NCBI GenBank assembly: GCA_039922635.1
Contig: JBDTEH010000241.1
Location: forward strand, 7,672-71,671
DNA from: Kofleriaceae bacterium
Lineage (GTDB): Bacteria; Myxococcota_A; Polyangia; Haliangiales; Haliangiaceae
Reading direction: 5' to 3'
Length of the DNA stretch: 64,000 bases
Positions 1 through 64,000 of the stretch are shown here, piece by piece; position 1 is the stretch's first letter, and each line of letters starts with the position of its first letter. Both the position numbers and the translations under genes were made by a program. The notes below the pieces were generated by a model. It was not told where the DNA came from. It did no database searches and was given only the letters and a program-made list of their open reading frames with translations.

Positions 1-1
1 T

Positions 2-1279
2 GATTACTTCTCGGCGCTCGCCTCGGCGTCGGGCCACCTGACGATCGAGGAGCACGATCGGCTCGGCGATGCCGAGCTCGCGGGCAAGTACAAGGTCTCG
101 AAGGATGGCGAGGTCGTGCTCGTGAAGGGCACCGGCGATAAAGAGAAGTCGCAGACCATCGAGCTCGACACCGACATCGACAAGGCGCGCAAGGGCCAGA
201 GCAAGCTCCGGTCGTTCGATCGCGAGGTCAACTCGGCGCTCTTGAAGCTCGTCCGCGAGAAGCGCAAGGCGTACCTGATCGCGGGTCACGGCGAGGTCAC
301 GAACCCCGACACGATCCCGCCGGAGCTCAAGGGCAAGGTGCCGGAGCGCCACATGACGGTGTTCAGGCAGCGGCTCTCGCAGCTCAACTACGAGGTCAAG
401 GACTTGAACCCGATCGACCTGCTCCATGGCGTGCCCGATGACGCGACGCTCGTGATGCTGATGGCTCCGACGATCGCGCTGCAGCCCGCCGAGTGGGAGT
501 CGCTGTCGAAGTATCTCGACAAGGGCGGCCGCATGTTGATCGCGATGGATCCGAAGGGCGACCCGTCGCTGGGTCCGCTCGAAGGCAAGCTCGGCGTGAA
601 GTACGACCCGGCCTCGCTCACCGACGACCAGGCCTACCTCGCGCAGCGCGGCTCCCCGGCGGAGCGCCGGTTCGTGGCGACCACGCAGTTCTCCGCGCAC
701 CCGTCGACGACCTCGCTGTCGCGCGCCGCGAAGGGCCTCGTGCTCGTCGACTCCGGCACGTTCGAGGACGCGCCGGTGGTCGGCACGGACCACCCGAAGA
801 AGACCGTGACGATCCGGTCGATGGACTCGGCGTTCCTCGATCTCAACAACAACTATTCGTTCGACGCCGCCACCGAGAAGCGCCAGCGCTACAACCTGGC
901 CGAGGCGATCGAGGGGCCCAAGCTCAAAGGTGAGGATGGCAAGCCCAAGGACGGCTGGCGCGTGCTGGTGTTCGCGGACGCGGACATCTTCGCCGACGCG
1001 CTGGTCCAGAATGCGATGGGGCGCGCGGGCGTGTTGATGATCGCGCAGCTGTTCGGCGGCGACGTGCTCGACGATTCCGTGAAGTGGCTCGGCGGCGAAG
1101 AGGTGTTCGCCGGCGAAGTCGTCTCCGAAGACGACAAGGCTATCCAACACACCAAGAGCCAGGACGCGGTTTGGTTCACGCTGACGATCGTCGGCATGCC
1201 GCTCGTGGTGCTCGCGCTCGGTCTCCTGGGCACCTGGGCCCGCCGGCGCAAGAAGACGACAACCGAGGTGACGCCATGA
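2..1279 (+). CDS. gldG: GldG-like auxiliary component of an ABC-type (gliding-associated) transporter; 5' end off the window
   Basis: Frame 2 is open from nt 2, with no stop before the listed ORF at 116, so the gene is 5'-truncated. KAYLIAGHGE ... VPDDATLVMLMAPTIALQPAEWESLSKYLDKGGRMLIAMDP matches the ABC_transp_aux/GldG family pattern as I remember it. There is a C-terminal TM helix (VWFTLTIVGMPLVVLALGLLGTW) followed by RRRKK. A DUF4340-type gene follows with an ATGA overlap. Confidence 0.75.
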   Translation, partial: DYFSALASASGHLTIEEHDRLGDAELAGKYKVSKDGEVVLVKGTGDKEKSQTIELDTDIDKARKGQSKLRSFDREVNSALLKLVREKRKAYLIAGHGEVTNPDTIPPELKGKVPERHMTVFRQRLSQLNYEVKDLNPIDLLHGVPDDATLVMLMAPTIALQPAEWESLSKYLDKGGRMLIAMDPKGDPSLGPLEGKLGVKYDPASLTDDQAYLAQRGSPAERRFVATTQFSAHPSTTSLSRAAKGLVLVDSGTFEDAPVVGTDHPKKTVTIRSMDSAFLDLNNNYSFDAATEKRQRYNLAEAIEGPKLKGEDGKPKDGWRVLVFADADIFADALVQNAMGRAGVLMIAQLFGGDVLDDSVKWLGGEEVFAGEVVSEDDKAIQHTKSQDAVWFTLTIVGMPLVVLALGLLGTWARRRKKTTTEVTP

Positions 1280-2739
1280 GAGGAGCGCTGATTCATGGCG
1301 TCCTGCTCGCAGTGATGCTCGTATTCGGCTATCGCACGTGGACTCGCGACAAGACCTCCGCGCCGACGACCGGCGACGTGGTCATGTGGGACAAGGGCGC
1401 GAACGATCTGGTGTCGATCGAGTACAAGGCTCCGAAGAAGATCGTGAAGGTCGAGCACAAGGCCGACTACTGGTGGGGCACCGACACGACGATCGAGACC
1501 CGGCCCAAGCCGGAGCCGCCGAAGCCGGCCGGTGAGGGCTCGGGCTCGGGCTCGGCCGGATCGGGCGCCGGTTCGGGCGCCGGTTCGGGATCGGGTTCGG
1601 CCGCCGCGAAGCCGCCGGTCGAAGAAGAAGAGGTCAGCCGCAAGACCCACGAGTTCCCGCTCGGCGATGCCGGCGACAAGCTGATCAAGGAGTACACCGC
1701 GGCGCGCGCGTTGCGCGACCTCGGCGTGCCGAACGACGAGGCGAAGAAGGACTACAAGCTCGTCGATGCGAAGACCACGATCACCGTGACGTTCAAGGAT
1801 GGCGCCAAGACCTTCCTCGTCGGTGGTTCGGTCTACGGCGGTAGCGATCGCTACGTCGTCGACCAGGCGTCCGGCAAGGCGTACGTGTTCTCGAGGGATC
1901 TGATCTCGCCGCTCGAGATCGGCGAGTCGAGCCTGCACCTGTTGGATCCGCGCGGCTTCGATGCCGCGAAGATCGATCAGGTCGCGATCGAGGCGGGGGG
2001 CAAGTCCAAGTCGTTCATGCGGTTCGAGTCCGACCAGGATGGGACCAAGCGCAAGACCTGGGCGGACGTCGATACCAAGACCGCGAACACGCTCGCGGCG
2101 AACTTCATCGATGGCGTCAACAACCTGCGGCCGACCGAGTACAACACCACGGTCAAGCCGAGCGACATGCAGTCGGTGATGAAGCTGACGTACAAGAGCG
2201 ACAAGGGCGCCGTGCTCGGCACGTTGCAGCTGCTGCGCTACGAGAAGCCCGGCCAGCTCGCCGAGGGCCAGGAGCTCGATCCCGCGAACCCGCCGAAGGG
2301 CGAGACCGAGTACTTCATCCTGACCGAGAAGACCCGCGTGCCGGGGTTGGTCCGCAAGGACACGGCGCAGCGCACCGAGAACGACATCGAGAACGTGATG
2401 TCCGGCAAGACCGAACCGGCCGCGGCAGGGTCCGGCGCCGTGCACTCGATCGATCCGCACGGCAATCCGCTCGGCGTGCCGCATGCGATGGGCGCGGTGC
2501 CGCCGGTGCCACCGCACGCGATGGGCGCGGTGCCACCACACGCGATGGGCGCGGTGCCACCGGCCACGCCCGTGCCTCCACACGCGATGGGGGTGACCCC
2601 GCCGGCGGCTGGCTCGAGTGCCCCGCATGCGACGGGCGCGCTCCCGCCACACGCGGCCGCGGCCCCACCGCCGGCCCCAGCGGCCACGCCGAAGCCCGCG
2701 GTCCACGACGGCCCGGGCATGGCGCCGCACTCCCCGTAA
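1276..2739 (+). CDS. DUF4340-like membrane-anchored protein (usual partner of GldG)
   Basis: ATG at 1276 overlaps the gldG stop (ATGA). There is an N-terminal TM anchor (LIHGVLLAVMLVFGY), a GS-rich linker (about 1531-1608) and a Pro-rich C-terminus with HAMGAVPP repeats. The family assignment rests on position after GldG and overall architecture. The longer ORF from 1084 would overlap gldG by about 200 nt and is rejected. Confidence 0.6.
   Translation: MRGALIHGVLLAVMLVFGYRTWTRDKTSAPTTGDVVMWDKGANDLVSIEYKAPKKIVKVEHKADYWWGTDTTIETRPKPEPPKPAGEGSGSGSAGSGAGSGAGSGSGSAAAKPPVEEEEVSRKTHEFPLGDAGDKLIKEYTAARALRDLGVPNDEAKKDYKLVDAKTTITVTFKDGAKTFLVGGSVYGGSDRYVVDQASGKAYVFSRDLISPLEIGESSLHLLDPRGFDAAKIDQVAIEAGGKSKSFMRFESDQDGTKRKTWADVDTKTANTLAANFIDGVNNLRPTEYNTTVKPSDMQSVMKLTYKSDKGAVLGTLQLLRYEKPGQLAEGQELDPANPPKGETEYFILTEKTRVPGLVRKDTAQRTENDIENVMSGKTEPAAAGSGAVHSIDPHGNPLGVPHAMGAVPPVPPHAMGAVPPHAMGAVPPATPVPPHAMGVTPPAAGSSAPHATGALPPHAAAAPPPAPAATPKPAVHDGPGMAPHSP
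2479..2600 (+). repeat. In-frame imperfect tandem repeat encoding (P)HAMGAVPP, about 4 copies
   Basis: The string ccgcaYgcgatgggcgcggtgccRcc recurs four times. It translates to PHAMGAVPPVPPHAMGAVPPHAMGAVPPATPVPPHAMGVTPP. Confidence 0.8.
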
Positions 2740-2836
2740 GAAAATGCCATAGGGGGAGCCCTGCCCGATCGAGGGGCAGGCCCGTGGAATACAGGCAACC
2801 ACGAGCGCGGTCTGTGGTTCGTACTAAAGGAATTCC

Positions 2837-3928
2837 ATGCAAGCAATCCGCTCTCTCCTGTTCGCCGCTGTGGCCGGATTCGCGATCGTTCCCTCGGTCG
2901 CTCTTGCCGCGCCCAGTGGAATCCCGACTGATGGCTCGGTGGCCGATACGGCCGAGAAGGTGGTCGACAGCGTCGTCACGATCTCGACCTCGCAGCAGAT
3001 GAGGCTGTCGCCCGAGCAGCAGTTCTTCCTGCAAAACATGGGCAACGACGAGCGCGACCTCACGCAGCAAGCGCAGGGCTCGGGCGTGATCGTCACCGCG
3101 ACCGGTCGCGTGCTCACCAACGCGCACGTGATCGAGAACGCCGACACGATCAAGGTGACGCTGCCGAATGGCACGCAGGTCACCGCGAAGGTGATCGGCA
3201 AGGACGTCCACGCCGACCTCGCGGTGTTACAGCTCCAGGGCAAGCTGCCGGCGCTCAAGCCGATCACGTTCGGCGATTCGTCGGCGCTCCGGCTCGGCGA
3301 TATCGTGCTGGCGGTCGGCAACGGGCTCGGCGTTGGCAAGTCCGTGTCGATGGGCATCATCTCCGCCAAGGGGCTCGTCAACCTCGGGATCGAGGATTAC
3401 GAGGACTTCCTGCAGACCGACGCGACGATCAACCCCGGCAACTCCGGCGGCGCGCTGGTCAACCTCAAGGGCGAGCTGGTCGGCCTCAACACCGCGATCG
3501 CGTCGCGCAGTGGCGGCTCGCAGGGCATCGGCTTCGCGATCCCGACGAACATGGTGCGCCCGATCATGGAGGCGCTGATCCGCGACGGTAAGTTCACGCG
3601 TGGCTACCTCGGGGTCAGCATCGGCACCGTGACGCCCGAGGTCCTCAAGGCACACAAGCTCGGCGCCTCGCAGGGGGTCGTCGTCGGCGGCATCCAGCCC
3701 GATGGCCCGGCCGCGCGCACCGGCCTCGAGATGGGCGACGTCGTGACCGGCCTCGGCGGCAAGATCGTCAAGACCGACACCGAGCTGCGTACGCGGATCG
3801 CCGAGACCAAGCCCGGCACCGTGGTCGAGCTCGCGGTCGTCCATCAGGATGGTCGCAAGGACCTCGTGAAGGTCAAGCTCGGCGAGCTCCCCGAGCAGGC
3901 CTCGATGCTCCAGCGCCGCCGCCGCTAG
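2837..3928 (+). CDS. htrA: HtrA/DegP-family periplasmic serine protease with one PDZ domain
   Basis: Signal peptide MQAIRSLLFAAVAGFAIVPSVALA. The catalytic triad contexts are TNAHVI, DLAVLQL and GNSGGALVN. A PDZ-like segment (GYLGVSIG...GDVVTGLGGKIV) follows. Confidence 0.93.
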   Translation: MQAIRSLLFAAVAGFAIVPSVALAAPSGIPTDGSVADTAEKVVDSVVTISTSQQMRLSPEQQFFLQNMGNDERDLTQQAQGSGVIVTATGRVLTNAHVIENADTIKVTLPNGTQVTAKVIGKDVHADLAVLQLQGKLPALKPITFGDSSALRLGDIVLAVGNGLGVGKSVSMGIISAKGLVNLGIEDYEDFLQTDATINPGNSGGALVNLKGELVGLNTAIASRSGGSQGIGFAIPTNMVRPIMEALIRDGKFTRGYLGVSIGTVTPEVLKAHKLGASQGVVVGGIQPDGPAARTGLEMGDVVTGLGGKIVKTDTELRTRIAETKPGTVVELAVVHQDGRKDLVKVKLGELPEQASMLQRRRR

Positions 3929-3941
3929 GCGCCGCGCCCCA

Positions 3942-3972
3942 CAGCACGGTTTGCCGGGTCGGAACCGTGCTG
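3942..3972 (+). terminator. Hairpin downstream of htrA (10-bp stem, no U-tract)
   Basis: cagcacggtt (3942-3951) pairs with aaccgtgctg (3963-3972) across an 11-nt loop, 14 nt after the htrA stop. No T-run follows, so a function as an intrinsic terminator is uncertain. Confidence 0.4.
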
Positions 3973-4016
3973 GGTGAGCCGAGCATCCGCCAGCACTGCG
4001 CTATCGTTTCGAGTCC

Positions 4017-5960
4017 GTGAAGTGCCTGGCCGCCACCGCGCTCGTCGTCGTCGCGGCGTGTCGCGGCGCGAGCTATCCGGTCGTGCCCGGCGACACGGCG
4101 CTCGGCGTCTCCGCCGTCACGATCGCGCCGCGCAGCGACGAGCACCTCGAGCTCGACTACACGGTGCTGCGGAGCAACCTCGGCCTGCGCGCCAAGACGC
4201 TGATCCTTCCGGAGCGCGGCTGGAATCCGTACCGGCTCGCCGAGGATCGCCGCCGGATCGCCGCGTTCCTGATGGAGCACGGCCGGTTCGAGGCCGCGGT
4301 CGACGAGCCGCGGCTCGCGTGGAACCCGGCGCACACCGCGGTCGCGGTCGCGTGGACCGTGCACGAGGGCCCGGCGTACTCGATCGGCTCGGTCGAGCTC
4401 CGCGGCGCGCCGCCCGAGCTCGCCGGCGAGCTCCGCGCGCGGATCCCGTTCGGCCCCGGCGACCGCGTCGATATGCCGGTGGATCGCCAGCTCCGGTTCG
4501 AGCTCGCCGGCGAGCTCCAGGATCACGGCTACGCGCACGCGCGTGGCTACTCGCGCGCGTTCGTCGATCGCGGCGCGAAGACCGTCGCGTGGTTCTACTA
4601 CCTCGACCCCGGGCCACCGACGACGATCCGATCGCTGACGGTCGAGGGCAACGCGCACGTGCCGACCGAGGCGGTGCTCGCGCGGTCGGGGCTCGCCGCC
4701 GGCCAGCCGTTCTCGACCACGGTCGCGCGCCGCGCCAAGCTCGCGTTGCTCGACAGCGGTTCGTTCGCATCGGTCGAGGTCACGAGCGATGCGGACGTGC
4801 CGCACCTGCCGGAGTGGCCCGAATTCGGCGGCACGCTCGCGCCCGATCAGATCGGCGCCGACGGCTCGCTCGTGCCGCGGACGCTGCCCGCGGGCCTCGC
4901 GGTGCGCGTCGTCGTGGTCGAGTCGCCGCGCGACCAGGTCCGCGGCGAGCTTGGCGTCGAGGCCGACCCGACCCGGGTCGATACGTTCACCGGCGTTTAC
5001 GCGATCCTGCGCGATCTGTTCGGGCCGCAGCACCACCTCGTGCTCGACGGCAGCGCGGGATATGGCTGGATCATCGGCGATGATCACCGCGCGCAAGGCT
5101 GGTACGGCAGCGCGCTCGCGCAGTACGTCCATTCGCTCGAGGTCACCGACGTGCGGGTCACCGCGCGCTGGCGCGACGTGCTCTATCCGTGGGCGCTGTT
5201 GCGCGAGCTGGTCGCGGGCCCCGGGCTCCACCGCGTGCTCGCGCCCGGCGTGTTCGTCGATGGCGACGCGTTCGTGCGGTTCGGGCGCCAGCTCGACCAG
5301 CCCGCGCTCGTGATGCCGCCCGCGGAGCTCGAGCTCGCACCCGCGCGTGACTCGACCGGCCTCGACCTCGAGGCATCGCTGATCGCGGACCAGCGCGACG
5401 ACCGCGTCGAGCCGACGCGCGGGTGGTTGCTCGGCGCGACGGCGTCGTATTCCCCAGCGGGTGCCCTCGGCGACCATCGTTGGTTGCAGCTCACCGGCGA
5501 CGCGCGCGTGTTCGTGCCGCTCACGGACGCGTGGTCGCTCGGCCTGCGCGCCTCGGGCGGTTGGGTCGGCCTCGGCGGCGATGCCGGGATCCCGCTCGGG
5601 CCACGGCTGTTCGGCGGTGGCGCGTATGGCATGCGCGGCTTCGGGCGCGATCAGCTATCACCCGCCGTCGGCGCCGTGCTGGTCGGCGGCCGCAGCCTGG
5701 TCGAATCGACCGCGGAGCTGCGCTGGCTGCCGTTCCGCAAGCAGGTGGGCGCCGCCGCGTTCGTCGATGCAGGGCAGGCCGGCGCGGGCGCGAACCCGTT
5801 CGCGGCTGGGATCTCGCTCGCCGCCGGCGCCGGGGGACGGTTGCGGCTGTGGTACCTGCCGATCGCGCTCGATCTCGCGTATCGCGTGATCGACTCCGAT
5901 CGCGCGGGCCTGGCGTGGAACCGCGTGCTCGCGTTCGTGCGGGTGGGGGAGGCGTTTTGA
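4017..5960 (+). CDS. tamA: BamA/TamA-family (Omp85) outer-membrane protein with POTRA domains
   Basis: GTG start with lipoprotein-like signal MKCLAATALVVVAAC. POTRA-like segments are present (YSIGSVELRGAPPELAGELRARIPFGPGDRV). The C-terminal beta-barrel ends in ...VRVGEAF (terminal Phe beta-signal). A TamB-like gene follows immediately. Confidence 0.8.
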   Translation: MKCLAATALVVVAACRGASYPVVPGDTALGVSAVTIAPRSDEHLELDYTVLRSNLGLRAKTLILPERGWNPYRLAEDRRRIAAFLMEHGRFEAAVDEPRLAWNPAHTAVAVAWTVHEGPAYSIGSVELRGAPPELAGELRARIPFGPGDRVDMPVDRQLRFELAGELQDHGYAHARGYSRAFVDRGAKTVAWFYYLDPGPPTTIRSLTVEGNAHVPTEAVLARSGLAAGQPFSTTVARRAKLALLDSGSFASVEVTSDADVPHLPEWPEFGGTLAPDQIGADGSLVPRTLPAGLAVRVVVVESPRDQVRGELGVEADPTRVDTFTGVYAILRDLFGPQHHLVLDGSAGYGWIIGDDHRAQGWYGSALAQYVHSLEVTDVRVTARWRDVLYPWALLRELVAGPGLHRVLAPGVFVDGDAFVRFGRQLDQPALVMPPAELELAPARDSTGLDLEASLIADQRDDRVEPTRGWLLGATASYSPAGALGDHRWLQLTGDARVFVPLTDAWSLGLRASGGWVGLGGDAGIPLGPRLFGGGAYGMRGFGRDQLSPAVGAVLVGGRSLVESTAELRWLPFRKQVGAAAFVDAGQAGAGANPFAAGISLAAGAGGRLRLWYLPIALDLAYRVIDSDRAGLAWNRVLAFVRVGEAF

Positions 5961-8900
5961 ACCGCCGGGTCAAGCGCGTGCTGCGCTGGGTCCTGCGTGG
6001 CGTGCTCGCGCTCGTCGCGCTCGTGGTGATCCTCGTCGCGTTCCTGCACACGCCGTGGGGCAAGGCGTTCGTGCGGTGGCGGATCGAGGCCAAGCTCGCC
6101 GCCGCGGTCGATGGGTCGGTCTCGCTCGGTGCGGTCGACTATGGATGGTGGTTCGGCCACGTCGAGCTCGACCACCTCGCGTTCGCGAGCCGCGACGGCA
6201 AGCCGGTGCTCGCGATCGCGTCGGTGCGGCTCGCTCTCGATCCGATGAGCCTGGTGCGCGGTGCGCCGGTGATCGAGGATCTCGACGTCGCCGGCTTGAG
6301 CGCGACGATCGTGGAGACCGCCCGCGGCCGCACCAACCTCACCGGCTTGTTCAAGCCCACGGGCGCGCGGCCGCCGACCTCGGTCCGCATCGCGAAGCTG
6401 CACGTCGCGGGCGGCGCCACGTTCACGCGGTCCGACGGCGCGGCGTTCACGCTCGCCGATCTGGCGATCGAGGGCTCGCTGGCGGCGAGGCCCGGCGACG
6501 AGGCCCTCGACCTGGCGCTCGGCAGGCTCACCGCGACCGTCGTGGTCGCGGTGCCGAACACGGTGACGAAGCGGCTCGCGGTCTCGATCGGCCCGATCAC
6601 CGTGGCGCGGCGGGGCGGCACGCTCGACGTGTCGATCGCGAAGCTCGGGTTCGGCGCGCTCTCGGTCGGCGCGATCGACGTGCGGCTCGGGCTCGCCCAC
6701 GGCACGCTCGCCGGTGCCCAGTCGATCACACTCTCGCACGCGCGGCTCGATCACGCGCGGCTGCAGACCATGCTCGGGCGCGCGGTGTTCGCCGACGACG
6801 TCACGTTCGACGCCTCGCTCGCCGGCCCGCCCGACAAGCTGGTCGCGCAGGGCGCGGTGGCGACCGGCAAGGCGACGCTGACGCTCCAGGGCACGCTCGA
6901 TGTCTCGGACCTCGCACGGCCGCGTTACGACGTCGCGCTCGAGGGTCAGGGCACGAGTGCCGACGTGATGGCGGCTCCACCTCATGGCGTGCCGCCGATC
7001 GCGACCGACCTCCACCTCACCGTCGCGGGCAGCGGGTTGATCCCCCCCGATCTCGACGCCACCGTCGGGCTCGACCTCGGGCCGACGCGGATCGGCAAGC
7101 TCACCGTGGACCGCGTCACGGCACGCGCGCACGCACACGCGCACGGTCTCACGCTCGATCACCTCGAGGCGCACGGGCTCGGCTTCGCGATCACCGCGAG
7201 CGGCGACATCGACACCGAGACGATGCTGCACGCCACGGTCACGGTCGCCGGCACGCCGCCCGAGACGATCGAGGTGCTGCGCGCGGCCGGGATCGCGGTG
7301 TGGCACCGGATCCCCCCGATCTCGCAGCTCGCGGTGACCGTTCACGCGGCCGGCAAGCTCGATGGCAAGCTCGAGCTCGAGGTCGAGCCGGCGAAGCTGC
7401 GGATCGCCGGCGGTACCGTCGCGATCGGCGGCCGCGCGACGCTGGTCCATCGCGAGCTCACCGACGCGGCGACCAAGCTCGAGATCCGCGGGCTCGATCT
7501 CGGGGCGCTCGCACGGCTCGCGCATCGGCCCGCGCCGAAGCTGCACGGCGCGCTATCCGGCACGCTCTCGTTCGAGCGTACCCCCCGCGAAGAGCACGCC
7601 CGCGGCGATCTCGCGATCGCGTTGCGCGCCCCGGCGGTCACCCTCGAGGTTCGCGGTGCAGCGGATCTCGCGACCGCCGAACTGCACGCGCGCGTCGTCC
7701 GGCGCGCGGACCGTGCGGTGCTCGCGACCGTGACCGCGCGCGTCGCCCATCACGAGAGCATCCTGTTGCCGCGACGCGCGTGGCGGGTCGTGGTCGACGC
7801 ACCCTCGCGATCGTTCGCCGAGCTCGCGGCGCTCCTGCCTCCGGATGTTCGCGTCGCGCTGCCCGAAGGCGAGGTCGCGGTGCGCGCGGAGCTCGGCGGG
7901 ACTCCTGCGCGGCCACGCGGTAGCGCGGAGCTCGACGTTGATGTGGCGACGCCGGCCGGCCCGCAGCACGTCACGCTGCACGCCGAGATCGCACCGGGAC
8001 CGCACGGCACGCTCGTCACGACGCGCGGCGCGGTGACGAGCGCGGCGGCCGTGGGGACCGGCGCGGCGGCCACCCCGTTCGCCACGATCGCGGGGACGGT
8101 CACGCTGCCGAGTGCGTTCGTCGGTGCGCGGTTCGCTCCACGGCGCGTCGCCGCGGGGCTCGAGCTCTCCGAGCGCATCGAGGTCCCGGAGCGCCCGCTC
8201 GCGAGCGTGCCGCTCGTGCCCGCGGCGATCGCGGCGCTGGGAGGCACGATCGGCGGGCAGCTCGAGCTCCACGGCTCGCCGGCGGAGCTCGCGTTCGCCG
8301 GCACGTTCCGCTGGCGAGACTACCCGCTCGCCGGCGGCGGCCGTGGTGCGACGACGCTCGAGCTCGCCGGCACACCGGTGCACGTGCAGGCGACGCTCTC
8401 GCACGGGCCGCTGCAGGTGACCGCCGACGTCACGCGCGCGCACGAGCGGATCGCCGTGCGCGCCCGCGTCCGCAGCGAGCCGACCGCGCTGGTCCCGTTG
8501 CTGCCGGAATCGCTCGTGTCCGGGCTCGCGGGCGTGGATCCCGGCACGTTGCGCGCGGATCTCACGGCCGAGCTCGGGTTCGTGCAGCGCGGTCACGCGA
8601 TCGCTCTCGACGCCGCGACCCTCACCGGCTCGCTGTCGTTGCGCGGTGGTTCGGTCGCGCTGCCGCACACCGGGCGGCGCTGGCACGACCTCGAGCTCGA
8701 GCTCGCCGGTGATCCTCGCGGCCTCCGGATCGCGAAGCTCGCGGCGCACGAGACCGACGCGCAGGTCCGCGATCGGTCGCTCGAGATCTCCGGCCTGCTC
8801 GCGGTCGCAACCCAGCGCGATGCTTCCGGAGCGCTCGTGCTCCGCCCCGCGACCGGCGAGCTCGACATCGCGCTCCACGACTGGCTCGCGCTCGGCGCCG

Positions 8901-9928
8901 GATCGCCGCTGTTCAGCGACGCGCCGACCGCGAGCATCGATCTCGCGGCGCATGCGGTCGCCGATCTGCGTCCACCGATCGTGGCGATCGACGCGACCGT
9001 GTCGAAGCTCGACGTCCGCATTCCGGACCGTCTCGAGCGCTCGCATCAACCGGAGCAACAGAACGTCTCGGCCGACATCATCTTTCTCGATGGCCACAAC
9101 CGCCCGGGGGCGCTGCCCCTGCCGGTCGAGACCCGCGCGCACCCGAGAGCTGCGCTCGATGTCCGCATCCATCTTCCCGAGCCGGTGCACGTGTTGAAGG
9201 CACCGCTCGACCTCGATGCGCGCGGTGACCTGACAGTGACGGTGCGCGACACTGGTGTCGCGACGCGAGGTACGCTCGTCACCACCGGCGGCATGCTGCA
9301 GCTGTTCGGTCGCGATCATCGGGTCGTCGATGGCCAGCTCGTGTTCAGCGACGCGCATCCGCATGGCGAGTTCACGTTGCACTTCGCGCACGCGTTACCG
9401 CCCGACGCGCTGCGCGAGCTCTCGCGCATCGAGCCGGCGCGCGTCGCGATCACCGGCGCACCGGCCAAGCCGGTGGTCACGCTCGGCGGCGCTACCAACG
9501 TCACGCTCGACGAGGTGATGTCGATGTATCACGCGGGCCATCCGGTGTTCGAGGCGCCGCCGGGGCTGTACCCGAGCAGCACCGCCGAGGTGCCGCGTGG
9601 CGATCAAGAGCTCGTGTTCGGCTACATCGCGAGCGCGTTGCCGTCGTTCTTGTTCCTCGATCGGATCTTCGCGTGGGCAGATCCGAGCGAGCCGCGCGGA
9701 GGGTACGGCCGGATCCGGAACCTCGAGGCCGAGCGGTTCAGCGCGGATCGCAGCGCGCGCGTCCGCGTCGTCGGCCGGCCGACCACGCCCGGGCGCAGCA
9801 CCGCCGAGCTCCAGCTCGATCACCTGTGGCTCGATCGCGCGCGCGTGCTGTTCGGCGCCGGCCTGCGCGCGGGCGATCGGCTCGGCGGTGGGCTCGGCCT
9901 GGTCTTCGAATGGTCGAGCGCCGACTAG
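5957..9928 (+). CDS. tamB: TamB-like translocation/assembly module protein (DUF490-type C-terminus), about 1,320 aa
   Basis: TTG at 5957 overlaps the tamA stop (TTGA). There is an N-terminal TM anchor (VLRGVLALVALVVILVAFL), then a very long Ala/Leu/Thr-rich beta-rich body and a C-terminus resembling the TamB family. The ORF-track start at 5423 lies inside tamA and is rejected. The exact start is uncertain; GTG at 5978 is an alternative. Confidence 0.75.
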   Translation: MNRRVKRVLRWVLRGVLALVALVVILVAFLHTPWGKAFVRWRIEAKLAAAVDGSVSLGAVDYGWWFGHVELDHLAFASRDGKPVLAIASVRLALDPMSLVRGAPVIEDLDVAGLSATIVETARGRTNLTGLFKPTGARPPTSVRIAKLHVAGGATFTRSDGAAFTLADLAIEGSLAARPGDEALDLALGRLTATVVVAVPNTVTKRLAVSIGPITVARRGGTLDVSIAKLGFGALSVGAIDVRLGLAHGTLAGAQSITLSHARLDHARLQTMLGRAVFADDVTFDASLAGPPDKLVAQGAVATGKATLTLQGTLDVSDLARPRYDVALEGQGTSADVMAAPPHGVPPIATDLHLTVAGSGLIPPDLDATVGLDLGPTRIGKLTVDRVTARAHAHAHGLTLDHLEAHGLGFAITASGDIDTETMLHATVTVAGTPPETIEVLRAAGIAVWHRIPPISQLAVTVHAAGKLDGKLELEVEPAKLRIAGGTVAIGGRATLVHRELTDAATKLEIRGLDLGALARLAHRPAPKLHGALSGTLSFERTPREEHARGDLAIALRAPAVTLEVRGAADLATAELHARVVRRADRAVLATVTARVAHHESILLPRRAWRVVVDAPSRSFAELAALLPPDVRVALPEGEVAVRAELGGTPARPRGSAELDVDVATPAGPQHVTLHAEIAPGPHGTLVTTRGAVTSAAAVGTGAAATPFATIAGTVTLPSAFVGARFAPRRVAAGLELSERIEVPERPLASVPLVPAAIAALGGTIGGQLELHGSPAELAFAGTFRWRDYPLAGGGRGATTLELAGTPVHVQATLSHGPLQVTADVTRAHERIAVRARVRSEPTALVPLLPESLVSGLAGVDPGTLRADLTAELGFVQRGHAIALDAATLTGSLSLRGGSVALPHTGRRWHDLELELAGDPRGLRIAKLAAHETDAQVRDRSLEISGLLAVATQRDASGALVLRPATGELDIALHDWLALGAGSPLFSDAPTASIDLAAHAVADLRPPIVAIDATVSKLDVRIPDRLERSHQPEQQNVSADIIFLDGHNRPGALPLPVETRAHPRAALDVRIHLPEPVHVLKAPLDLDARGDLTVTVRDTGVATRGTLVTTGGMLQLFGRDHRVVDGQLVFSDAHPHGEFTLHFAHALPPDALRELSRIEPARVAITGAPAKPVVTLGGATNVTLDEVMSMYHAGHPVFEAPPGLYPSSTAEVPRGDQELVFGYIASALPSFLFLDRIFAWADPSEPRGGYGRIRNLEAERFSADRSARVRVVGRPTTPGRSTAELQLDHLWLDRARVLFGAGLRAGDRLGGGLGLVFEWSSAD

Positions 9929-9950
9929 GCTGCGTTCGCGAACCCGAGCG

Positions 9951-10535
9951 TCATCGCTTGGTTTGCTTCGTGGGCCGCGCGGGCCGCTTCGCGGGCGGCT
10001 TGATCTTCTTCGCGGGCGGCTTGGCCTGCTTCGCGGGTCGGTCGTGCGGCTTGTGCTTCCGCTTCGGAGGTTCCGGCGGCGGCTCGAGGTGGCCGAGCTC
10101 GACGAGGTGGTGATACGCGGGGTCGTCGACCGGCTGCACCGACAGCCGCCCGGGCTTGAGCAGCACCATGTCGGCGAGTGCGGGGTCGGCCCGGATCCGC
10201 GGCAGCCCGACGTAGTGCGGAAACTTCTCGACGAACCGCACGTCGACGCAGTCCCAGATCGGCTTGTCGCGGGTCGCGCGTTCGTCGAAGTACTTGCCGT
10301 TCGGGTCGAACTGGGTCTCGTCGATCACGTGGGTGCGCTCGACGCGCGCGAGCCCCGCGACCCCCGGCGGTGCGGTGTTCGAGTGATAGAACAGCACGCC
10401 ATCGCCGACCGACATCTGTCGCATGTACGCCTTCGCGAAGTGGCTGCGCACGCCGCTCCACGGCTCGACGGTCACGCGGCGTAGATCGTCGATGCTGAAC
10501 GAGTCGGGCTCGCTCTTCATCAGCCAGTACTTCAT
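9951..10535 (-). CDS. EVE (PUA-like) domain protein with a Lys/Pro-rich basic C-terminal tail
   Basis: MKYWLMKSEPDSFSIDDL...WSGVRSHFAKAYMRQMSVGDGVLFYHSN is the typical EVE-domain opening. The tail is PPEPPKRKHKPHDRPAKQAKPPAKKIKPPAKRPARPTKQTKR. Confidence 0.85.
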   Translation of the reverse strand: MKYWLMKSEPDSFSIDDLRRVTVEPWSGVRSHFAKAYMRQMSVGDGVLFYHSNTAPPGVAGLARVERTHVIDETQFDPNGKYFDERATRDKPIWDCVDVRFVEKFPHYVGLPRIRADPALADMVLLKPGRLSVQPVDDPAYHHLVELGHLEPPPEPPKRKHKPHDRPAKQAKPPAKKIKPPAKRPARPTKQTKR

Positions 10536-10719
10536 GGGTACGGCAGTCTAGTCCAGGTCGGGCACGGCGGCGGCGCGCCACGCGAGCGCAAACGTCGACG
10601 GGAGCGCGCGCTGGCGCGCGGTTAGCCGATCGCTCGTTTGTTGGCGGCGTGACGCCGGCGCGTCCCCCACACCCCTCGACTTTATGGGGTACAACCGCCG
10701 CACACAAAGGAGTCTCCAC

Positions 10720-11313
10720 ATGGCTTTCACGCTCCCCGAACTGCCCTATGCGAAGGATGCGCTCGCGCCGACGATCTCGGTCGAGACCATCGACTACCAC
10801 TACGGCAAGCACCACCAGGCCTACGTCAACAACCTCAACAACCTCGTACCCGGCACCAAGTACGAGAAGATGTCGCTCGACGAGATCGTGAAGGCCACGA
10901 ACGGCCAGGCCTCCGAGAAGAAGGTGTTCAACAACGCGGCGCAGGTGTGGAACCACACGTTCTACTGGCACTGCCTCGCGCCGAAGGCCGGCGGCGAGCC
11001 GACCGGCACCATCAAGAGCGCGATCGACAAGTCGTTCGGCTCGTTCGCCGACTTCAAGAAGAAGTTCGGCGACGCCGCGGCCGCGCAGTTCGGCTCCGGC
11101 TGGGCGTGGCTCGTCAAGGGTGCGGACGGCGCGCTCGCGATCGAGACCACCGCGAACGCTGAAACGCCGTTCGCGGCCGGCAAGACCTGCGTACTCACGC
11201 TCGACGTCTGGGAGCACGCCTACTACATCGACTATCGCAACGCTCGGCCCAAGTACATCGAGGAGTTCTGGAAGCTCGCGAACTGGGACTTCGCGGCCAA
11301 GAACTTCGGCTGA
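10720..11313 (+). CDS. sodB: Fe-type superoxide dismutase
   Basis: MAFTLPELPYAKDALAPTISVETIDYHYGKHHQAYV, AQVWNHTFYW and DVWEHAYYIDYRN are Fe/Mn-SOD signatures. AAGGAG lies 8 nt upstream of ATG 10720. The listed ORF start at 10684 is less likely. Confidence 0.95.
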   Translation: MAFTLPELPYAKDALAPTISVETIDYHYGKHHQAYVNNLNNLVPGTKYEKMSLDEIVKATNGQASEKKVFNNAAQVWNHTFYWHCLAPKAGGEPTGTIKSAIDKSFGSFADFKKKFGDAAAAQFGSGWAWLVKGADGALAIETTANAETPFAAGKTCVLTLDVWEHAYYIDYRNARPKYIEEFWKLANWDFAAKNFG

Positions 11314-11320
11314 GCCGAGA

Positions 11321-11749
11321 TCAAGCCGCGAGCCGTCGCAGCAGCGAGCTCGCGCGGCGCGGCAACCATGCGACGACGCGCGGCGCGGCCTCGCGGGCGC
11401 GATCGCGGAGCATGTCGCGCGCGGCGCCGGCGAACAACTCGAGGCGCTCGGCGCGCTCGACGAGTTGCTCGGCGAGTCGCGTGAGCAGGCGCGGCGAGGG
11501 CGGGGCCTTGGCGACCACGCTCACCGCCCGCACCGCCGGGACGATGGGGGCGAGATGCTGGGTCCGGATCGCCGCGGCGGTCCGTTCGGCAGGAGTCGCG
11601 CGTGCCATGGCCCGGGCCAGCGCATCGGCGGCCGCGACGATGTCCTCTTCGGGGTCGACCAGGGTGGCCGGGACCGGGCAGCAGGGGCACTGCGGGGTCA
11701 CCGCGAGGTTATAGGCGTGGCTGCACTGTGGGCAGTGGAGATAGCTCAC
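11321..11749 (-). CDS. Hypothetical protein with N-terminal CxxC...CxCC zinc-ribbon-like motif
   Basis: VSYLHCPQCSHAYNLAVTPQCPCCPV opens the protein at GTG 11749. The ORF is open up to TTG 11878. My manual third-position GC count is about 72% for 11750-11878 against about 81% just downstream, so I prefer the shorter form. The start is uncertain. Confidence 0.5.
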   Translation of the reverse strand: MSYLHCPQCSHAYNLAVTPQCPCCPVPATLVDPEEDIVAAADALARAMARATPAERTAAAIRTQHLAPIVPAVRAVSVVAKAPPSPRLLTRLAEQLVERAERLELFAGAARDMLRDRAREAAPRVVAWLPRRASSLLRRLAA

Positions 11750-11874
11750 CGAGTGAGCGTGTAGACCAACGCCTACCGGAGGCAACTTTTCGGTCGAGAT
11801 CGGCCACGCGACCTCGCGGGCTTGCGGCTGGCGCCCGCCTTGCACAAACCGTGTGCTCGAGCCGGGTGCGCCGT

Positions 11875-12333
11875 TCAAGCGTACGGACCGCTAGGCGCGC
11901 GGGGAAACACGACGCGATGGATCTCGTCGCGCTCCGGGCACACCAGCAGCACGCCATCGGCCGCGAACGCGATGCAGTACTCGAGCAGCTGCCGGCGCGT
12001 CGCGGCCGTGGTGATCGAGGGAGCGACGGCGCCGGTCTTGACCTCGGCGACCAGCAGCTGGCCGTCGAGCTCGACAAGATAGTCAGCGCGCAGCGGGGTC
12101 AGGCACGGTTCACCGTCGACCAGCGGCGCCCAGTCGACGCACGCCTGGCGTTCGACGATCGTGAAGCCGGCGGCGACGAGCAACTCGGCGGCGCGATCTT
12201 CGCCTGCACCGGCGCGCGCGGCGCGGCGGCGGGCGCGGCGCGAGCCTCGCCACGCGCGTAACGTCGCCGCGAGCCACAGCGCGGCGACGGCGGCGGCGAC
12301 CGCGGCGGTGATCGCGATCGCGAGGTAGGTCAC
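11875..12333 (-). CDS. Membrane-anchored PD-(D/E)XK-like (YraN/endonuclease-like) protein
   Basis: GTG at 12333. TM helix YLAIAITAAVAAAVAALWLAATL, then an Arg-rich stretch, then ADYLVELDGQLLVAEVKTG (a D...E-x-K nuclease-like motif). The listed 392-aa ORF upstream of this point overlaps the PHP gene out of frame and is rejected. Confidence 0.5.
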   Translation of the reverse strand: MTYLAIAITAAVAAAVAALWLAATLRAWRGSRRARRRAARAGAGEDRAAELLVAAGFTIVERQACVDWAPLVDGEPCLTPLRADYLVELDGQLLVAEVKTGAVAPSITTAATRRQLLEYCIAFAADGVLLVCPERDEIHRVVFPRAPSGPYA

Positions 12334-12350
12334 CCCGCGATCGTCGCCGA

Positions 12351-13172
12351 TCACCCTGACAGCCAGGCGAGCAGCCGCGCGCTGCGGTCGGCGTCGAGAT
12401 CGATCCCGACCTGCGCGACCGCGTCCTTGGGGCCGTGCCAGTCCGAGCCGCCGGTGCAGGTCAGCCCGAGGTCGGCGGCGAGCTCGATCCAGCGCGTGCG
12501 CTCGCGCGCGTCGTACGCGGCGTAGAACGCCTCGACGCCGGTGAGGCCGTCGCGGTGGTGACGGCGCAACAGCTCGACGCCGAGGTGATCGTAGAGGTGG
12601 GGATGCGCGAGCGACATCGCGGCACCGGCGGCGCGCCCCAGGGCGAGGGCGTCGACCAGCGGCAGGGCGTGGTGCGGGACGTCGACGGGGCCACGGTCGA
12701 ACAGGTGGCGCGAGAACGCCTCCTTCATCGACGTCACGTGACCCGCGGCGACCATCGCGCGCGCGAGATCGGGGCGGCCGACCGAGCGGCCGTTCGCGTT
12801 CGCGAGCATCGGCTCGACGTCGATGCGGATGCCGCGCGCCTCGAGCTTGACCGCCATCACGCGCAGGCGGTTGCGACGTGCCTCGCGCACGCTCGCGAGG
12901 CGGGTCTCGAGCTCGGCCCAGTGCGCGCCGCCGCGGTCGTACGCGAGCACGTGGATCGTCCGTCCGGTCGCGGGCTCGTCGCACGAGATCTCGACGCCGC
13001 GGAGCGACTGCGCACCCGCTGCTGCGGTGCCACCGAGCCGTGCATCGGTGCACGTGTCGTGGTCCGTCATCGCGAACACCTCGACCCCTCGAGCCTCGGC
13101 GCGCGCGACGACCTCGGCGGGCGCGTCGGTGCCGTCGGATTCGGTGGAGTGACAGTGCAGCTCGAAGCGCAA
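12351..13172 (-). CDS. PHP-domain metal-dependent phosphoesterase (TrpH/YciV-like)
   Basis: RFELHCHSTESDG ... AMTDHDT ... LAHP ... GGSDWHG are PHP-family His/Asp motifs. The ORF is open to 13274, which would overlap the divergent kinase start. TTG 13172 (M-RFELHCHS) gives the usual N-terminus. The start is uncertain. Confidence 0.8.
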   Translation of the reverse strand: MRFELHCHSTESDGTDAPAEVVARAEARGVEVFAMTDHDTCTDARLGGTAAAGAQSLRGVEISCDEPATGRTIHVLAYDRGGAHWAELETRLASVREARRNRLRVMAVKLEARGIRIDVEPMLANANGRSVGRPDLARAMVAAGHVTSMKEAFSRHLFDRGPVDVPHHALPLVDALALGRAAGAAMSLAHPHLYDHLGVELLRRHHRDGLTGVEAFYAAYDARERTRWIELAADLGLTCTGGSDWHGPKDAVAQVGIDLDADRSARLLAWLSG

Positions 13173-13253
13173 GCCCGGAGTATGGTCCGGCGGCCCGGCG
13201 ACATGTAGGCCCTGCGACCGCCTTCGATCCGGACGGTCTGCTAAGCTTTTCGC

Positions 13254-15044
13254 GTGCCCATCCCGGGGGGTCAAGCTCAGGCGCGCCTGGGCCGCTACGA
13301 GCTCCTAGCGCGGCTCGCGACCGGTGGTATGGGCGAGATCTTCCTCGCGCGGCTCGAGGGTGCGGCCGGGTTCGAAAAACTCTACGTCGTCAAGCGCATC
13401 CTGCCGCACCTCGCGGACGATGCGCGGTTTCGCCAGATGCTGATCTCCGAGGCGCAGATCGCCGCGAAGATGGCGCACGCGAACATCTGCCAGGTCTACG
13501 AGCTCGGCGAGACCGCGGGACAGCTGTACATCGTGATGGAGTACCTCGAGGGCGTCACGTTGTTGCCGCTGCTCCGGCGCGCGTCGAAGCAACAGGCGCC
13601 GCTCGAGTTCGGCTTCGTCGCGGCGGTGGGGGCCCAGACCTGCGATGCGCTGCACTACGCGCACGAGCTCAAGGCTCGCGACGGCGATGCGCTCGGGCTC
13701 GTCCACCGCGATGTCACGCCATCGAACATCTTCCTGACCGAGTCGGGCGTCGCGAAGGTGCTCGACTTCGGCATCGCGAAGGCGAAGGGTGCCTCGGCGA
13801 AGACCGAGGACGGTGCGGTCAAAGGCAAGTACGCGTACATGGCGCCGGAGCAGCTGCGCGGTGGCGCGATCGATCGCCGCGTCGACCTGTTCGCGCTCGG
13901 CGTCGTGATGTACGAGATGCTCGCGCTACGCCGGTTGTTCCAGCGCAAGACCGACTACCTGACGTTCCGCGCGGTCATGGAGCAGCCGATTCCGGATATC
14001 CGGCGCTATCGCCCGGAGATTCCGGACGCGCTCGCGAACGTGCTCGCGCGTGCGCTCGATCGCGACCCCGCCGCGCGCTTCGACTCGGCGCGCCAGCTCG
14101 GCGGCGCGATGCTCGACGCGTTGAACGCGGCGGGGCTACGGCCGTGGACGCACGGCGACATCGGCGACTTCGTCAAGTCGAACTTCGCGAGCGAGATCGG
14201 CAAGCGGAGTCAGCAGGTGATGAGCGCGGTCAGCCGCTCTCATCCCGGCGTGGCGACCTCGCGCTCGACGATGCCGTTGATCGTTCACGAGGACGTCACC
14301 AACGATTCGAGTGACGATGACGAGTTCCCGTGCGTCGAGACCGATGTCGACCCGGCGGCGCGGTTCGTCGTGACGACCGTCGAGCAGCCGGCGTCGGATC
14401 CGTTCTGGCATTCGACGCCGCCGCCGTTCTCGGCGGAGACCACCGGGAGCGCGCCGGGGCTGGAGCCAATCCATGGCGTGCCGATCGGCGCGACGGCGAG
14501 CGCGCCGGTGGTCGTCGCCGGCAAGCGCAGCATGCTGTGGCCGATCCTCGCGGCGGCGCTGGTCGCGGTCGCGGGTGGCGCGCTGTTCTTGGTGTGGAAG
14601 CAGATGCAGGACCAGCGGCGACGACCGGGGCCGGCGCCGATCATCGTGACGCAGGAGCCGGCGCACGTCGACTCGCCGACCCGGACCGATCCGGAACCGG
14701 CCGGTTCGGCTGCGGCCACCCACGACACCCACGACGTGCAACCGGTGAAGAAGCCGGTGAAGCGATACAAGTCGCAAGAACAAGGGATCGAGGCCGCGCT
14801 GCGGGGCCAACAAGGCCCGCTCAACCAGTGCTTGCTCGAGCACGGTCAGGGCGTCAAGGATCAGATGCTCGCGCAGTTCCGCATCGCGGCGAGCGGCAAG
14901 GCGAAGAGCGTCCAGATCACGCCGGCCGTGCTCGACGCCGCGCCGGTCGGCGCGTGCATTCGCAACGTGATCATGGCGACGCCGTTTCCGGCGTCGGACA
15001 AGGACACGTCGTTCACCGTCCCGCTCAAGCCCAAGACGACCTGA
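13254..15044 (+). CDS. Hanks-type Ser/Thr protein kinase with TM segment and AgmX/PglI(TonB-C)-like C-terminal domain
   Basis: Kinase motifs: GGMGEIFLA, VVKRI, HRDVTPSNIFL, DFGIAKA, YMAPEQ. TM helix MLWPILAAALVAVAGGALFLVW. The C-terminal segment LNQCLLEH...AKSVQITPAVLDAAPVGACIRNVIMATPFP resembles the myxobacterial AgmX/PglI tail. Confidence 0.9.
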   Translation: MPIPGGQAQARLGRYELLARLATGGMGEIFLARLEGAAGFEKLYVVKRILPHLADDARFRQMLISEAQIAAKMAHANICQVYELGETAGQLYIVMEYLEGVTLLPLLRRASKQQAPLEFGFVAAVGAQTCDALHYAHELKARDGDALGLVHRDVTPSNIFLTESGVAKVLDFGIAKAKGASAKTEDGAVKGKYAYMAPEQLRGGAIDRRVDLFALGVVMYEMLALRRLFQRKTDYLTFRAVMEQPIPDIRRYRPEIPDALANVLARALDRDPAARFDSARQLGGAMLDALNAAGLRPWTHGDIGDFVKSNFASEIGKRSQQVMSAVSRSHPGVATSRSTMPLIVHEDVTNDSSDDDEFPCVETDVDPAARFVVTTVEQPASDPFWHSTPPPFSAETTGSAPGLEPIHGVPIGATASAPVVVAGKRSMLWPILAAALVAVAGGALFLVWKQMQDQRRRPGPAPIIVTQEPAHVDSPTRTDPEPAGSAAATHDTHDVQPVKKPVKRYKSQEQGIEAALRGQQGPLNQCLLEHGQGVKDQMLAQFRIAASGKAKSVQITPAVLDAAPVGACIRNVIMATPFPASDKDTSFTVPLKPKTT

Positions 15045-15045
15045 G

Positions 15046-16254
15046 CTAGCCGAGCAGCTCGGCGACGACCGCCGGCCAGTTCGCGACGTTCGCGGCGAGC
15101 CGGCCTTGCGCCTGATCCGGCTTGCCACCGCCGCGGCCGCCGAACTTCGCGGCGAGCTGCTTCCACAGCGCACCACAGTCGAGCGACGAGCCCGGCGCAC
15201 GGAACAACACGACCGTGGTCCCGGCGTCGTCAGGCGCCGCGAGCAGCGCATCGCGCCCGGCCGCGACCACCCTCGACGCGACCTCGCGGACGAGCGCACC
15301 ATCGCCGGGCAGCGCGGCGATCACCGCGCTGGGGCCGCTCGTACCGGTGCCCGGGGTGCCCGCGAGGTCGGGCGCGAGGTCGGGCGCGAGGTCGTGCGCG
15401 ATCGAAGCCGCGAGCCGCGTGCGCAGCGCGGTCAGCTCGGTCGCGTGGGCCTCGGCGTCGCGGACGACCTTGTCGATCGAGCCGGGGACATCGGCCGGCG
15501 CACACGAGAACCGGCTCGCGAGCCCGCGCAGCACCTGATCTCGCGTGAACAGCTCGGCGCGCGCGCGGCGGCCCGCGGCGAACGTCACGCGGGTCATGCC
15601 CTTGTAGCGCTCGGTGCTCGTGATCCGGATCGCCCCGAGCTGCGAGGTGCGAGCCGCGTGCGTGCCGCCGCACGGCGAGAAATCGAAGTCGCCGATCGCG
15701 ACGACGCGGATGTCCGCGCTGACTTTCGGATCGCGGCGCAGCTTCAGGCTCGCGAGCTCGCCCGCCTCGGGGAACCAGGCGCGGATCGGTAGGTCGTCGT
15801 CGACGAGAGCGTTCGCGAGGTCCTCGGCGGCGGCGAGCTCGGCATCCGGAATCCGATCGCGGGTGACGTCGATCGTCAGCGCGGTCTCGCCGAGCCGGGC
15901 CGAGGCGGTCGCCGCCCGCGCGCGATCGAGCAGCGTGCCCGACAACTGGTGCTGCGCGGTGTGCTGCGCCATGTGCTGGCGGCGCCGGGCCCAATCGAGC
16001 TCGCCGCGCACGCATGCGCCGAGCTCGAGCGCGACGTCCACGACGTGGATGATCGTGCCGTCGTCGGTCACCTGGGTGTCGAGCACGGTCGCGGCGCCGA
16101 GCCGGCCGTGATCGCCGAGCTGGCCGCCGGCCTCGGGGTAGAACGCGGTGGCGGCGAGCACGATCGCGGGACGACCGTTGTAGGTCGTGACGGCGGTGAT
16201 GGTCGACTCGAACTCGCGGAGGTACGCGTCGTCGTGGTAGAGGCGCTTCGTCAT
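15046..16254 (-). CDS. alaX: AlaX-L-type alanyl-tRNA editing protein (editing domain plus DHHA1-like C-terminus)
   Basis: MTKRLYHDDAYLREFES opening, HTAQHQLSG (HxxxH) and SPCGGTHA (CxxxH) zinc motifs, and the C-terminal GGRGGGKPDQAQG motif. ATG 16254 is chosen; the upstream part of the listed ORF is Arg/Ser-rich and non-homologous. Confidence 0.85.
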   Translation of the reverse strand: MTKRLYHDDAYLREFESTITAVTTYNGRPAIVLAATAFYPEAGGQLGDHGRLGAATVLDTQVTDDGTIIHVVDVALELGACVRGELDWARRRQHMAQHTAQHQLSGTLLDRARAATASARLGETALTIDVTRDRIPDAELAAAEDLANALVDDDLPIRAWFPEAGELASLKLRRDPKVSADIRVVAIGDFDFSPCGGTHAARTSQLGAIRITSTERYKGMTRVTFAAGRRARAELFTRDQVLRGLASRFSCAPADVPGSIDKVVRDAEAHATELTALRTRLAASIAHDLAPDLAPDLAGTPGTGTSGPSAVIAALPGDGALVREVASRVVAAGRDALLAAPDDAGTTVVLFRAPGSSLDCGALWKQLAAKFGGRGGGKPDQAQGRLAANVANWPAVVAELLG

Positions 16255-16264
16255 CGGTGAACGC

Positions 16265-18864
16265 TCAGTGCTCCACGCGCTCGATCGCACCGCTGGGCAC
16301 CCAGCCCACCGCGCCATTGGCCACCCGCAGCTTCGCCCACGTCTCGCGGGTCTCGAGGATCGTGACCTCGGTGCCGCGCGGCAGGGGCTGACCGATCGCG
16401 GCCGGCGCACCTGCGCTGTCGGCGGCGCGCAGCACGACCGCGTCCATCACGACGGCGTCCTGGGCGTGGCGATCTTCGAGCACCACGGACAGCACCATCG
16501 CGAGCCACACGAACGCCGGGAGGATCGCGAGCATGGCGAGCCCGCGGCGGCGGCGCCCGGACCACGGCACGAGCAGCAGCACGGCGAACGCGAACGCGAA
16601 CGCGCCGACGACCAGGCGGCGGCCGCGCGACCAGTCCCGGAAGAAGAACAGCGTGTCGGCCGCGCCGGCGCTGCTCGGCGGGCGCAGCGTGGGGCTCTCG
16701 CGGTTGCGCAGCCAGGCGAGGTTCTGCTTCGCGCGCGCGTTGCCCGGATCGATCGCGAGCGCGCGGCGGTAGGCGAGGGTGGCCGCGCCAACGTCGCCGG
16801 CGCCGAGCGCGGCGTTGCCCCAATCGGCGAGGAGCTCGGGGCGATCGGGCGTGACCTGTGCGGCCTCGCCGAGCGAGACCGCGGCGCGGGTGAACGCGGC
16901 CTTGCGCGCGGTTGCATCGGTGACGCCGAGCGCCTGCTGATACGCCTCGCGGCCCGTCGCGAGCGCACCGGCGCCGGCCGCATTCGCGTACGCATGTTCG
17001 GCGGCGATCGGGGCTGCGGTGGCGGCGCCTGGATCGGCCGATGCGCGCGCGCTGATGCTGGCGAGTGCGATCAGCACGACCACCGCCGCGGTCGACGCGG
17101 CGGACGGCTTTGCGGGCGCGCGCCGCGCCTCGCGAGTCCAGCGAACGACGAGCTCCCTCGCGCGCTGGCGCACCTCGGCGGGCAGCGGCGCATCCTTCGC
17201 GGTGCGCGAGAAGCTCTCGGTCTCGAGCCGCGCGAGTAACCCGCCATCGTCGACCGCGCGCTCGAGCGCTCGGGCCAGGCCACGCAGCGCGGCCGCGAGG
17301 GCACCGGCGGTGTCGCGCGCCGGCTCGTGGTCCGCGCGCTCGAGCTCGGCGTCGACCTTGTGCTTCGCGGCCTTGACCTCGGCGGCATCCTCGCGCTGGT
17401 CGCGCGTGCGGTGCTGCCAGCTACGCAGCGCGAACACGGCGAGCGGCAGCGCATAGAGCAGCACGAGCAGGCCGGCGAGCAGGCCGCCGCTCAGCGGTTG
17501 CTTGCCGGTCTCGCTCGGCGCGCTCAGCGCGAGCTCCGCACCGACCAGCGCTTCGTCGTCGGGCCCGGCGAGTCCAGGCTTGGGCGTACCCGGCTTGGGG
17601 GCCACGCCGATGACATCGTTCGCGCCGATCACCGCGCCGCCCTTGACCGACAGCGCGATCGGGTCGCTATGGATCGTCTGATAGGCGTTCTTCGCCGGAT
17701 CGAAGTACGAGAACGCGAGCGCCGGGATCTCGGTGGCGGCGCCGGTCACCGTCGCGGTGACCTTGAACGTCTTGGTCTTGCCGTCATCGGACAGCTCGCC
17801 GGTGGGCGGGTCCGCGGGCACGGTGAACTTGTCCTTCGGTAGCCGATCGGGTGTATCGAGCCTGCCGAGCGCGAGCGTGTCGAGGCGCTGGTCGCTCTTG
17901 ACGGTGATCGCGAGCTCGACGGGCTCGCCCTGCTGGACGACCGAGCGGCTGGTCTCGACCTTCATCGCGAACTGCGTGCCGACCGCGCCCGCGAAGCTCA
18001 CCGGCCGGTCGGTCTCGGGCAGCGGCCGGACCTCGAGCGTCTTCGCGACGTCGCTCGTGCGCAGCATCTTGGTGTCGTAGCGGCCGAAGATATCGGGCTG
18101 GCCGTAGGGCAGGTTCGCGGCGACGGTCGCCGGTGGGACCTCGACCTTGCCGGTGACCCGCGGCACCACGAACATGTGGATCGTGATCCGCGTCCACTTC
18201 TGCCCGCCGACATCGACCTCGTCGGCGTCGTAGGGGAAGTCGAGCTTCTTGCCGTTGATGTCGAACGGGAGCGCGCGATTGGGATCGGGGACGGGCGGCT
18301 GGGTGACGGTGAACGCGTCGAGCCCCGCGATCGGCAACGTGAAGTCCTGGCCCTGCGGCTTGGCGCGGAACAGCCACACCAGCCTGGTGTCGAGCGTCTC
18401 GCCGACGAACACCGGCCGGTTCGGGAGCTGGAGCTCGAGCTTCATCGCATCGGTGGTCGGCACCGCATCGACATCGACGTTCGCGGCGTCGGCGGTCACG
18501 GTGGTCTTGCCCTGGGTGACGGTCACCGCAGGGACATGGAGCGGACCCGCGTTGGCGGCCTCGACGTGCCAGTGAAACGCCCACGTGACCCCCGCGTTCC
18601 CCATCTGGCGGCCGTTGACCACGATCGACATCGACGACTGGTGTGGCTCGCCGCCGAGCGGTGTGACCTTCGCGCCCGGGATCTCGAGCTTTGGCTGCGC
18701 GACCGTCGGGCTCTCGTCGAGGCCTCCGACCGCGAGGATCAGCTCGAACGGCATGCCCGCGTGCGGCGCGCTATCGCCGAGCTGCCAGCGTGCCTGCGTC
18801 CGCGGTCCCGCCGCCGCGCTGCCGACGAGCACGCCGAGGGTGACGACGACGGCGAGTGCCTTCA

Positions 18865-18865
<1 letters not shown>
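16265..18865 (-). CDS. BatD-like (oxygen-tolerance) protein fused to a BatE-like TPR plus SH3b module
   Basis: GTG start with signal peptide MKALAVVVTLGVLVGSAAA. A long beta-rich BatD-like ectodomain is followed by a TM helix (LLAGLLVLLYALPLAVFAL), TPR-like helices, two more TM helices, and a C-terminal SH3b-like segment (TEVTILETRETWAKLRVANGAVGWVPSGAIERV). It is the last gene of the Bat operon. Confidence 0.75.
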
Positions 18866-21233
<2,368 letters not shown>

Positions 21234-21237
<4 letters not shown>

Positions 21238-22262
21238 GCGGACCTCCGCGAATCGCCCGCGCCGGCGCCGACCCACAACGCGGCGAGCAGGCAGATCAGC
21301 GCGCCGAACACCATGTACGGGTAGCGCTCGACCTTGACCTCGCGGGTCGCCGAGGCGGCGGCCGCGCGCACGATCGGGCGTACGTGGCTGTCGATGATCG
21401 CGTCGAGGTCGATCGCGGCCGTGCCGGCGGGGATATACGCACCCTCGGTGACGAGCGCGATCTTGCGCAACGTCGCACCATCGAGCTTCGAGATCACCGG
21501 CTTGCCGTCGTGCATCAGCACGGTCTTCGCGCCGGTTTTCGGATCGGTCAGCGTGATCTGGCTTCCAGTCTCGCTGCCGAGCCCGACCGCGACGATCTTG
21601 ACGCCGGCATCGCGCGCGGCCTTGGCGGCATCCTCCGAGTACGGATCCTGATCGTCGCCGTCCGTGATCAGCACGATCAACCGCGCGCCGTGACCCGGTG
21701 GGAAGCCGCGCAACGCCGCCTTGATCGCCTCGCCGACCTTGGTGCCCCCGCGACCGGCGCTCCGGGTATCGACCGTGTCGAGCACCGTGTTGAAGAACGA
21801 GTGGTCCGGGGTGAGCGGACACATCGGGACCGCGCGGCCCGCGAACACGACGAGCCCGACGCGCTGGCCTTCGAGCCGGGACACCAGCTGCGAGATCTCG
21901 TTCTTCGCGCGCGCCAGGCGATTCGGGGTCGCATCCTCGGCCAGCATCGAGCGCGAGACGTCGAGCACGAACATCACGTCGGCCGCCGGCGCCCCGCTCG
22001 CGACGCGCTCGGTCTCGCCGTGCGCGAGTGGGCGCATCAACGCGCCGATGCCGAACACGAGGCAGCCGAGCACGAGCACCAAGCGGAGCAGCGTGCGCTC
22101 GGTGCTCGACTTCGCGGTCAGCCGGCGCTGCATGATCGGCGACAGGAAGCCCGACAGCGCCTCGCGCGAGCGCAGCTCGAGGAACGCGAGCCCGCCGACG
22201 ATCGCGAACGCGACCCAGACCAGGTGGATCAGCTCCTTGTGGCGCCAGTCGAGGTCGATCAC
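21234..22262 (-). CDS. batB: VWA-domain membrane protein, BatB-like
   Basis: GTG 22262 overlaps the batA stop (GTGA). N-terminal TM helices are followed by the MIDAS motif VMFVLDVSRSMLAED and ...LITDGDDQD. There is a C-terminal TM helix (YPYMVFGALICLLAALWV). Confidence 0.85.
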
Positions 22263-23299
22263 GGTAGCCTCCGCAGCAGGGTGCCGCGCAGCACGTTCGC
22301 GAGCACGATCAGGCCGAGCGCGATCGCCACGAACCACGGAAAGAACTGGCGGTACTCGGTGAACCGGGTCTCCTCGAGCTTCGTGCGCTCGAGTCGATCG
22401 ATCTGCTTGTAGATCTGGGCGAGGCCCTTGCCGTCCTCGGCGCGGAAATACTCGCCATGGGTCTTGTCGGCGATCTTGCGGAGCAGCGTATCGTCGAGCT
22501 GGATGTTGACCCGGCGCAACACGCCGCCGATGCAGATCGGCGCGCGGTCCTTGGTCCCGGCGCCGATCGTGTAGACCTTGACGCCGGCCTTGACGGCGTC
22601 GTCGATCGCGGTGTCCTCGTCGATGTCGTGGACGTTCGAGTCACCATCGGTGAGCAAGACGACGACCTTGCTGCGGGTCGGAAAGTCCATCGCGCGCTGC
22701 ACCGCGAGCTCGAGGCCAGCGCCGATCGCGGTGCCGTCTTCGTCCTCGGGCGCGAAGTCGAGCTGGCGCGCGGCGGTGATCAGATTGGCGTGGTCGAGGG
22801 TCAGCGGGCTGCGCGTATCGGCGTAGCGCGCGAACGCGACCAGCCCGATCGCGTCGTCGGGCCGGCCCTCGAGCCCGGCGCCACCCGTGACGAAGTGCTC
22901 GAACACCCGCTTGACCGCGCCGAGCCGGGTCGGATCGGTCGCCGCGTCGTAGTCGCAGGTCGCCGGGTGCTTGGCGTCCGCGAGATCCTGGGCGCGCATC
23001 GAGCCCGAGATGTCGACCGCCATCACGATGCCGATGCCCTCGTCGTGGACGCGCGAGGCCTGATCGCCCTTGCGCGGCCCGGCGAGCGCGATCGCGAACG
23101 CGACGACCGCGAGCGCGACCAGCGCATCGGGCAGCCACGCGAGCTCGGTGCGCCAGGTCGTGCCGCTGGCGGGCAGCGCGCGCAGCGACGAGAACACGAC
23201 GCGCCCCGCGCTGCGCGTCGACCACCAGAACGCGGGCAGCGCGAGCAGCGCGACCAGCAGCAGCCACGGATGCGGGATCTCGGCGCCGAACCACACCAT
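22259..23299 (-). CDS. batA: VWA-domain membrane protein, BatA-like
   Basis: ATG 23299 (MVWFGAEIPHPWLLLVALLALPAFWW). MIDAS motif IVMAVDISGSMRAQD and VVVLLTDGDSN. C-terminal TM helix FFPWFVAIALGLIVLANVL. The upstream part of the listed 685-aa ORF is an out-of-context Arg-rich artefact. Confidence 0.88.
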   Translation of the reverse strand: MVWFGAEIPHPWLLLVALLALPAFWWSTRSAGRVVFSSLRALPASGTTWRTELAWLPDALVALAVVAFAIALAGPRKGDQASRVHDEGIGIVMAVDISGSMRAQDLADAKHPATCDYDAATDPTRLGAVKRVFEHFVTGGAGLEGRPDDAIGLVAFARYADTRSPLTLDHANLITAARQLDFAPEDEDGTAIGAGLELAVQRAMDFPTRSKVVVLLTDGDSNVHDIDEDTAIDDAVKAGVKVYTIGAGTKDRAPICIGGVLRRVNIQLDDTLLRKIADKTHGEYFRAEDGKGLAQIYKQIDRLERTKLEETRFTEYRQFFPWFVAIALGLIVLANVLRGTLLRRLP

Positions 23300-23304
23300 C
23301 GCGA

Positions 23305-24333
23305 TCACGCGGCGGCCTCCTCTCGGATACGGGTATCCTCGACGAACGCGCGCGCGGCCTCGAGCGAGGCCAGCGACTCGTCGCTGTCGGGCCGGTAGCC
23401 GGCGAACTTGACGCGGTCGCAGCGCTCGAGGAACGCCGACAACAGCGCACGGTGGTCGGTGGAGAGCCCTTCGTTGCGGGCGGCGACCTGCAGGAACTCC
23501 TCGGTCGTCAGCTCGGGCGCGCGGATCTCGTAGCGGCGCTCGAGGTAGCTGCGCGCGATCGCCGAGAGCTCGACGAACCACCCGTCCGCGTCGGTCGCCT
23601 CGGGCGCGCCGCGCTCCGCGAGCGAGTGCAGCTTCGCGACCGCTTCCTCGTAGGCCGAGCGCCGCGCCGCGATCTTGGCGCGGGAGCGCGTCGCGCGATA
23701 CAGCAACAGGCCGCCGGCGCCGAGCACCATCACGAGGCTCACCGCGAGCACGATATACATCCACGGCGTGCCGCCGACATCGGGGTCGAGCTTGCCGACC
23801 GCGTCCTTGAGCCGCGCGCCGATCGCCTCGGTCTTGACCGGCGCGATGTCGAGCGGGACCTCCTCGGTCAGGATCTCCTGGGTCTTGCCGGCGGCGCTGC
23901 CCGCGTGCTCGGGGCGCGCGTCGACCATCTCGAGGCGCAGCGGCGGGATCCGCTGCTTGCCGCTCGCCGGCGCGTCGAGCGTGTAGAGCTGCTCGAGGTG
24001 CTGGCTGCCATCGGCGTTGCGCTTGGCATCGCGGGAGAACGCGGCGACGTGGAAGCGACCGAGCCGGGCATCGCCCGCCTCCTGGAACGGCGCGTTCACG
24101 GTCGCGCCCGCGGCGGCCTCGATGTCGAGCTGCAGGTAGATCGGATCGCCGAGGTTCGGCTTGGCCGGCCACACGCGCTCGGTGACCTTGACGGGACCGC
24201 TCTCGACGGGCTTCGTGATCGCGTCCTTCGGGGGCACGATCGGGCCCGCGGCCTCGTCGGCCGCGTGGTGGCCGCACGACGCCGCCACGACCATGACCGC
24301 GGCCACGAGCCAGCACTTCACCAGCGTGATCAC
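23305..24333 (-). CDS. Lipoprotein with BatD-like N-domain, central TM and DUF4381-like C-domain
   Basis: GTG 24333 overlaps the DUF58 gene stop (GTGA). Signal and lipobox LVAAVMVVAASC. TM helix PWMYIVLAVSLVMVLGAGGLLLY. The segment RSAYEEAVAKL...GWFVELSAIARSYLERRY...TTEEFL follows, in the position DUF4381 occupies in MoxR/Bat operons. Confidence 0.65.
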   Translation of the reverse strand: MITLVKCWLVAAVMVVAASCGHHAADEAAGPIVPPKDAITKPVESGPVKVTERVWPAKPNLGDPIYLQLDIEAAAGATVNAPFQEAGDARLGRFHVAAFSRDAKRNADGSQHLEQLYTLDAPASGKQRIPPLRLEMVDARPEHAGSAAGKTQEILTEEVPLDIAPVKTEAIGARLKDAVGKLDPDVGGTPWMYIVLAVSLVMVLGAGGLLLYRATRSRAKIAARRSAYEEAVAKLHSLAERGAPEATDADGWFVELSAIARSYLERRYEIRAPELTTEEFLQVAARNEGLSTDHRALLSAFLERCDRVKFAGYRPDSDESLASLEAARAFVEDTRIREEAAA

Positions 24334-25322
24334 CGGCGCAGCCTCCGCTCGCGCTCGCGAAAGTACTTCAACAGCGGATCGACCATCGACCCCGATGCGT
24401 CGAGCACGACGAGATCCATCCCGGTCGCGCGCAGCTGGTTCTCGAGCTCGTTCTGGCGCTTGGCCGCGCGCGCCCCGAGCTCCTCGCGAAACGTGGCCGA
24501 GCGGGTATCGACGAGCCGCGTGCGTCCGGACTCGGCGTCCTCGAGCGTCACGAGGCCGGCAGGCGGCATCTCGGCTTCGCGCGGATCGGTGATCAGCGCG
24601 GCGACGATGTCGTGCTTGCGGTTCGCGTGGCGCAGGACCTGGAGGTAGCCCTCGTCGAGAAAGTCCGAGATCAGGAACATCACCGCGCGGCGCGGCAGGA
24701 CCTGGCGACAGAACTCGAGCGCGGCCGCGATGCTGGTCTGTTTACGATCGGGGCGCTCCGCGGCTTCACCGCGCACGTCCTGGAACCGCTTCCACCACCG
24801 CCGCATGAACCGCGGCATCTCGAACAGCCCGGCGCGCGGCGCGGGCCCGTCGAGCGAGCCGGTGCCGCGCGCGAGCACCTCGCGGACGATGCGCAGCGCG
24901 TGCTTGCCGCCCTTGCGCGGCGGGATATAGAGGTCCGCGCCGCGGTGAAACGCGAGCAGGCCGACCTTGTCCCCGTTCTCCACGGCGCTCAGCGCGAGCA
25001 GCGCGCTGAGCTCGACCGCGGCCTCGAGCTTGGAGCGCCGGCCCGAGCCGAACTCCTGCGACGCCGAGACGTCGACGAGCAACATCACGGTGAGCTCGCG
25101 CTCCTCGACGAACCGCTTGATGTGCGGCTCGCCGGTCCGCGCGGTGACGTTCCAATCGATCGCGCGGATGTCATCGCCGGGCACGTACGGGCGGACCTCG
25201 TCGAACTCCATGCCACGTCCCTTGAACACTGACAGATACGCGCCGGCCATCACGTCGGCGACTTGCCGACCGGTGACGAACTGGATGCGCTTGACGGCCT
25301 GCGCGATCTCGGCTGGCAACAT
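24330..25322 (-). CDS. DUF58-domain protein (MoxR-associated, VWA-like)
   Basis: RIQFVTGRQVADVMAGAYLSVFKGRGMEFDEVRPYVPGDDIRAIDWNVTAR is the canonical DUF58 opening. It lies 14 nt downstream of moxR. Confidence 0.9.
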   Translation of the reverse strand: MLPAEIAQAVKRIQFVTGRQVADVMAGAYLSVFKGRGMEFDEVRPYVPGDDIRAIDWNVTARTGEPHIKRFVEERELTVMLLVDVSASQEFGSGRRSKLEAAVELSALLALSAVENGDKVGLLAFHRGADLYIPPRKGGKHALRIVREVLARGTGSLDGPAPRAGLFEMPRFMRRWWKRFQDVRGEAAERPDRKQTSIAAALEFCRQVLPRRAVMFLISDFLDEGYLQVLRHANRKHDIVAALITDPREAEMPPAGLVTLEDAESGRTRLVDTRSATFREELGARAAKRQNELENQLRATGMDLVVLDASGSMVDPLLKYFRERERRLRR

Positions 25323-25336
25323 GACGGTTCGGGCGA

Positions 25337-26317
<981 letters not shown>

Positions 26318-26389
26318 GAGGTTGCGGGGGGGAGAAAAGCGCCCTATGCGCGGTCTGTCAACCCGGCGTGCTCGCGATGCATTCCGCGC

Positions 26390-26419
26390 TTGACGGATCG
26401 CGTCGCGATTTTCTAGAGT
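26390..26419 (+). promoter_or_regulatory. Candidate sigma70-type promoter (TTGACG - 18 nt - TAGAGT)
   Basis: ttgacg at 26390-26395 and tagagt at 26414-26419, in an otherwise GC-rich 384-bp intergenic region about 285 nt upstream of the MATE start codon. This is a sequence match only. Confidence 0.35.
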
Positions 26420-26588
26420 GGGCTACCAAGGTGAATCCGTGAGTCTTACCAACCCGGTCCAGTCCGCCCCGATCTCGATGCAGCGCAGCTGTGTCGATCG
26501 CGGCGCTGCCCGCGGCGGTGAGACCTGAATCGTCTGAACCCACTGAACCCACAGACGACACGCTGATCAGGACTTCCCCTCCCGCCGC

Positions 26589-26627
26589 GGGCTCCACGGT
26601 TTGTTACCTGGAGCCCTTTTCGTTTTC
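26589..26627 (+). terminator. Intrinsic-terminator-like hairpin plus T-tract inside the MATE 5' leader
   Basis: GGGCTCCA (26589-26596) pairs with TGGAGCCC (26609-26616) across a 12-nt loop, followed directly by ttttcgttttc. Such a T-run is rare in this window. It sits 75 nt before the MATE ATG. Confidence 0.55.
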
Positions 26628-26701
26628 GGCAAACGACAAGGCCTCCGCCGATCACCTCGCGCTGCCTGCAGCGCTGACGCGCCGGATCCGTCCGGCTCGT
26701 C

Positions 26702-28075
26702 GTGGAGCTCGTCATGCTGTTATCCGGTCCCAGTACCTCTCTCTCGTGGGTCGAACGCCCTGGCCGAGCGCTGCTCCGCCTCGCGTGGCCGATCACGATC
26801 TCGATGGTCTCGTTCTCGACGATGACCCTCGCGTCCACCGCGTTCGTCGCGCACCTCGGTGCCGACCAGCTCGCCGGCGTCGGGCTCGCGGGCATCATCG
26901 GCTTCGCGCTCGCGTGCTTCGCGATCGGCCTGTTGCGTGGCGCCAAGACCCTGGTCTCGCAGGCGATCGGCGCGAACCGTCACGATCGGATCCCATCGCT
27001 GCTCGGCGCCGCCGTCGCGCTCGCGCTCGGGTTCGGCGCGCTCGCGCTCGTCGCGGGTCAGCTGGTCGCGCCGCTGCTCGTGGACCTGACCGGCTCGCCG
27101 TGCGCGGGCGTGTTCGCCGCGCAGTACCTCGCGATCCGTTCGCTCGGCACGCCGCTCGCGATCCTGTACGCGGCGCTGCGCGAGGCGCGTTACGGCGAGG
27201 GCGACACGAAGTCACCGATGCGCGCGTCGCTCGCCGGCAACGCGGTCAACATCGGGCTCGACGCGACGCTGATCCTCGGCCTCGGCTGGGGCGTGCGCGG
27301 CGCGGCGATCGCGGCGATCTGCGGCAATGCGACCGAGCTCACGCTGCTCGCGCTACCGATGCGGGCGCAGCTCCGCGCGATCAAGCTCACCCGCGTCGCG
27401 CTCCGCGAGACCTGGGAGCAGGGCCTGCCGAACGGCCTCCAGTTCGTGATGGAGGTCGGCGCGTTCTTGATCCTGTCGCTGCTCGTCGCGCGGATGCCGG
27501 CCGTGGATGCGGCCGCGCACCAGATGGTGTTGCAGCTGATCAACGTGTCGTTCCTGCCCGCGCACGCGCTCGCCGAAGCGGCGGCGGTGCTCGTCGGTCA
27601 AGCGGTCGGGGCCGGGCAGAGCCAGCTCGTGCCGCGGGTCGCCCGGCGCGCGCTCGCGCTCGGCGCGAGCTACAGCGGGCTGTGCTGCGCGCTCTACGCC
27701 GTCCTCGGCGGCGTGTTCGCGCACGCCCTCGCGGGCGGCGATGTCGCGCTCGGCGCGCGCGCGACGACGCTCGTCCATGTCAGCCTGATCTTCCTGGTCG
27801 CGGACGCCGCGAACGTGATCGCCCGCGGCGTGCTGCGCGGCGCGAGCGACGTGCGCTACGCCGCGATCGTCGGGATCATCACGTCGTGGTTGACCACGCC
27901 TCCGCTCGCGTACCTGTTCGGCGTGGTCCTGGGCTATGGCGTGGTCGGTGGCTGGATCGGCCTGGCCTTCGAGATCATCGTCGGAGCGATCCTGTTCTGG
28001 CACCGGGTCTGGCGAGGAGGCTGGCAGCCCGCGGCGGCGGCGGCGCGGCGGTCGATGGCAGGGACGGCCGTGTAG
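26702..28075 (+). CDS. MATE-family efflux transporter
   Basis: LLRLAWPITISMVSFSTMTLASTAFVAHLGADQLAGVGLAG is a typical MATE N-terminus. About 12 hydrophobic helices run throughout. The start could also be ATG 26714. Confidence 0.9.
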   Translation: MELVMLLSGPSTSLSWVERPGRALLRLAWPITISMVSFSTMTLASTAFVAHLGADQLAGVGLAGIIGFALACFAIGLLRGAKTLVSQAIGANRHDRIPSLLGAAVALALGFGALALVAGQLVAPLLVDLTGSPCAGVFAAQYLAIRSLGTPLAILYAALREARYGEGDTKSPMRASLAGNAVNIGLDATLILGLGWGVRGAAIAAICGNATELTLLALPMRAQLRAIKLTRVALRETWEQGLPNGLQFVMEVGAFLILSLLVARMPAVDAAAHQMVLQLINVSFLPAHALAEAAAVLVGQAVGAGQSQLVPRVARRALALGASYSGLCCALYAVLGGVFAHALAGGDVALGARATTLVHVSLIFLVADAANVIARGVLRGASDVRYAAIVGIITSWLTTPPLAYLFGVVLGYGVVGGWIGLAFEIIVGAILFWHRVWRGGWQPAAAAARRSMAGTAV

Positions 28076-28144
28076 CGGACGTGAGCCAGGCCACGTTCGG
28101 TGATGTTCGTTGCTGTCATCGCTCCTCGGAGCGATAGTCGAATC

Positions 28145-28849
28145 GTGACGAGAATCGGCATCCTTGGCCTCGCGCTCGCCGGCTGTGCCATGGCCGGGAA
28201 CGCCGATCAAAAGATCGTCACCGGTGACTCCGGCACGGGGACCTACGAGGACGCGCCGGCAGCCCCGCCGGATACGAACAACGGCAGCGGTTCGGGCAGT
28301 GGCAGTGGCAGCGGCAGTGGCAGTGGATCGGGCAGCGCCGCGTGTACGCCGCAACAGATCGAGCTGCTCCAGAACCCGGCGTTCGATCTCACCCCCGAGG
28401 GTGTCAACTGGACCCAGATGCCATCGACCGCGGGCGATCTGCTCGTCACGACACAGGACGGGATCCCGGAACAATCGCCCACGGAAAAGGCATGGCTGGG
28501 CGGGATCGTGAGCTCGACCGACAAGCTGTATCAAGACGTCACCGTGCCGGCCGGCACGACCGCGCTCGTGCTGACCGGCTACTACGAGGTCCGCACCGCC
28601 GAGACCGGTTCGACCATCTACGACCGCGGCAGCGTCACCCTGACCACCACCGGTGGGACGCTCGTCGAGTCGGTGCTGGCGCTCGACAACGCCCATCCGA
28701 CCACGGCCTGGACCGCGATCAACCACAACTTCACGACGTTGTCGGCCGGCCAGACCGTGCGGTTGTTCTTCACCACCACGAACGACGTCTCGAACGAGAC
28801 CTCGTTCTACTTCGATACCTTGTCGCTCAAGGCGACGGCCTGCCCGTAG
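28145..28849 (+). CDS. Secreted lipoprotein with (GS)9 linker and CBM4/9-like jelly-roll domain (paralog 1)
   Basis: GTG 28145 gives the signal and lipobox VTRIGILGLALAGC. The ORF is open from 28100, but a hairpin lies at 28118-28135. The linker is NGSGSGSGSGSGSGSGSGS. The domain opens ELLQNPAFDLTPEGVNW, as CBM4/9-type modules do, and is bracketed by Cys residues (AACTPQ ... KATACP). Confidence 0.7.
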   Translation: MTRIGILGLALAGCAMAGNADQKIVTGDSGTGTYEDAPAAPPDTNNGSGSGSGSGSGSGSGSGSAACTPQQIELLQNPAFDLTPEGVNWTQMPSTAGDLLVTTQDGIPEQSPTEKAWLGGIVSSTDKLYQDVTVPAGTTALVLTGYYEVRTAETGSTIYDRGSVTLTTTGGTLVESVLALDNAHPTTAWTAINHNFTTLSAGQTVRLFFTTTNDVSNETSFYFDTLSLKATACP

Positions 28850-28899
28850 GGCACGAGAATCTCGTTGAAACCTCGGGGCTGACCGACGATATTGCCCCC

Positions 28900-29676
28900 G
28901 TGCGCTACGTGTTGTTCGCGATCGCTCTGGTCGGCTGCGCCAAGGGTGGCGTCGGCCAGCTCGCACCCGGCGACGGCAACGAGGTCGTCATCGACGGCAA
29001 GGCCTACTTCGACGCGCCCGACGAGATCCGCGACGCGCACGAGTTCGACGACGCGCACGTGTTCGACGACGCGCATGTGTTCAACGATGCACACGTTTAC
29101 AACGATGCGCACGTGTACATGGACGCGCACGTGTACATGGACGCGCACGTCTACATGGACGCGTGCGTGCCGGTGCAGACGCAGCTGCTCGCGAATCCGG
29201 CGTTCGATCTAGATCCGCCTGGTGTCAACTGGACCGAGACCCAACACAACAGCGTGCAGCTCGTCACGAACGGCTCGCCGCAGTCCGCGCCGTACAGCTT
29301 GTACCTCGGGGACTACACCGGGTTCGGTACCGTCACCGACGCTGCGTACCAGGACATCACCGTGCCCGCAGGCACGACCGCGCTGACGCTAACCGGCTAC
29401 TACGGGGTGGCGACCGACGAGAGCCCGAATACCGGGCCCTACGATCGGGCGACCGTCGTGCTGACCAAGACCGATGGCACGCCGATCGAGACCGTGTTGT
29501 CGCTCGACAACAACACCAACACGAACAACGCGTTCACTACGTTGAGCCATACGTTCAACGCGGCCGCGGTCGCGAGCATGACCGTGCGCCTGAAGTTCAC
29601 GAGCACGAGCGACAACACGCTCGGCACCGCGTTCGTGTTCGACACGCTCTCGCTCACCGCGACGCACTGCCCGTAA
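28900..29676 (+). CDS. Secreted lipoprotein with DAHVFD-repeat linker and CBM4/9-like jelly-roll domain (paralog 2)
   Basis: GTG 28900 gives VRYVLFAIALVGC (lipobox). Seven 6-aa His/Asp repeats follow. The domain QLLANPAFDLDPPGVNW ... FVFDTLSLTATHCP is collinear with the preceding gene. Confidence 0.7.
   Translation: MRYVLFAIALVGCAKGGVGQLAPGDGNEVVIDGKAYFDAPDEIRDAHEFDDAHVFDDAHVFNDAHVYNDAHVYMDAHVYMDAHVYMDACVPVQTQLLANPAFDLDPPGVNWTETQHNSVQLVTNGSPQSAPYSLYLGDYTGFGTVTDAAYQDITVPAGTTALTLTGYYGVATDESPNTGPYDRATVVLTKTDGTPIETVLSLDNNTNTNNAFTTLSHTFNAAAVASMTVRLKFTSTSDNTLGTAFVFDTLSLTATHCP
29032..29166 (+). repeat. 18-bp in-frame tandem repeat x7.5 encoding DAH(E/V)(F/Y)(D/N/M)
   Basis: gacgcgcacgtgttcgac-type units fall at 29032, 29050, 29068, 29086, 29104, 29122 and 29140, with a partial unit at 29158. 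Translation: DAHEFD DAHVFD DAHVFN DAHVYN DAHVYM DAHVYM DAHVYM DAC. Confidence 0.95.
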
Positions 29677-29678
29677 CG

Positions 29679-32600
29679 TCAGGGCACGACCGGCCACGCG
29701 AGCGAGGTCAGGTCGTGCGCGATCGCCTTGAAGCCCGCGCGCAGGCGGGCCGCGCTCGGGCGGCGCGCGGGCTCGCGCGCGAGCGTGGCGCGCAGCAGCT
29801 CGGCCAGCGGCGCGAGCCTGCGATCGCGCGCGAGCTTCGCGAGCCGGTCGGCGCCGGGTTGCTTCGTGAAGTGCTGGTCGAGCACCTCCTTGACCGTGTC
29901 GCCGCCGAACAGCACCGAGCCGGTCAGCACCTCGTACGCGACGCAGCCGCTCGCGTAGACATCGGCGTGGGAGGGATCGAACCGCTCGCCGCCCTCGCTC
30001 CACACCTCGGCCGCGCCGTAGTGGACCGAGCCGCAGCCGGCGCGGATCCGGCGGCCGGCGAGCCCGAAGTCGACGAGCACCGCGTTGCGCGTCGATTCGC
30101 GGAGCACGACGTTCGGCGGCTTGATGTCGAGGTGGGCGATCTGGACCGCGTGCATCGCCTCGAGCCCCGCGAGCAGGTCGTCGATGATCGCGAACGCGCG
30201 CGGCAGCGTGAGGTCGCCGGCCTCGAGCGTGCGCTCGAGGTTCGCGCCGCGCACGAACTCCATCACGAGCACGGGCTTGGGCTGGGCGCTGGCATCGAAC
30301 GTGACGAACCGGGCGAGGTTCGCGTGCGCGGGCAGGGCGAGCAGGGCGCCGGCCTCCTCGCGGAACAGTCGCTCGAACTCCTGCTCCGACAGGTTGCGCG
30401 CGGCCTCGGCGGAGTAGTCGGGGACCTTGAGCGCGACGAGCTCGCGATCGCTGCGGCCGCGTTGCTCCGCCCGCACCGCGAGCAGCACCGAGCCCCCGGC
30501 GCCGCGGCCGATCGGCCGCACCACGTAGAACCCGCCGAGCAGGCGCGACAGCGGCACCCAGCTCGGCAACAGGACCTCGAGCGGGATCGTCGTCGTGGTC
30601 TCGGATTCGACGTGCGGGCGCTGCGCGAGCCACACCAGCACCCGCTCGAGCACGCCCGCGATCGCGGGTGGTAGCGCCGCGCGCGCGTGCTCGATCGCGG
30701 TCGCGACCGCCTCGTCGAGACGGGGGCCGTCCTTGGCGTGGCCGGCGAGGCCGAGCTCGATCGTCCGGACGGCGAGCTCGACCGCATCGCCATGGTCGTC
30801 GCCGGCCAGGCCGAGCCGCTGGCGCGCGCCGAACACGCGGCGCGACAGCGTGCCGAGCTCGGTCGCGATCGCGTCGAGCGTGCCGCCGGGGATCGCCGTG
30901 AGGTTCGAGACCGCGACGAGCCGCCCGAGCTGACTGCCGAGCCGCGCGAGCGCGAGCCGCACCGATTCGACGCGCGGCGATTGTTCGGGCGGCAGCGCAT
31001 CGGCGAGCTCGGCGAGGCGCTCGATCGCGGTGCGGATCGCATCGGTGTCGTCGGGATCGGCCGCGGCCCAGGTCGCCTCTTGCAGGCGGGCGTACGCGGC
31101 GAACGCCGCCTCGATCTCGGGGACCATCGAGGCCTCGCGCACGATCGCGAAGTCCTCGTCGGGGAACACGGTCGTCCACGACAGCAGGAAATCGGTGAGC
31201 TCGGCGTGACCGTCGCGGACCAGCGCATCGCCGGCGCGGGTCAGCGCGGCCCACACCGCACGGCGGAGCGAGGATTGATCGGCCTCGGCGCGCGCCATCA
31301 ACTGGCGGACCACCGCGAGCCGCGGACCGAGGTCGTTGTCGCCGGCGGCACGTACGCCGTCGAGTAGGCGGACCAGCGCGCGCAACCGCGCGATGCGCAG
31401 CCCGCCGTGCTCGACCCCGCCGCTCTCGGGCTTGGCCTCGCGCGCGAGCAGCGCGGCCTCGATCGCGGCGAGCGCGGCCGAGAACTGCGCGCGGACCGGG
31501 TCGTGCTCGCCGGCCAGCGCGAGCACCGCGGGCAGCGCGTTATCGGCGAGCAGCTCGCGGTCGAGCTCGCGCAACAGGCGCATCGAGTGCCGGCGATCGA
31601 GCGGGTCGTCATCGGTCGCTTGCGCGAGCCAATCGGCGGCCTCGGTGATCTCCGCGACCGCCATGCGGGCCTCGCGCAGCGCGGTGATCGTATCGCCGGC
31701 GTCGAGCGCGGCGCGCGCGGCGGCGATCGGGATGCCGATGCCATCGACCTCGGTCGGGCTGCCGCCGAGCTCGCGCTCGAGCGCCTGCAACAGCGCGGCG
31801 CGGCTGTCGTCGCCGGCGGCGGTCGCGGCCTGCGCGCGGGTCCACGCGAGCGCGGCCGCGGTCGCGCCGTGCAACAGCTCGACCCCTTCTTCGCGGCGGA
31901 GCTCCGCGATCGCCTCGGCGGCCTCGAGTGGCTGGCGCTGGACCAGCGCGGTCGCCAGCTCGTCGGCGCTCTCCGGCGCGGTCACCGCGAGCCCGGCGAG
32001 CCCGAGGATCGTGCCGCGCGCGACGCCCGGCTCCTTCGCCGCGCGCTCGACCAGGATCGGCGCCCAGCGCTGCGCTTGCCCGCCGCGCTCGAGCGCCGCG
32101 CCCGCGGATGCCGAGGCGCGGCGAACCTCGGTGTTGGTCGCCGTGTTGCGCAGCTCGCGATCGATGTCGTCGGCGAGCTCGCTATCGACGTGCGCGAGCA
32201 TGCCGCGCGCGATGCTCGCGAACCGCCACACCAGCGCCTCGCGATCGCGGAGCAGGCGGCGCAGCGCGGCGCGCACGCCGGGACGTCCGAGCACCTGCAC
32301 GCCGCCGCGATCGCCTCCGTCGAGGCGGCGCAGCGCCTCGCGCGCCCCGTGCGCCAGGATGCGCCCCGCCAGCCGCCGCGACGGCAGGCTGCCGGTCGCC
32401 GGGACCTCGACCCAGCTGTGGGCGAGCGACGGCTGCGCGAGCAGACCGAGCGCGAGCTCGCCGATCGATCCGGAGGCGGGGTGCGGGTCGCGGCCTCGCC
32501 GCACCGGGCCGGGCGCGGTGAGCGGCGCCGACAGCACCACCTCGAGCCGGGCGCGCAGGCCTTCGCTCGCGACCACCTTCGGCGAGCTGCGCGCGAGCGC

Positions 32601-32954
32601 GACGAGCAGGCGGACGAACGTGTCGCGGTCGGCATCGCGCAACCGGGTCAACACGCGGCGGCCGAGCTCGCGGCGCTCGGCGCCCGCGGGCACGGCTTGG
32701 CCGAGCTCGAACATCGCGACCGCGGCGGCGGCCGGCGAGAGCCAGTCGAGATCGCCGAGCACGCCGTCGCTCAACATCGCGCGCACCGCGAGCAGCAGCT
32801 GATTCGCGTCGAGGCCTTCGAGCGGCGCGGGTTCGCGCTCCGCGATCTGCGCGAGTATCGCGAGTCCCTGACGCGCGGCCCGCCTCCGCTCGTCGAGATC
32901 GGCGAGCAGGTGCAAGCTGGCGAAGGCAGCTAGGTGCTGCCGACTGCTCCCCAT
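29679..32954 (-). CDS. Large Ser/Thr kinase-like protein: about 750-aa alpha-helical N-terminal region plus C-terminal non-RD kinase domain
   Basis: C-terminal kinase motifs: GRGAGGSVLLA, VALKVP, HLDIKPPNVVL (Leu in place of the RD Arg), DFGLAG. The N-terminal 750 aa are Ala/Leu/Arg/Glu-rich with no motif I recognise. It lies 9 nt downstream of phoD. Confidence 0.85.
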   Translation of the reverse strand: MGSSRQHLAAFASLHLLADLDERRRAARQGLAILAQIAEREPAPLEGLDANQLLLAVRAMLSDGVLGDLDWLSPAAAAVAMFELGQAVPAGAERRELGRRVLTRLRDADRDTFVRLLVALARSSPKVVASEGLRARLEVVLSAPLTAPGPVRRGRDPHPASGSIGELALGLLAQPSLAHSWVEVPATGSLPSRRLAGRILAHGAREALRRLDGGDRGGVQVLGRPGVRAALRRLLRDREALVWRFASIARGMLAHVDSELADDIDRELRNTATNTEVRRASASAGAALERGGQAQRWAPILVERAAKEPGVARGTILGLAGLAVTAPESADELATALVQRQPLEAAEAIAELRREEGVELLHGATAAALAWTRAQAATAAGDDSRAALLQALERELGGSPTEVDGIGIPIAAARAALDAGDTITALREARMAVAEITEAADWLAQATDDDPLDRRHSMRLLRELDRELLADNALPAVLALAGEHDPVRAQFSAALAAIEAALLAREAKPESGGVEHGGLRIARLRALVRLLDGVRAAGDNDLGPRLAVVRQLMARAEADQSSLRRAVWAALTRAGDALVRDGHAELTDFLLSWTTVFPDEDFAIVREASMVPEIEAAFAAYARLQEATWAAADPDDTDAIRTAIERLAELADALPPEQSPRVESVRLALARLGSQLGRLVAVSNLTAIPGGTLDAIATELGTLSRRVFGARQRLGLAGDDHGDAVELAVRTIELGLAGHAKDGPRLDEAVATAIEHARAALPPAIAGVLERVLVWLAQRPHVESETTTTIPLEVLLPSWVPLSRLLGGFYVVRPIGRGAGGSVLLAVRAEQRGRSDRELVALKVPDYSAEAARNLSEQEFERLFREEAGALLALPAHANLARFVTFDASAQPKPVLVMEFVRGANLERTLEAGDLTLPRAFAIIDDLLAGLEAMHAVQIAHLDIKPPNVVLRESTRNAVLVDFGLAGRRIRAGCGSVHYGAAEVWSEGGERFDPSHADVYASGCVAYEVLTGSVLFGGDTVKEVLDQHFTKQPGADRLAKLARDRRLAPLAELLRATLAREPARRPSAARLRAGFKAIAHDLTSLAWPVVP

Positions 32955-32963
32955 CGCGATATT

Positions 32964-34241
32964 TTACATCGGCGCGAGCTGGGCCGAAGAGAACGTCTCC
33001 TTATAGAAGACGTCCCCACCGGGACCTACACCGCGGATCGTCAGGGTTTCGGCCGTGATGTCGAGGACGCCGAAGTTGAAGCGGAGGTCGCGAAATAGCA
33101 CGCCGGGGCCGGTCGGGCCGGGCGTGCCGAGGCCGCGGCGGAGCGGGCCGACCTGGAACTCGCGCAGGCCGAACGAGTGGCGATACGCCGCGAAGTAGTG
33201 CTGGTCGCCCGACAGGAACAGCACGCCCGGCGTCGCCATCGCCTGGATCGCCGCGAGCAGCTCCTCGCGCTCGGTCGTGTAGCCGGCCCAGTGATCGTCG
33301 CCCACGCCGTAGTCGAGCGGCACGCTCGTGAACACGAGCTTGAACGGCGCCGTCGACCGCGCGAGCGCGGCGAGGAACCACGCCTTCTGGGTCGCCCCGA
33401 GCATGGTCTTGGTCGCGTCGTCGGGTGCGGCGTTCGCGCTGCGGAACCGCCGGCAGTCGAGCACGAAGCACTCGACGTTCGCGCCCCACCGGAAGTTGCG
33501 ATAGCGGACCTCGTCGGCAGGCGCGGGCGGGGTCGCCTGGAGCGGAAAGAACTCGTCCCACACCTGCATCGCGGCGGCATAGCGGTCCGGCTCCGCGGCG
33601 ACCCGCGAGGCATCCCAGTCGTTGCGAAACTCGTGGTCGTCGTAGATCGCGCACAGCCCGATCGCCTCGAGCCACGGGCGGAGGTAGGGCGCGGTGCGGA
33701 GCAGGCCATGGCGCTGGCGGTACTCGTCGACGGTGAGCGCGACCGGGCCGTCGTCGGTATACGGTACGTCGCCGATCGTGAAGAACACGTCCGGATCGGC
33801 GGCGATGATCTGATCGAAGATGTCGCTGTCGAACGCGGGCTGGGGATCGAGATCCGCGGACACCGCGATCCGCACCGCGCGCGGATCGTCGTCCGCCGGC
33901 GAGGTGCGCACGGCGTGCTGCATCCGCGTGCCGTCATCGGTCAGCAGCGAGACCGTGTATTGCGTACCCGGAGCGAGGTCGGTCGCGAGCACCCGCGCCT
34001 GCTGTGCGATCACCGGCGCCAGCACGGACTGCACGACGCCGAGCGCGTCGCTGATCTCGACCGTCACGTTGCGTGCGCCCGTGGACCACAGCGACACGAC
34101 GAACGAGTCGCTGCGCGCCTCGAAGATCGCGCTGCCGATCGAGTCGTTCGGTGGCTTCGAGGCCAGGTTGTCACCGCAGCTCGCCCACAGCGCCGTGGCG
34201 CCCGCGAGGCGCAACAGATCGCGACGACTGGGCTCGGTCAC
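32964..34241 (-). CDS. phoD: PhoD-family alkaline phosphatase/phosphodiesterase with Tat signal
   Basis: Tat-like signal SRRDLLRLAGATALWASC. Metallophosphatase motifs: FFTIGDVPYTDD, IYDDHEFRNDW, FLSGDQH. Confidence 0.88.
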   Translation of the reverse strand: MTEPSRRDLLRLAGATALWASCGDNLASKPPNDSIGSAIFEARSDSFVVSLWSTGARNVTVEISDALGVVQSVLAPVIAQQARVLATDLAPGTQYTVSLLTDDGTRMQHAVRTSPADDDPRAVRIAVSADLDPQPAFDSDIFDQIIAADPDVFFTIGDVPYTDDGPVALTVDEYRQRHGLLRTAPYLRPWLEAIGLCAIYDDHEFRNDWDASRVAAEPDRYAAAMQVWDEFFPLQATPPAPADEVRYRNFRWGANVECFVLDCRRFRSANAAPDDATKTMLGATQKAWFLAALARSTAPFKLVFTSVPLDYGVGDDHWAGYTTEREELLAAIQAMATPGVLFLSGDQHYFAAYRHSFGLREFQVGPLRRGLGTPGPTGPGVLFRDLRFNFGVLDITAETLTIRGVGPGGDVFYKETFSSAQLAPM

Positions 34242-34260
34242 GCCGTGATATTACCCGCTC

Positions 34261-34977
34261 GTGAAGATCGAACGACTCGAGATCGCCGGCCTCACCACCC
34301 GGATCGTGGGGCCAGCCCCGGGGCACGACGACGCGAAGCTCACCGTGATCCTGCTCCACGGGTTCGGTGCACCGGGCGACGACCTCGTCGATCTCGCGCG
34401 GTACCTCGAGGTCCCCGCGCGGTTCGTGTTCCCCGAGGCGCCGCTGCCGCTCGGCGGCATGTACGGCGACGCGCGCGCGTGGTGGCTGCTCGATCTCGCG
34501 CGGCTCGAGGCCGAGCTGCACAGCGGCGACCCGCACGATCGCAGCGCCGAGCTGCCCGAGGGCCTGGCGGAGGCGCGCGCGCAGGTGTCGCGGTTCGTCG
34601 ATCAAATCGCCGCGCGGTTCGCGACCACCACCGAGCACATCGTGCTCGGCGGGTTCTCGCAGGGCGCGATGGTCGCGCTCGATGTCGCGCTCCACCGGAC
34701 CGACCGGCTCGCCGGCGTCGTGCTGATGTCGGGCACGTTGATCGCGGAGTCCGAGTGGAGTCCCCGGATGGCGCAGCTCGCGGGCACGCCGGTGTTTCAG
34801 TCGCACGGCCGTACCGACGCGCTGTTGCCGTTCGCGGTCGCCGAGACGCTGCGCGACAAGCTGCGTGGCGCCGGCGCGCTCGTCGAGTGGCAGCCGTTTG
34901 CCGGCGGCCACGAGCTTCCACCCGGCGTGCTCGCCGAGCTCGCGACGTTCCTGCGCGCTAGAACTGCTGCTGGATGA
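34261..34977 (+). CDS. Alpha/beta hydrolase, phospholipase/carboxylesterase family
   Basis: LLHGFGAPGDDL, nucleophile elbow GGFSQGAMVAL, and C-terminal ...GGHELP. GTG start. The 3' end overlaps the convergent gene by 20 nt. Confidence 0.85.
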   Translation: MKIERLEIAGLTTRIVGPAPGHDDAKLTVILLHGFGAPGDDLVDLARYLEVPARFVFPEAPLPLGGMYGDARAWWLLDLARLEAELHSGDPHDRSAELPEGLAEARAQVSRFVDQIAARFATTTEHIVLGGFSQGAMVALDVALHRTDRLAGVVLMSGTLIAESEWSPRMAQLAGTPVFQSHGRTDALLPFAVAETLRDKLRGAGALVEWQPFAGGHELPPGVLAELATFLRARTAAG

Positions 34978-36001
34978 GGCTACACACGCTGTCGCCGGGG
35001 CAGCACGCGTCGTAGCCGTTCACGCCGCCGGTCTGATTGGTGTGGATGCACACCCGCGAGCCTTGCGACGGCCAGTAGTACGCCCAGAAGAAGCACATCT
35101 CGTCGTTCGCCGACTCGCCGAACTTGATGTCGGCGGCCGTGTTGTTGACGTCCCACTTGCACGTGAAGTCGAAGCCACCGCCCTTGGGAACGCTGAAATC
35201 GGGATTCTGCAGCTGCGTGACCGGCTCGGACCACACGAATGGATCGGGTGAATAGACCGGCGTCATGGTCCCGGTCCTCGACGGCGCGACGTTGACCTGG
35301 ACGTCGAGCCCGAGCTTGTGTTCGTGACCGGTGATCGCGAACACGTGGGAGGTCGAGAGGTCGAAGGCGTCGGGCAGCGTGAGGAACTGGTGCAACATGA
35401 AACCCGACCCCTTCGGGATCGTGATGTCGGGCGAGCCCGCGAACAGGATGCCGGCCTCGTCGTGGATCGTCGCGGGATCGGCGGCGAACAGGTCGACCGT
35501 CGCGGTCGCCATCTGTTCGGAGTCCGTGGTGTTGATGTAGTGCAACTCGAGCTTCACCATCTGGTGGGCGGCGAACGTATAGGCGACACCGTCGGGCAGC
35601 GTGATCTCGTCGTCGTGCTTTTGCGTGATCGCGAGCGGCTCGATCGATCCCGAGGCGTTGAGCGCGCCCGAGAACGCCGTGCAATTCGTCGTGGTCGGGG
35701 TCAGCTGCTCCGTCGTATCGGAGTCATCCTTGTAGAAGATCAGGTGGTGTGACGTCGTACCCAGCGTGTTGTGCATCTGATGCACCTTGATCGGGACGTC
35801 GTTCGCCAGCCGTATCCAGACGCACTGCGTGCTCTCCTCGCCCGCGGCGACCGGCACCGGGCCCCAGGTCACCGAATACTCGTCGCCCGACAGCGCGGGC
35901 GCGTCGGCGAAGTTCTTGGCATCGGCGGTCGCGTCATCGCTCTTGTGGCAACCCGTGACGAGCGACGAACACAGCACGCAAGCGAGTACAAAACGGCGCA
36001 T
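34958..36001 (-). CDS. Lipoprotein resembling copper type II ascorbate-dependent monooxygenases (PHM/DBH-like two-domain fold)
   Basis: ATG 36001 with signal and lipobox MRRFVLACVLCSSLVTGC. Candidate Cu ligands are H85-H86 (SHHLIFY), H154 (ELHYIN), H226-x-H228 (GHEHKLG) and M302 (NDEMCFFW). The spacings of 68, 72 and 74 aa mirror the PHM HH...H...HxH...M arrangement. The C-terminus is Cys-rich. Confidence 0.6.
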   Translation of the reverse strand: MRRFVLACVLCSSLVTGCHKSDDATADAKNFADAPALSGDEYSVTWGPVPVAAGEESTQCVWIRLANDVPIKVHQMHNTLGTTSHHLIFYKDDSDTTEQLTPTTTNCTAFSGALNASGSIEPLAITQKHDDEITLPDGVAYTFAAHQMVKLELHYINTTDSEQMATATVDLFAADPATIHDEAGILFAGSPDITIPKGSGFMLHQFLTLPDAFDLSTSHVFAITGHEHKLGLDVQVNVAPSRTGTMTPVYSPDPFVWSEPVTQLQNPDFSVPKGGGFDFTCKWDVNNTAADIKFGESANDEMCFFWAYYWPSQGSRVCIHTNQTGGVNGYDACCPGDSVCSLIQQQF

Positions 36002-36131
36002 GGAGCCTCCCTCGGCGCGCACTGTACCTATCCTGGCAAAGTCGAACAACTCATCATTTACGGGCGGATCGTGGCCTCCCTCACAGACGCGGACCGCGCC
36101 GGTTCGCCACCATGAAGCTGTGGTGCGCGGC

Positions 36132-36611
36132 ATGGTCTTCGCGGTCCTCGTCGGGATTGCTGGTGCGGCGTTCGCGGATCGAGCCGCTGCGCCGGCGCTC
36201 GTGGCACCCGGCGACGACACGTTGCTTACACTCGACCACACGTGGCCCGCGCTGCCCGACGATCACTCCGAGTCGATGGAGGACCGGATCACCGACCACC
36301 TCACCGACTGGGGCAATCACGTCGGCGGCGAGGTCGATGCGTGGTCCCACCACTTCGCGAAGCTCCACGTCGACGGCCGCAACCGTCGCGCCAAGCTTCA
36401 CCTCGGCGGCGGCAACGAGCACCTCGCGGTCAACTTCGACAGCAGCTGGCTGTTCGCCGACGGCAAGGCCTACGCGAAGGTCCACCTCGAGCTCGCGCTA
36501 CAGGGGCATCGCTTCGAGCTCGAGCTCCCGGACATGGACCTCAGCCATGACAGCTATCACGGCGAGGGCCTGATGCAGGTCAACGTTTCGGTGCTCGAGC
36601 GCCGGTTCTAG
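36132..36611 (+). CDS. Hypothetical secreted His/Asp-rich protein
   Basis: ATG 36132 with signal-like MVFAVLVGIAGAAFA. There are many His residues (DHTW, DDHSES, TDHLTDWGNH, WSHHFAKLH, SHDSYH). It is divergent from the PHM-like gene across a 130-bp spacer. I recognise no family. Confidence 0.5.
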   Translation: MVFAVLVGIAGAAFADRAAAPALVAPGDDTLLTLDHTWPALPDDHSESMEDRITDHLTDWGNHVGGEVDAWSHHFAKLHVDGRNRRAKLHLGGGNEHLAVNFDSSWLFADGKAYAKVHLELALQGHRFELELPDMDLSHDSYHGEGLMQVNVSVLERRF

Positions 36612-36870
36612 GGCGGCCGTACGGCCGGCCCGGTTCGCGGGCCTGGTAGACCGCGGGCTTGAATAGCCGGCCGACATCGACGGCGAGGGCGTCGGCGACC
36701 GCCAGCAAGATCCCGGCACGCGGGTTGGCCTGTGGCGACTCGAGCGTCTGGACGTAGCGGGTGGCGAGGCTGGCCGCCTCGGCGAGCTGCTCCTGGGTCC
36801 AGCCCCGGCGCTCGCGCAGCTGGCGGATATTCGCGGCGAGCCACTTGAGGCGATCCGGCGCACGGGACAT
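36580..36870 (-). CDS. XRE-family helix-turn-helix transcriptional regulator
   Basis: LAANIRQLRERRGWTQEQLAEAASLATRYVQTLESPQANPRAGILLAVADALAVDVGRLF is a classic HTH_XRE (Cro/C1) pattern. The 3' end overlaps the convergent gene by 32 nt. Confidence 0.8.
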   Translation of the reverse strand: MSRAPDRLKWLAANIRQLRERRGWTQEQLAEAASLATRYVQTLESPQANPRAGILLAVADALAVDVGRLFKPAVYQAREPGRPYGRPRTGARAPKR

Positions 36871-36945
36871 TCCCGGTCGCGTAGCCCGTGCGCGGAGCGC
36901 TAAACACGATGGCTCCTTCGTGTTAGCCGGGTCGACGCCGGGGGC

Positions 36946-37167
36946 TCAAGCGCGAGGCATCGGTTTCACGCGCATCGACTTCTCGATCAAGTCCAGGAAC
37001 TCCCAGCCATGGACGAGGCTCGCGATGGCACAGATGAACCAGATCGACTTCACCGGATCTTCGGCGATGAGGTTGGTGGCCCACGCCGCGAGCGAGAACG
37101 GATCGGGCGCGTCGAGATCGATCATGCGTACGGTATCGGACCAGCTTCGCTGCGGATGCGTCGCCAC
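36946..37167 (-). CDS. Small hypothetical protein (59-73 aa) with one hydrophobic segment
   Basis: It lies in a locally lower-GC stretch. My manual count of third codon positions in this frame gives about 81% G+C (60 of 74), which supports coding. Sequence: MIDLDAPDPFSLAAWATNLIAEDPVKSIWFICAIASLVHGWEFLDLIEK. I see no recognisable family. The start is either 37167 or the internal ATG at 37125. Confidence 0.45.
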   Translation of the reverse strand: MATHPQRSWSDTVRMIDLDAPDPFSLAAWATNLIAEDPVKSIWFICAIASLVHGWEFLDLIEKSMRVKPMPRA

Positions 37168-37214
37168 GACCGCGATCTCTCAAATACGCTTGATCGCTCG
37201 TGTTGCGCGACCGG

Positions 37215-37823
37215 CTAGCGCCCGAGCAACGGTGACGGTGGCGTGCCGAGCGGCCAGTCGGTGTCGCCGACGCGCTTGAGGTTCATCTCGAAGATCTGCT
37301 TGGGCGTGCCGCCCTCGGCGATGAATTCGCCGACCTCGCGCCAGGTCGTCGGCGTGAGGGTCGCGGTGAACCGGGTCACGGCGTGCGGACCGGCCGGGAC
37401 TTCCCACACGTAGCCGGTGCCGGTGAGCTTCAGCTCGAACGTGCCGGCATAGCCCTGCGCGTAGGAGCGTAGCTCGTAGTTCTTTGCCTGCAGATCGTAG
37501 GACGCGACCGCGAGCGCGTTGAACCCGGTCGTGTTGTCGTCGCGATAGCCGCGCCCCTCGATCACGACGACATCGCCGCCGAGCATCGGCCCCATCCGCT
37601 CGATCTGGGTGACCTTGTAGGGCTTGCCATCGCGCTCGACGCCGGTCGCGGTGCCTGCCCAGATCCCGCGCATGAAGTCGAGCTGGTGCATCGGCGCGAC
37701 GAGCGCCTCGGTCGGCTTGACCGGTGGCAACGCCGCGGCGGCAGGGGGTGCTGGCACGGCTGGCGCCGGGGTGGCTGCCGGCGCGCTCGCGCACGCGGCG
37801 AGGAACAAGATCAGGATGCGCAT
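37215..37823 (-). CDS. Secreted lipoprotein, possibly DUF1579/lipocalin-like
   Basis: Signal and lipobox MRILILFLAAC. The body is beta-rich (FMRGIWAGTATGVERDGKPYKVTQIERMGPMLGGDVVVIEGRGY...). The family assignment is only by recollection of DUF1579-type sequences. Confidence 0.55.
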   Translation of the reverse strand: MRILILFLAACASAPAATPAPAVPAPPAAAALPPVKPTEALVAPMHQLDFMRGIWAGTATGVERDGKPYKVTQIERMGPMLGGDVVVIEGRGYRDDNTTGFNALAVASYDLQAKNYELRSYAQGYAGTFELKLTGTGYVWEVPAGPHAVTRFTATLTPTTWREVGEFIAEGGTPKQIFEMNLKRVGDTDWPLGTPPSPLLGR

Positions 37824-37844
37824 GGGATGGAGTCTACGACTAGT

Positions 37845-39146
37845 TCAGCGCCAGCCGCCCTCGACATAGACCCACGCGCCGCCGTTGTTCTGCCAGCGGC
37901 CTTCTTCCCAGTGCTTCGCGGCGCGCTCGCGCTCCCAGTGACCGTTGGTCCACTGGTAGGAGCCGTTCGTCCAACCCCAGTGACCGCGCGCCCACACGAA
38001 GCCGGCCTTCGCGCCCGGATTCTCGGCTTGCGGCGGCGGGGGCGCCGGCTGCGAGCCGAAGCTGACGCCGACGTGCACGCCACCGGACGTCACGGGTGGT
38101 GCAGGCGGCGGCGGCGGTGCCGCGCCCGTGCCCCACGAGCCGTCGACCCAGAACCACTGGCCACCGCGCGCCTCCCAGCGACCCTCGTTCCAGCGCTGAT
38201 TCGCACGCTCGCGCTCGTAGTGGCCGGCGACCCACTCGTAGTTTCCGTTGCGCCAGTCCCAGCGACCGTGCACCCAGACAAAGCCGGCGCGCGGCGCGAA
38301 CCGCTCCTCGCGCAGCGGCGGCGGTGCCCCCTGAACGATCGGTGCGTCATCGACCCAGTCGCCGTTGGACATCACCCACCGACCGTCGCGGTTCTCCCAC
38401 TTCGACTCGCGCCAGCGCTTGCCGCGACGCTCGCGGTCCCAGTGACCCGGCACCCAGCGCCAGTCACCGTTACGCCAGTCCCAGCGCCCGCGCACGAACA
38501 CGAACCCGCGCCGCGGTGCGAAGCTCTCCTCGCGCGGCGGCGGAGGGGCGGCGCTCGGAGCGAGCGGCGCGTCGATCCAGCCGCCGTCGACGAACACCCA
38601 CTGCCCGCCGCGGTTCTCCCAGGTCGCGTCACGCCAGCGCTTGTTCGTGCGCTCGCGCTCGTAGTGACCCGGCGTCCACGCCCAATCCCCGTTGCGCCAA
38701 TCCCAGCGGCCGCGGATCCACACGAACCCGTTGCGCGCGTTCCACTTCTCTTCCCGGATCGGAGGCGGCGCGGCGCTCGGCGCGTTCGGCGCGTCCATCC
38801 ACGTGCCCTCGACGAGCACCCATTGCCCGCCGCGGTTCTCCCACCTGGGCTCGCGCCAGCGCTTGCCGGCGCGCTCGCGCTCCCAGTGCCCATTGCGCCA
38901 ATCCCAGCGGCCGTTGTTCCAGTCCCAGCGGCCGGACTGCCAGGTGAACCCGGCGCGCGCGCGCAAGCGCTCGGGCTCGTCACGCGCCGCCGGCGGCGCC
39001 GAGCGCGGACCGGCCGAGACGTGGACGCCACCCGAGACGGTCACGCCGCCACCGCGGTGATCGCGCTCCACGGGTTGGGCGAAGCCAGGGGCGGCGAGAC
39101 CGAGCACGGTCGCGCCGACGAGCCATCGAGATAGTCGAGATCGCAT
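37845..39146 (-). CDS. Secreted WXXGXW (YXWGXW) repeat protein, 5 long repeats
   Basis: ATG 39146 with signal MRSRLSRWLVGATVLGLAAPGFA. There are five units of about 70 aa of the type GFVWxxGRWDWRNGxWxWxxGHxERERxxKRWxxxxWExRGGQWVxVDGxW, separated by Pro-rich linkers (APSAAPPPP). Confidence 0.8.
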   Translation of the reverse strand: MRSRLSRWLVGATVLGLAAPGFAQPVERDHRGGGVTVSGGVHVSAGPRSAPPAARDEPERLRARAGFTWQSGRWDWNNGRWDWRNGHWERERAGKRWREPRWENRGGQWVLVEGTWMDAPNAPSAAPPPIREEKWNARNGFVWIRGRWDWRNGDWAWTPGHYERERTNKRWRDATWENRGGQWVFVDGGWIDAPLAPSAAPPPPREESFAPRRGFVFVRGRWDWRNGDWRWVPGHWDRERRGKRWRESKWENRDGRWVMSNGDWVDDAPIVQGAPPPLREERFAPRAGFVWVHGRWDWRNGNYEWVAGHYERERANQRWNEGRWEARGGQWFWVDGSWGTGAAPPPPPAPPVTSGGVHVGVSFGSQPAPPPPQAENPGAKAGFVWARGHWGWTNGSYQWTNGHWERERAAKHWEEGRWQNNGGAWVYVEGGWR

Positions 39147-39272
39147 GCGTCCTCCTAAAGCGGCCATTCGACGCAATTTATCGCGATCTATTCATCATGG
39201 ACAAATCGCCGCGCCCCGAAGTTCGGACGTGGTTCCGTGCGGTTATCGAACTGATCGCGTAGAGTCCCGGCC

Positions 39273-41009
39273 ATGCGATCGGTCGCCATCGTGGCTGCGC
39301 TCGCGGTGGCGTGCTCGCCTCCGGCGACGGCACCGGCGACGGCCCCGCGGGCGCCGGTGGCCTCTGCGCCGCAGGTCGCACACACCCTGACGATCATCGG
39401 TACCAACGATCTGCATGGCGCGCTCGATCGCCTGCCGTTGTTTGCCGGCTTTGTCGCGAACGTGCGCGCGGCGCGCGCGACCGATGGCGGTGGCGTCGTG
39501 CTGGTCGACGGCGGCGATCTGTTTCAGGGCACCCTCGAATCGAACCTCGCCGAAGGGGCCGACGTCGTGAAGGCGTACAACCGGCTCGGCTACGCCGCGA
39601 CCGCCATCGGCAACCACGAGTTCGACTACGGTCCGGTCGGGCCCGCCGTGATCGCGAAGGGCGATCAGGATCCGCGGGGCGCGTTGAAGGCGCGCGCGGC
39701 GGAGGCGACGTTCCCATTCCTGGTCACGAACATCCTCGACGCGCGCACCGGCCAGCGGATCGCGTGGCCGAACATGCCGGCATCGCGGCTGCTCGAGGTC
39801 GCGGGCGTGAAGGTCGGCATCCTCGGCGCGAGCACGGAGTCGACGCCGTTTACGACGATGCCCGCCAACTTCGCCGGGCTCGAGATGGCCAAGCCGACCG
39901 CGAAGTCGATCACCGCCGAGGCGCAGGCGCTGCGCGCGCACGGTGCGCAGGTGGTCATCGCGACGATGCACATCGGCTCGGAGTGCCGGAACAACGATAC
40001 GCCCGGCGACCGCTCCTCGTGCGATTCGCACGAGGAGCTGTTCCACGTGCTCGACGACGTGCCGAAGGGCCTGATCGATGTCGTGGTCGCCGGGCACACG
40101 CACGCGGCGATCGCGCACACGATCGACGGCATGGCCGTGATCGAGTCGCTCTCGTCGGGGCGCGCGTTCGGCCGCGTCGATCTCAGCATCGCCGGCGGGC
40201 ACGTCACGGCCGTGGCGATCCATCGACCCGAGGTGATGTGCCCGCTCGACCAGGACGACCATCCGCAGCCGGTGCAGGACTGTCATCCGCCCGCCTACGA
40301 GGGCCGCCCGGTCGTGCCCGACCCCGCGATCCAGAACATCGTCGACGAGGCGCTCGCCCGGACGGCCGCGCAGCGCGACGAGAAGCTCGGGGTCACGCTC
40401 GCCGCACCGATCCACAAGGCCTACAAGTCCGAGTCGGCCGAAGGTGACTGGTTCACCGACCTGATGCTCGCGGCGCGGCCGGACGCGAACGTCGCCGTGA
40501 CCAATGGCGGCGGCCTGCGCGCCGATCTCCCGGCCGGCGAGCTGACCTACGGCCAGCTGTTCGCGGCGACCCCGTTCGATAACCGGTTCGCGATCGTCAA
40601 GCTCGACGGCAAGCAGCTGCGCCGGCTCGTCGCCACGAACCTGCGGCGCGATGGCGGGTTCTTCTCGTTCGCCGGACTCACCGCGGTCGCGCGCTGCAAC
40701 CACGACAAGCTCGAGCTCGCGATCCAGGTCGGCGCGGCGCCGCTGTCCGACACCGCGCGCTACACGCTGGTCACCAGCGACTTCCTCGCGTCGGGCGGCG
40801 ACGGCGTGATCGGCAAGCTCAAGCTTTCAGCCGGTGCCATCGAGCTGACCGACGTGATCATGCGCGACGCGATGGCCGACGTCCTGCGCAAGCAGCGCGG
40901 CACGACGATCGATCCGGCCAAGCTGTTCGGTCGCAACCACGCGCGTATGGACTACCCAGGCAAGCGGCCGGTCGTGTGTGGCACGCTGAATCGAGAACAG
41001 GATGACTGA
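39273..41009 (+). CDS. Bifunctional metallophosphatase/5'-nucleotidase (UshA-like) lipoprotein
   Basis: Signal and lipobox MRSVAIVAALAVAC. Motifs: IIGTNDLHGAL, GGDLFQGT, GNHEFDYG, HTHA. A C-terminal 5'-nucleotidase substrate-binding region is present (VTNGGGLRADLPAGELTYGQLF). Confidence 0.9.
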   Translation: MRSVAIVAALAVACSPPATAPATAPRAPVASAPQVAHTLTIIGTNDLHGALDRLPLFAGFVANVRAARATDGGGVVLVDGGDLFQGTLESNLAEGADVVKAYNRLGYAATAIGNHEFDYGPVGPAVIAKGDQDPRGALKARAAEATFPFLVTNILDARTGQRIAWPNMPASRLLEVAGVKVGILGASTESTPFTTMPANFAGLEMAKPTAKSITAEAQALRAHGAQVVIATMHIGSECRNNDTPGDRSSCDSHEELFHVLDDVPKGLIDVVVAGHTHAAIAHTIDGMAVIESLSSGRAFGRVDLSIAGGHVTAVAIHRPEVMCPLDQDDHPQPVQDCHPPAYEGRPVVPDPAIQNIVDEALARTAAQRDEKLGVTLAAPIHKAYKSESAEGDWFTDLMLAARPDANVAVTNGGGLRADLPAGELTYGQLFAATPFDNRFAIVKLDGKQLRRLVATNLRRDGGFFSFAGLTAVARCNHDKLELAIQVGAAPLSDTARYTLVTSDFLASGGDGVIGKLKLSAGAIELTDVIMRDAMADVLRKQRGTTIDPAKLFGRNHARMDYPGKRPVVCGTLNREQDD

Positions 41010-42348
41010 TATGACGTGGTCGCCGACGACCTGGCAGCACAAGCCCGCTCAGCAGCAGGTTGGCTACGCCGACACGCCGCGGTTCGCGAGCGTGCTGGCC
41101 GAGATGAGCCAGCTGCCGCCGCTCGTGACCTCGTGGGAGATCGAGAACCTGCGCGCGGAGCTGGCCAAGGCGGCCCGCGGTGAGGCGTTCCTGCTGCAGG
41201 GCGGCGACTGCGCCGAGAGCTTCGAAGACTGTCGCAGCGAGCCGATCGCCGCGAAGCTGAAGATCTTGCTCCAGATGTCGCTCGTGCTCGTCCACGGTAC
41301 GCGCAAACCGGTGATCCGCGTCGGCCGGATCGCCGGGCAATACGCGAAGCCACGCTCGGCAGACTCCGAGACGCGCGGCGACGTCACGCTGCCCGCGTAT
41401 CGCGGCGACTCCGTCAACCGCGATCCGTTCACGGCGGCCGACCGCGAGCCCGATCCGGAGCGGATGTTGCGGGCGTACGAACGCGCCGCGCTGACGCTCA
41501 ACTTCATCCGCGCCTTGAACGACGGTGGCTTCGCGGATCTCCATCACCCGGAGCAGTGGGACGTCTCGTTCGCCAAGGGTTCGCCGAACGCGGCGGCGTA
41601 CGAGCACATCGTCGAATCGATCCGCGAATCCCTCGACTTCGTCGGCGCGATCACCGGGGTCGAGAACGAGGCGCTGCGCCGGGTGACGCTGTACACCAGC
41701 CACGAGGCGCTCGCGCTGCCGTACGAGCAAGCGCAGACCCGCACGGTGCCGCGCCGCGCCGGACACTATAACTTGTCGACGCACTTCCCGTGGATCGGCA
41801 TGCGGACCGCGCAGCTCGACGGCGCGCACGTCGAGTTCCACCGGGGCATCCGCAACCCGATCGGCATCAAGATCGGCCCGGCGATGACGCTCGATTGGTT
41901 GCGCGGCCTGCTCGATGCGCTCGATCCGGATCGCGAGCCGGGCCGGATCACGTTGATCGCGCGGATGGGCGCGGATCAGGTCGAGGCCAAGTTGCCGGCG
42001 CTCGTGCAAGCGGTCCGCGGTGAGGGTCGCACCGTGCTGTGGATCTGCGACCCGATGCACGGCAACACCGAGACCACGCCGCAGGGGATCAAGACCCGCC
42101 GGTTCGACAAGATCTTGCGCGAGCTCGAGACCAGCTTCGATCTCCACGCGGAGCTCGGTTCGCGTCTCGGCGGCGTGCACGTCGAGCTCACCGGCGAGGA
42201 CGTCACCGAATGTCTCGGTGGCGCCCGTGGACTCGACGAGGCCGGCCTCGAGCGCGCGTACAAGACCCGCGTCGATCCCCGGCTCAACTACGAACAGGCG
42301 CTCGAGCTCGCGATGCGGATCGCGCGCCGGCTACGGACCAAGAAATAA
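41002..42348 (+). CDS. Class II 3-deoxy-7-phosphoheptulonate (DAHP) synthase
   Basis: The WSPTTWQHKPAQQQVGY opening, LLQGGDCAESF, GRIAGQYAKPRS, ICDPMHGN and GGVHVELTG are class II (plant/actinobacterial type) DAHPS signatures. It overlaps the preceding gene by 8 nt. Confidence 0.93.
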   Translation: MTDMTWSPTTWQHKPAQQQVGYADTPRFASVLAEMSQLPPLVTSWEIENLRAELAKAARGEAFLLQGGDCAESFEDCRSEPIAAKLKILLQMSLVLVHGTRKPVIRVGRIAGQYAKPRSADSETRGDVTLPAYRGDSVNRDPFTAADREPDPERMLRAYERAALTLNFIRALNDGGFADLHHPEQWDVSFAKGSPNAAAYEHIVESIRESLDFVGAITGVENEALRRVTLYTSHEALALPYEQAQTRTVPRRAGHYNLSTHFPWIGMRTAQLDGAHVEFHRGIRNPIGIKIGPAMTLDWLRGLLDALDPDREPGRITLIARMGADQVEAKLPALVQAVRGEGRTVLWICDPMHGNTETTPQGIKTRRFDKILRELETSFDLHAELGSRLGGVHVELTGEDVTECLGGARGLDEAGLERAYKTRVDPRLNYEQALELAMRIARRLRTKK

Positions 42349-43070
42349 TGGCAGAGAAGCAGGGCAACTTCCTCGGGCGAACGGGCCCGTTCTGGCAGTT
42401 TATTGCGAGCTGGTTCGTGCCGGTGATCATGACGATCGCGTACGTCGTGCTCGCCTTGACCTCGGGAACCAATGCGACCGGATGGGCGTGGATGTCGATC
42501 GGCCTCGCGTTCGTGTTCGTGCTGTGGTGGTTGTTCCGCACGCTCACGACCAACGCCGCGTTGACCCGCGCGATGGCGGGCGGAGATCACGAGCGGGTGA
42601 CCGAGCTCGACAAGCGGCCGCTCCAGGCCGCGGTCGCGTTCGAGCTGCGCGGCCAGTGGGCCAAGTCGCTCGAGGCGGTCGCGCGCGCGCATCCGAAAAA
42701 GCCGCGCGATCGGGTCCTGGCCGCCATGACCGAGCTCTCCGCGCTGGTCGAGACCGGCGAGATCGCGAAGGCGCGCGGCGTGCTCGAGACGATCCAGCCC
42801 ACGGTCGCGAAGCTCAACGAACGGCTCGAGGGCGCCTCGCACATCGCGGCCAGGCTCGCGAAGGGCAAGCTGCTCGCCGCCGAGCGCTCGAACACCGAGG
42901 CGCTCGCGGTGCTGCAGCGGGTGATCGATGACGTGCGCAGTGGCCAGCGCACGCGCGCGCTCGCCCATCATTACGCCGCGGTGGCCGCCGCCGCCGACGG
43001 CCAGCACGCGCTCGCCGACAACCACCGCGAGCGTGCGCGCGCGCTCGCACCGGGTGCCTGGTTCGTGTGA
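42348..43070 (+). CDS. Hypothetical membrane protein (2 TM plus helical TPR-like tail)
   Basis: ATG 42348 overlaps the TAA of the DAHPS gene by 1 nt. TM helices FWQFIASWFVPVIMTIAYVVLAL and WAWMSIGLAFVFVLWWLF. The rest is helical and Ala/Arg/Glu-rich. Confidence 0.6.
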   Translation: MAEKQGNFLGRTGPFWQFIASWFVPVIMTIAYVVLALTSGTNATGWAWMSIGLAFVFVLWWLFRTLTTNAALTRAMAGGDHERVTELDKRPLQAAVAFELRGQWAKSLEAVARAHPKKPRDRVLAAMTELSALVETGEIAKARGVLETIQPTVAKLNERLEGASHIAARLAKGKLLAAERSNTEALAVLQRVIDDVRSGQRTRALAHHYAAVAAAADGQHALADNHRERARALAPGAWFV

Positions 43071-43074
43071 GGGC

Positions 43075-44019
43075 CTAGAACCGGCCGACCGCGGCGAGGC
43101 CGAAGCTCTCCGGCGACACCATCGGGACCCACGCGGTGCGCGTGACGCGTTCGGGTCCCGGCGCCGACAGGTAGACGTACGTCGCGATGCCGACCATCGC
43201 GATCCCGCCGATGAACAGCGGGGTCCCCCAGTGGCTCGCGAGCCGTTGCTGGTCGTTCGCCATCTTGCAGTACAGCTCGCTGCCGGACGGGCAGGGCGCG
43301 CCGGCCTGCAGATCGTGGTCGTGGAGGATCGTGGTGTACCTGCCGCGTGCGACCAGGGTGATGATGCCGCTCGTCACCATCAGCGCACCACCGACCGAGG
43401 CGGTGACGATCGCGACCTCGCGGCGGCCGGCGCCGCGGTCGACGACGACCATCTCGTCACCCGCGACGAGGTCGACGGTGATCGTGTTGCCGCCCTTGCC
43501 CTCGACCTCGAACTCCTGGCGCGCCGGGAGGTGATCGGGAGCGCGTGCTTCGAGCGTGTGGTGGCCGCGGTCGATCTCGACGTGGAGGTAGTCGGCGGGC
43601 GCGATCGGTTCACCGTCGATCGTCACGCGCGCGTCGGGCGGCGTCGTGGCGGACAGCTCGATCTGGATGATCGCGACCAGCGCCGCGAGGGCCTTCGTGC
43701 GCTCGCCGGCCGCCGCCTCGTATTCGGGGAGGTTGGTCTCGTGCGCGCGGGCCTGCGCCTTGCGGAACCAGTACAGCGCGTGGCGGTACTTCTCGAGGTT
43801 CTGGTTGCACAGGCCGAGGTTCAACATCGTGCCGGCCGCGTCGGGATCGAGCTTGATCGCCGCGCCGAACTTGGCGCACGCGGCGGCGTCTTCGTGGGTC
43901 TCGATCAGCTTGCGGCCCTCGGCGAACAGCGCGTCGGCACGGTCCTGGGTGGCCGGATCTGCCTGGGCGCTGGCGAGCGCGATCAGCGACGTCGCGATCG
44001 CGACGGAAACCCGCATCAT
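43075..44019 (-). CDS. Secreted TPR-like plus PEGA-like domain protein with 2 TM segments and conserved GLAAVGRF C-terminus (paralog B)
   Basis: Signal MMRVSVAIATSLIALASAQA. TPR-like segment ADALFAEGRKL...NLGLCNQNLEKYRHALYWFRKA. PEGA-like segment PPDARVTIDGEPI...HTLEARAPDHLPARQEFEV. Two hydrophobic helices flank a Cys pair. The C-terminus is FGLAAVGRF. Confidence 0.7.
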   Translation of the reverse strand: MMRVSVAIATSLIALASAQADPATQDRADALFAEGRKLIETHEDAAACAKFGAAIKLDPDAAGTMLNLGLCNQNLEKYRHALYWFRKAQARAHETNLPEYEAAAGERTKALAALVAIIQIELSATTPPDARVTIDGEPIAPADYLHVEIDRGHHTLEARAPDHLPARQEFEVEGKGGNTITVDLVAGDEMVVVDRGAGRREVAIVTASVGGALMVTSGIITLVARGRYTTILHDHDLQAGAPCPSGSELYCKMANDQQRLASHWGTPLFIGGIAMVGIATYVYLSAPGPERVTRTAWVPMVSPESFGLAAVGRF

Positions 44020-44039
44020 TGCGACCAGTATCTCACAGC

Positions 44040-44957
44040 TCAGAATCGACCGACGGCGGCGAGCCCGGCCTGGTCCGGGGTCACGACCGGGACGAACGAG
44101 ACCTGGGCGCCGGGATGTTCGGCGTACTCGGGCGTGAAGTACCAGAGCGCGGCGCCGCCGACGAGGAGCACGCCACCCGCGATGCCGATGATGGTCGCGG
44201 TGTTGCCGAGCGAGAGGTCGCTGTTGACCTTGTTGAAGTCGCCCTGCGGGCAGACGTACGTCCCGGTCCCGTCCTTCATGCAGTTCGTGACGTCATTGTT
44301 CCAATCGTGGTGTGACTTCCAGCCGAGGATCACGCTCGTGACGACCGCGGCGGCGCCGACGCCGACGAGCGACTTGCCGATCAGGAGGCACGCCGTGCAG
44401 GTCGTGCCGGGAAAGGCGAGCCGCGGGATCGCGAGCGCCTCGTGCTGACCCTCCGCGATCTCGATCGTGTTCGAGTACTGCACGCGGCCGGGCGCCGATA
44501 CGACGATCGAGACCTTGCCGGGGTCGACGAGGATGTCGTTCGCGTCGGTGACGTGGACGATCTTGTTCGCGACCAGCAGCTTGCCGTCGGGGTACGCCTC
44601 GGTGAACGCGATCGCGAGGTGTGGCGCGCGCGGGGTCAGCTTCGCGAGGTGGTCCTCCGCGGCGGCGAGCTGGGGTGCGAGGTTCTGTTCGCGCGCGCGA
44701 TCGCGGGCGTCGCTGAAGTAGCGGATCGCGGTGGCGATCTGGCCGTCGTGCTCCGCGCACAGCCCGACGTTCAAGATCGTTCCGATCGCGTTGGAGTTGA
44801 GCGCGAGCGACTCCGCGAACAGCGCGCACGCACCGGCGCGATCGCCCTGCGCCTCGAGCTTGCGCGCGGCCTCGAACTTCTCGTCGGCCGTCTTGATGTC
44901 GTCGGCGCGCGCGGGCACGGCCAGCGCGACGACGACTCCGAGCACCATCCATCGCAT
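44040..44957 (-). CDS. Secreted TPR-like plus beta-sandwich protein with 2 TM segments and conserved GLAAVGRF C-terminus (paralog A)
   Basis: Signal MRWMVLGVVVALAVPARA. It has the same architecture as 43075-44019 (ADEKFEAARKLEAQGD...NVGLCAEHDGQIATAIRYFSDA; Cys-rich loop between helices). The C-terminus is AGLAAVGRF. Confidence 0.7.
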   Translation of the reverse strand: MRWMVLGVVVALAVPARADDIKTADEKFEAARKLEAQGDRAGACALFAESLALNSNAIGTILNVGLCAEHDGQIATAIRYFSDARDRAREQNLAPQLAAAEDHLAKLTPRAPHLAIAFTEAYPDGKLLVANKIVHVTDANDILVDPGKVSIVVSAPGRVQYSNTIEIAEGQHEALAIPRLAFPGTTCTACLLIGKSLVGVGAAAVVTSVILGWKSHHDWNNDVTNCMKDGTGTYVCPQGDFNKVNSDLSLGNTATIIGIAGGVLLVGGAALWYFTPEYAEHPGAQVSFVPVVTPDQAGLAAVGRF

Positions 44958-44990
44958 GGCCGAGATCGTAAGGTGAAGCGCGACCGGGCG

Positions 44991-46490
44991 CTACTTCGGA
45001 GACCCGTTCTCGCAGCCGTGCATCGAGCCGAACGGGTCACACTTCGGCGTCGCGGGCACCACCGCTGGCTTGACCGTCGCTTCCTTCGAGGCAGGCTCTT
45101 TGAGCTCGGGCTGCTTCTTGACGGCGACCGGCGACTTCCTCGTCACGCGCGTGGACGTGACCGGGGACTCCGGCTTCGCAGCGGCGTTCGCGCCGATCTC
45201 GGGCGGCTTGTCGACGGCCTTGGCGGCCGCTGCCGGGGCGGCTGCTTGGTCGGTCGTTGCCTTGGCGATCGCCGGCTTGTCGGCTTGTCGCGCGGGCTTC
45301 GGCGGAGCCTCGTCGGCCACGGGCGGCGGCGTCGGTGCGACCACGTCGGGCTTGTTCGCGTTCAGTCGGTCACCACTGCCGAGCGCCACGGCGAGCGCGA
45401 TGCCGCCGCCGACCAGCAGGCCGACGCCGATCACGATCGCGATGCCGCGGCTGCGCGGCCTGGGCTCCATCATCGTGAGCGGCGCGGGCGTCACGGGCGC
45501 CGGAGGTGGCGGCTGGCGCAGATCGGTGCTCGACGACCGCGCGGCACCGCTGGCGTCGGGTCGCCAGCTCGGCTGGCTGCGGCGGAGCATCCGGGCCATG
45601 CGCTCGACCAGCCGTTGCGCCTGATGGGTGTCCTGTACGAACGGTACGAGATCGTGGCCGAGGTCGGCCATCGTCGCGTAGCGCTGGTCCGGAGACTTCG
45701 CGAGGCACTTCAGGATCACCGCCTGGAGCGCGGGCGGCGTGTTCACCATCGGCGCGGGCGGATCGACCGCGACCTTCACGCACATCTCCGAGAAGCTCTC
45801 GGCCTCGAACGGGCGGCGCCCTTCGAGCAGCTCGTAGAACACGGTGCCGAGCGACCAGATATCGCTGCGTGAATCGACGAGCCGCGCCGAGCGCATCTGC
45901 TCGGGCGACATATACGCCGGCGTGCCGAGCAGCGACTGGGTCTGGGTCAGCTGCATGTCCGCGCCCGTCGGCGACTTCGAGATCCCGAAATCGAGCACCT
46001 TGATCAGCGCACTTCCGTCGGGACGCCACGTCACGAACAGGTTCGTCGGCTTGACGTCACGATGGATGATGCCGAGCGAGTGGGCCTCGGCCAGCGCTTC
46101 CGCGGTCTGGAGCACGAGCTCGCTCGCCCACGGCACCGGCAACACGCCGCGCTGCTCGAGCAGCTGGCCGAGGTCGTGACCCTCGAGGAACTCCATGACC
46201 ATGTACGGGACGTCGTTCTCGAACCGCCCGACGTCGGTGACCTTCGCGACGTACTCGCTCTTGAGCTTCGCGGCGGCCTGGGCCTCGCGGGTGAACCGTT
46301 GGACCGCCTCCTCGTCGAGGAGCACGTCCTTGCGCAGCATCTTGATCGCGACCCGCTCGCCGAGCTGGAGGTGGGTGCACTCCGCGACCACGCCCATGCC
46401 GCCCTGGCCGAGGATCGAATCGACTCGATATTTCCCGAGAAATACCTGTCCGATCACGATCCCGGTATCGACCTTTGAACCAGGAGCCAC
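44991..46490 (-). CDS. Hanks-type Ser/Thr protein kinase with Pro/Ala-rich linker, TM and Lys/Pro/Ala-rich extracytoplasmic tail
   Basis: GQGGMGVVAECT, VAIKML, HRDVKPTNLFV, DFGISK, YMSPEQ. TM helix GIAIVIGVGLLVGGGIALAVAL. GTG start at 46490. Confidence 0.92.
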   Translation of the reverse strand: MAPGSKVDTGIVIGQVFLGKYRVDSILGQGGMGVVAECTHLQLGERVAIKMLRKDVLLDEEAVQRFTREAQAAAKLKSEYVAKVTDVGRFENDVPYMVMEFLEGHDLGQLLEQRGVLPVPWASELVLQTAEALAEAHSLGIIHRDVKPTNLFVTWRPDGSALIKVLDFGISKSPTGADMQLTQTQSLLGTPAYMSPEQMRSARLVDSRSDIWSLGTVFYELLEGRRPFEAESFSEMCVKVAVDPPAPMVNTPPALQAVILKCLAKSPDQRYATMADLGHDLVPFVQDTHQAQRLVERMARMLRRSQPSWRPDASGAARSSSTDLRQPPPPAPVTPAPLTMMEPRPRSRGIAIVIGVGLLVGGGIALAVALGSGDRLNANKPDVVAPTPPPVADEAPPKPARQADKPAIAKATTDQAAAPAAAAKAVDKPPEIGANAAAKPESPVTSTRVTRKSPVAVKKQPELKEPASKEATVKPAVVPATPKCDPFGSMHGCENGSPK

Positions 46491-46566
46491 GCGTTAAAAG
46501 CGTAGCCTGCCGAACGCTGCTGCTCAAGCTGCGCCGACGTGTAGGTTTTGGCCTACTCGTGCGCGA

Positions 46567-47985
46567 TCACTGCTGGATCTGATGAATCTTGAGATTGTTG
46601 GTCTGCATCCCACCGCCGACCGGGATGGCCATCGTGATCAGCACGTGCTCGCCCGTCTGTGCGAGGTTGCGCTCCAGCAGCGTCGCCTCGACGCGGTCGA
46701 CGAGCTCCTCGGTCGTCGCGCTCGGTCCGACGAGCACCGGCGTCACGCCCCAGAACAGCGCGAGCCGGCGATAGCTCACCTCGTTCGTCGTGAGCGCCAC
46801 GATGTTTGCCTCGGGCCGATATTCACTCAGCAGGCGCGCGGCGCCGCCCGAGTCCGAGACCGTGACGATCGTCTTCAACTTCATCGCCTTCGCGGCGATC
46901 ACGGCGGCGTGCGCGATCGCGTTCGCCGGCACCGCGAGCTGGATATCGACCTGCTGGAACGCCGCGCGGTAGTACGCGCTCTTCTCGATCTCGTCGATGA
47001 TCCGCGCCATCGTGCGCACCGCCTCGATCGGGTGCGCGCCGGAGGCGGTCTCGCCCGAGAGCATCAACGCGTCGGTGGTGTCGAGCACCGCGTTCGCGAC
47101 GTCGCTCGCTTCGGCGCGCGTCGGCCGCGGCTGCGTGATCATCGATTCCAGCATCTGCGTCGCGGTGATCACGATCTTGCCGCGGCGATTGGTCTCCTCG
47201 ATGATCCGCTTCTGCCACAGCGGGACCTTTTCGGGGCCAAGCTCCACGCCGAGATCGCCTCGTGCGACCATCACGCCGTCGGCGACGTCGATGATGTCGC
47301 CGAGCCGGTCGAGCGCCTGCGGCTTCTCGATCTTCGCGATCACCGGGATCGAGACCTGATCGACGGTGAGCAGGCGCTTGGCCTCGAGCACGTCCTCGGG
47401 CCGTCGCACGAACGACAGGGCGACGTAATCGACGCTGTAGCGCAGCGCGAAGCCGATATCGGTGCGGTCTTTCTCCGACAGCGCCGGCGCCGAGACGTCG
47501 ACGCCCGGAAGGTTGATGCCCTTGTTGTTCTTCAACACCCCGCCGGTCACGACCACGGTGTGGACTTCGTGGCCGTCGACACCGGTGACCGCGAGGGCGA
47601 GATAGCCGTCGTCGAGCAGGATCTGATCCCCGGGCTTGACGTCGCGGGTGATACCGCCGTAGGTCGTCGACACCCGCTTCGGGTCGCCGATCACGCTCTG
47701 GTCGGTCGTGATGGTGAACTCCGCACCCGGCCTCAGCTCGATCTGGCCCTCGGCGAACCGGCCGACCCGGATCTTGGGCCCCTGGAGATCGAGGAGCACG
47801 GCGATCGCGCGCCCACGCCGATCCGCCTCGGTCCGCACGATTTGCAACATGCGAGCGTGATCTTCGTGACTGCCGTGAGAGAAGTTCAGACGCGCACAGC
47901 TCATGCCCGCTTCGATCAGCTCGCCGATGCGTTCGGGGCTCGCTGACGCGGGGCCGAGCGTGCAGACGATCTTTGCACGTGGCAT
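46567..47985 (-). CDS. pyk: Pyruvate kinase
   Basis: [14 protein letters not shown]...[20 protein letters not shown] and TQMLESM are canonical pyruvate kinase motifs. Confidence 0.96.
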
Positions 47986-48053
47986 TTCGGGTGCAGTAGA
48001 CCATCCATTCGGGCTTGATGAACACGCCGTATCCCGGTTATTACCTCGCGCCG

Positions 48054-50039
48054 ATGCGGTGGATCCTCAGCTTGACCTTGGTCTGTGCCACGACCGGATG
48101 CTTGATCGAGCAAGATCAACCCGACCTCGAGGGTCAGGACGTCCGGCTCACGATCATCCATACCTCCGATATTCACTCGCGGCTGTTCCCGTACAACTTC
48201 GTCCCGAACAAGTTCGATCAGGACTACGGCCTGTTGCCGGCGAAGGGACCGTTCGGCGGCATCGCGCGGATGAGCACGATGGTCAAGCGGATCCGCGTGA
48301 GCTCGAACCGCTCGCTGTGGCTCGACTCCGGCGACGCGTGGGAAGGCGCGCCGGTGTTCAACGAGTTCAAGGGCGAGGCCGAGATCCGCGCGCTGTCGCT
48401 CGCCGGCATGGAGGGCGAGGTGCTCGGCAACCACGAGTTCGACCTCGGTACCCAGCAGCTCGTCACCCAGCTCAACACGTGGTCGCAGTTTCCGCACCTC
48501 GTCGCGAACTACGCGTTCGACGATCCGAAGAACCCGATGGCCGTGTCGCTCGCCGATGTCACCGAGCCGTTCGAGATCTACGACGTCAAGGGCGTCAAGG
48601 TCGGCGTGATCGGCCTGGGCAACCAGGACACGTTGCTGTCGGCCTACGAGGGCGGCAACGGCCTCGGCTTTCGCCCGATCGACAATCAGACCGCGCTCGA
48701 TCAGTACGTCCGCCTGATCCGCCCGTACGTCGACCTGGTCGTCGTCGTCAGCCACCTCGGGCTCGATAACGATGAAGGTCTGTCGCCGTCCCAGGTCGAC
48801 GATCCGAACCAGGCGCTCAACACCCAGGCGGTCGATCTCATCCTCGGCGGCCATCTCCACATCGTCACCAACCCGCCCAAGCTGTTGCCGTTCGACGACG
48901 GCAGCGACTACTGCAAGCACAGCGACTGCGAGACCCTGCTCGTGCACTCCGGCGCGTTCGCGAAGTACGTCGGCCGCCTCGACCTCGTCGTCCACGTCGG
49001 CACCGATAACTCGAACCCGGAGACGCGCAGCCGGATCAAGTCGTTCGCGTACATCAACCAGCCGGTCGATAGCGAGATCCCCGACGACCCGGAGCTCGCG
49101 AATCTGATGTGGCCGTACTCGGTCAAGATCAACCAGGACATCGATCTCAACGGCGTGTTCTCGTACGTCGACCCCCCGGGCACCGCGAAGATCGCGCGCA
49201 ACGACAACTCCGGCGGTGATTCGCAGCTCGGCAACCTGGTCGCGCGCTCGATGCAGACCCAGAAGGGGGTCGATGCGGAGCTCGCGTTCACGAACTCGCT
49301 CGGCATCCGCGCCGACTTCGAGCGCGGTCCGCTGACCAACGAGCAGATGTTCAACGTGTTCCCGTTCGAGAACACGATCGTGGTCGCGTACCTGTCGGGA
49401 CAGGAGATCAGCGACACGCTCGACTTCGTCGCGCGCAAGTCGGCGCAGCGCGGCTGCCGCAGCCAGCTCCAGCAGGCCGGTATCACCTGGGACATGGTGT
49501 GCCGCGATAACAAGGATGCTCCCGACAAGTGCACGAGCATCGATCCGGATGCGCTCGGTGCGTGCACCGTGGACGCGGACTGTCCGAACGGCGATCGCTG
49601 CGATGGCGGCCGCTGCATCGCGACCGCGTGCGCGCAGAACATCTATATCGGGGATGGCTGCCGCCCGAAGGATCCGAACACGGGGCAGATCCAGACCGAC
49701 GTGCCCGTCGACCCGATGCACACGCCGTGTGCCCCGCTCGAGAAGAACGGCCTGTATCGCGTCGCGGTCAACAACTACATCGCGGCCGGCGGCTCGGGCT
49801 TCGTCGTGTTGAAGCGCAACACGTCGCAGCAAGACACCGGCGTGTCGCTGCGCGACGCGCTCACCGTCTACCTGACCCAGCAGCCACAGGTGTGCGACGG
49901 CATATCGACCGATCAGATCATCGACGCGACCGACCCGCAGACCCCGCAGCGCACGATCAAGCAGCGCTGGGGCAACGCGTCGTGTCTGGACGAGACCATC
50001 GAGGCCCACGACGGGCGGATTCGGCCGGTGTTCCAATGA
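48054..50039 (+). CDS. 5'-nucleotidase/metallophosphatase-like lipoprotein with Cys-rich insertion
   Basis: ATG 48054 gives the signal and lipobox [16 protein letters not shown]; the ORF is open from 48015. Motifs: [31 protein letters not shown]. The C-terminal 5'-nucleotidase-type domain ([19 protein letters not shown]) is interrupted by an 8-Cys segment. Confidence 0.85.
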
Positions 50040-51211
50040 GGCCCATGAAGACGCTGACGCTCCTGTTCGCGATCGCGCTGGTGGGCGCCTGCACCGATGT
50101 GCAGCCCCCGATCACCGGTACGACCTCGCTCGCGATCACGCTGGTGTCGCCGGATCCGGGCGATGTCGACCACCGGATCGCGGCGACCGAGAACACGGTC
50201 GTCGTCAACCTCCAGGCCAAGGACGCGAACGGCAACGACGATGCGACCTACACCAAGCAGGTCTCGGTCTACGCGCACTACCTCGGCACGTTGACCCCAT
50301 ACCTCGATGGCGTGCCGCTCGCGACGGTCAACGTCCAGAACGGCGTCGCGATGAACGTCAGCGTCAAGTTGCCGCCGGTGTTCGGCCCGACCACGGTGTG
50401 GTTCGACGACGATCCGGCCGCGGGCGCGACCTACGCGGTCGGCGTGTCGCCGACGCTGTGGTACCGCGATCCGTTCATCGCCGACATCCAGACGCCGGCC
50501 AACGAGATGTCGGTCGATGCGTTCTCGAACTCGCCGCTCAACGGCAAGAACATCGCGGTCGATGCCTCGAAGCACGGTGCGGACGGCCTGATGGTCGTGA
50601 CCTCGGTGTTCGCCCAGGGCTACACGGTCGCCGATGTCCAGTGTGCGGCGATCGCGACGCCGCCGTGCGTGGCCGATAGCTACGACTATGTCGAGGTGTT
50701 CTCGTTCAGCGCGCCGACCGACCAGCGCGCGCGGTTCATCTTCGAAGGCCAGGTCATCGCCGGCTTCGCGGGCGGGATCAGCGAGTTCGATGGCCTGACC
50801 GAGATCGGCTTCCCGCAGACGTTCGTCGCCGGCGATCCCGTCGTCAACAAGGCGCTCGAGCCGCCCACCGTGAAGATCGATCAGACCTGGTTCAGCACCA
50901 ACAAGATCAACTTCGAGCGCAACGAGGCCGGCGCGATCGAGGTCGACAACGGCGTGGTGTGCCCGCTCGACGCCGACTACACGACCTACAAGCAGTGGAA
51001 GGTCGATCCGTCGGGCGTCGGTGATGCGGCCGCCTGTGGCGGCAAGAACGTGATCAACGTCATCACCACAGGCGTGACCACCGTGGACCCCGGAACCCTC
51101 GTCGGCAAGACGGTGCCTCGCATCGTCGGTATCTTGCGCCCCGTCAACATCGGCTCGTTCAACGTCTGGATCATCTATCCGCGCTCGGATGCGGATCTCA
51201 CCGTCAACTAG
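50036..51211 (+). CDS. Hypothetical lipoprotein (beta-rich, possible OB/Ig-like domains)
   Basis: ATG 50036 overlaps the upstream stop (ATGA). Signal and lipobox [20 protein letters not shown] recognise no catalytic motif. The segment FEGQVIAGFAGGISEFDGLTEIGFP is reminiscent of OB-fold modules of extracellular nucleases, but the resemblance is weak. Confidence 0.65.
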   Translation: MRPMKTLTLLFAIALVGACTDVQPPITGTTSLAITLVSPDPGDVDHRIAATENTVVVNLQAKDANGNDDATYTKQVSVYAHYLGTLTPYLDGVPLATVNVQNGVAMNVSVKLPPVFGPTTVWFDDDPAAGATYAVGVSPTLWYRDPFIADIQTPANEMSVDAFSNSPLNGKNIAVDASKHGADGLMVVTSVFAQGYTVADVQCAAIATPPCVADSYDYVEVFSFSAPTDQRARFIFEGQVIAGFAGGISEFDGLTEIGFPQTFVAGDPVVNKALEPPTVKIDQTWFSTNKINFERNEAGAIEVDNGVVCPLDADYTTYKQWKVDPSGVGDAAACGGKNVINVITTGVTTVDPGTLVGKTVPRIVGILRPVNIGSFNVWIIYPRSDADLTVN

Positions 51212-51218
51212 GACACTC

Positions 51219-52994
51219 ATGCGTACTCTTGTTACGGTCGTCGCTCTCGCGCTCGTCCCCGCCATCGCGCTGGCGCAGCCGTCCGATCCCGCGGGTTCGA
51301 CGGAAACCCCGGGCTCCGGGTCCAACGCTGCAACCGGCTCCAACGCCGGAGCGGCCACTACTACCACCACCGCCGGCGACGATGCTCGCATCAAGGAGCT
51401 CGTCGATCGCGAGCTCGCGAAGGTGCTGAACGACCGCGCCGCGAAGGACGCCGCGGACCACGCCGCGCAGGACAACGCGGCGAAGGATGCGCCGTTGACC
51501 GCGCCGAGCGACATCACGGGCGGCAGTGGGTTCATGGATACCCGCCTCGCGTTCACGGTGACGAACGAGAACCTCCTGGTCAAGCCGGGCGAGACCATCC
51601 CGAGCGTCCCGGGCTGGCGGTTCGGCGTGCCGAACTCGTTGGGCGTGCTGTTCTTCGATAACTACGACACCCGGTACTCGGGCTTCGAGACCCTGTCGCA
51701 CGCGGTCATGTACCGCGACTTCCACAAGGGCCACTTCGACGCCGAGGCCGGGTTCGTGATCCGGATCAACGAGCTGTCCGGAACCAACCTCAGCCTCTCG
51801 GACGATGGCTCGTACATCGTGCTGTCGAACTGGAAGGACCCCGAGCACAAGGATCCGACCCGGCTCAGCCTCACCGTATTCCCGGTGTCGGCAGATCGGT
51901 TCCGCCTCGGCTACAGCTACCGGCTGTCGTGGGGCGGAGATCCCGAGTACGGCCGCGCGAACTCGGCGACCCCGGGCATGAAGCTCCAGTACGACTCCCC
52001 GATGGGCTACGCGTTCGCCGGTGCCAAGAGCGCCGTCGTGCTCGACCGTCGAACGGCCGAGCAACGGTCGGCGCTCGCCGGCCTGTTCGGTGCCGGCATC
52101 GATCCGACCGACATGGTCCGGTTGGAGATCAACGGTGGCGTGTTCGACCGCGGCTACAACGAGCTGGTCGACGTCAACGATCAGAAGGTGATCCTGTACG
52201 GTGCATCCGCGCAGGTCGCCGTCCACCACGGCATGCCGGTGCAGTCGTCGATCGACTACAAGCTCTACAAGTACAATAACGAGCGCGTCAGCGGCCTGTT
52301 CGACCCGGTCAAGTACCCCGGCGGCCTGGCCTGGCTCGGCATGGCGGAGCTCACGGTCCTCAACCAGACCCTGAAGGACCCCGACAAGACCGGCACGACC
52401 AAGGTCCAGATGGGCGTGGCCGGAGATGCCAACGTTCGCATCATGCTCGACCGCACCCGGTTGCGGTTCGACGCCAGCTACCGCGATCTGGCGTTCATCC
52501 TCCACTCGGTCCCCAGCTTGCCGACCTACGAGGACTTTCCGAAGGTGTTCACCACGACCCCGGACTTCTTCGCGGCCGTGGGCGTCGATCAGAACTGGAA
52601 CGACTTCTTGACGCTCGGCGTCGTGGCCGGCGTGGAGAAGCCCGCGACCCTGACCTCGCCGACCGGCACCATCCCGGGCGGCATGACCGGCGTGACCGGC
52701 ACGGGCAGCTCGACCGCGGTCATCCGCAACAACAACATCGACACGATCATCACCATCCTGCCGCAGGGCAAATCGGCGGCTCCGCAGGTCGCCCTCAAGG
52801 GCAGTGCGAAGCTGACGTTCGGCCGGATGTACAGCGCGCTGCTCGAGGTGTTCTACAGCTACGATCCAAACGTGACCCGCTACCAGCGGGTCGGTTGCAC
52901 CAGCGACCAGGCGTGTCCGGACCAACCATTCCAGTACGTATTCGGCAACTTCAACCAGCTCGGCGTCAACGCCACGCTCCAGGCCAAGTTCTGA
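51219..52994 (+). CDS. Predicted outer-membrane beta-barrel protein
   Basis: ATG 51219 gives the signal MRTLVTVVALALVPAIALA; the ORF is open from 51189, which would overlap the upstream gene by 23 nt. A low-complexity and coiled N-region is followed by alternating-hydrophobicity strands. The C-terminus is LGVNATLQAKF (terminal Phe beta-signal). Confidence 0.7.
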   Translation: MRTLVTVVALALVPAIALAQPSDPAGSTETPGSGSNAATGSNAGAATTTTTAGDDARIKELVDRELAKVLNDRAAKDAADHAAQDNAAKDAPLTAPSDITGGSGFMDTRLAFTVTNENLLVKPGETIPSVPGWRFGVPNSLGVLFFDNYDTRYSGFETLSHAVMYRDFHKGHFDAEAGFVIRINELSGTNLSLSDDGSYIVLSNWKDPEHKDPTRLSLTVFPVSADRFRLGYSYRLSWGGDPEYGRANSATPGMKLQYDSPMGYAFAGAKSAVVLDRRTAEQRSALAGLFGAGIDPTDMVRLEINGGVFDRGYNELVDVNDQKVILYGASAQVAVHHGMPVQSSIDYKLYKYNNERVSGLFDPVKYPGGLAWLGMAELTVLNQTLKDPDKTGTTKVQMGVAGDANVRIMLDRTRLRFDASYRDLAFILHSVPSLPTYEDFPKVFTTTPDFFAAVGVDQNWNDFLTLGVVAGVEKPATLTSPTGTIPGGMTGVTGTGSSTAVIRNNNIDTIITILPQGKSAAPQVALKGSAKLTFGRMYSALLEVFYSYDPNVTRYQRVGCTSDQACPDQPFQYVFGNFNQLGVNATLQAKF

Positions 52995-53074
52995 ATCCGA
53001 TTCGCGGCACCGCCGGCTTTTTCTGACCCTGCGGGGCTGAACTCCCGAGTTCATGGGATAGCCTTTCGATCGAA

Positions 53075-53941
53075 GTGATCGAAGAGCTTGGAGAAATCGT
53101 ACGAGCCGCCGGCGGCTTCCTCGCCGAGGTGGTCGCTCGAATCCTCCGTGGGTTCATGCCCCTCGCCCCGGCCTTCGCGCTTGGCTGCCAGGGGCCGACC
53201 GTCACGCCGATCAAGGTCGAGCAGAAGCCCGGCGCGATCGCCCAGCCGGAGCGACAGGCTCTCGAGCCGAAGGCGCTGGGCGACTTCACGATCACGTTCT
53301 ATTACGTGATCGGCGAGGACGAGATCGCCGCGAAGCAGGCCGCGAACGACAACCGCGACAACCACCTCGATGGCACCGAGCTCGCTGCCATGACCTCAGA
53401 TCCGGACGAGGTCAGCTTGTACGACGCGGGGAGCTGTTCGCCGATCGCCAAGGTATCCCACGAGTTTGCGAACCAACTCGCGATCCAGGGCACCGGCAAG
53501 CTGCACGACGGCCGCGTGCTCAACATCTGGGGCCGCTGCAAGTGTGGCGACAGCCGCAGCGCCTGCTTCAAGGTCACCGCGAACCGGTGGGGCACGTCGG
53601 GCTCGAACCATCCGCTCCAGCCGTTCCGTACGGTCGCCGTCGATCCCAACGTCGTGAAGCTGGGCACGCTTTTGTACGTTCCGTTACTCGAAGGCCGCAC
53701 GATGCCGGGGCGCGCACCCTGGGGTGGCTACGTTCACGATGGTTGTGTCGTCGCGGACGACACCGGCGGCCATATCGATGGCCACCGGCTCGACCTGTTC
53801 GTCGGTCGCAAGGCGTACTTCCTGGGGCTCTCCGGCTCGGGCTCGAGCCACGCATGGGCCAAGCACGTCCCCATCTATGACGGCAGCCAGATCTGCGAGC
53901 GCAAGGGCCGCAAGGTCAGCCGCAAGTCCGGCTCGATCTAG
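53075..53941 (+). CDS. 3D-domain (MltA/RlpA-like double-psi beta-barrel) protein, probable lipoprotein
   Basis: FTITFYYV, IQGTGKLHDGRVLN, VAVDPNVVKLGTLLYVP and ADDTGGHIDGHRLDLFVG are 3D-domain signatures. Lipobox PAFALGC. The start is uncertain (53075 or ATG 53156). Confidence 0.8.
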   Translation: MIEELGEIVRAAGGFLAEVVARILRGFMPLAPAFALGCQGPTVTPIKVEQKPGAIAQPERQALEPKALGDFTITFYYVIGEDEIAAKQAANDNRDNHLDGTELAAMTSDPDEVSLYDAGSCSPIAKVSHEFANQLAIQGTGKLHDGRVLNIWGRCKCGDSRSACFKVTANRWGTSGSNHPLQPFRTVAVDPNVVKLGTLLYVPLLEGRTMPGRAPWGGYVHDGCVVADDTGGHIDGHRLDLFVGRKAYFLGLSGSGSSHAWAKHVPIYDGSQICERKGRKVSRKSGSI

Positions 53942-53948
53942 ACCGAGC

Positions 53949-54371
53949 TCAGTTCGACGATGCCGGCGCTGCCGGAGCCGCAGGAGCCAAGGGCGCGGGA
54001 GCCAACGGCGCGGGAGCCAACGGCGCGGGATCCAGCGAGGCCGGCGCCGCCTTGATCTCGATCGGCTTGGGCGTGTCGTTGTCATCCTCGCTGGTCGAGA
54101 TCGTGGCGATAAACCCGATCACGCCCGCCAAGATCAGCGCGACGCCGATCCCTCCACTGAGCGAGGCGTTCTGCTTGCAGGACACCGGGGGCGCGCCTGG
54201 CGCGTGGGTCATGTCGCAGTCGGCGCCGCTCTGCACGAAGCTCTCGACCACCACACCGCTGACCGCGACCCCGCCTTCGACGATCTCTGCGATCGTCCGG
54301 TTCCTGGAGTTGTGGGGGAAGCACCCGGGGACCAGCGTGGCGGCGAGCATCAGGGCGACTGCGCTTCTCAT
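53949..54371 (-). CDS. Small lipoprotein with C-terminal (APLAP)n tail
   Basis: ATG 54371 gives MRSAVALMLAATLVPGC (lipobox). One internal hydrophobic helix (GIGVALILAGVIGFIATI). The tail APAPLAPAPLAPAPLAPAAPAAP is encoded by 15-bp repeats (gggagccaacggcgc) at about 53982-54030. Confidence 0.55.
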   Translation of the reverse strand: MRSAVALMLAATLVPGCFPHNSRNRTIAEIVEGGVAVSGVVVESFVQSGADCDMTHAPGAPPVSCKQNASLSGGIGVALILAGVIGFIATISTSEDDNDTPKPIEIKAAPASLDPAPLAPAPLAPAPLAPAAPAAPASSN

Positions 54372-54510
54372 GGCCGGCGACCCTATCAAAAGGCCGTTCA
54401 GGGTGTGAGGCCGACCGCCGACCATCGCTGACGAGGCGCGGTGTCAACGTGGCAGGACGCGCGCGCCGATGATTCGCCGGCGGAGTCTACGACCTCGGCC
54501 GGGAGATCAC

Positions 54511-55359
54511 CTACCGGCCGGTCCGGAGCGCGCGCACGATCTCCTCGCGCACGACCTCGGCCAGCGTGGCGCCGCCGGGTGGGATCGTCGTGACGTTCGC
54601 GTGCGGCGCGGGGGCGCAGGCAACGACGGGCTTGGCGTTGCCGAGGCTGGCCGCGTGGGCACCGCCGAGCAGCTGCGCCGCGGTCTGGACGGCGCGGTCG
54701 GCGGCCCGCCCGATGCCGGCCTTCGCACGGGCGGCGAGCAACGGCTGGATCGCGGACTCTGGAAGCGGCTCGACCCCGCCGACCGCCGCTGCATAGATCG
54801 CGATCTTCGCGAGGTGCTCGACGAGCTCCATGCGCAACAGGGCGGTCTCGCAGTCCTTGCCCCACGTGATCACGCCGTGATTCGCGAGCAGCACCGCGTC
54901 GACCAGCTCGCACCACGGCGCGAGCGCCTCCTTGGCCGCGGTGCCGGGCTGCGCAAATGGCAGCTTGGGGAGCTTCGGACCGAGCGAGACCACGGCCTCG
55001 GCGATGAACGGCAGCTCGATCGGGTTGCCGCGCGAGCTCGCGATCGCGGTCGCGAACGGCGGGTGCGCATGGACGACCGCGCCGATGTCGGGGCGGCGCT
55101 CGTAGACGACCAGGTGGAGGCCGATCTCCCCGAAAACCTTCGCCCCGGCTCGGGCGCCGATCACGACCCCCCTGGCGTCGACCTCGATCAGGTCCTTGTC
55201 GTGGATCAGCCGCTTCGAGGTCGCGGTCGGGGTCGCGATCAGGCGCCCCCCCGATCCGGCGAGGTCGCGCGCGCTGACGTTGCCGTCGTGGTTCGCGGTC
55301 CAGCCGGCGGCGTGGAGATGCCGCGCGGTCTCGGCGACCGCCGTGCGCAGCAGCTTCAT
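54511..55359 (-). CDS. Class II aldolase/adducin-family protein with about 68-aa C-terminal extension ending in an encapsulation-peptide-like amphipathic helix
   Basis: ATG 55359 overlaps the upstream BMC-P stop (ATGA). Motifs: [36 protein letters not shown] (H-x-H metal site), [11 protein letters not shown]. After residue 215 or so comes an Ala/Pro-rich linker, then [19 protein letters not shown] at the extreme C-terminus. Confidence 0.88.
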
Positions 55360-55639
55360 CCTAGATCCCCAGGAGCTACGTCCACGGCGTCGACGATGCC
55401 GACGATCGCGGACCGGATCGGCACGACGTCGCCCTGCTGCAGCAACTGGCGTACCCCGGTACCCTCGGTCAACACGAGGACGCGGTCGCCTGCACCAGCC
55501 TGCGCGCGGTCGATCGCGACGAAGCTCGCGCCGACGTCCTTGCCCTCGGCATCGAGGGGTTGGACGACGAGCAGCGTCTTGCCGGCGTACGCGGGGTGTT
55601 TCACCGCGGCCCACACAGGCCCCACGACCCGGCAGTGCC

Positions 55640-55643
<4 letters not shown>
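55356..55643 (-). CDS. BMC-P (EutN/CcmL-family) microcompartment vertex protein, copy 2
   Basis: GTG 55643 overlaps the stop of copy 1 (GTGA). [66 protein letters not shown]...[14 protein letters not shown] is collinear with EutN/CcmL proteins. Length 95 aa. Confidence 0.9.
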
Positions 55644-55903
<260 letters not shown>

Positions 55904-55942
55904 CGGGGGCAATATACATGGCAGCCGCAGTACGATGGAGCC

Positions 55943-57777
<1,835 letters not shown>

Positions 57778-57781
<4 letters not shown>

Positions 57782-60700
57782 CGAATCCCGACGCCGAGCT
57801 TCGCGCGGGTCGCGAGCCAGCCGGGTTGCGCGACGGCGCGGATCAGGTGCTCCATCGATTCACCCCGCGCGCGCGCGTTCGCGGCGATCACGTTCGGATC
57901 GCCGCCGGCGAGCAGCGCCGCGCGGTCGGCGTCGCGATGGCACGCGGCGAGGTAGCGTGCGTTGTCGAGCGCGGCGGCGGGCAGGCTCGCGAGCAGCTGC
58001 TCGAGGCGCGTGCGCAGCTTGACCGGGAGCGCGCCCTTGACCATCTCGTCGTGGGCATGCTGGACGTCCTGTTCGGCGATCAATGCCGACACCGCATCGC
58101 GCAGCGCGGGCGGGCCGAACAGCCGGACGACCGAGGTGAGCAGGCGCGTGGCATCGCGGGCGGGGAGGCCGGCGAACGCGAGGTGCTCGGGGCGGGTCAG
58201 CTCGACGGCACGTGCGAGCAGCGCCCGCAGCTCGGTGCGCGGCACGGCGTCGCCCTCGACGGCGAGCCGCTGCCCGAGCACGATCACGGGCGTACCGGCC
58301 GCGACGACGGTGATGTCGGGGGCGGACTCGGCCTGGTAGAGCATGATCGCACCGGCGCCGAGCATGGTCGTGAGCCGCGGGAACATCGAGACCGCGGCCG
58401 CGTGCGACGACGACGGGATGCGCTGCGCGCCGATCACGCCGAAGCGTGCGAACGCCTCGTCCAGATCGGGCCACATCAACTGTGCGGCCTCGGCGAGCGT
58501 CGCGGCGATCGCGGCGAGCGGCGAGCGCTCGTGGCCGGTGATCAACGGCTGGGTGTCCGGATCGATCGCGGCCTTGTAGGGCTCGTCGTCGCGCATCGCG
58601 TAGGGCTTGTTGACCTGCAGGAACGCGGATTGATGGACGTCTGCGGTGTGGCCGGCGGCGACCGCGATCTCGAGCGTCGCACGCGCGGCATCGAGCTTGG
58701 TCTGGCGGCGCAGCTCGTCGGCCCACGCGACGAGGTCGGCGAGCGCGCCGGTCTGCGCGGTGATCGCGCAGAGGTGCGCGGCGACCGCGTCCTTGCGTGC
58801 CGGATCATCTCCCGCCTTGACGATCTCGACGAGCTCGCGGCGCGCGAGCGTCGCCGCTTCACTCTGCGGTGCGAGCTGGATCGCGCGCTCGAGCGCCGGC
58901 ACGGCCTGGCGGGTATCGCCGCGCGTCGCGCGGGCGTGGCCGAGGCGATACGACATCAGCGCGCGGTGCGGCGCGTCGGTGGCGGTGAAGCGATCGTCCT
59001 TCGCGGTGAGCAGGCGGGTCAACATCGCGGCGGCGGCCTCGACGTCGCTGTGCTCGATCGCGATCTGCGACGCGAGATCGACCGCGCCGACATCGTACGG
59101 ATCGTTGTCGACGGCGCGCTCGGCGGCGGCCCGCGCGCGGATCCGATCACCGGCGGCGACGTAGTCGTACGCCGCGCGCAGGTGGAGCGCGGCGCGTTCC
59201 GCCGGCGTCGCGCCGAACGCGGCCATCAGCTCGGCGGTGCGCGCGGCGCCCGCTAGATCGCCGGCGAGGTTCTGGCGCTCGAGCAGCTTCTCGAGCAGCG
59301 CGAGGTGCTTGGCCTCGAGTGGCTGCGCGGCGGCCACCGCGGCGGCGAAGCAGGTTCGCGCGCGCTCCTCGTCGTGGAGCATCATCAGCGCCATGTCGCC
59401 AAGGGCCTCGAACAGGCGCATGCGCTCGACCGGCTCCTCGGTCGCCGTCGCCTGCCGGGTCAAGAGATCCGCAGCGCGCCGGTGATCGCCTTGTTCCATC
59501 GCGATCTCGGCGAGCGCCTGCAGCGCCGGCGCGAAGCTCGGCCTGAGCTCGAGCGCGCGCGTGTACAGGGGTGGCGCCTTCTCGGGGCGCAGCGAGCGGA
59601 TCTCGGCGAGCGCGGCGTGATAGAGCCCCTGCGCCACCTCGCTCGGATAGCGCTCGCCGTCCTCGTGGGCCGCGAGTGGCGACAGGTGCAACGCGGCTTC
59701 GCGCCAGCGCCGTGCCTTGTAGCGGTTCTCGCCGATCGCGAGCTTGATCAAGAGGTGGCCGCGATGCAAGCGGTCCGCGGCGACCAGCGTCTGATACGCC
59801 TCCTCGTCGCGGCCGAGCTTCTCGTGTGCGGTGGCGAGCCGGCGATGCAGATCGGCGACCAGCGCCCCGGGCGCGGACGCGAGCGTCGTGCCGTCGAGGA
59901 TCTCGCGCATGAACGCCTCGAGGTCGGTCCAGCGCTCGGCCTCCGCGTAGAAGTCGGCGAGCGCGACGATCGCGGGGATATGATCGGGCACCGTGCCGAG
60001 GGCCTCGAGCAGGCGCCGCTCCGACGCGGGCGTCACGCCCGCCGCGCGCGACAGCGCGGCGAGTTGCGTGAGGATGCGCGCCTTCTCCGGCGGTGTCAGC
60101 GACTCGTCCTCGAGCTTGTGCTCGAGCACGAGCGTGGCGGCCTGCGGATCTCCACCCTGCTCGTGGATCCCGGCGCGGGCCCAGGTCGCGTCGGCGTGAT
60201 AGGGCCGCAGCGCGAGCACGCGATCGTACGCGGCCTGCGCTGCGTCGAGGTCGCCGACGCGCTGCTGCAGCACATCACCCGCGGCCATCAACGCCGCGAT
60301 CTTGGAGTCGTCGTCGTTCGCGCTCTCGGCCTCGCGCAGCTTCGCGTCGGCGAAGGCCCGTGGATCCTCGTCGGGAGATTGCAGCTGGCCGAGTAGCCCG
60401 AGCGCGGTCGGGTGCTCGGGCACGAGCACGAGCGCGGCTTCGATCGCGGCCCGCGCGCCTTCGCGGTCCTGGGTGTCGAGCCGCAGCTGCGCGAGCTTGA
60501 TGTGGAGCGCGGCGAGGTCGCCCTTGCTGCGCCCCGCGGTCTCGGTCTTCTTGGCCGGCGGGCCCTTCGCGGCGGGCTCGGCGGCGCCCTCGACGGCGAC
60601 GACATGCGGCGACGATGCGGAGTCGACAAACGCCGAGATCCGGCCCTCGAGGATCGCCGCGGCTTCGCGCTCGCGGCCGGCCTTGCCGAGTGCGATCACG

Positions 60701-63700
60701 AGTGCATCCGCGATCTGCGGATCGTCCGGGAGGATCGTGCGCGCGTGGCGCAGCGTGGCGGCTGCTTCCTCGGGCGAGGCGAGCCAATCGAGCAGCACGC
60801 CGGCGCGGCGCGCGAGCAGCTGCGCGCGTTCGGCGGCGTCGCGGGCGAGGCCGGCGCGGCGGCGCAGCACGTCGCCGAGCTCGGTCCAGCGTGCGTGCGC
60901 CTGGTACAGCCGATCGAGCGCGGCCCACGCGTCTTCGTCGTCGGGCCAGATCGCGACCAGCTGCTGATACGAATCGATCGCGCGGTCCGGCAGCTCGAGC
61001 TCTTGCTCGTAGATCTTCGCGATCTGGCGCAGCGCCACCCGCGCCTCGTCGCTGCCTTCGGCGATCTCCGACACCTTGACGAGCGTCTCGATCACCTTGC
61101 TCCACCGACCCACCGTGCCGTAGAGCTCGGCGAGCTTCATGCACACGGCGGTATCCGCGGGCGCGAGCACGCGCAGGCGCTCGAACGCATCGATCGCGTC
61201 GTGCGGCCGGTTGATCCGATCGGTGTAGATCGCCGTGAGGTCGCGCAACAACTGCGGGCGTTCGGCCTCGGGAGCGGCGGTGCCGAGCCGCGGATCGGTG
61301 CGCTCCTCGAGCGAGGCGGCGAGCTCGACCCAGCGGCCCTCGGTGCGATACAGCTCCTCGATGCGCGCGCGCGCGGTGGTCTCGTTCGGTAGCATGCCGA
61401 GGATACGGCGCAGTTGCGCCTCGGTCTCGCGCGGGCGCTTCTGCTCGAACCGGATGGTCGCGACCTCCATCAGGAGGTCCGCGGCGGTGTGCGCGGTCTC
61501 GGCTTGTTCGGCGAGCCCCTCGTAGAGATCCGCGAGCCGGTCCCACGCCTTGTGCTCGCTCGCGATCCGGTGCAGCCGCGCACGTACCTCGGCATCACCT
61601 TCAGGCGCGCGCTTGGCGGTGGCGAACGCGCGCGCGAGCGCATCGAAGGCGCGCGCGATGTCCTTGCCACCGGTCTCCCACACCTCGCTGGCGCGGAACA
61701 GCCAGCGCAGCCGCGCGCTCGGATCCGGCGCGGGCAGCGATTCGTACGCGACCGCGAGCTCTTCCCACGGCGTCTCGAACATGCGGTTCGGCAGCGTCGG
61801 CAGCGGCGGGCGGCGCACCGGGGCCTGCGCCTTGCGCGGCATCGGCGGCGGTGCCGAGACCCGCCGCGCGCGCGGCGAACCGGCCGTGATCTGCGGCGGG
61901 CGTGGCGGCGGGGGCGGCAGCTTCGAGCCGCTGGGCGTCACCCCGGGCAGGTGCGGTGCGCTGCGGACCGGCGGCCCGGGTGGAACGACCATCTTCGCGA
62001 TGTCGTTCATCGACAGCGTCATCGTCGAGTTCTCGGGCGTGACGAACGGGTTCTCGCCCGTGACCTGCTGCTTGCGCGCCTCCGCCATCTCGATCTCGGT
62101 AAGATCGAGCGGCTGCGTCGAATCGCCGATGTTGAGGCTCGCACTGGACAGATCGTCGTCGCTCAGCGGATCGGTCTGCGCCCGGTTCGGGATCCGCGGC
62201 CGCAGCGGCGCGGCGCGCGTCGCGGAGGCGACGGCCTCTGCGACGGCGGTCTCCACCTGGATCGTCGCGGCCGGCGGCTCCGCGCGCGGCGCCTTGTCGG
62301 CGTCGCGATACTTGCCGATCACGCGCGCGAGCCGCCACAGGTGCGAGGCGGTCTCGGCCTCCTCGGGCGCGAGCAGCAACGCGACGAGATGCGTGCGGAA
62401 CGCGCGGGGGGCGTCCTTCAGTTGGTCTTCGATCGTCGCGGCCTTGCGGCGCAGCAACTCGACGCGCTTCGCGGTCGTCGCCGCGCGATCGATCAACGCG
62501 GAGTCGACGGCGACGAGGTCGTTCCACGCCCGCGCCTTCGGCGCCAGGGCCTCGAGCGCGAGCCGGACGTCTTCGCGATCCGGCGACCACGAGAACGCGG
62601 CGAGCACGTCGGCGACGGCGCCCTTCGGATCGCCGGTGCGCTCGTCGAGGATGCGCGCGCGGCGCAGGTAGAGCTCGACGCGCTCGCTCGGGGTCGCCGC
62701 GGTGAGCACGAGCTCGAACGCATCGAGCAGGTGCTTCCAGATCGGCCGCTGATCGAGCTCGGCGGCGAGGCGCTCGAGCTCCGAGAGCAGCTCGGCGTCG
62801 CGTGGCGACGCGGCGAGGGCCTCGGCAAAGATCGCGATCCCACGGGGCTTGTCGCCGAGCCGGCGCTCGCACAGCTGCGCGAGCTCGCGCGACAGCGCGA
62901 CGAACCGCTCGGGCTCGGCAGGCACGCCTCCGCCCGCGGCGATCAGGCGCTTGCGCTCGTCGGTGATCACCTCCGCGAGCTCGCGCCAGAGCCCGTATGC
63001 CTCGCCGGCGCGGCGGACATCCGCGAGCGTCTGCTCGTCGGGAGCTTCGTCGTGCGCGCGCCGCCACCAGCGGAACGCGCCGCGTGGGTCGCCGAGCTTG
63101 TCCGCGGTCGCGGCGGCGATCCGCTGGACCAGCGAGCGGCGCTCGTCGGCGAACGTCATCGAGGCTTCGGGATCGGCCGCCGATGCGGCGACCACGTGCT
63201 GGAGCATGCGCTCCAGCATCGCGACGTGCTCCTTCCAGCGCCCGAGCTTCGCGAGCAAGTCGGCCGCGGCCGCCATCGCTTCTTCTTGCTCGGGGTCGAG
63301 CTCGAGCACGCGCTTGAACGCCTGCAGGGCACGCGTCGGGTTGGCGAGCCGGTCGCGGCAGATGAAGCCGATCTCGAGGCCGCGCGAGATCTTGCGGATC
63401 GGCTCGGGCGACAGGTACATCTCGCGCTCCGCGATCCGCACGGCCGCGTCGAAGTCGCCGCGCGCCTCGTGCAGCCGGCGCAGCGCGGTGTGGGCCTCGA
63501 GGTGATTCGGGTTGATGTCGCGGAGCAGCGCATCGAGCGCCTTGATCGCGTCGGCGGGCGCGCCGAGCCGCTCCTCGAAGATCGTCGCGCGCTCCATCGC
63601 GACCTGGCTGGCCGCGTCGAGATCGTCGCCGAAGTTCGAGCCGATCATCATCGCGACCTGGCGACCGAGGATCTCGGCGAGCTCGCGCCACTTGCCGGCA

Positions 63701-63996
63701 TCGCGATACAGCCGCGTGAGGGCGGCGAGCGCGGCGCGGCTCTTGGGCGTCAGCTCGAGCACGCGCAGCCACGCCTTCACGGCGCGCGCCGGATCGTGCA
63801 AGTGCTGTTCGAGCACGACCGCGTAGACCTCGAGGTCGTACACGCGCACCGCCGCGTCGGGCGTGCCGGGCGCCGGTAGCGGGCGACCGCCATCGAGGCG
63901 CTCGAGGATCTGGGCGAGCTCCGGCCAGCGCTCGGCGCGCTCGTACAAGGCGCGCAACGCGGCGAGTGCGTCGGGATCCGAGGGTGACGCGTGCAC
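57778..63996 (-). CDS. Giant TPR-repeat protein (at least 2,072 aa), probably 5'-truncated by the window edge
   Basis: TPR-like 34-aa helical hairpins run throughout (e.g. AIDAFERLRVLAPADTAVCMKLAELYGTVGRWSKVIE). There is a central Pro-rich segment (PPGPPVRSAPHLPGVTPSGSKLPPPPPRPPQI...). The frame stays open past 63996 to the end of the window, so the true start may lie beyond 64000. Confidence 0.85.
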
Positions 63997-64000
63997 CGTC

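Follow-up and report, generated by a model that had tools for sequence, protein, structure and literature searches.

The aldolase gene (55359..54511, minus strand; ATG at 55359, stop codon at 54513..54511) lies in a 64-kb window, by which we mean the whole stretch of 64,000 nucleotides analysed (G+C content 70%), and encodes a protein of 282 amino acids that begins with MKLLRT and finishes with RTGR. A mechanically called open reading frame of 389 amino acids extends upstream into the adjoining genes; we chose the start that gives 282 amino acids because, in the homologue alignment, the homologues begin at the methionine of MKLLR/MKQLR. Two genes for BMC-P shell proteins (EutN/CcmL pentamers) are located directly upstream on the same strand, giving the order BMC-P a, BMC-P b, aldolase. 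BMC-P a (55640..55903; 87 amino acids) and BMC-P b (55356..55643; around 95 amino acids, with a GTG start) match Pfam PF03319 with E values of 1.9e-23 and 3e-21, respectively. The PDB relatives of BMC-P a include the pentamer of 5V74, and those of BMC-P b are EutN, CcmL and 5V74; the last of these, the HO shell structure from Haliangium ochraceum, is among the closest solved relatives of both genes. The stop codon of BMC-P a overlaps the start of BMC-P b by 4 nt (GTGA), and the stop codon of BMC-P b overlaps the aldolase ATG by 4 nt (ATGA), which suggests translational coupling of the three genes.

We found no promoter-like or terminator-like sites around this three-gene operon, and no BMC-H or BMC-T gene (PF00936) was detectable across the 64-kb window. 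An open reading frame on the plus strand (54469..56178) was set aside as non-coding: in the codon comparison, synonymous-site variation tracks the minus-strand frame. Because synonymous change is abundant, selection acts on the minus-strand protein, rather than on the DNA as such or on the overlapping plus-strand frame.

In HO microcompartments of type I organization, as described by Sutter et al. (2021, PMC8217296), two BMC-P genes together with a PF00596 aldolase constitute a satellite locus, whereas BMC-H, BMC-T, a third BMC-P and AldDh form the main locus elsewhere in the genome. The gene set in the window matches the satellite description exactly, and the locus is a type I HO satellite locus of the Haliangium-type microcompartments. 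The same triad is kept in all 12 close loci (L001–L012) from Kofleriaceae/Myxococcales genomes. Once redundancy is removed, all 14 complete orthologues at 60% identity or above have it as well, each with a tail of 63–64 amino acids; the nearest named homologues of the aldolase are from Kofleriaceae MAGs. Four assemblies (JASGLC01, JBDTJY01, DATJXL01 and JAFAOG01) contain the satellite locus and, on another contig, an HO-type BMC-H gene, and three of these four BMC-H contigs carry an aldehyde dehydrogenase (AldDh) bearing an encapsulation peptide (EP). Representative main loci (for example, L014) encode BMC-T, BMC-H, BMC-P and AldDh consecutively. On the basis of these relatives, we assume that the source genome has the full shell gene set. 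The gene analysed here would then encode the class II (FucA-like, metal-dependent) aldolase of an HO microcompartment, expressed from a BMC-P/BMC-P/aldolase satellite operon.

Catalytic domain and tail

The catalytic domain (residues 1–217; 54709..55359, minus strand) belongs to the class II, FucA-like aldolases, as indicated by a PF00596 match (E = 2.3e-39) that spans residues 8–188. FucA-type chains in the PDB, which are 203–222 amino acids long, align to residues 4–210 or thereabouts. An AF2 model built from a 149-sequence alignment has a pLDDT of 91 (above 90 in the catalytic domain) and a pTM of 0.82; it replaced an earlier model (54 sequences at 75% identity or above, pLDDT 53.6), which we discarded. 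Superposed with Foldseek on FucA-type structures, the model gives TM scores of 0.86–0.90 relative to the target over roughly 210 columns, with an rmsd of about 2 Å. Glu78, His97 and His99 are invariant and His161 is at least 90% conserved, and the four residues align with the Zn/catalytic positions in an alignment to 6BTD. The PF00596 domain, the FucA fold, and the Glu and three His of the family are all present; no NCBIfam equivalog cutoff was reached by the protein. The first-pass annotation had placed the end of the fold near residue 210, and the extent of PF00596, the PDB alignments and the AF2 superposition agree with that placement. We set the end at about residue 217, which leaves a tail of 65 amino acids. 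Past residue 207 or so, the aldolase has no NCBIfam or Pfam match, and we found no PDB relative of the tail.

The segment to which the first-pass annotation had drawn attention (54514..54717, minus strand) corresponds to residues 215–282, and the three stretches quoted from it all occur verbatim in the 282-residue reading frame. To describe it, we used 120 homologues at 71% identity or above for residue conservation, 14 orthologous genes for codon comparison, and a family set of 149 members at 43–86% identity. The catalytic core, which serves as the reference, has 23% synonymous and 23% nonsynonymous codon differences.

AF2 predicts helices at residues 218–221, 223–231 and 233–239 (pLDDT 90 for 211–230 and 73 for 231–240), an extended, low-confidence stretch at residues 241–265 (pLDDT 61–67, where residues 245 and 258 form isolated bridges), and a terminal helix at residues 266–280 (pLDDT 89 for 271–280). 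The first element, an extra helix (residues 218–232; 54664..54708, minus strand; pLDDT about 90), is conserved in the 120 homologues, and no other stretch of the aldolase is as amphipathic (hydrophobic moment 0.60, shuffle p = 0.004); over residues 207–232, synonymous differences reach 34% and nonsynonymous ones 13%. It is followed by a spacer (residues 233–243; 54631..54663, minus strand) of high column entropy, in which length differences among the homologues add as many as about 12 columns to the alignment and the codon differences are 9% synonymous versus 73% nonsynonymous. Next comes an invariant block, P-VVACAPAP(H) (residues 244–253; 54601..54630, minus strand), which we denote the Cys block. 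The region between this block and the terminal helix (residues 254–265; 54565..54600, minus strand; pLDDT 61–67) consists of a semi-conserved segment (SxVPTIPPGG, residues 254–263), with Val256, Thr258, Pro261 and Gly263 at least 90% conserved among the 120 homologues and 22% synonymous versus 41% nonsynonymous differences, and a short variable spacer (residues 264–265). Two homologues carry a duplication of 10–20 amino acids after residue 257, and indels of 0–5 amino acids precede Leu266; over residues 264–269, the differences are 31% synonymous versus 51% nonsynonymous. Because indels flank the terminal helix, its tether is probably flexible. The last three residues (TGR), which vary among homologues, and the stop codon occupy 54511..54522 (minus strand).

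This anatomy departs in part from a plain linker. The stretch of 30 residues that had been described as a low-complexity linker is indeed rich in Ala, Pro and Gly (53%), but evolutionarily it is not of low complexity, as residues 244–253 are invariant and free spacer makes up only about a third of it. Likewise, the poor conservation expected of such linkers is found at residues 233–243 and 264–265, which are hypervariable with indels, but not at helix 218–232 or the Cys block, both of which are strongly conserved. These two are elements of the tether that fall outside a simple linker-plus-EP model. They bear on a different reading of the tail, as an intrinsic part of the enzyme, such as a lid or an element with an oligomerization or regulatory role, packed back against the aldolase tetramer; in E. 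coli FucA, the C-terminal tail likewise contributes to the neighbouring active site. Helix 218–232 continues the fold directly at a pLDDT of about 90, the Cys block is under more constraint than the catalytic core, and the high confidence of the terminal helix in the AF2 monomer could reflect docking onto the core, all of which this reading would accommodate. The variable spacers, including the 10–20-residue duplications ahead of the helix, would be unexpected for a fixed element, and we consider this reading unlikely.

Terminal helix and cysteine block

The terminal amphipathic helix (residues 266–279; 54523..54564, minus strand) is a putative EP, delimited by the AF2 helix and by conservation. 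It lies at the extreme C terminus of the 282-residue enzyme, which is encoded together with BMC-P genes. EPs have been defined (Kinney 2012; Aussignargues 2015) as terminal helices, about 15–20 residues long and predicted to be amphipathic, that a poorly conserved linker connects to an enzyme encoded alongside shell genes and that are needed, or suffice, for recruitment into the shell lumen. The hydrophobic periodicity remarked on in the first-pass annotation is present, with Leu266, Val269, Val270, Ile274, Val275 and Leu278 at i, i+3, i+4, i+8, i+9 and i+12; on an ideal helical wheel, Val275 and Glu273 fall on the ‘wrong’ faces. The hydrophobic moment of the terminal 14-mer is 0.60. For the validated EPs of PduP, PduD, EutC and EutE, the computed moments range from 0.46 to 0.71 and so bracket this value, and the HO-type AldDh peptide, at 0.80, lies above it. 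Against shuffles of the same residues, the terminal peptide reaches p of about 0.06–0.10, which is not significant. The amphipathicity of the terminal helix is suggestive and, by itself, not beyond chance.

The conservation of the predicted helix, as judged from the alignments, is beyond chance. Val270, Arg271, Glu273, Val275 and Leu278 are invariant in the 120 homologues, and a 13-mer of the form L-A-x-[IV]-[IV]-R-[EQ]-E-[IL]-[VA]-R-A-L ends 145 of the 149 family members, including the H. ochraceum aldolase, where it reads DDLVRVIREELVRALAG. Codon differences in the core of the putative EP (residues 270–279) are 39% synonymous versus 7% nonsynonymous, a pattern that points to strong purifying selection on the helix. 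In a six-frame translation of the window, the aldolase terminal helix is the sole match to the EP-like pattern.

A short, C-terminal, amphipathic helix might also be a generic element, namely a membrane-targeting helix, a degron or an encapsulin cargo-loading peptide, and myxobacteria also encode encapsulins, which counts for such a reading. The terminal 14-mer, however, is strongly charged (four Arg and three Glu, mean hydrophobicity −0.13), unlike membrane-targeting helices, and it is unlike the G/S-rich consensus of encapsulin loading peptides. Moreover, all 14 of the complete orthologous loci adjoin BMC-P genes. On composition and context, we rejected all three of these identities, and the generic reading as a whole seems to us highly improbable.

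A parallel comes from the other enzyme of the HO loci. In 105 HO-type main loci, a set that includes the three contigs from the satellite-locus assemblies, AldDh has an N-terminal peptide of consensus DERKIEEIVARVLERLGG and, after it, a Gly/Pro/Ala tether, and this peptide shares an EEIV core with the aldolase terminal helix. Two unrelated enzymes of the HO organelle thus bear similar putative EEIV-core helices, at opposite termini. Such a resemblance between peptides on unrelated folds argues further against a part intrinsic to the aldolase. The first-pass annotation had proposed that the tail directs the aldolase to the shell lumen; this proposal draws support from synteny, from relatives that carry BMC-H and AldDh genes, from the conservation of the helix, which exceeds that of any other part of the tail, and from precedent. 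We consider it likely that the tail presents a C-terminal EP on a tether and that the protein is the aldolase of an HO-type microcompartment. The 65-residue tail would then comprise, in order, helix 218–232, the spacer 233–243, the Cys block 244–253, a second spacer and helix 266–279. During organelle assembly, the terminal helix would bind the lumenal face of shell proteins, the AldDh helix, or both, and the aldolase, presumably a tetramer, would be co-packaged such that the aldehyde it releases is consumed within the shell.

The Cys block is the second well-defined element of the tail. Val245, Val246, Ala247, Cys248, Ala249, Pro250 and Pro252 are invariant in the 120 homologues, and codon differences over residues 244–253 are 47% synonymous versus 5% nonsynonymous, so that constraint on the block exceeds that on the catalytic core. 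The motif [VI][VI]ACAP[AP]P is present in 106 of the 149 family members, 29–54 amino acids from the C terminus. Across the 3.58 Mb of loci that we fetched, it occurs 21 times, each time in an aldolase reading frame. The remaining 43 members, among them H. ochraceum and its near relatives, do not have it; because these lineages lack it, HO-type organelles as a class do not depend on the block. In distant family members, Asp, Ser or Pro takes the place of His253, and a conserved pairing of Cys and His at a metal is accordingly less likely. Formally, VVAC also fits a lipobox, but it sits 247 residues into a cytoplasmic enzyme that has no signal peptide, and we dismissed this assignment.

Early-tail cysteines are found in other BMC aldolases too, including ACI (APAPxC…CQV), Bryobacterales (EPGCP) and many others. 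Table 2 of Aussignargues et al. (PMC4594438) gives a Cys content of 5.5% for aldolase linkers, which the text calls unconserved, and we found no discussion of a Cys motif in aldolase tails in the literature searched. We tentatively suggest that the Cys block is a second functional module of the tail, making targeting bipartite and more than a linker plus a helix. The block, roughly 15–40 residues before the helix, may form a small β-hairpin, and it could contact a shell protein (perhaps the BMC-P pair) or cross-link the cargo core in a manner that depends on redox state or on a metal. If this were true, the early-tail cysteines of the ACI, Bryobacterales and other BMC aldolases would represent the same principle.

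The same features can be read in terms of cargo assembly, with the tail, in place of a shell-binding tag, as a module through which the aldolase and AldDh helices bundle and the Cys cross-links or binds a metal or cluster; this would seed an enzyme condensate, around which the shell then closes. The similarity of the aldolase and AldDh peptides, the invariance of Cys248 in the 120 homologues and the recurrence of Cys in early tails of other families fit this scheme, as do a published aggregation model of EPs (PMC4594438) and the statement that the EP-binding site on shells is unknown (PMC6056538). The absence of the Cys block from the 43 members, H. ochraceum included, means, however, that it cannot be essential to HO-type assembly, and the loss of His253 in distant members speaks against a fixed Cys/His metal site; the present data are equally compatible with helix–helix and helix–shell binding. 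We regard this scheme as possible, although well short of probable.

Tails and shell genes across loci

To relate the tail to its genomic context, we scanned reference genomes with a profile from a 15-sequence alignment, which yielded 80 loci, and combined these with the earlier loci into 84 non-redundant complete aldolase genes. Among those with a tail of at least 25 amino acids, shell genes were present in the fetched flanks of 43 and absent from those of 15; for shorter tails, the corresponding numbers were 12 and 14 (odds ratio 3.3, p = 0.024). The association between tails and shell genes is real but imperfect. Tails were assigned by a rule of length and composition, which replaced a crude classifier (moment of 0.55 or above) that misassigned obvious family members and was dropped; the crude classifier gave no association with shell genes.

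The exceptions run in both directions. In 12 Myxococcaceae/Archangium loci, the BMC-P/BMC-P/aldolase arrangement is kept and the aldolase is tail-less, stopping at around 214–223 amino acids with no N-terminal extension, which means that adjacency to BMC-P genes does not require the tail and that the need for a tail is not universal. Conversely, 15 distant aldolases with tails of at least 25 amino acids, mainly from Acidobacteriota, have no shell gene within flanks of up to 10 kb per side, and ten of these 15 end in a helix-like 13-mer. The expectation that the extension would be absent outside BMCs therefore fares unevenly: it holds for the FucA-type PDB homologues, which end at around 206–222 amino acids and are tail-less, whereas the 15 tailed aldolases with no shell gene in those flanks may depart from it.

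These loci also touch on the reading of the tail as an intrinsic part of the enzyme. That tail-less orthologues still adjoin BMC-P genes is a point in its favour, but the tail-less aldolases of these triads, like the FucA-type structures, have a complete fold. A tethered EP is still the reading that we prefer.

Relation to known systems

Structural and engineering work on microcompartments takes the Haliangium HO shell as its main model, and the native function of HO was called ‘enigmatic’ in a 2021 catalogue (PMC8217296). An aldolase with a putative EP tag, conserved in the sampled Kofleriaceae, Haliangiales, Polyangia and other Myxococcota, is an obvious candidate for the aldehyde-producing signature enzyme, and its substrate would define the role of the organelle. 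Native EPs are inefficient at loading HO shells for engineering purposes, and PMC6056538 describes their binding site as unknown; the near-invariant natural C-terminal tag and the conserved accessory block offer concrete sequences to test.

Bioinformatic work has already documented C-terminal EPs on class II aldolases of BMCs, and a tail of this kind is to be expected in such a system. What our analysis adds to the first-pass annotation is the modular tether with its invariant Cys block, and a sister lineage that keeps the gene triad without the tail. We found no encapsulation experiments on any HO-type aldolase in the literature searched.

The L-fuculose-1-phosphate aldolase FucA of E. coli (PDB 1FUA) resembles the catalytic domain closely (TM 0.88, rmsd about 2 Å, with the same Zn/catalytic-site residues), but it differs in being only 215 amino acids long, without an extension and without shell genes. 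Like the aldolase tail, the HO-type AldDh EP combines a Gly/Pro/Ala-rich tether with a short helix that is charged, amphipathic and built on an EEIV-type core; it differs in lying at the opposite terminus of an unrelated enzyme, with a slightly longer helix (…ARVLERLGG). The N-terminal EPs of EutC, PduP and PduD, short, charged amphipathic helices as well, have moments comparable to that of the aldolase tail.

Among BMC-associated class II aldolases, 21 of 23 were reported to carry C-terminal EPs, with linkers of 23–81 amino acids (Aussignargues et al. 2015, PMC4594438). These include the PVM, PVM-like and GRM5 aldolases, and the extension was reported to be absent from non-BMC homologues (PMC4594438). 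The aldolase in the window is like these enzymes in combining a PF00596 domain with a C-terminal amphipathic helix, theirs being around 12–17 amino acids long (PMC4594438), and the distance from the end of its fold to the helix, about 48 amino acids, compares with their extension of 23–81 amino acids (PMC4594438). It is unlike them in being HO-type (Myxococcota), in an extension that holds a conserved helix and an invariant block, and in a terminal helix that, as compared with the description of theirs, amounts to a near-fixed sequence motif in its family.

C-terminal EPs have also been reported for the class II aldolases of the SPU5 type and of the ACI type (for the latter, Sutter et al. 2021, PMC8217296). 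The ACI-type enzyme (Acidobacteria), which adjoins a BMC-H gene and a BMC-P triplet, is similar to ours in its PF00596 domain, in the helix (…EIRLTYRELTALIEDAVRNL) with which its long tail finishes and in its early-tail cysteines; it differs in overall identity (around 35–39%), in the sequence of the helix and in its Cys motif (APAPxC…CQV). The H. ochraceum aldolase P0313 (266 amino acids) has an identity of about 54% across 98% of the query and, as described in PMC8217296, the type I HO locus type seen in the window. Its terminal helix, LVRVIREELVRALAG, is nearly the same as that of the window aldolase, but the rest of its tail differs, with no Cys block and a degenerate first helix. The aldolase tail thus represents, at the level of an orthologue, a device already known, in a locus type already described.

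Organization of the operon and its flanks

The two pentamer (BMC-P) genes and the aldolase gene are chained by 4-nt start/stop overlaps on the minus strand, at window positions 55640..55643 (GTGA) and 55356..55359 (ATGA), and these overlaps suggest that the three proteins are translationally coupled. A gene for a 612-residue Ser/Thr protein kinase (55943..57781, plus strand) diverges from the operon; as its start is read here, a gap of only about 39 bp separates it from the first BMC-P gene. This neighbour is common to seven of the comparison loci (L001–L006 and L011), with identities of 54–80%; the kinase may be a regulator or may simply reflect inherited synteny. The operon is also flanked by genes for a 2,072-residue TPR-repeat protein (57781..63996, minus strand) and a 3D-domain protein (53075..53941, plus strand), the latter being syntenic in related loci together with a 601-residue gene (51189..52994). 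No microcompartment link is apparent for the TPR-repeat, 3D-domain or 601-residue genes.

A conserved block within the aldolase tail

The supposed linker contains an invariant, Cys-containing block (residues 244–253; window 54601..54630, minus strand), in which codon differences are 47% synonymous versus 5% nonsynonymous. The block is found in 106 of the 149 family members and is absent from the Haliangium ochraceum aldolase. Two homologues (P0037 and P0086) carry a tandem duplication of 10–20 residues (GPASLATIxx) inserted after window residue 257, between VPTI and PPGG. The VPTI–PPGG stretch of the tail tolerates large insertions.

Aldolases without the tail

The BMC-P/BMC-P/aldolase set is retained in Myxococcaceae/Archangium loci (L222, L224, L225, L228, L229, L230, L233, L235, L237, L238, L240 and L242; aldolase match near position 10001 where the locus has full flanks, and elsewhere in shorter loci), where the aldolase lacks the C-terminal tail and ends in …AGLGPKPKK. 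An N-terminal extension is likewise absent from the L237 aldolase, the one N-terminus read among these loci. Either these tail-less aldolases enter the compartment by another route, or they are not cargo there.

Comparison with other aldolase tails and with the aldehyde dehydrogenase peptide

Other microcompartment aldolase families (the ACI-type loci L075, L083–L086 and L089–L093, as well as L241, L245, L250, L270, L276 and L282) have different tails, with terminal helices of the form …T(R/Y)xEL(I/T)ALV/IxEA(L/V)+ and cysteines shortly past the fold end (APAPxC…CQV; EPGCP). Several Bryobacterales copies without nearby shell genes have Arg in place of Cys (EPGRP). The aldehyde dehydrogenase of the HO-type main loci (L014, 10618..12069, and 104 others within L015–L207) carries the peptide DERKIEEIVARVLERLGG at its N-terminus, which varies very little among these loci and leads into a Gly/Pro/Ala tether. 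This peptide has an EEIV core in common with both the aldolase tail and the EutC peptide.
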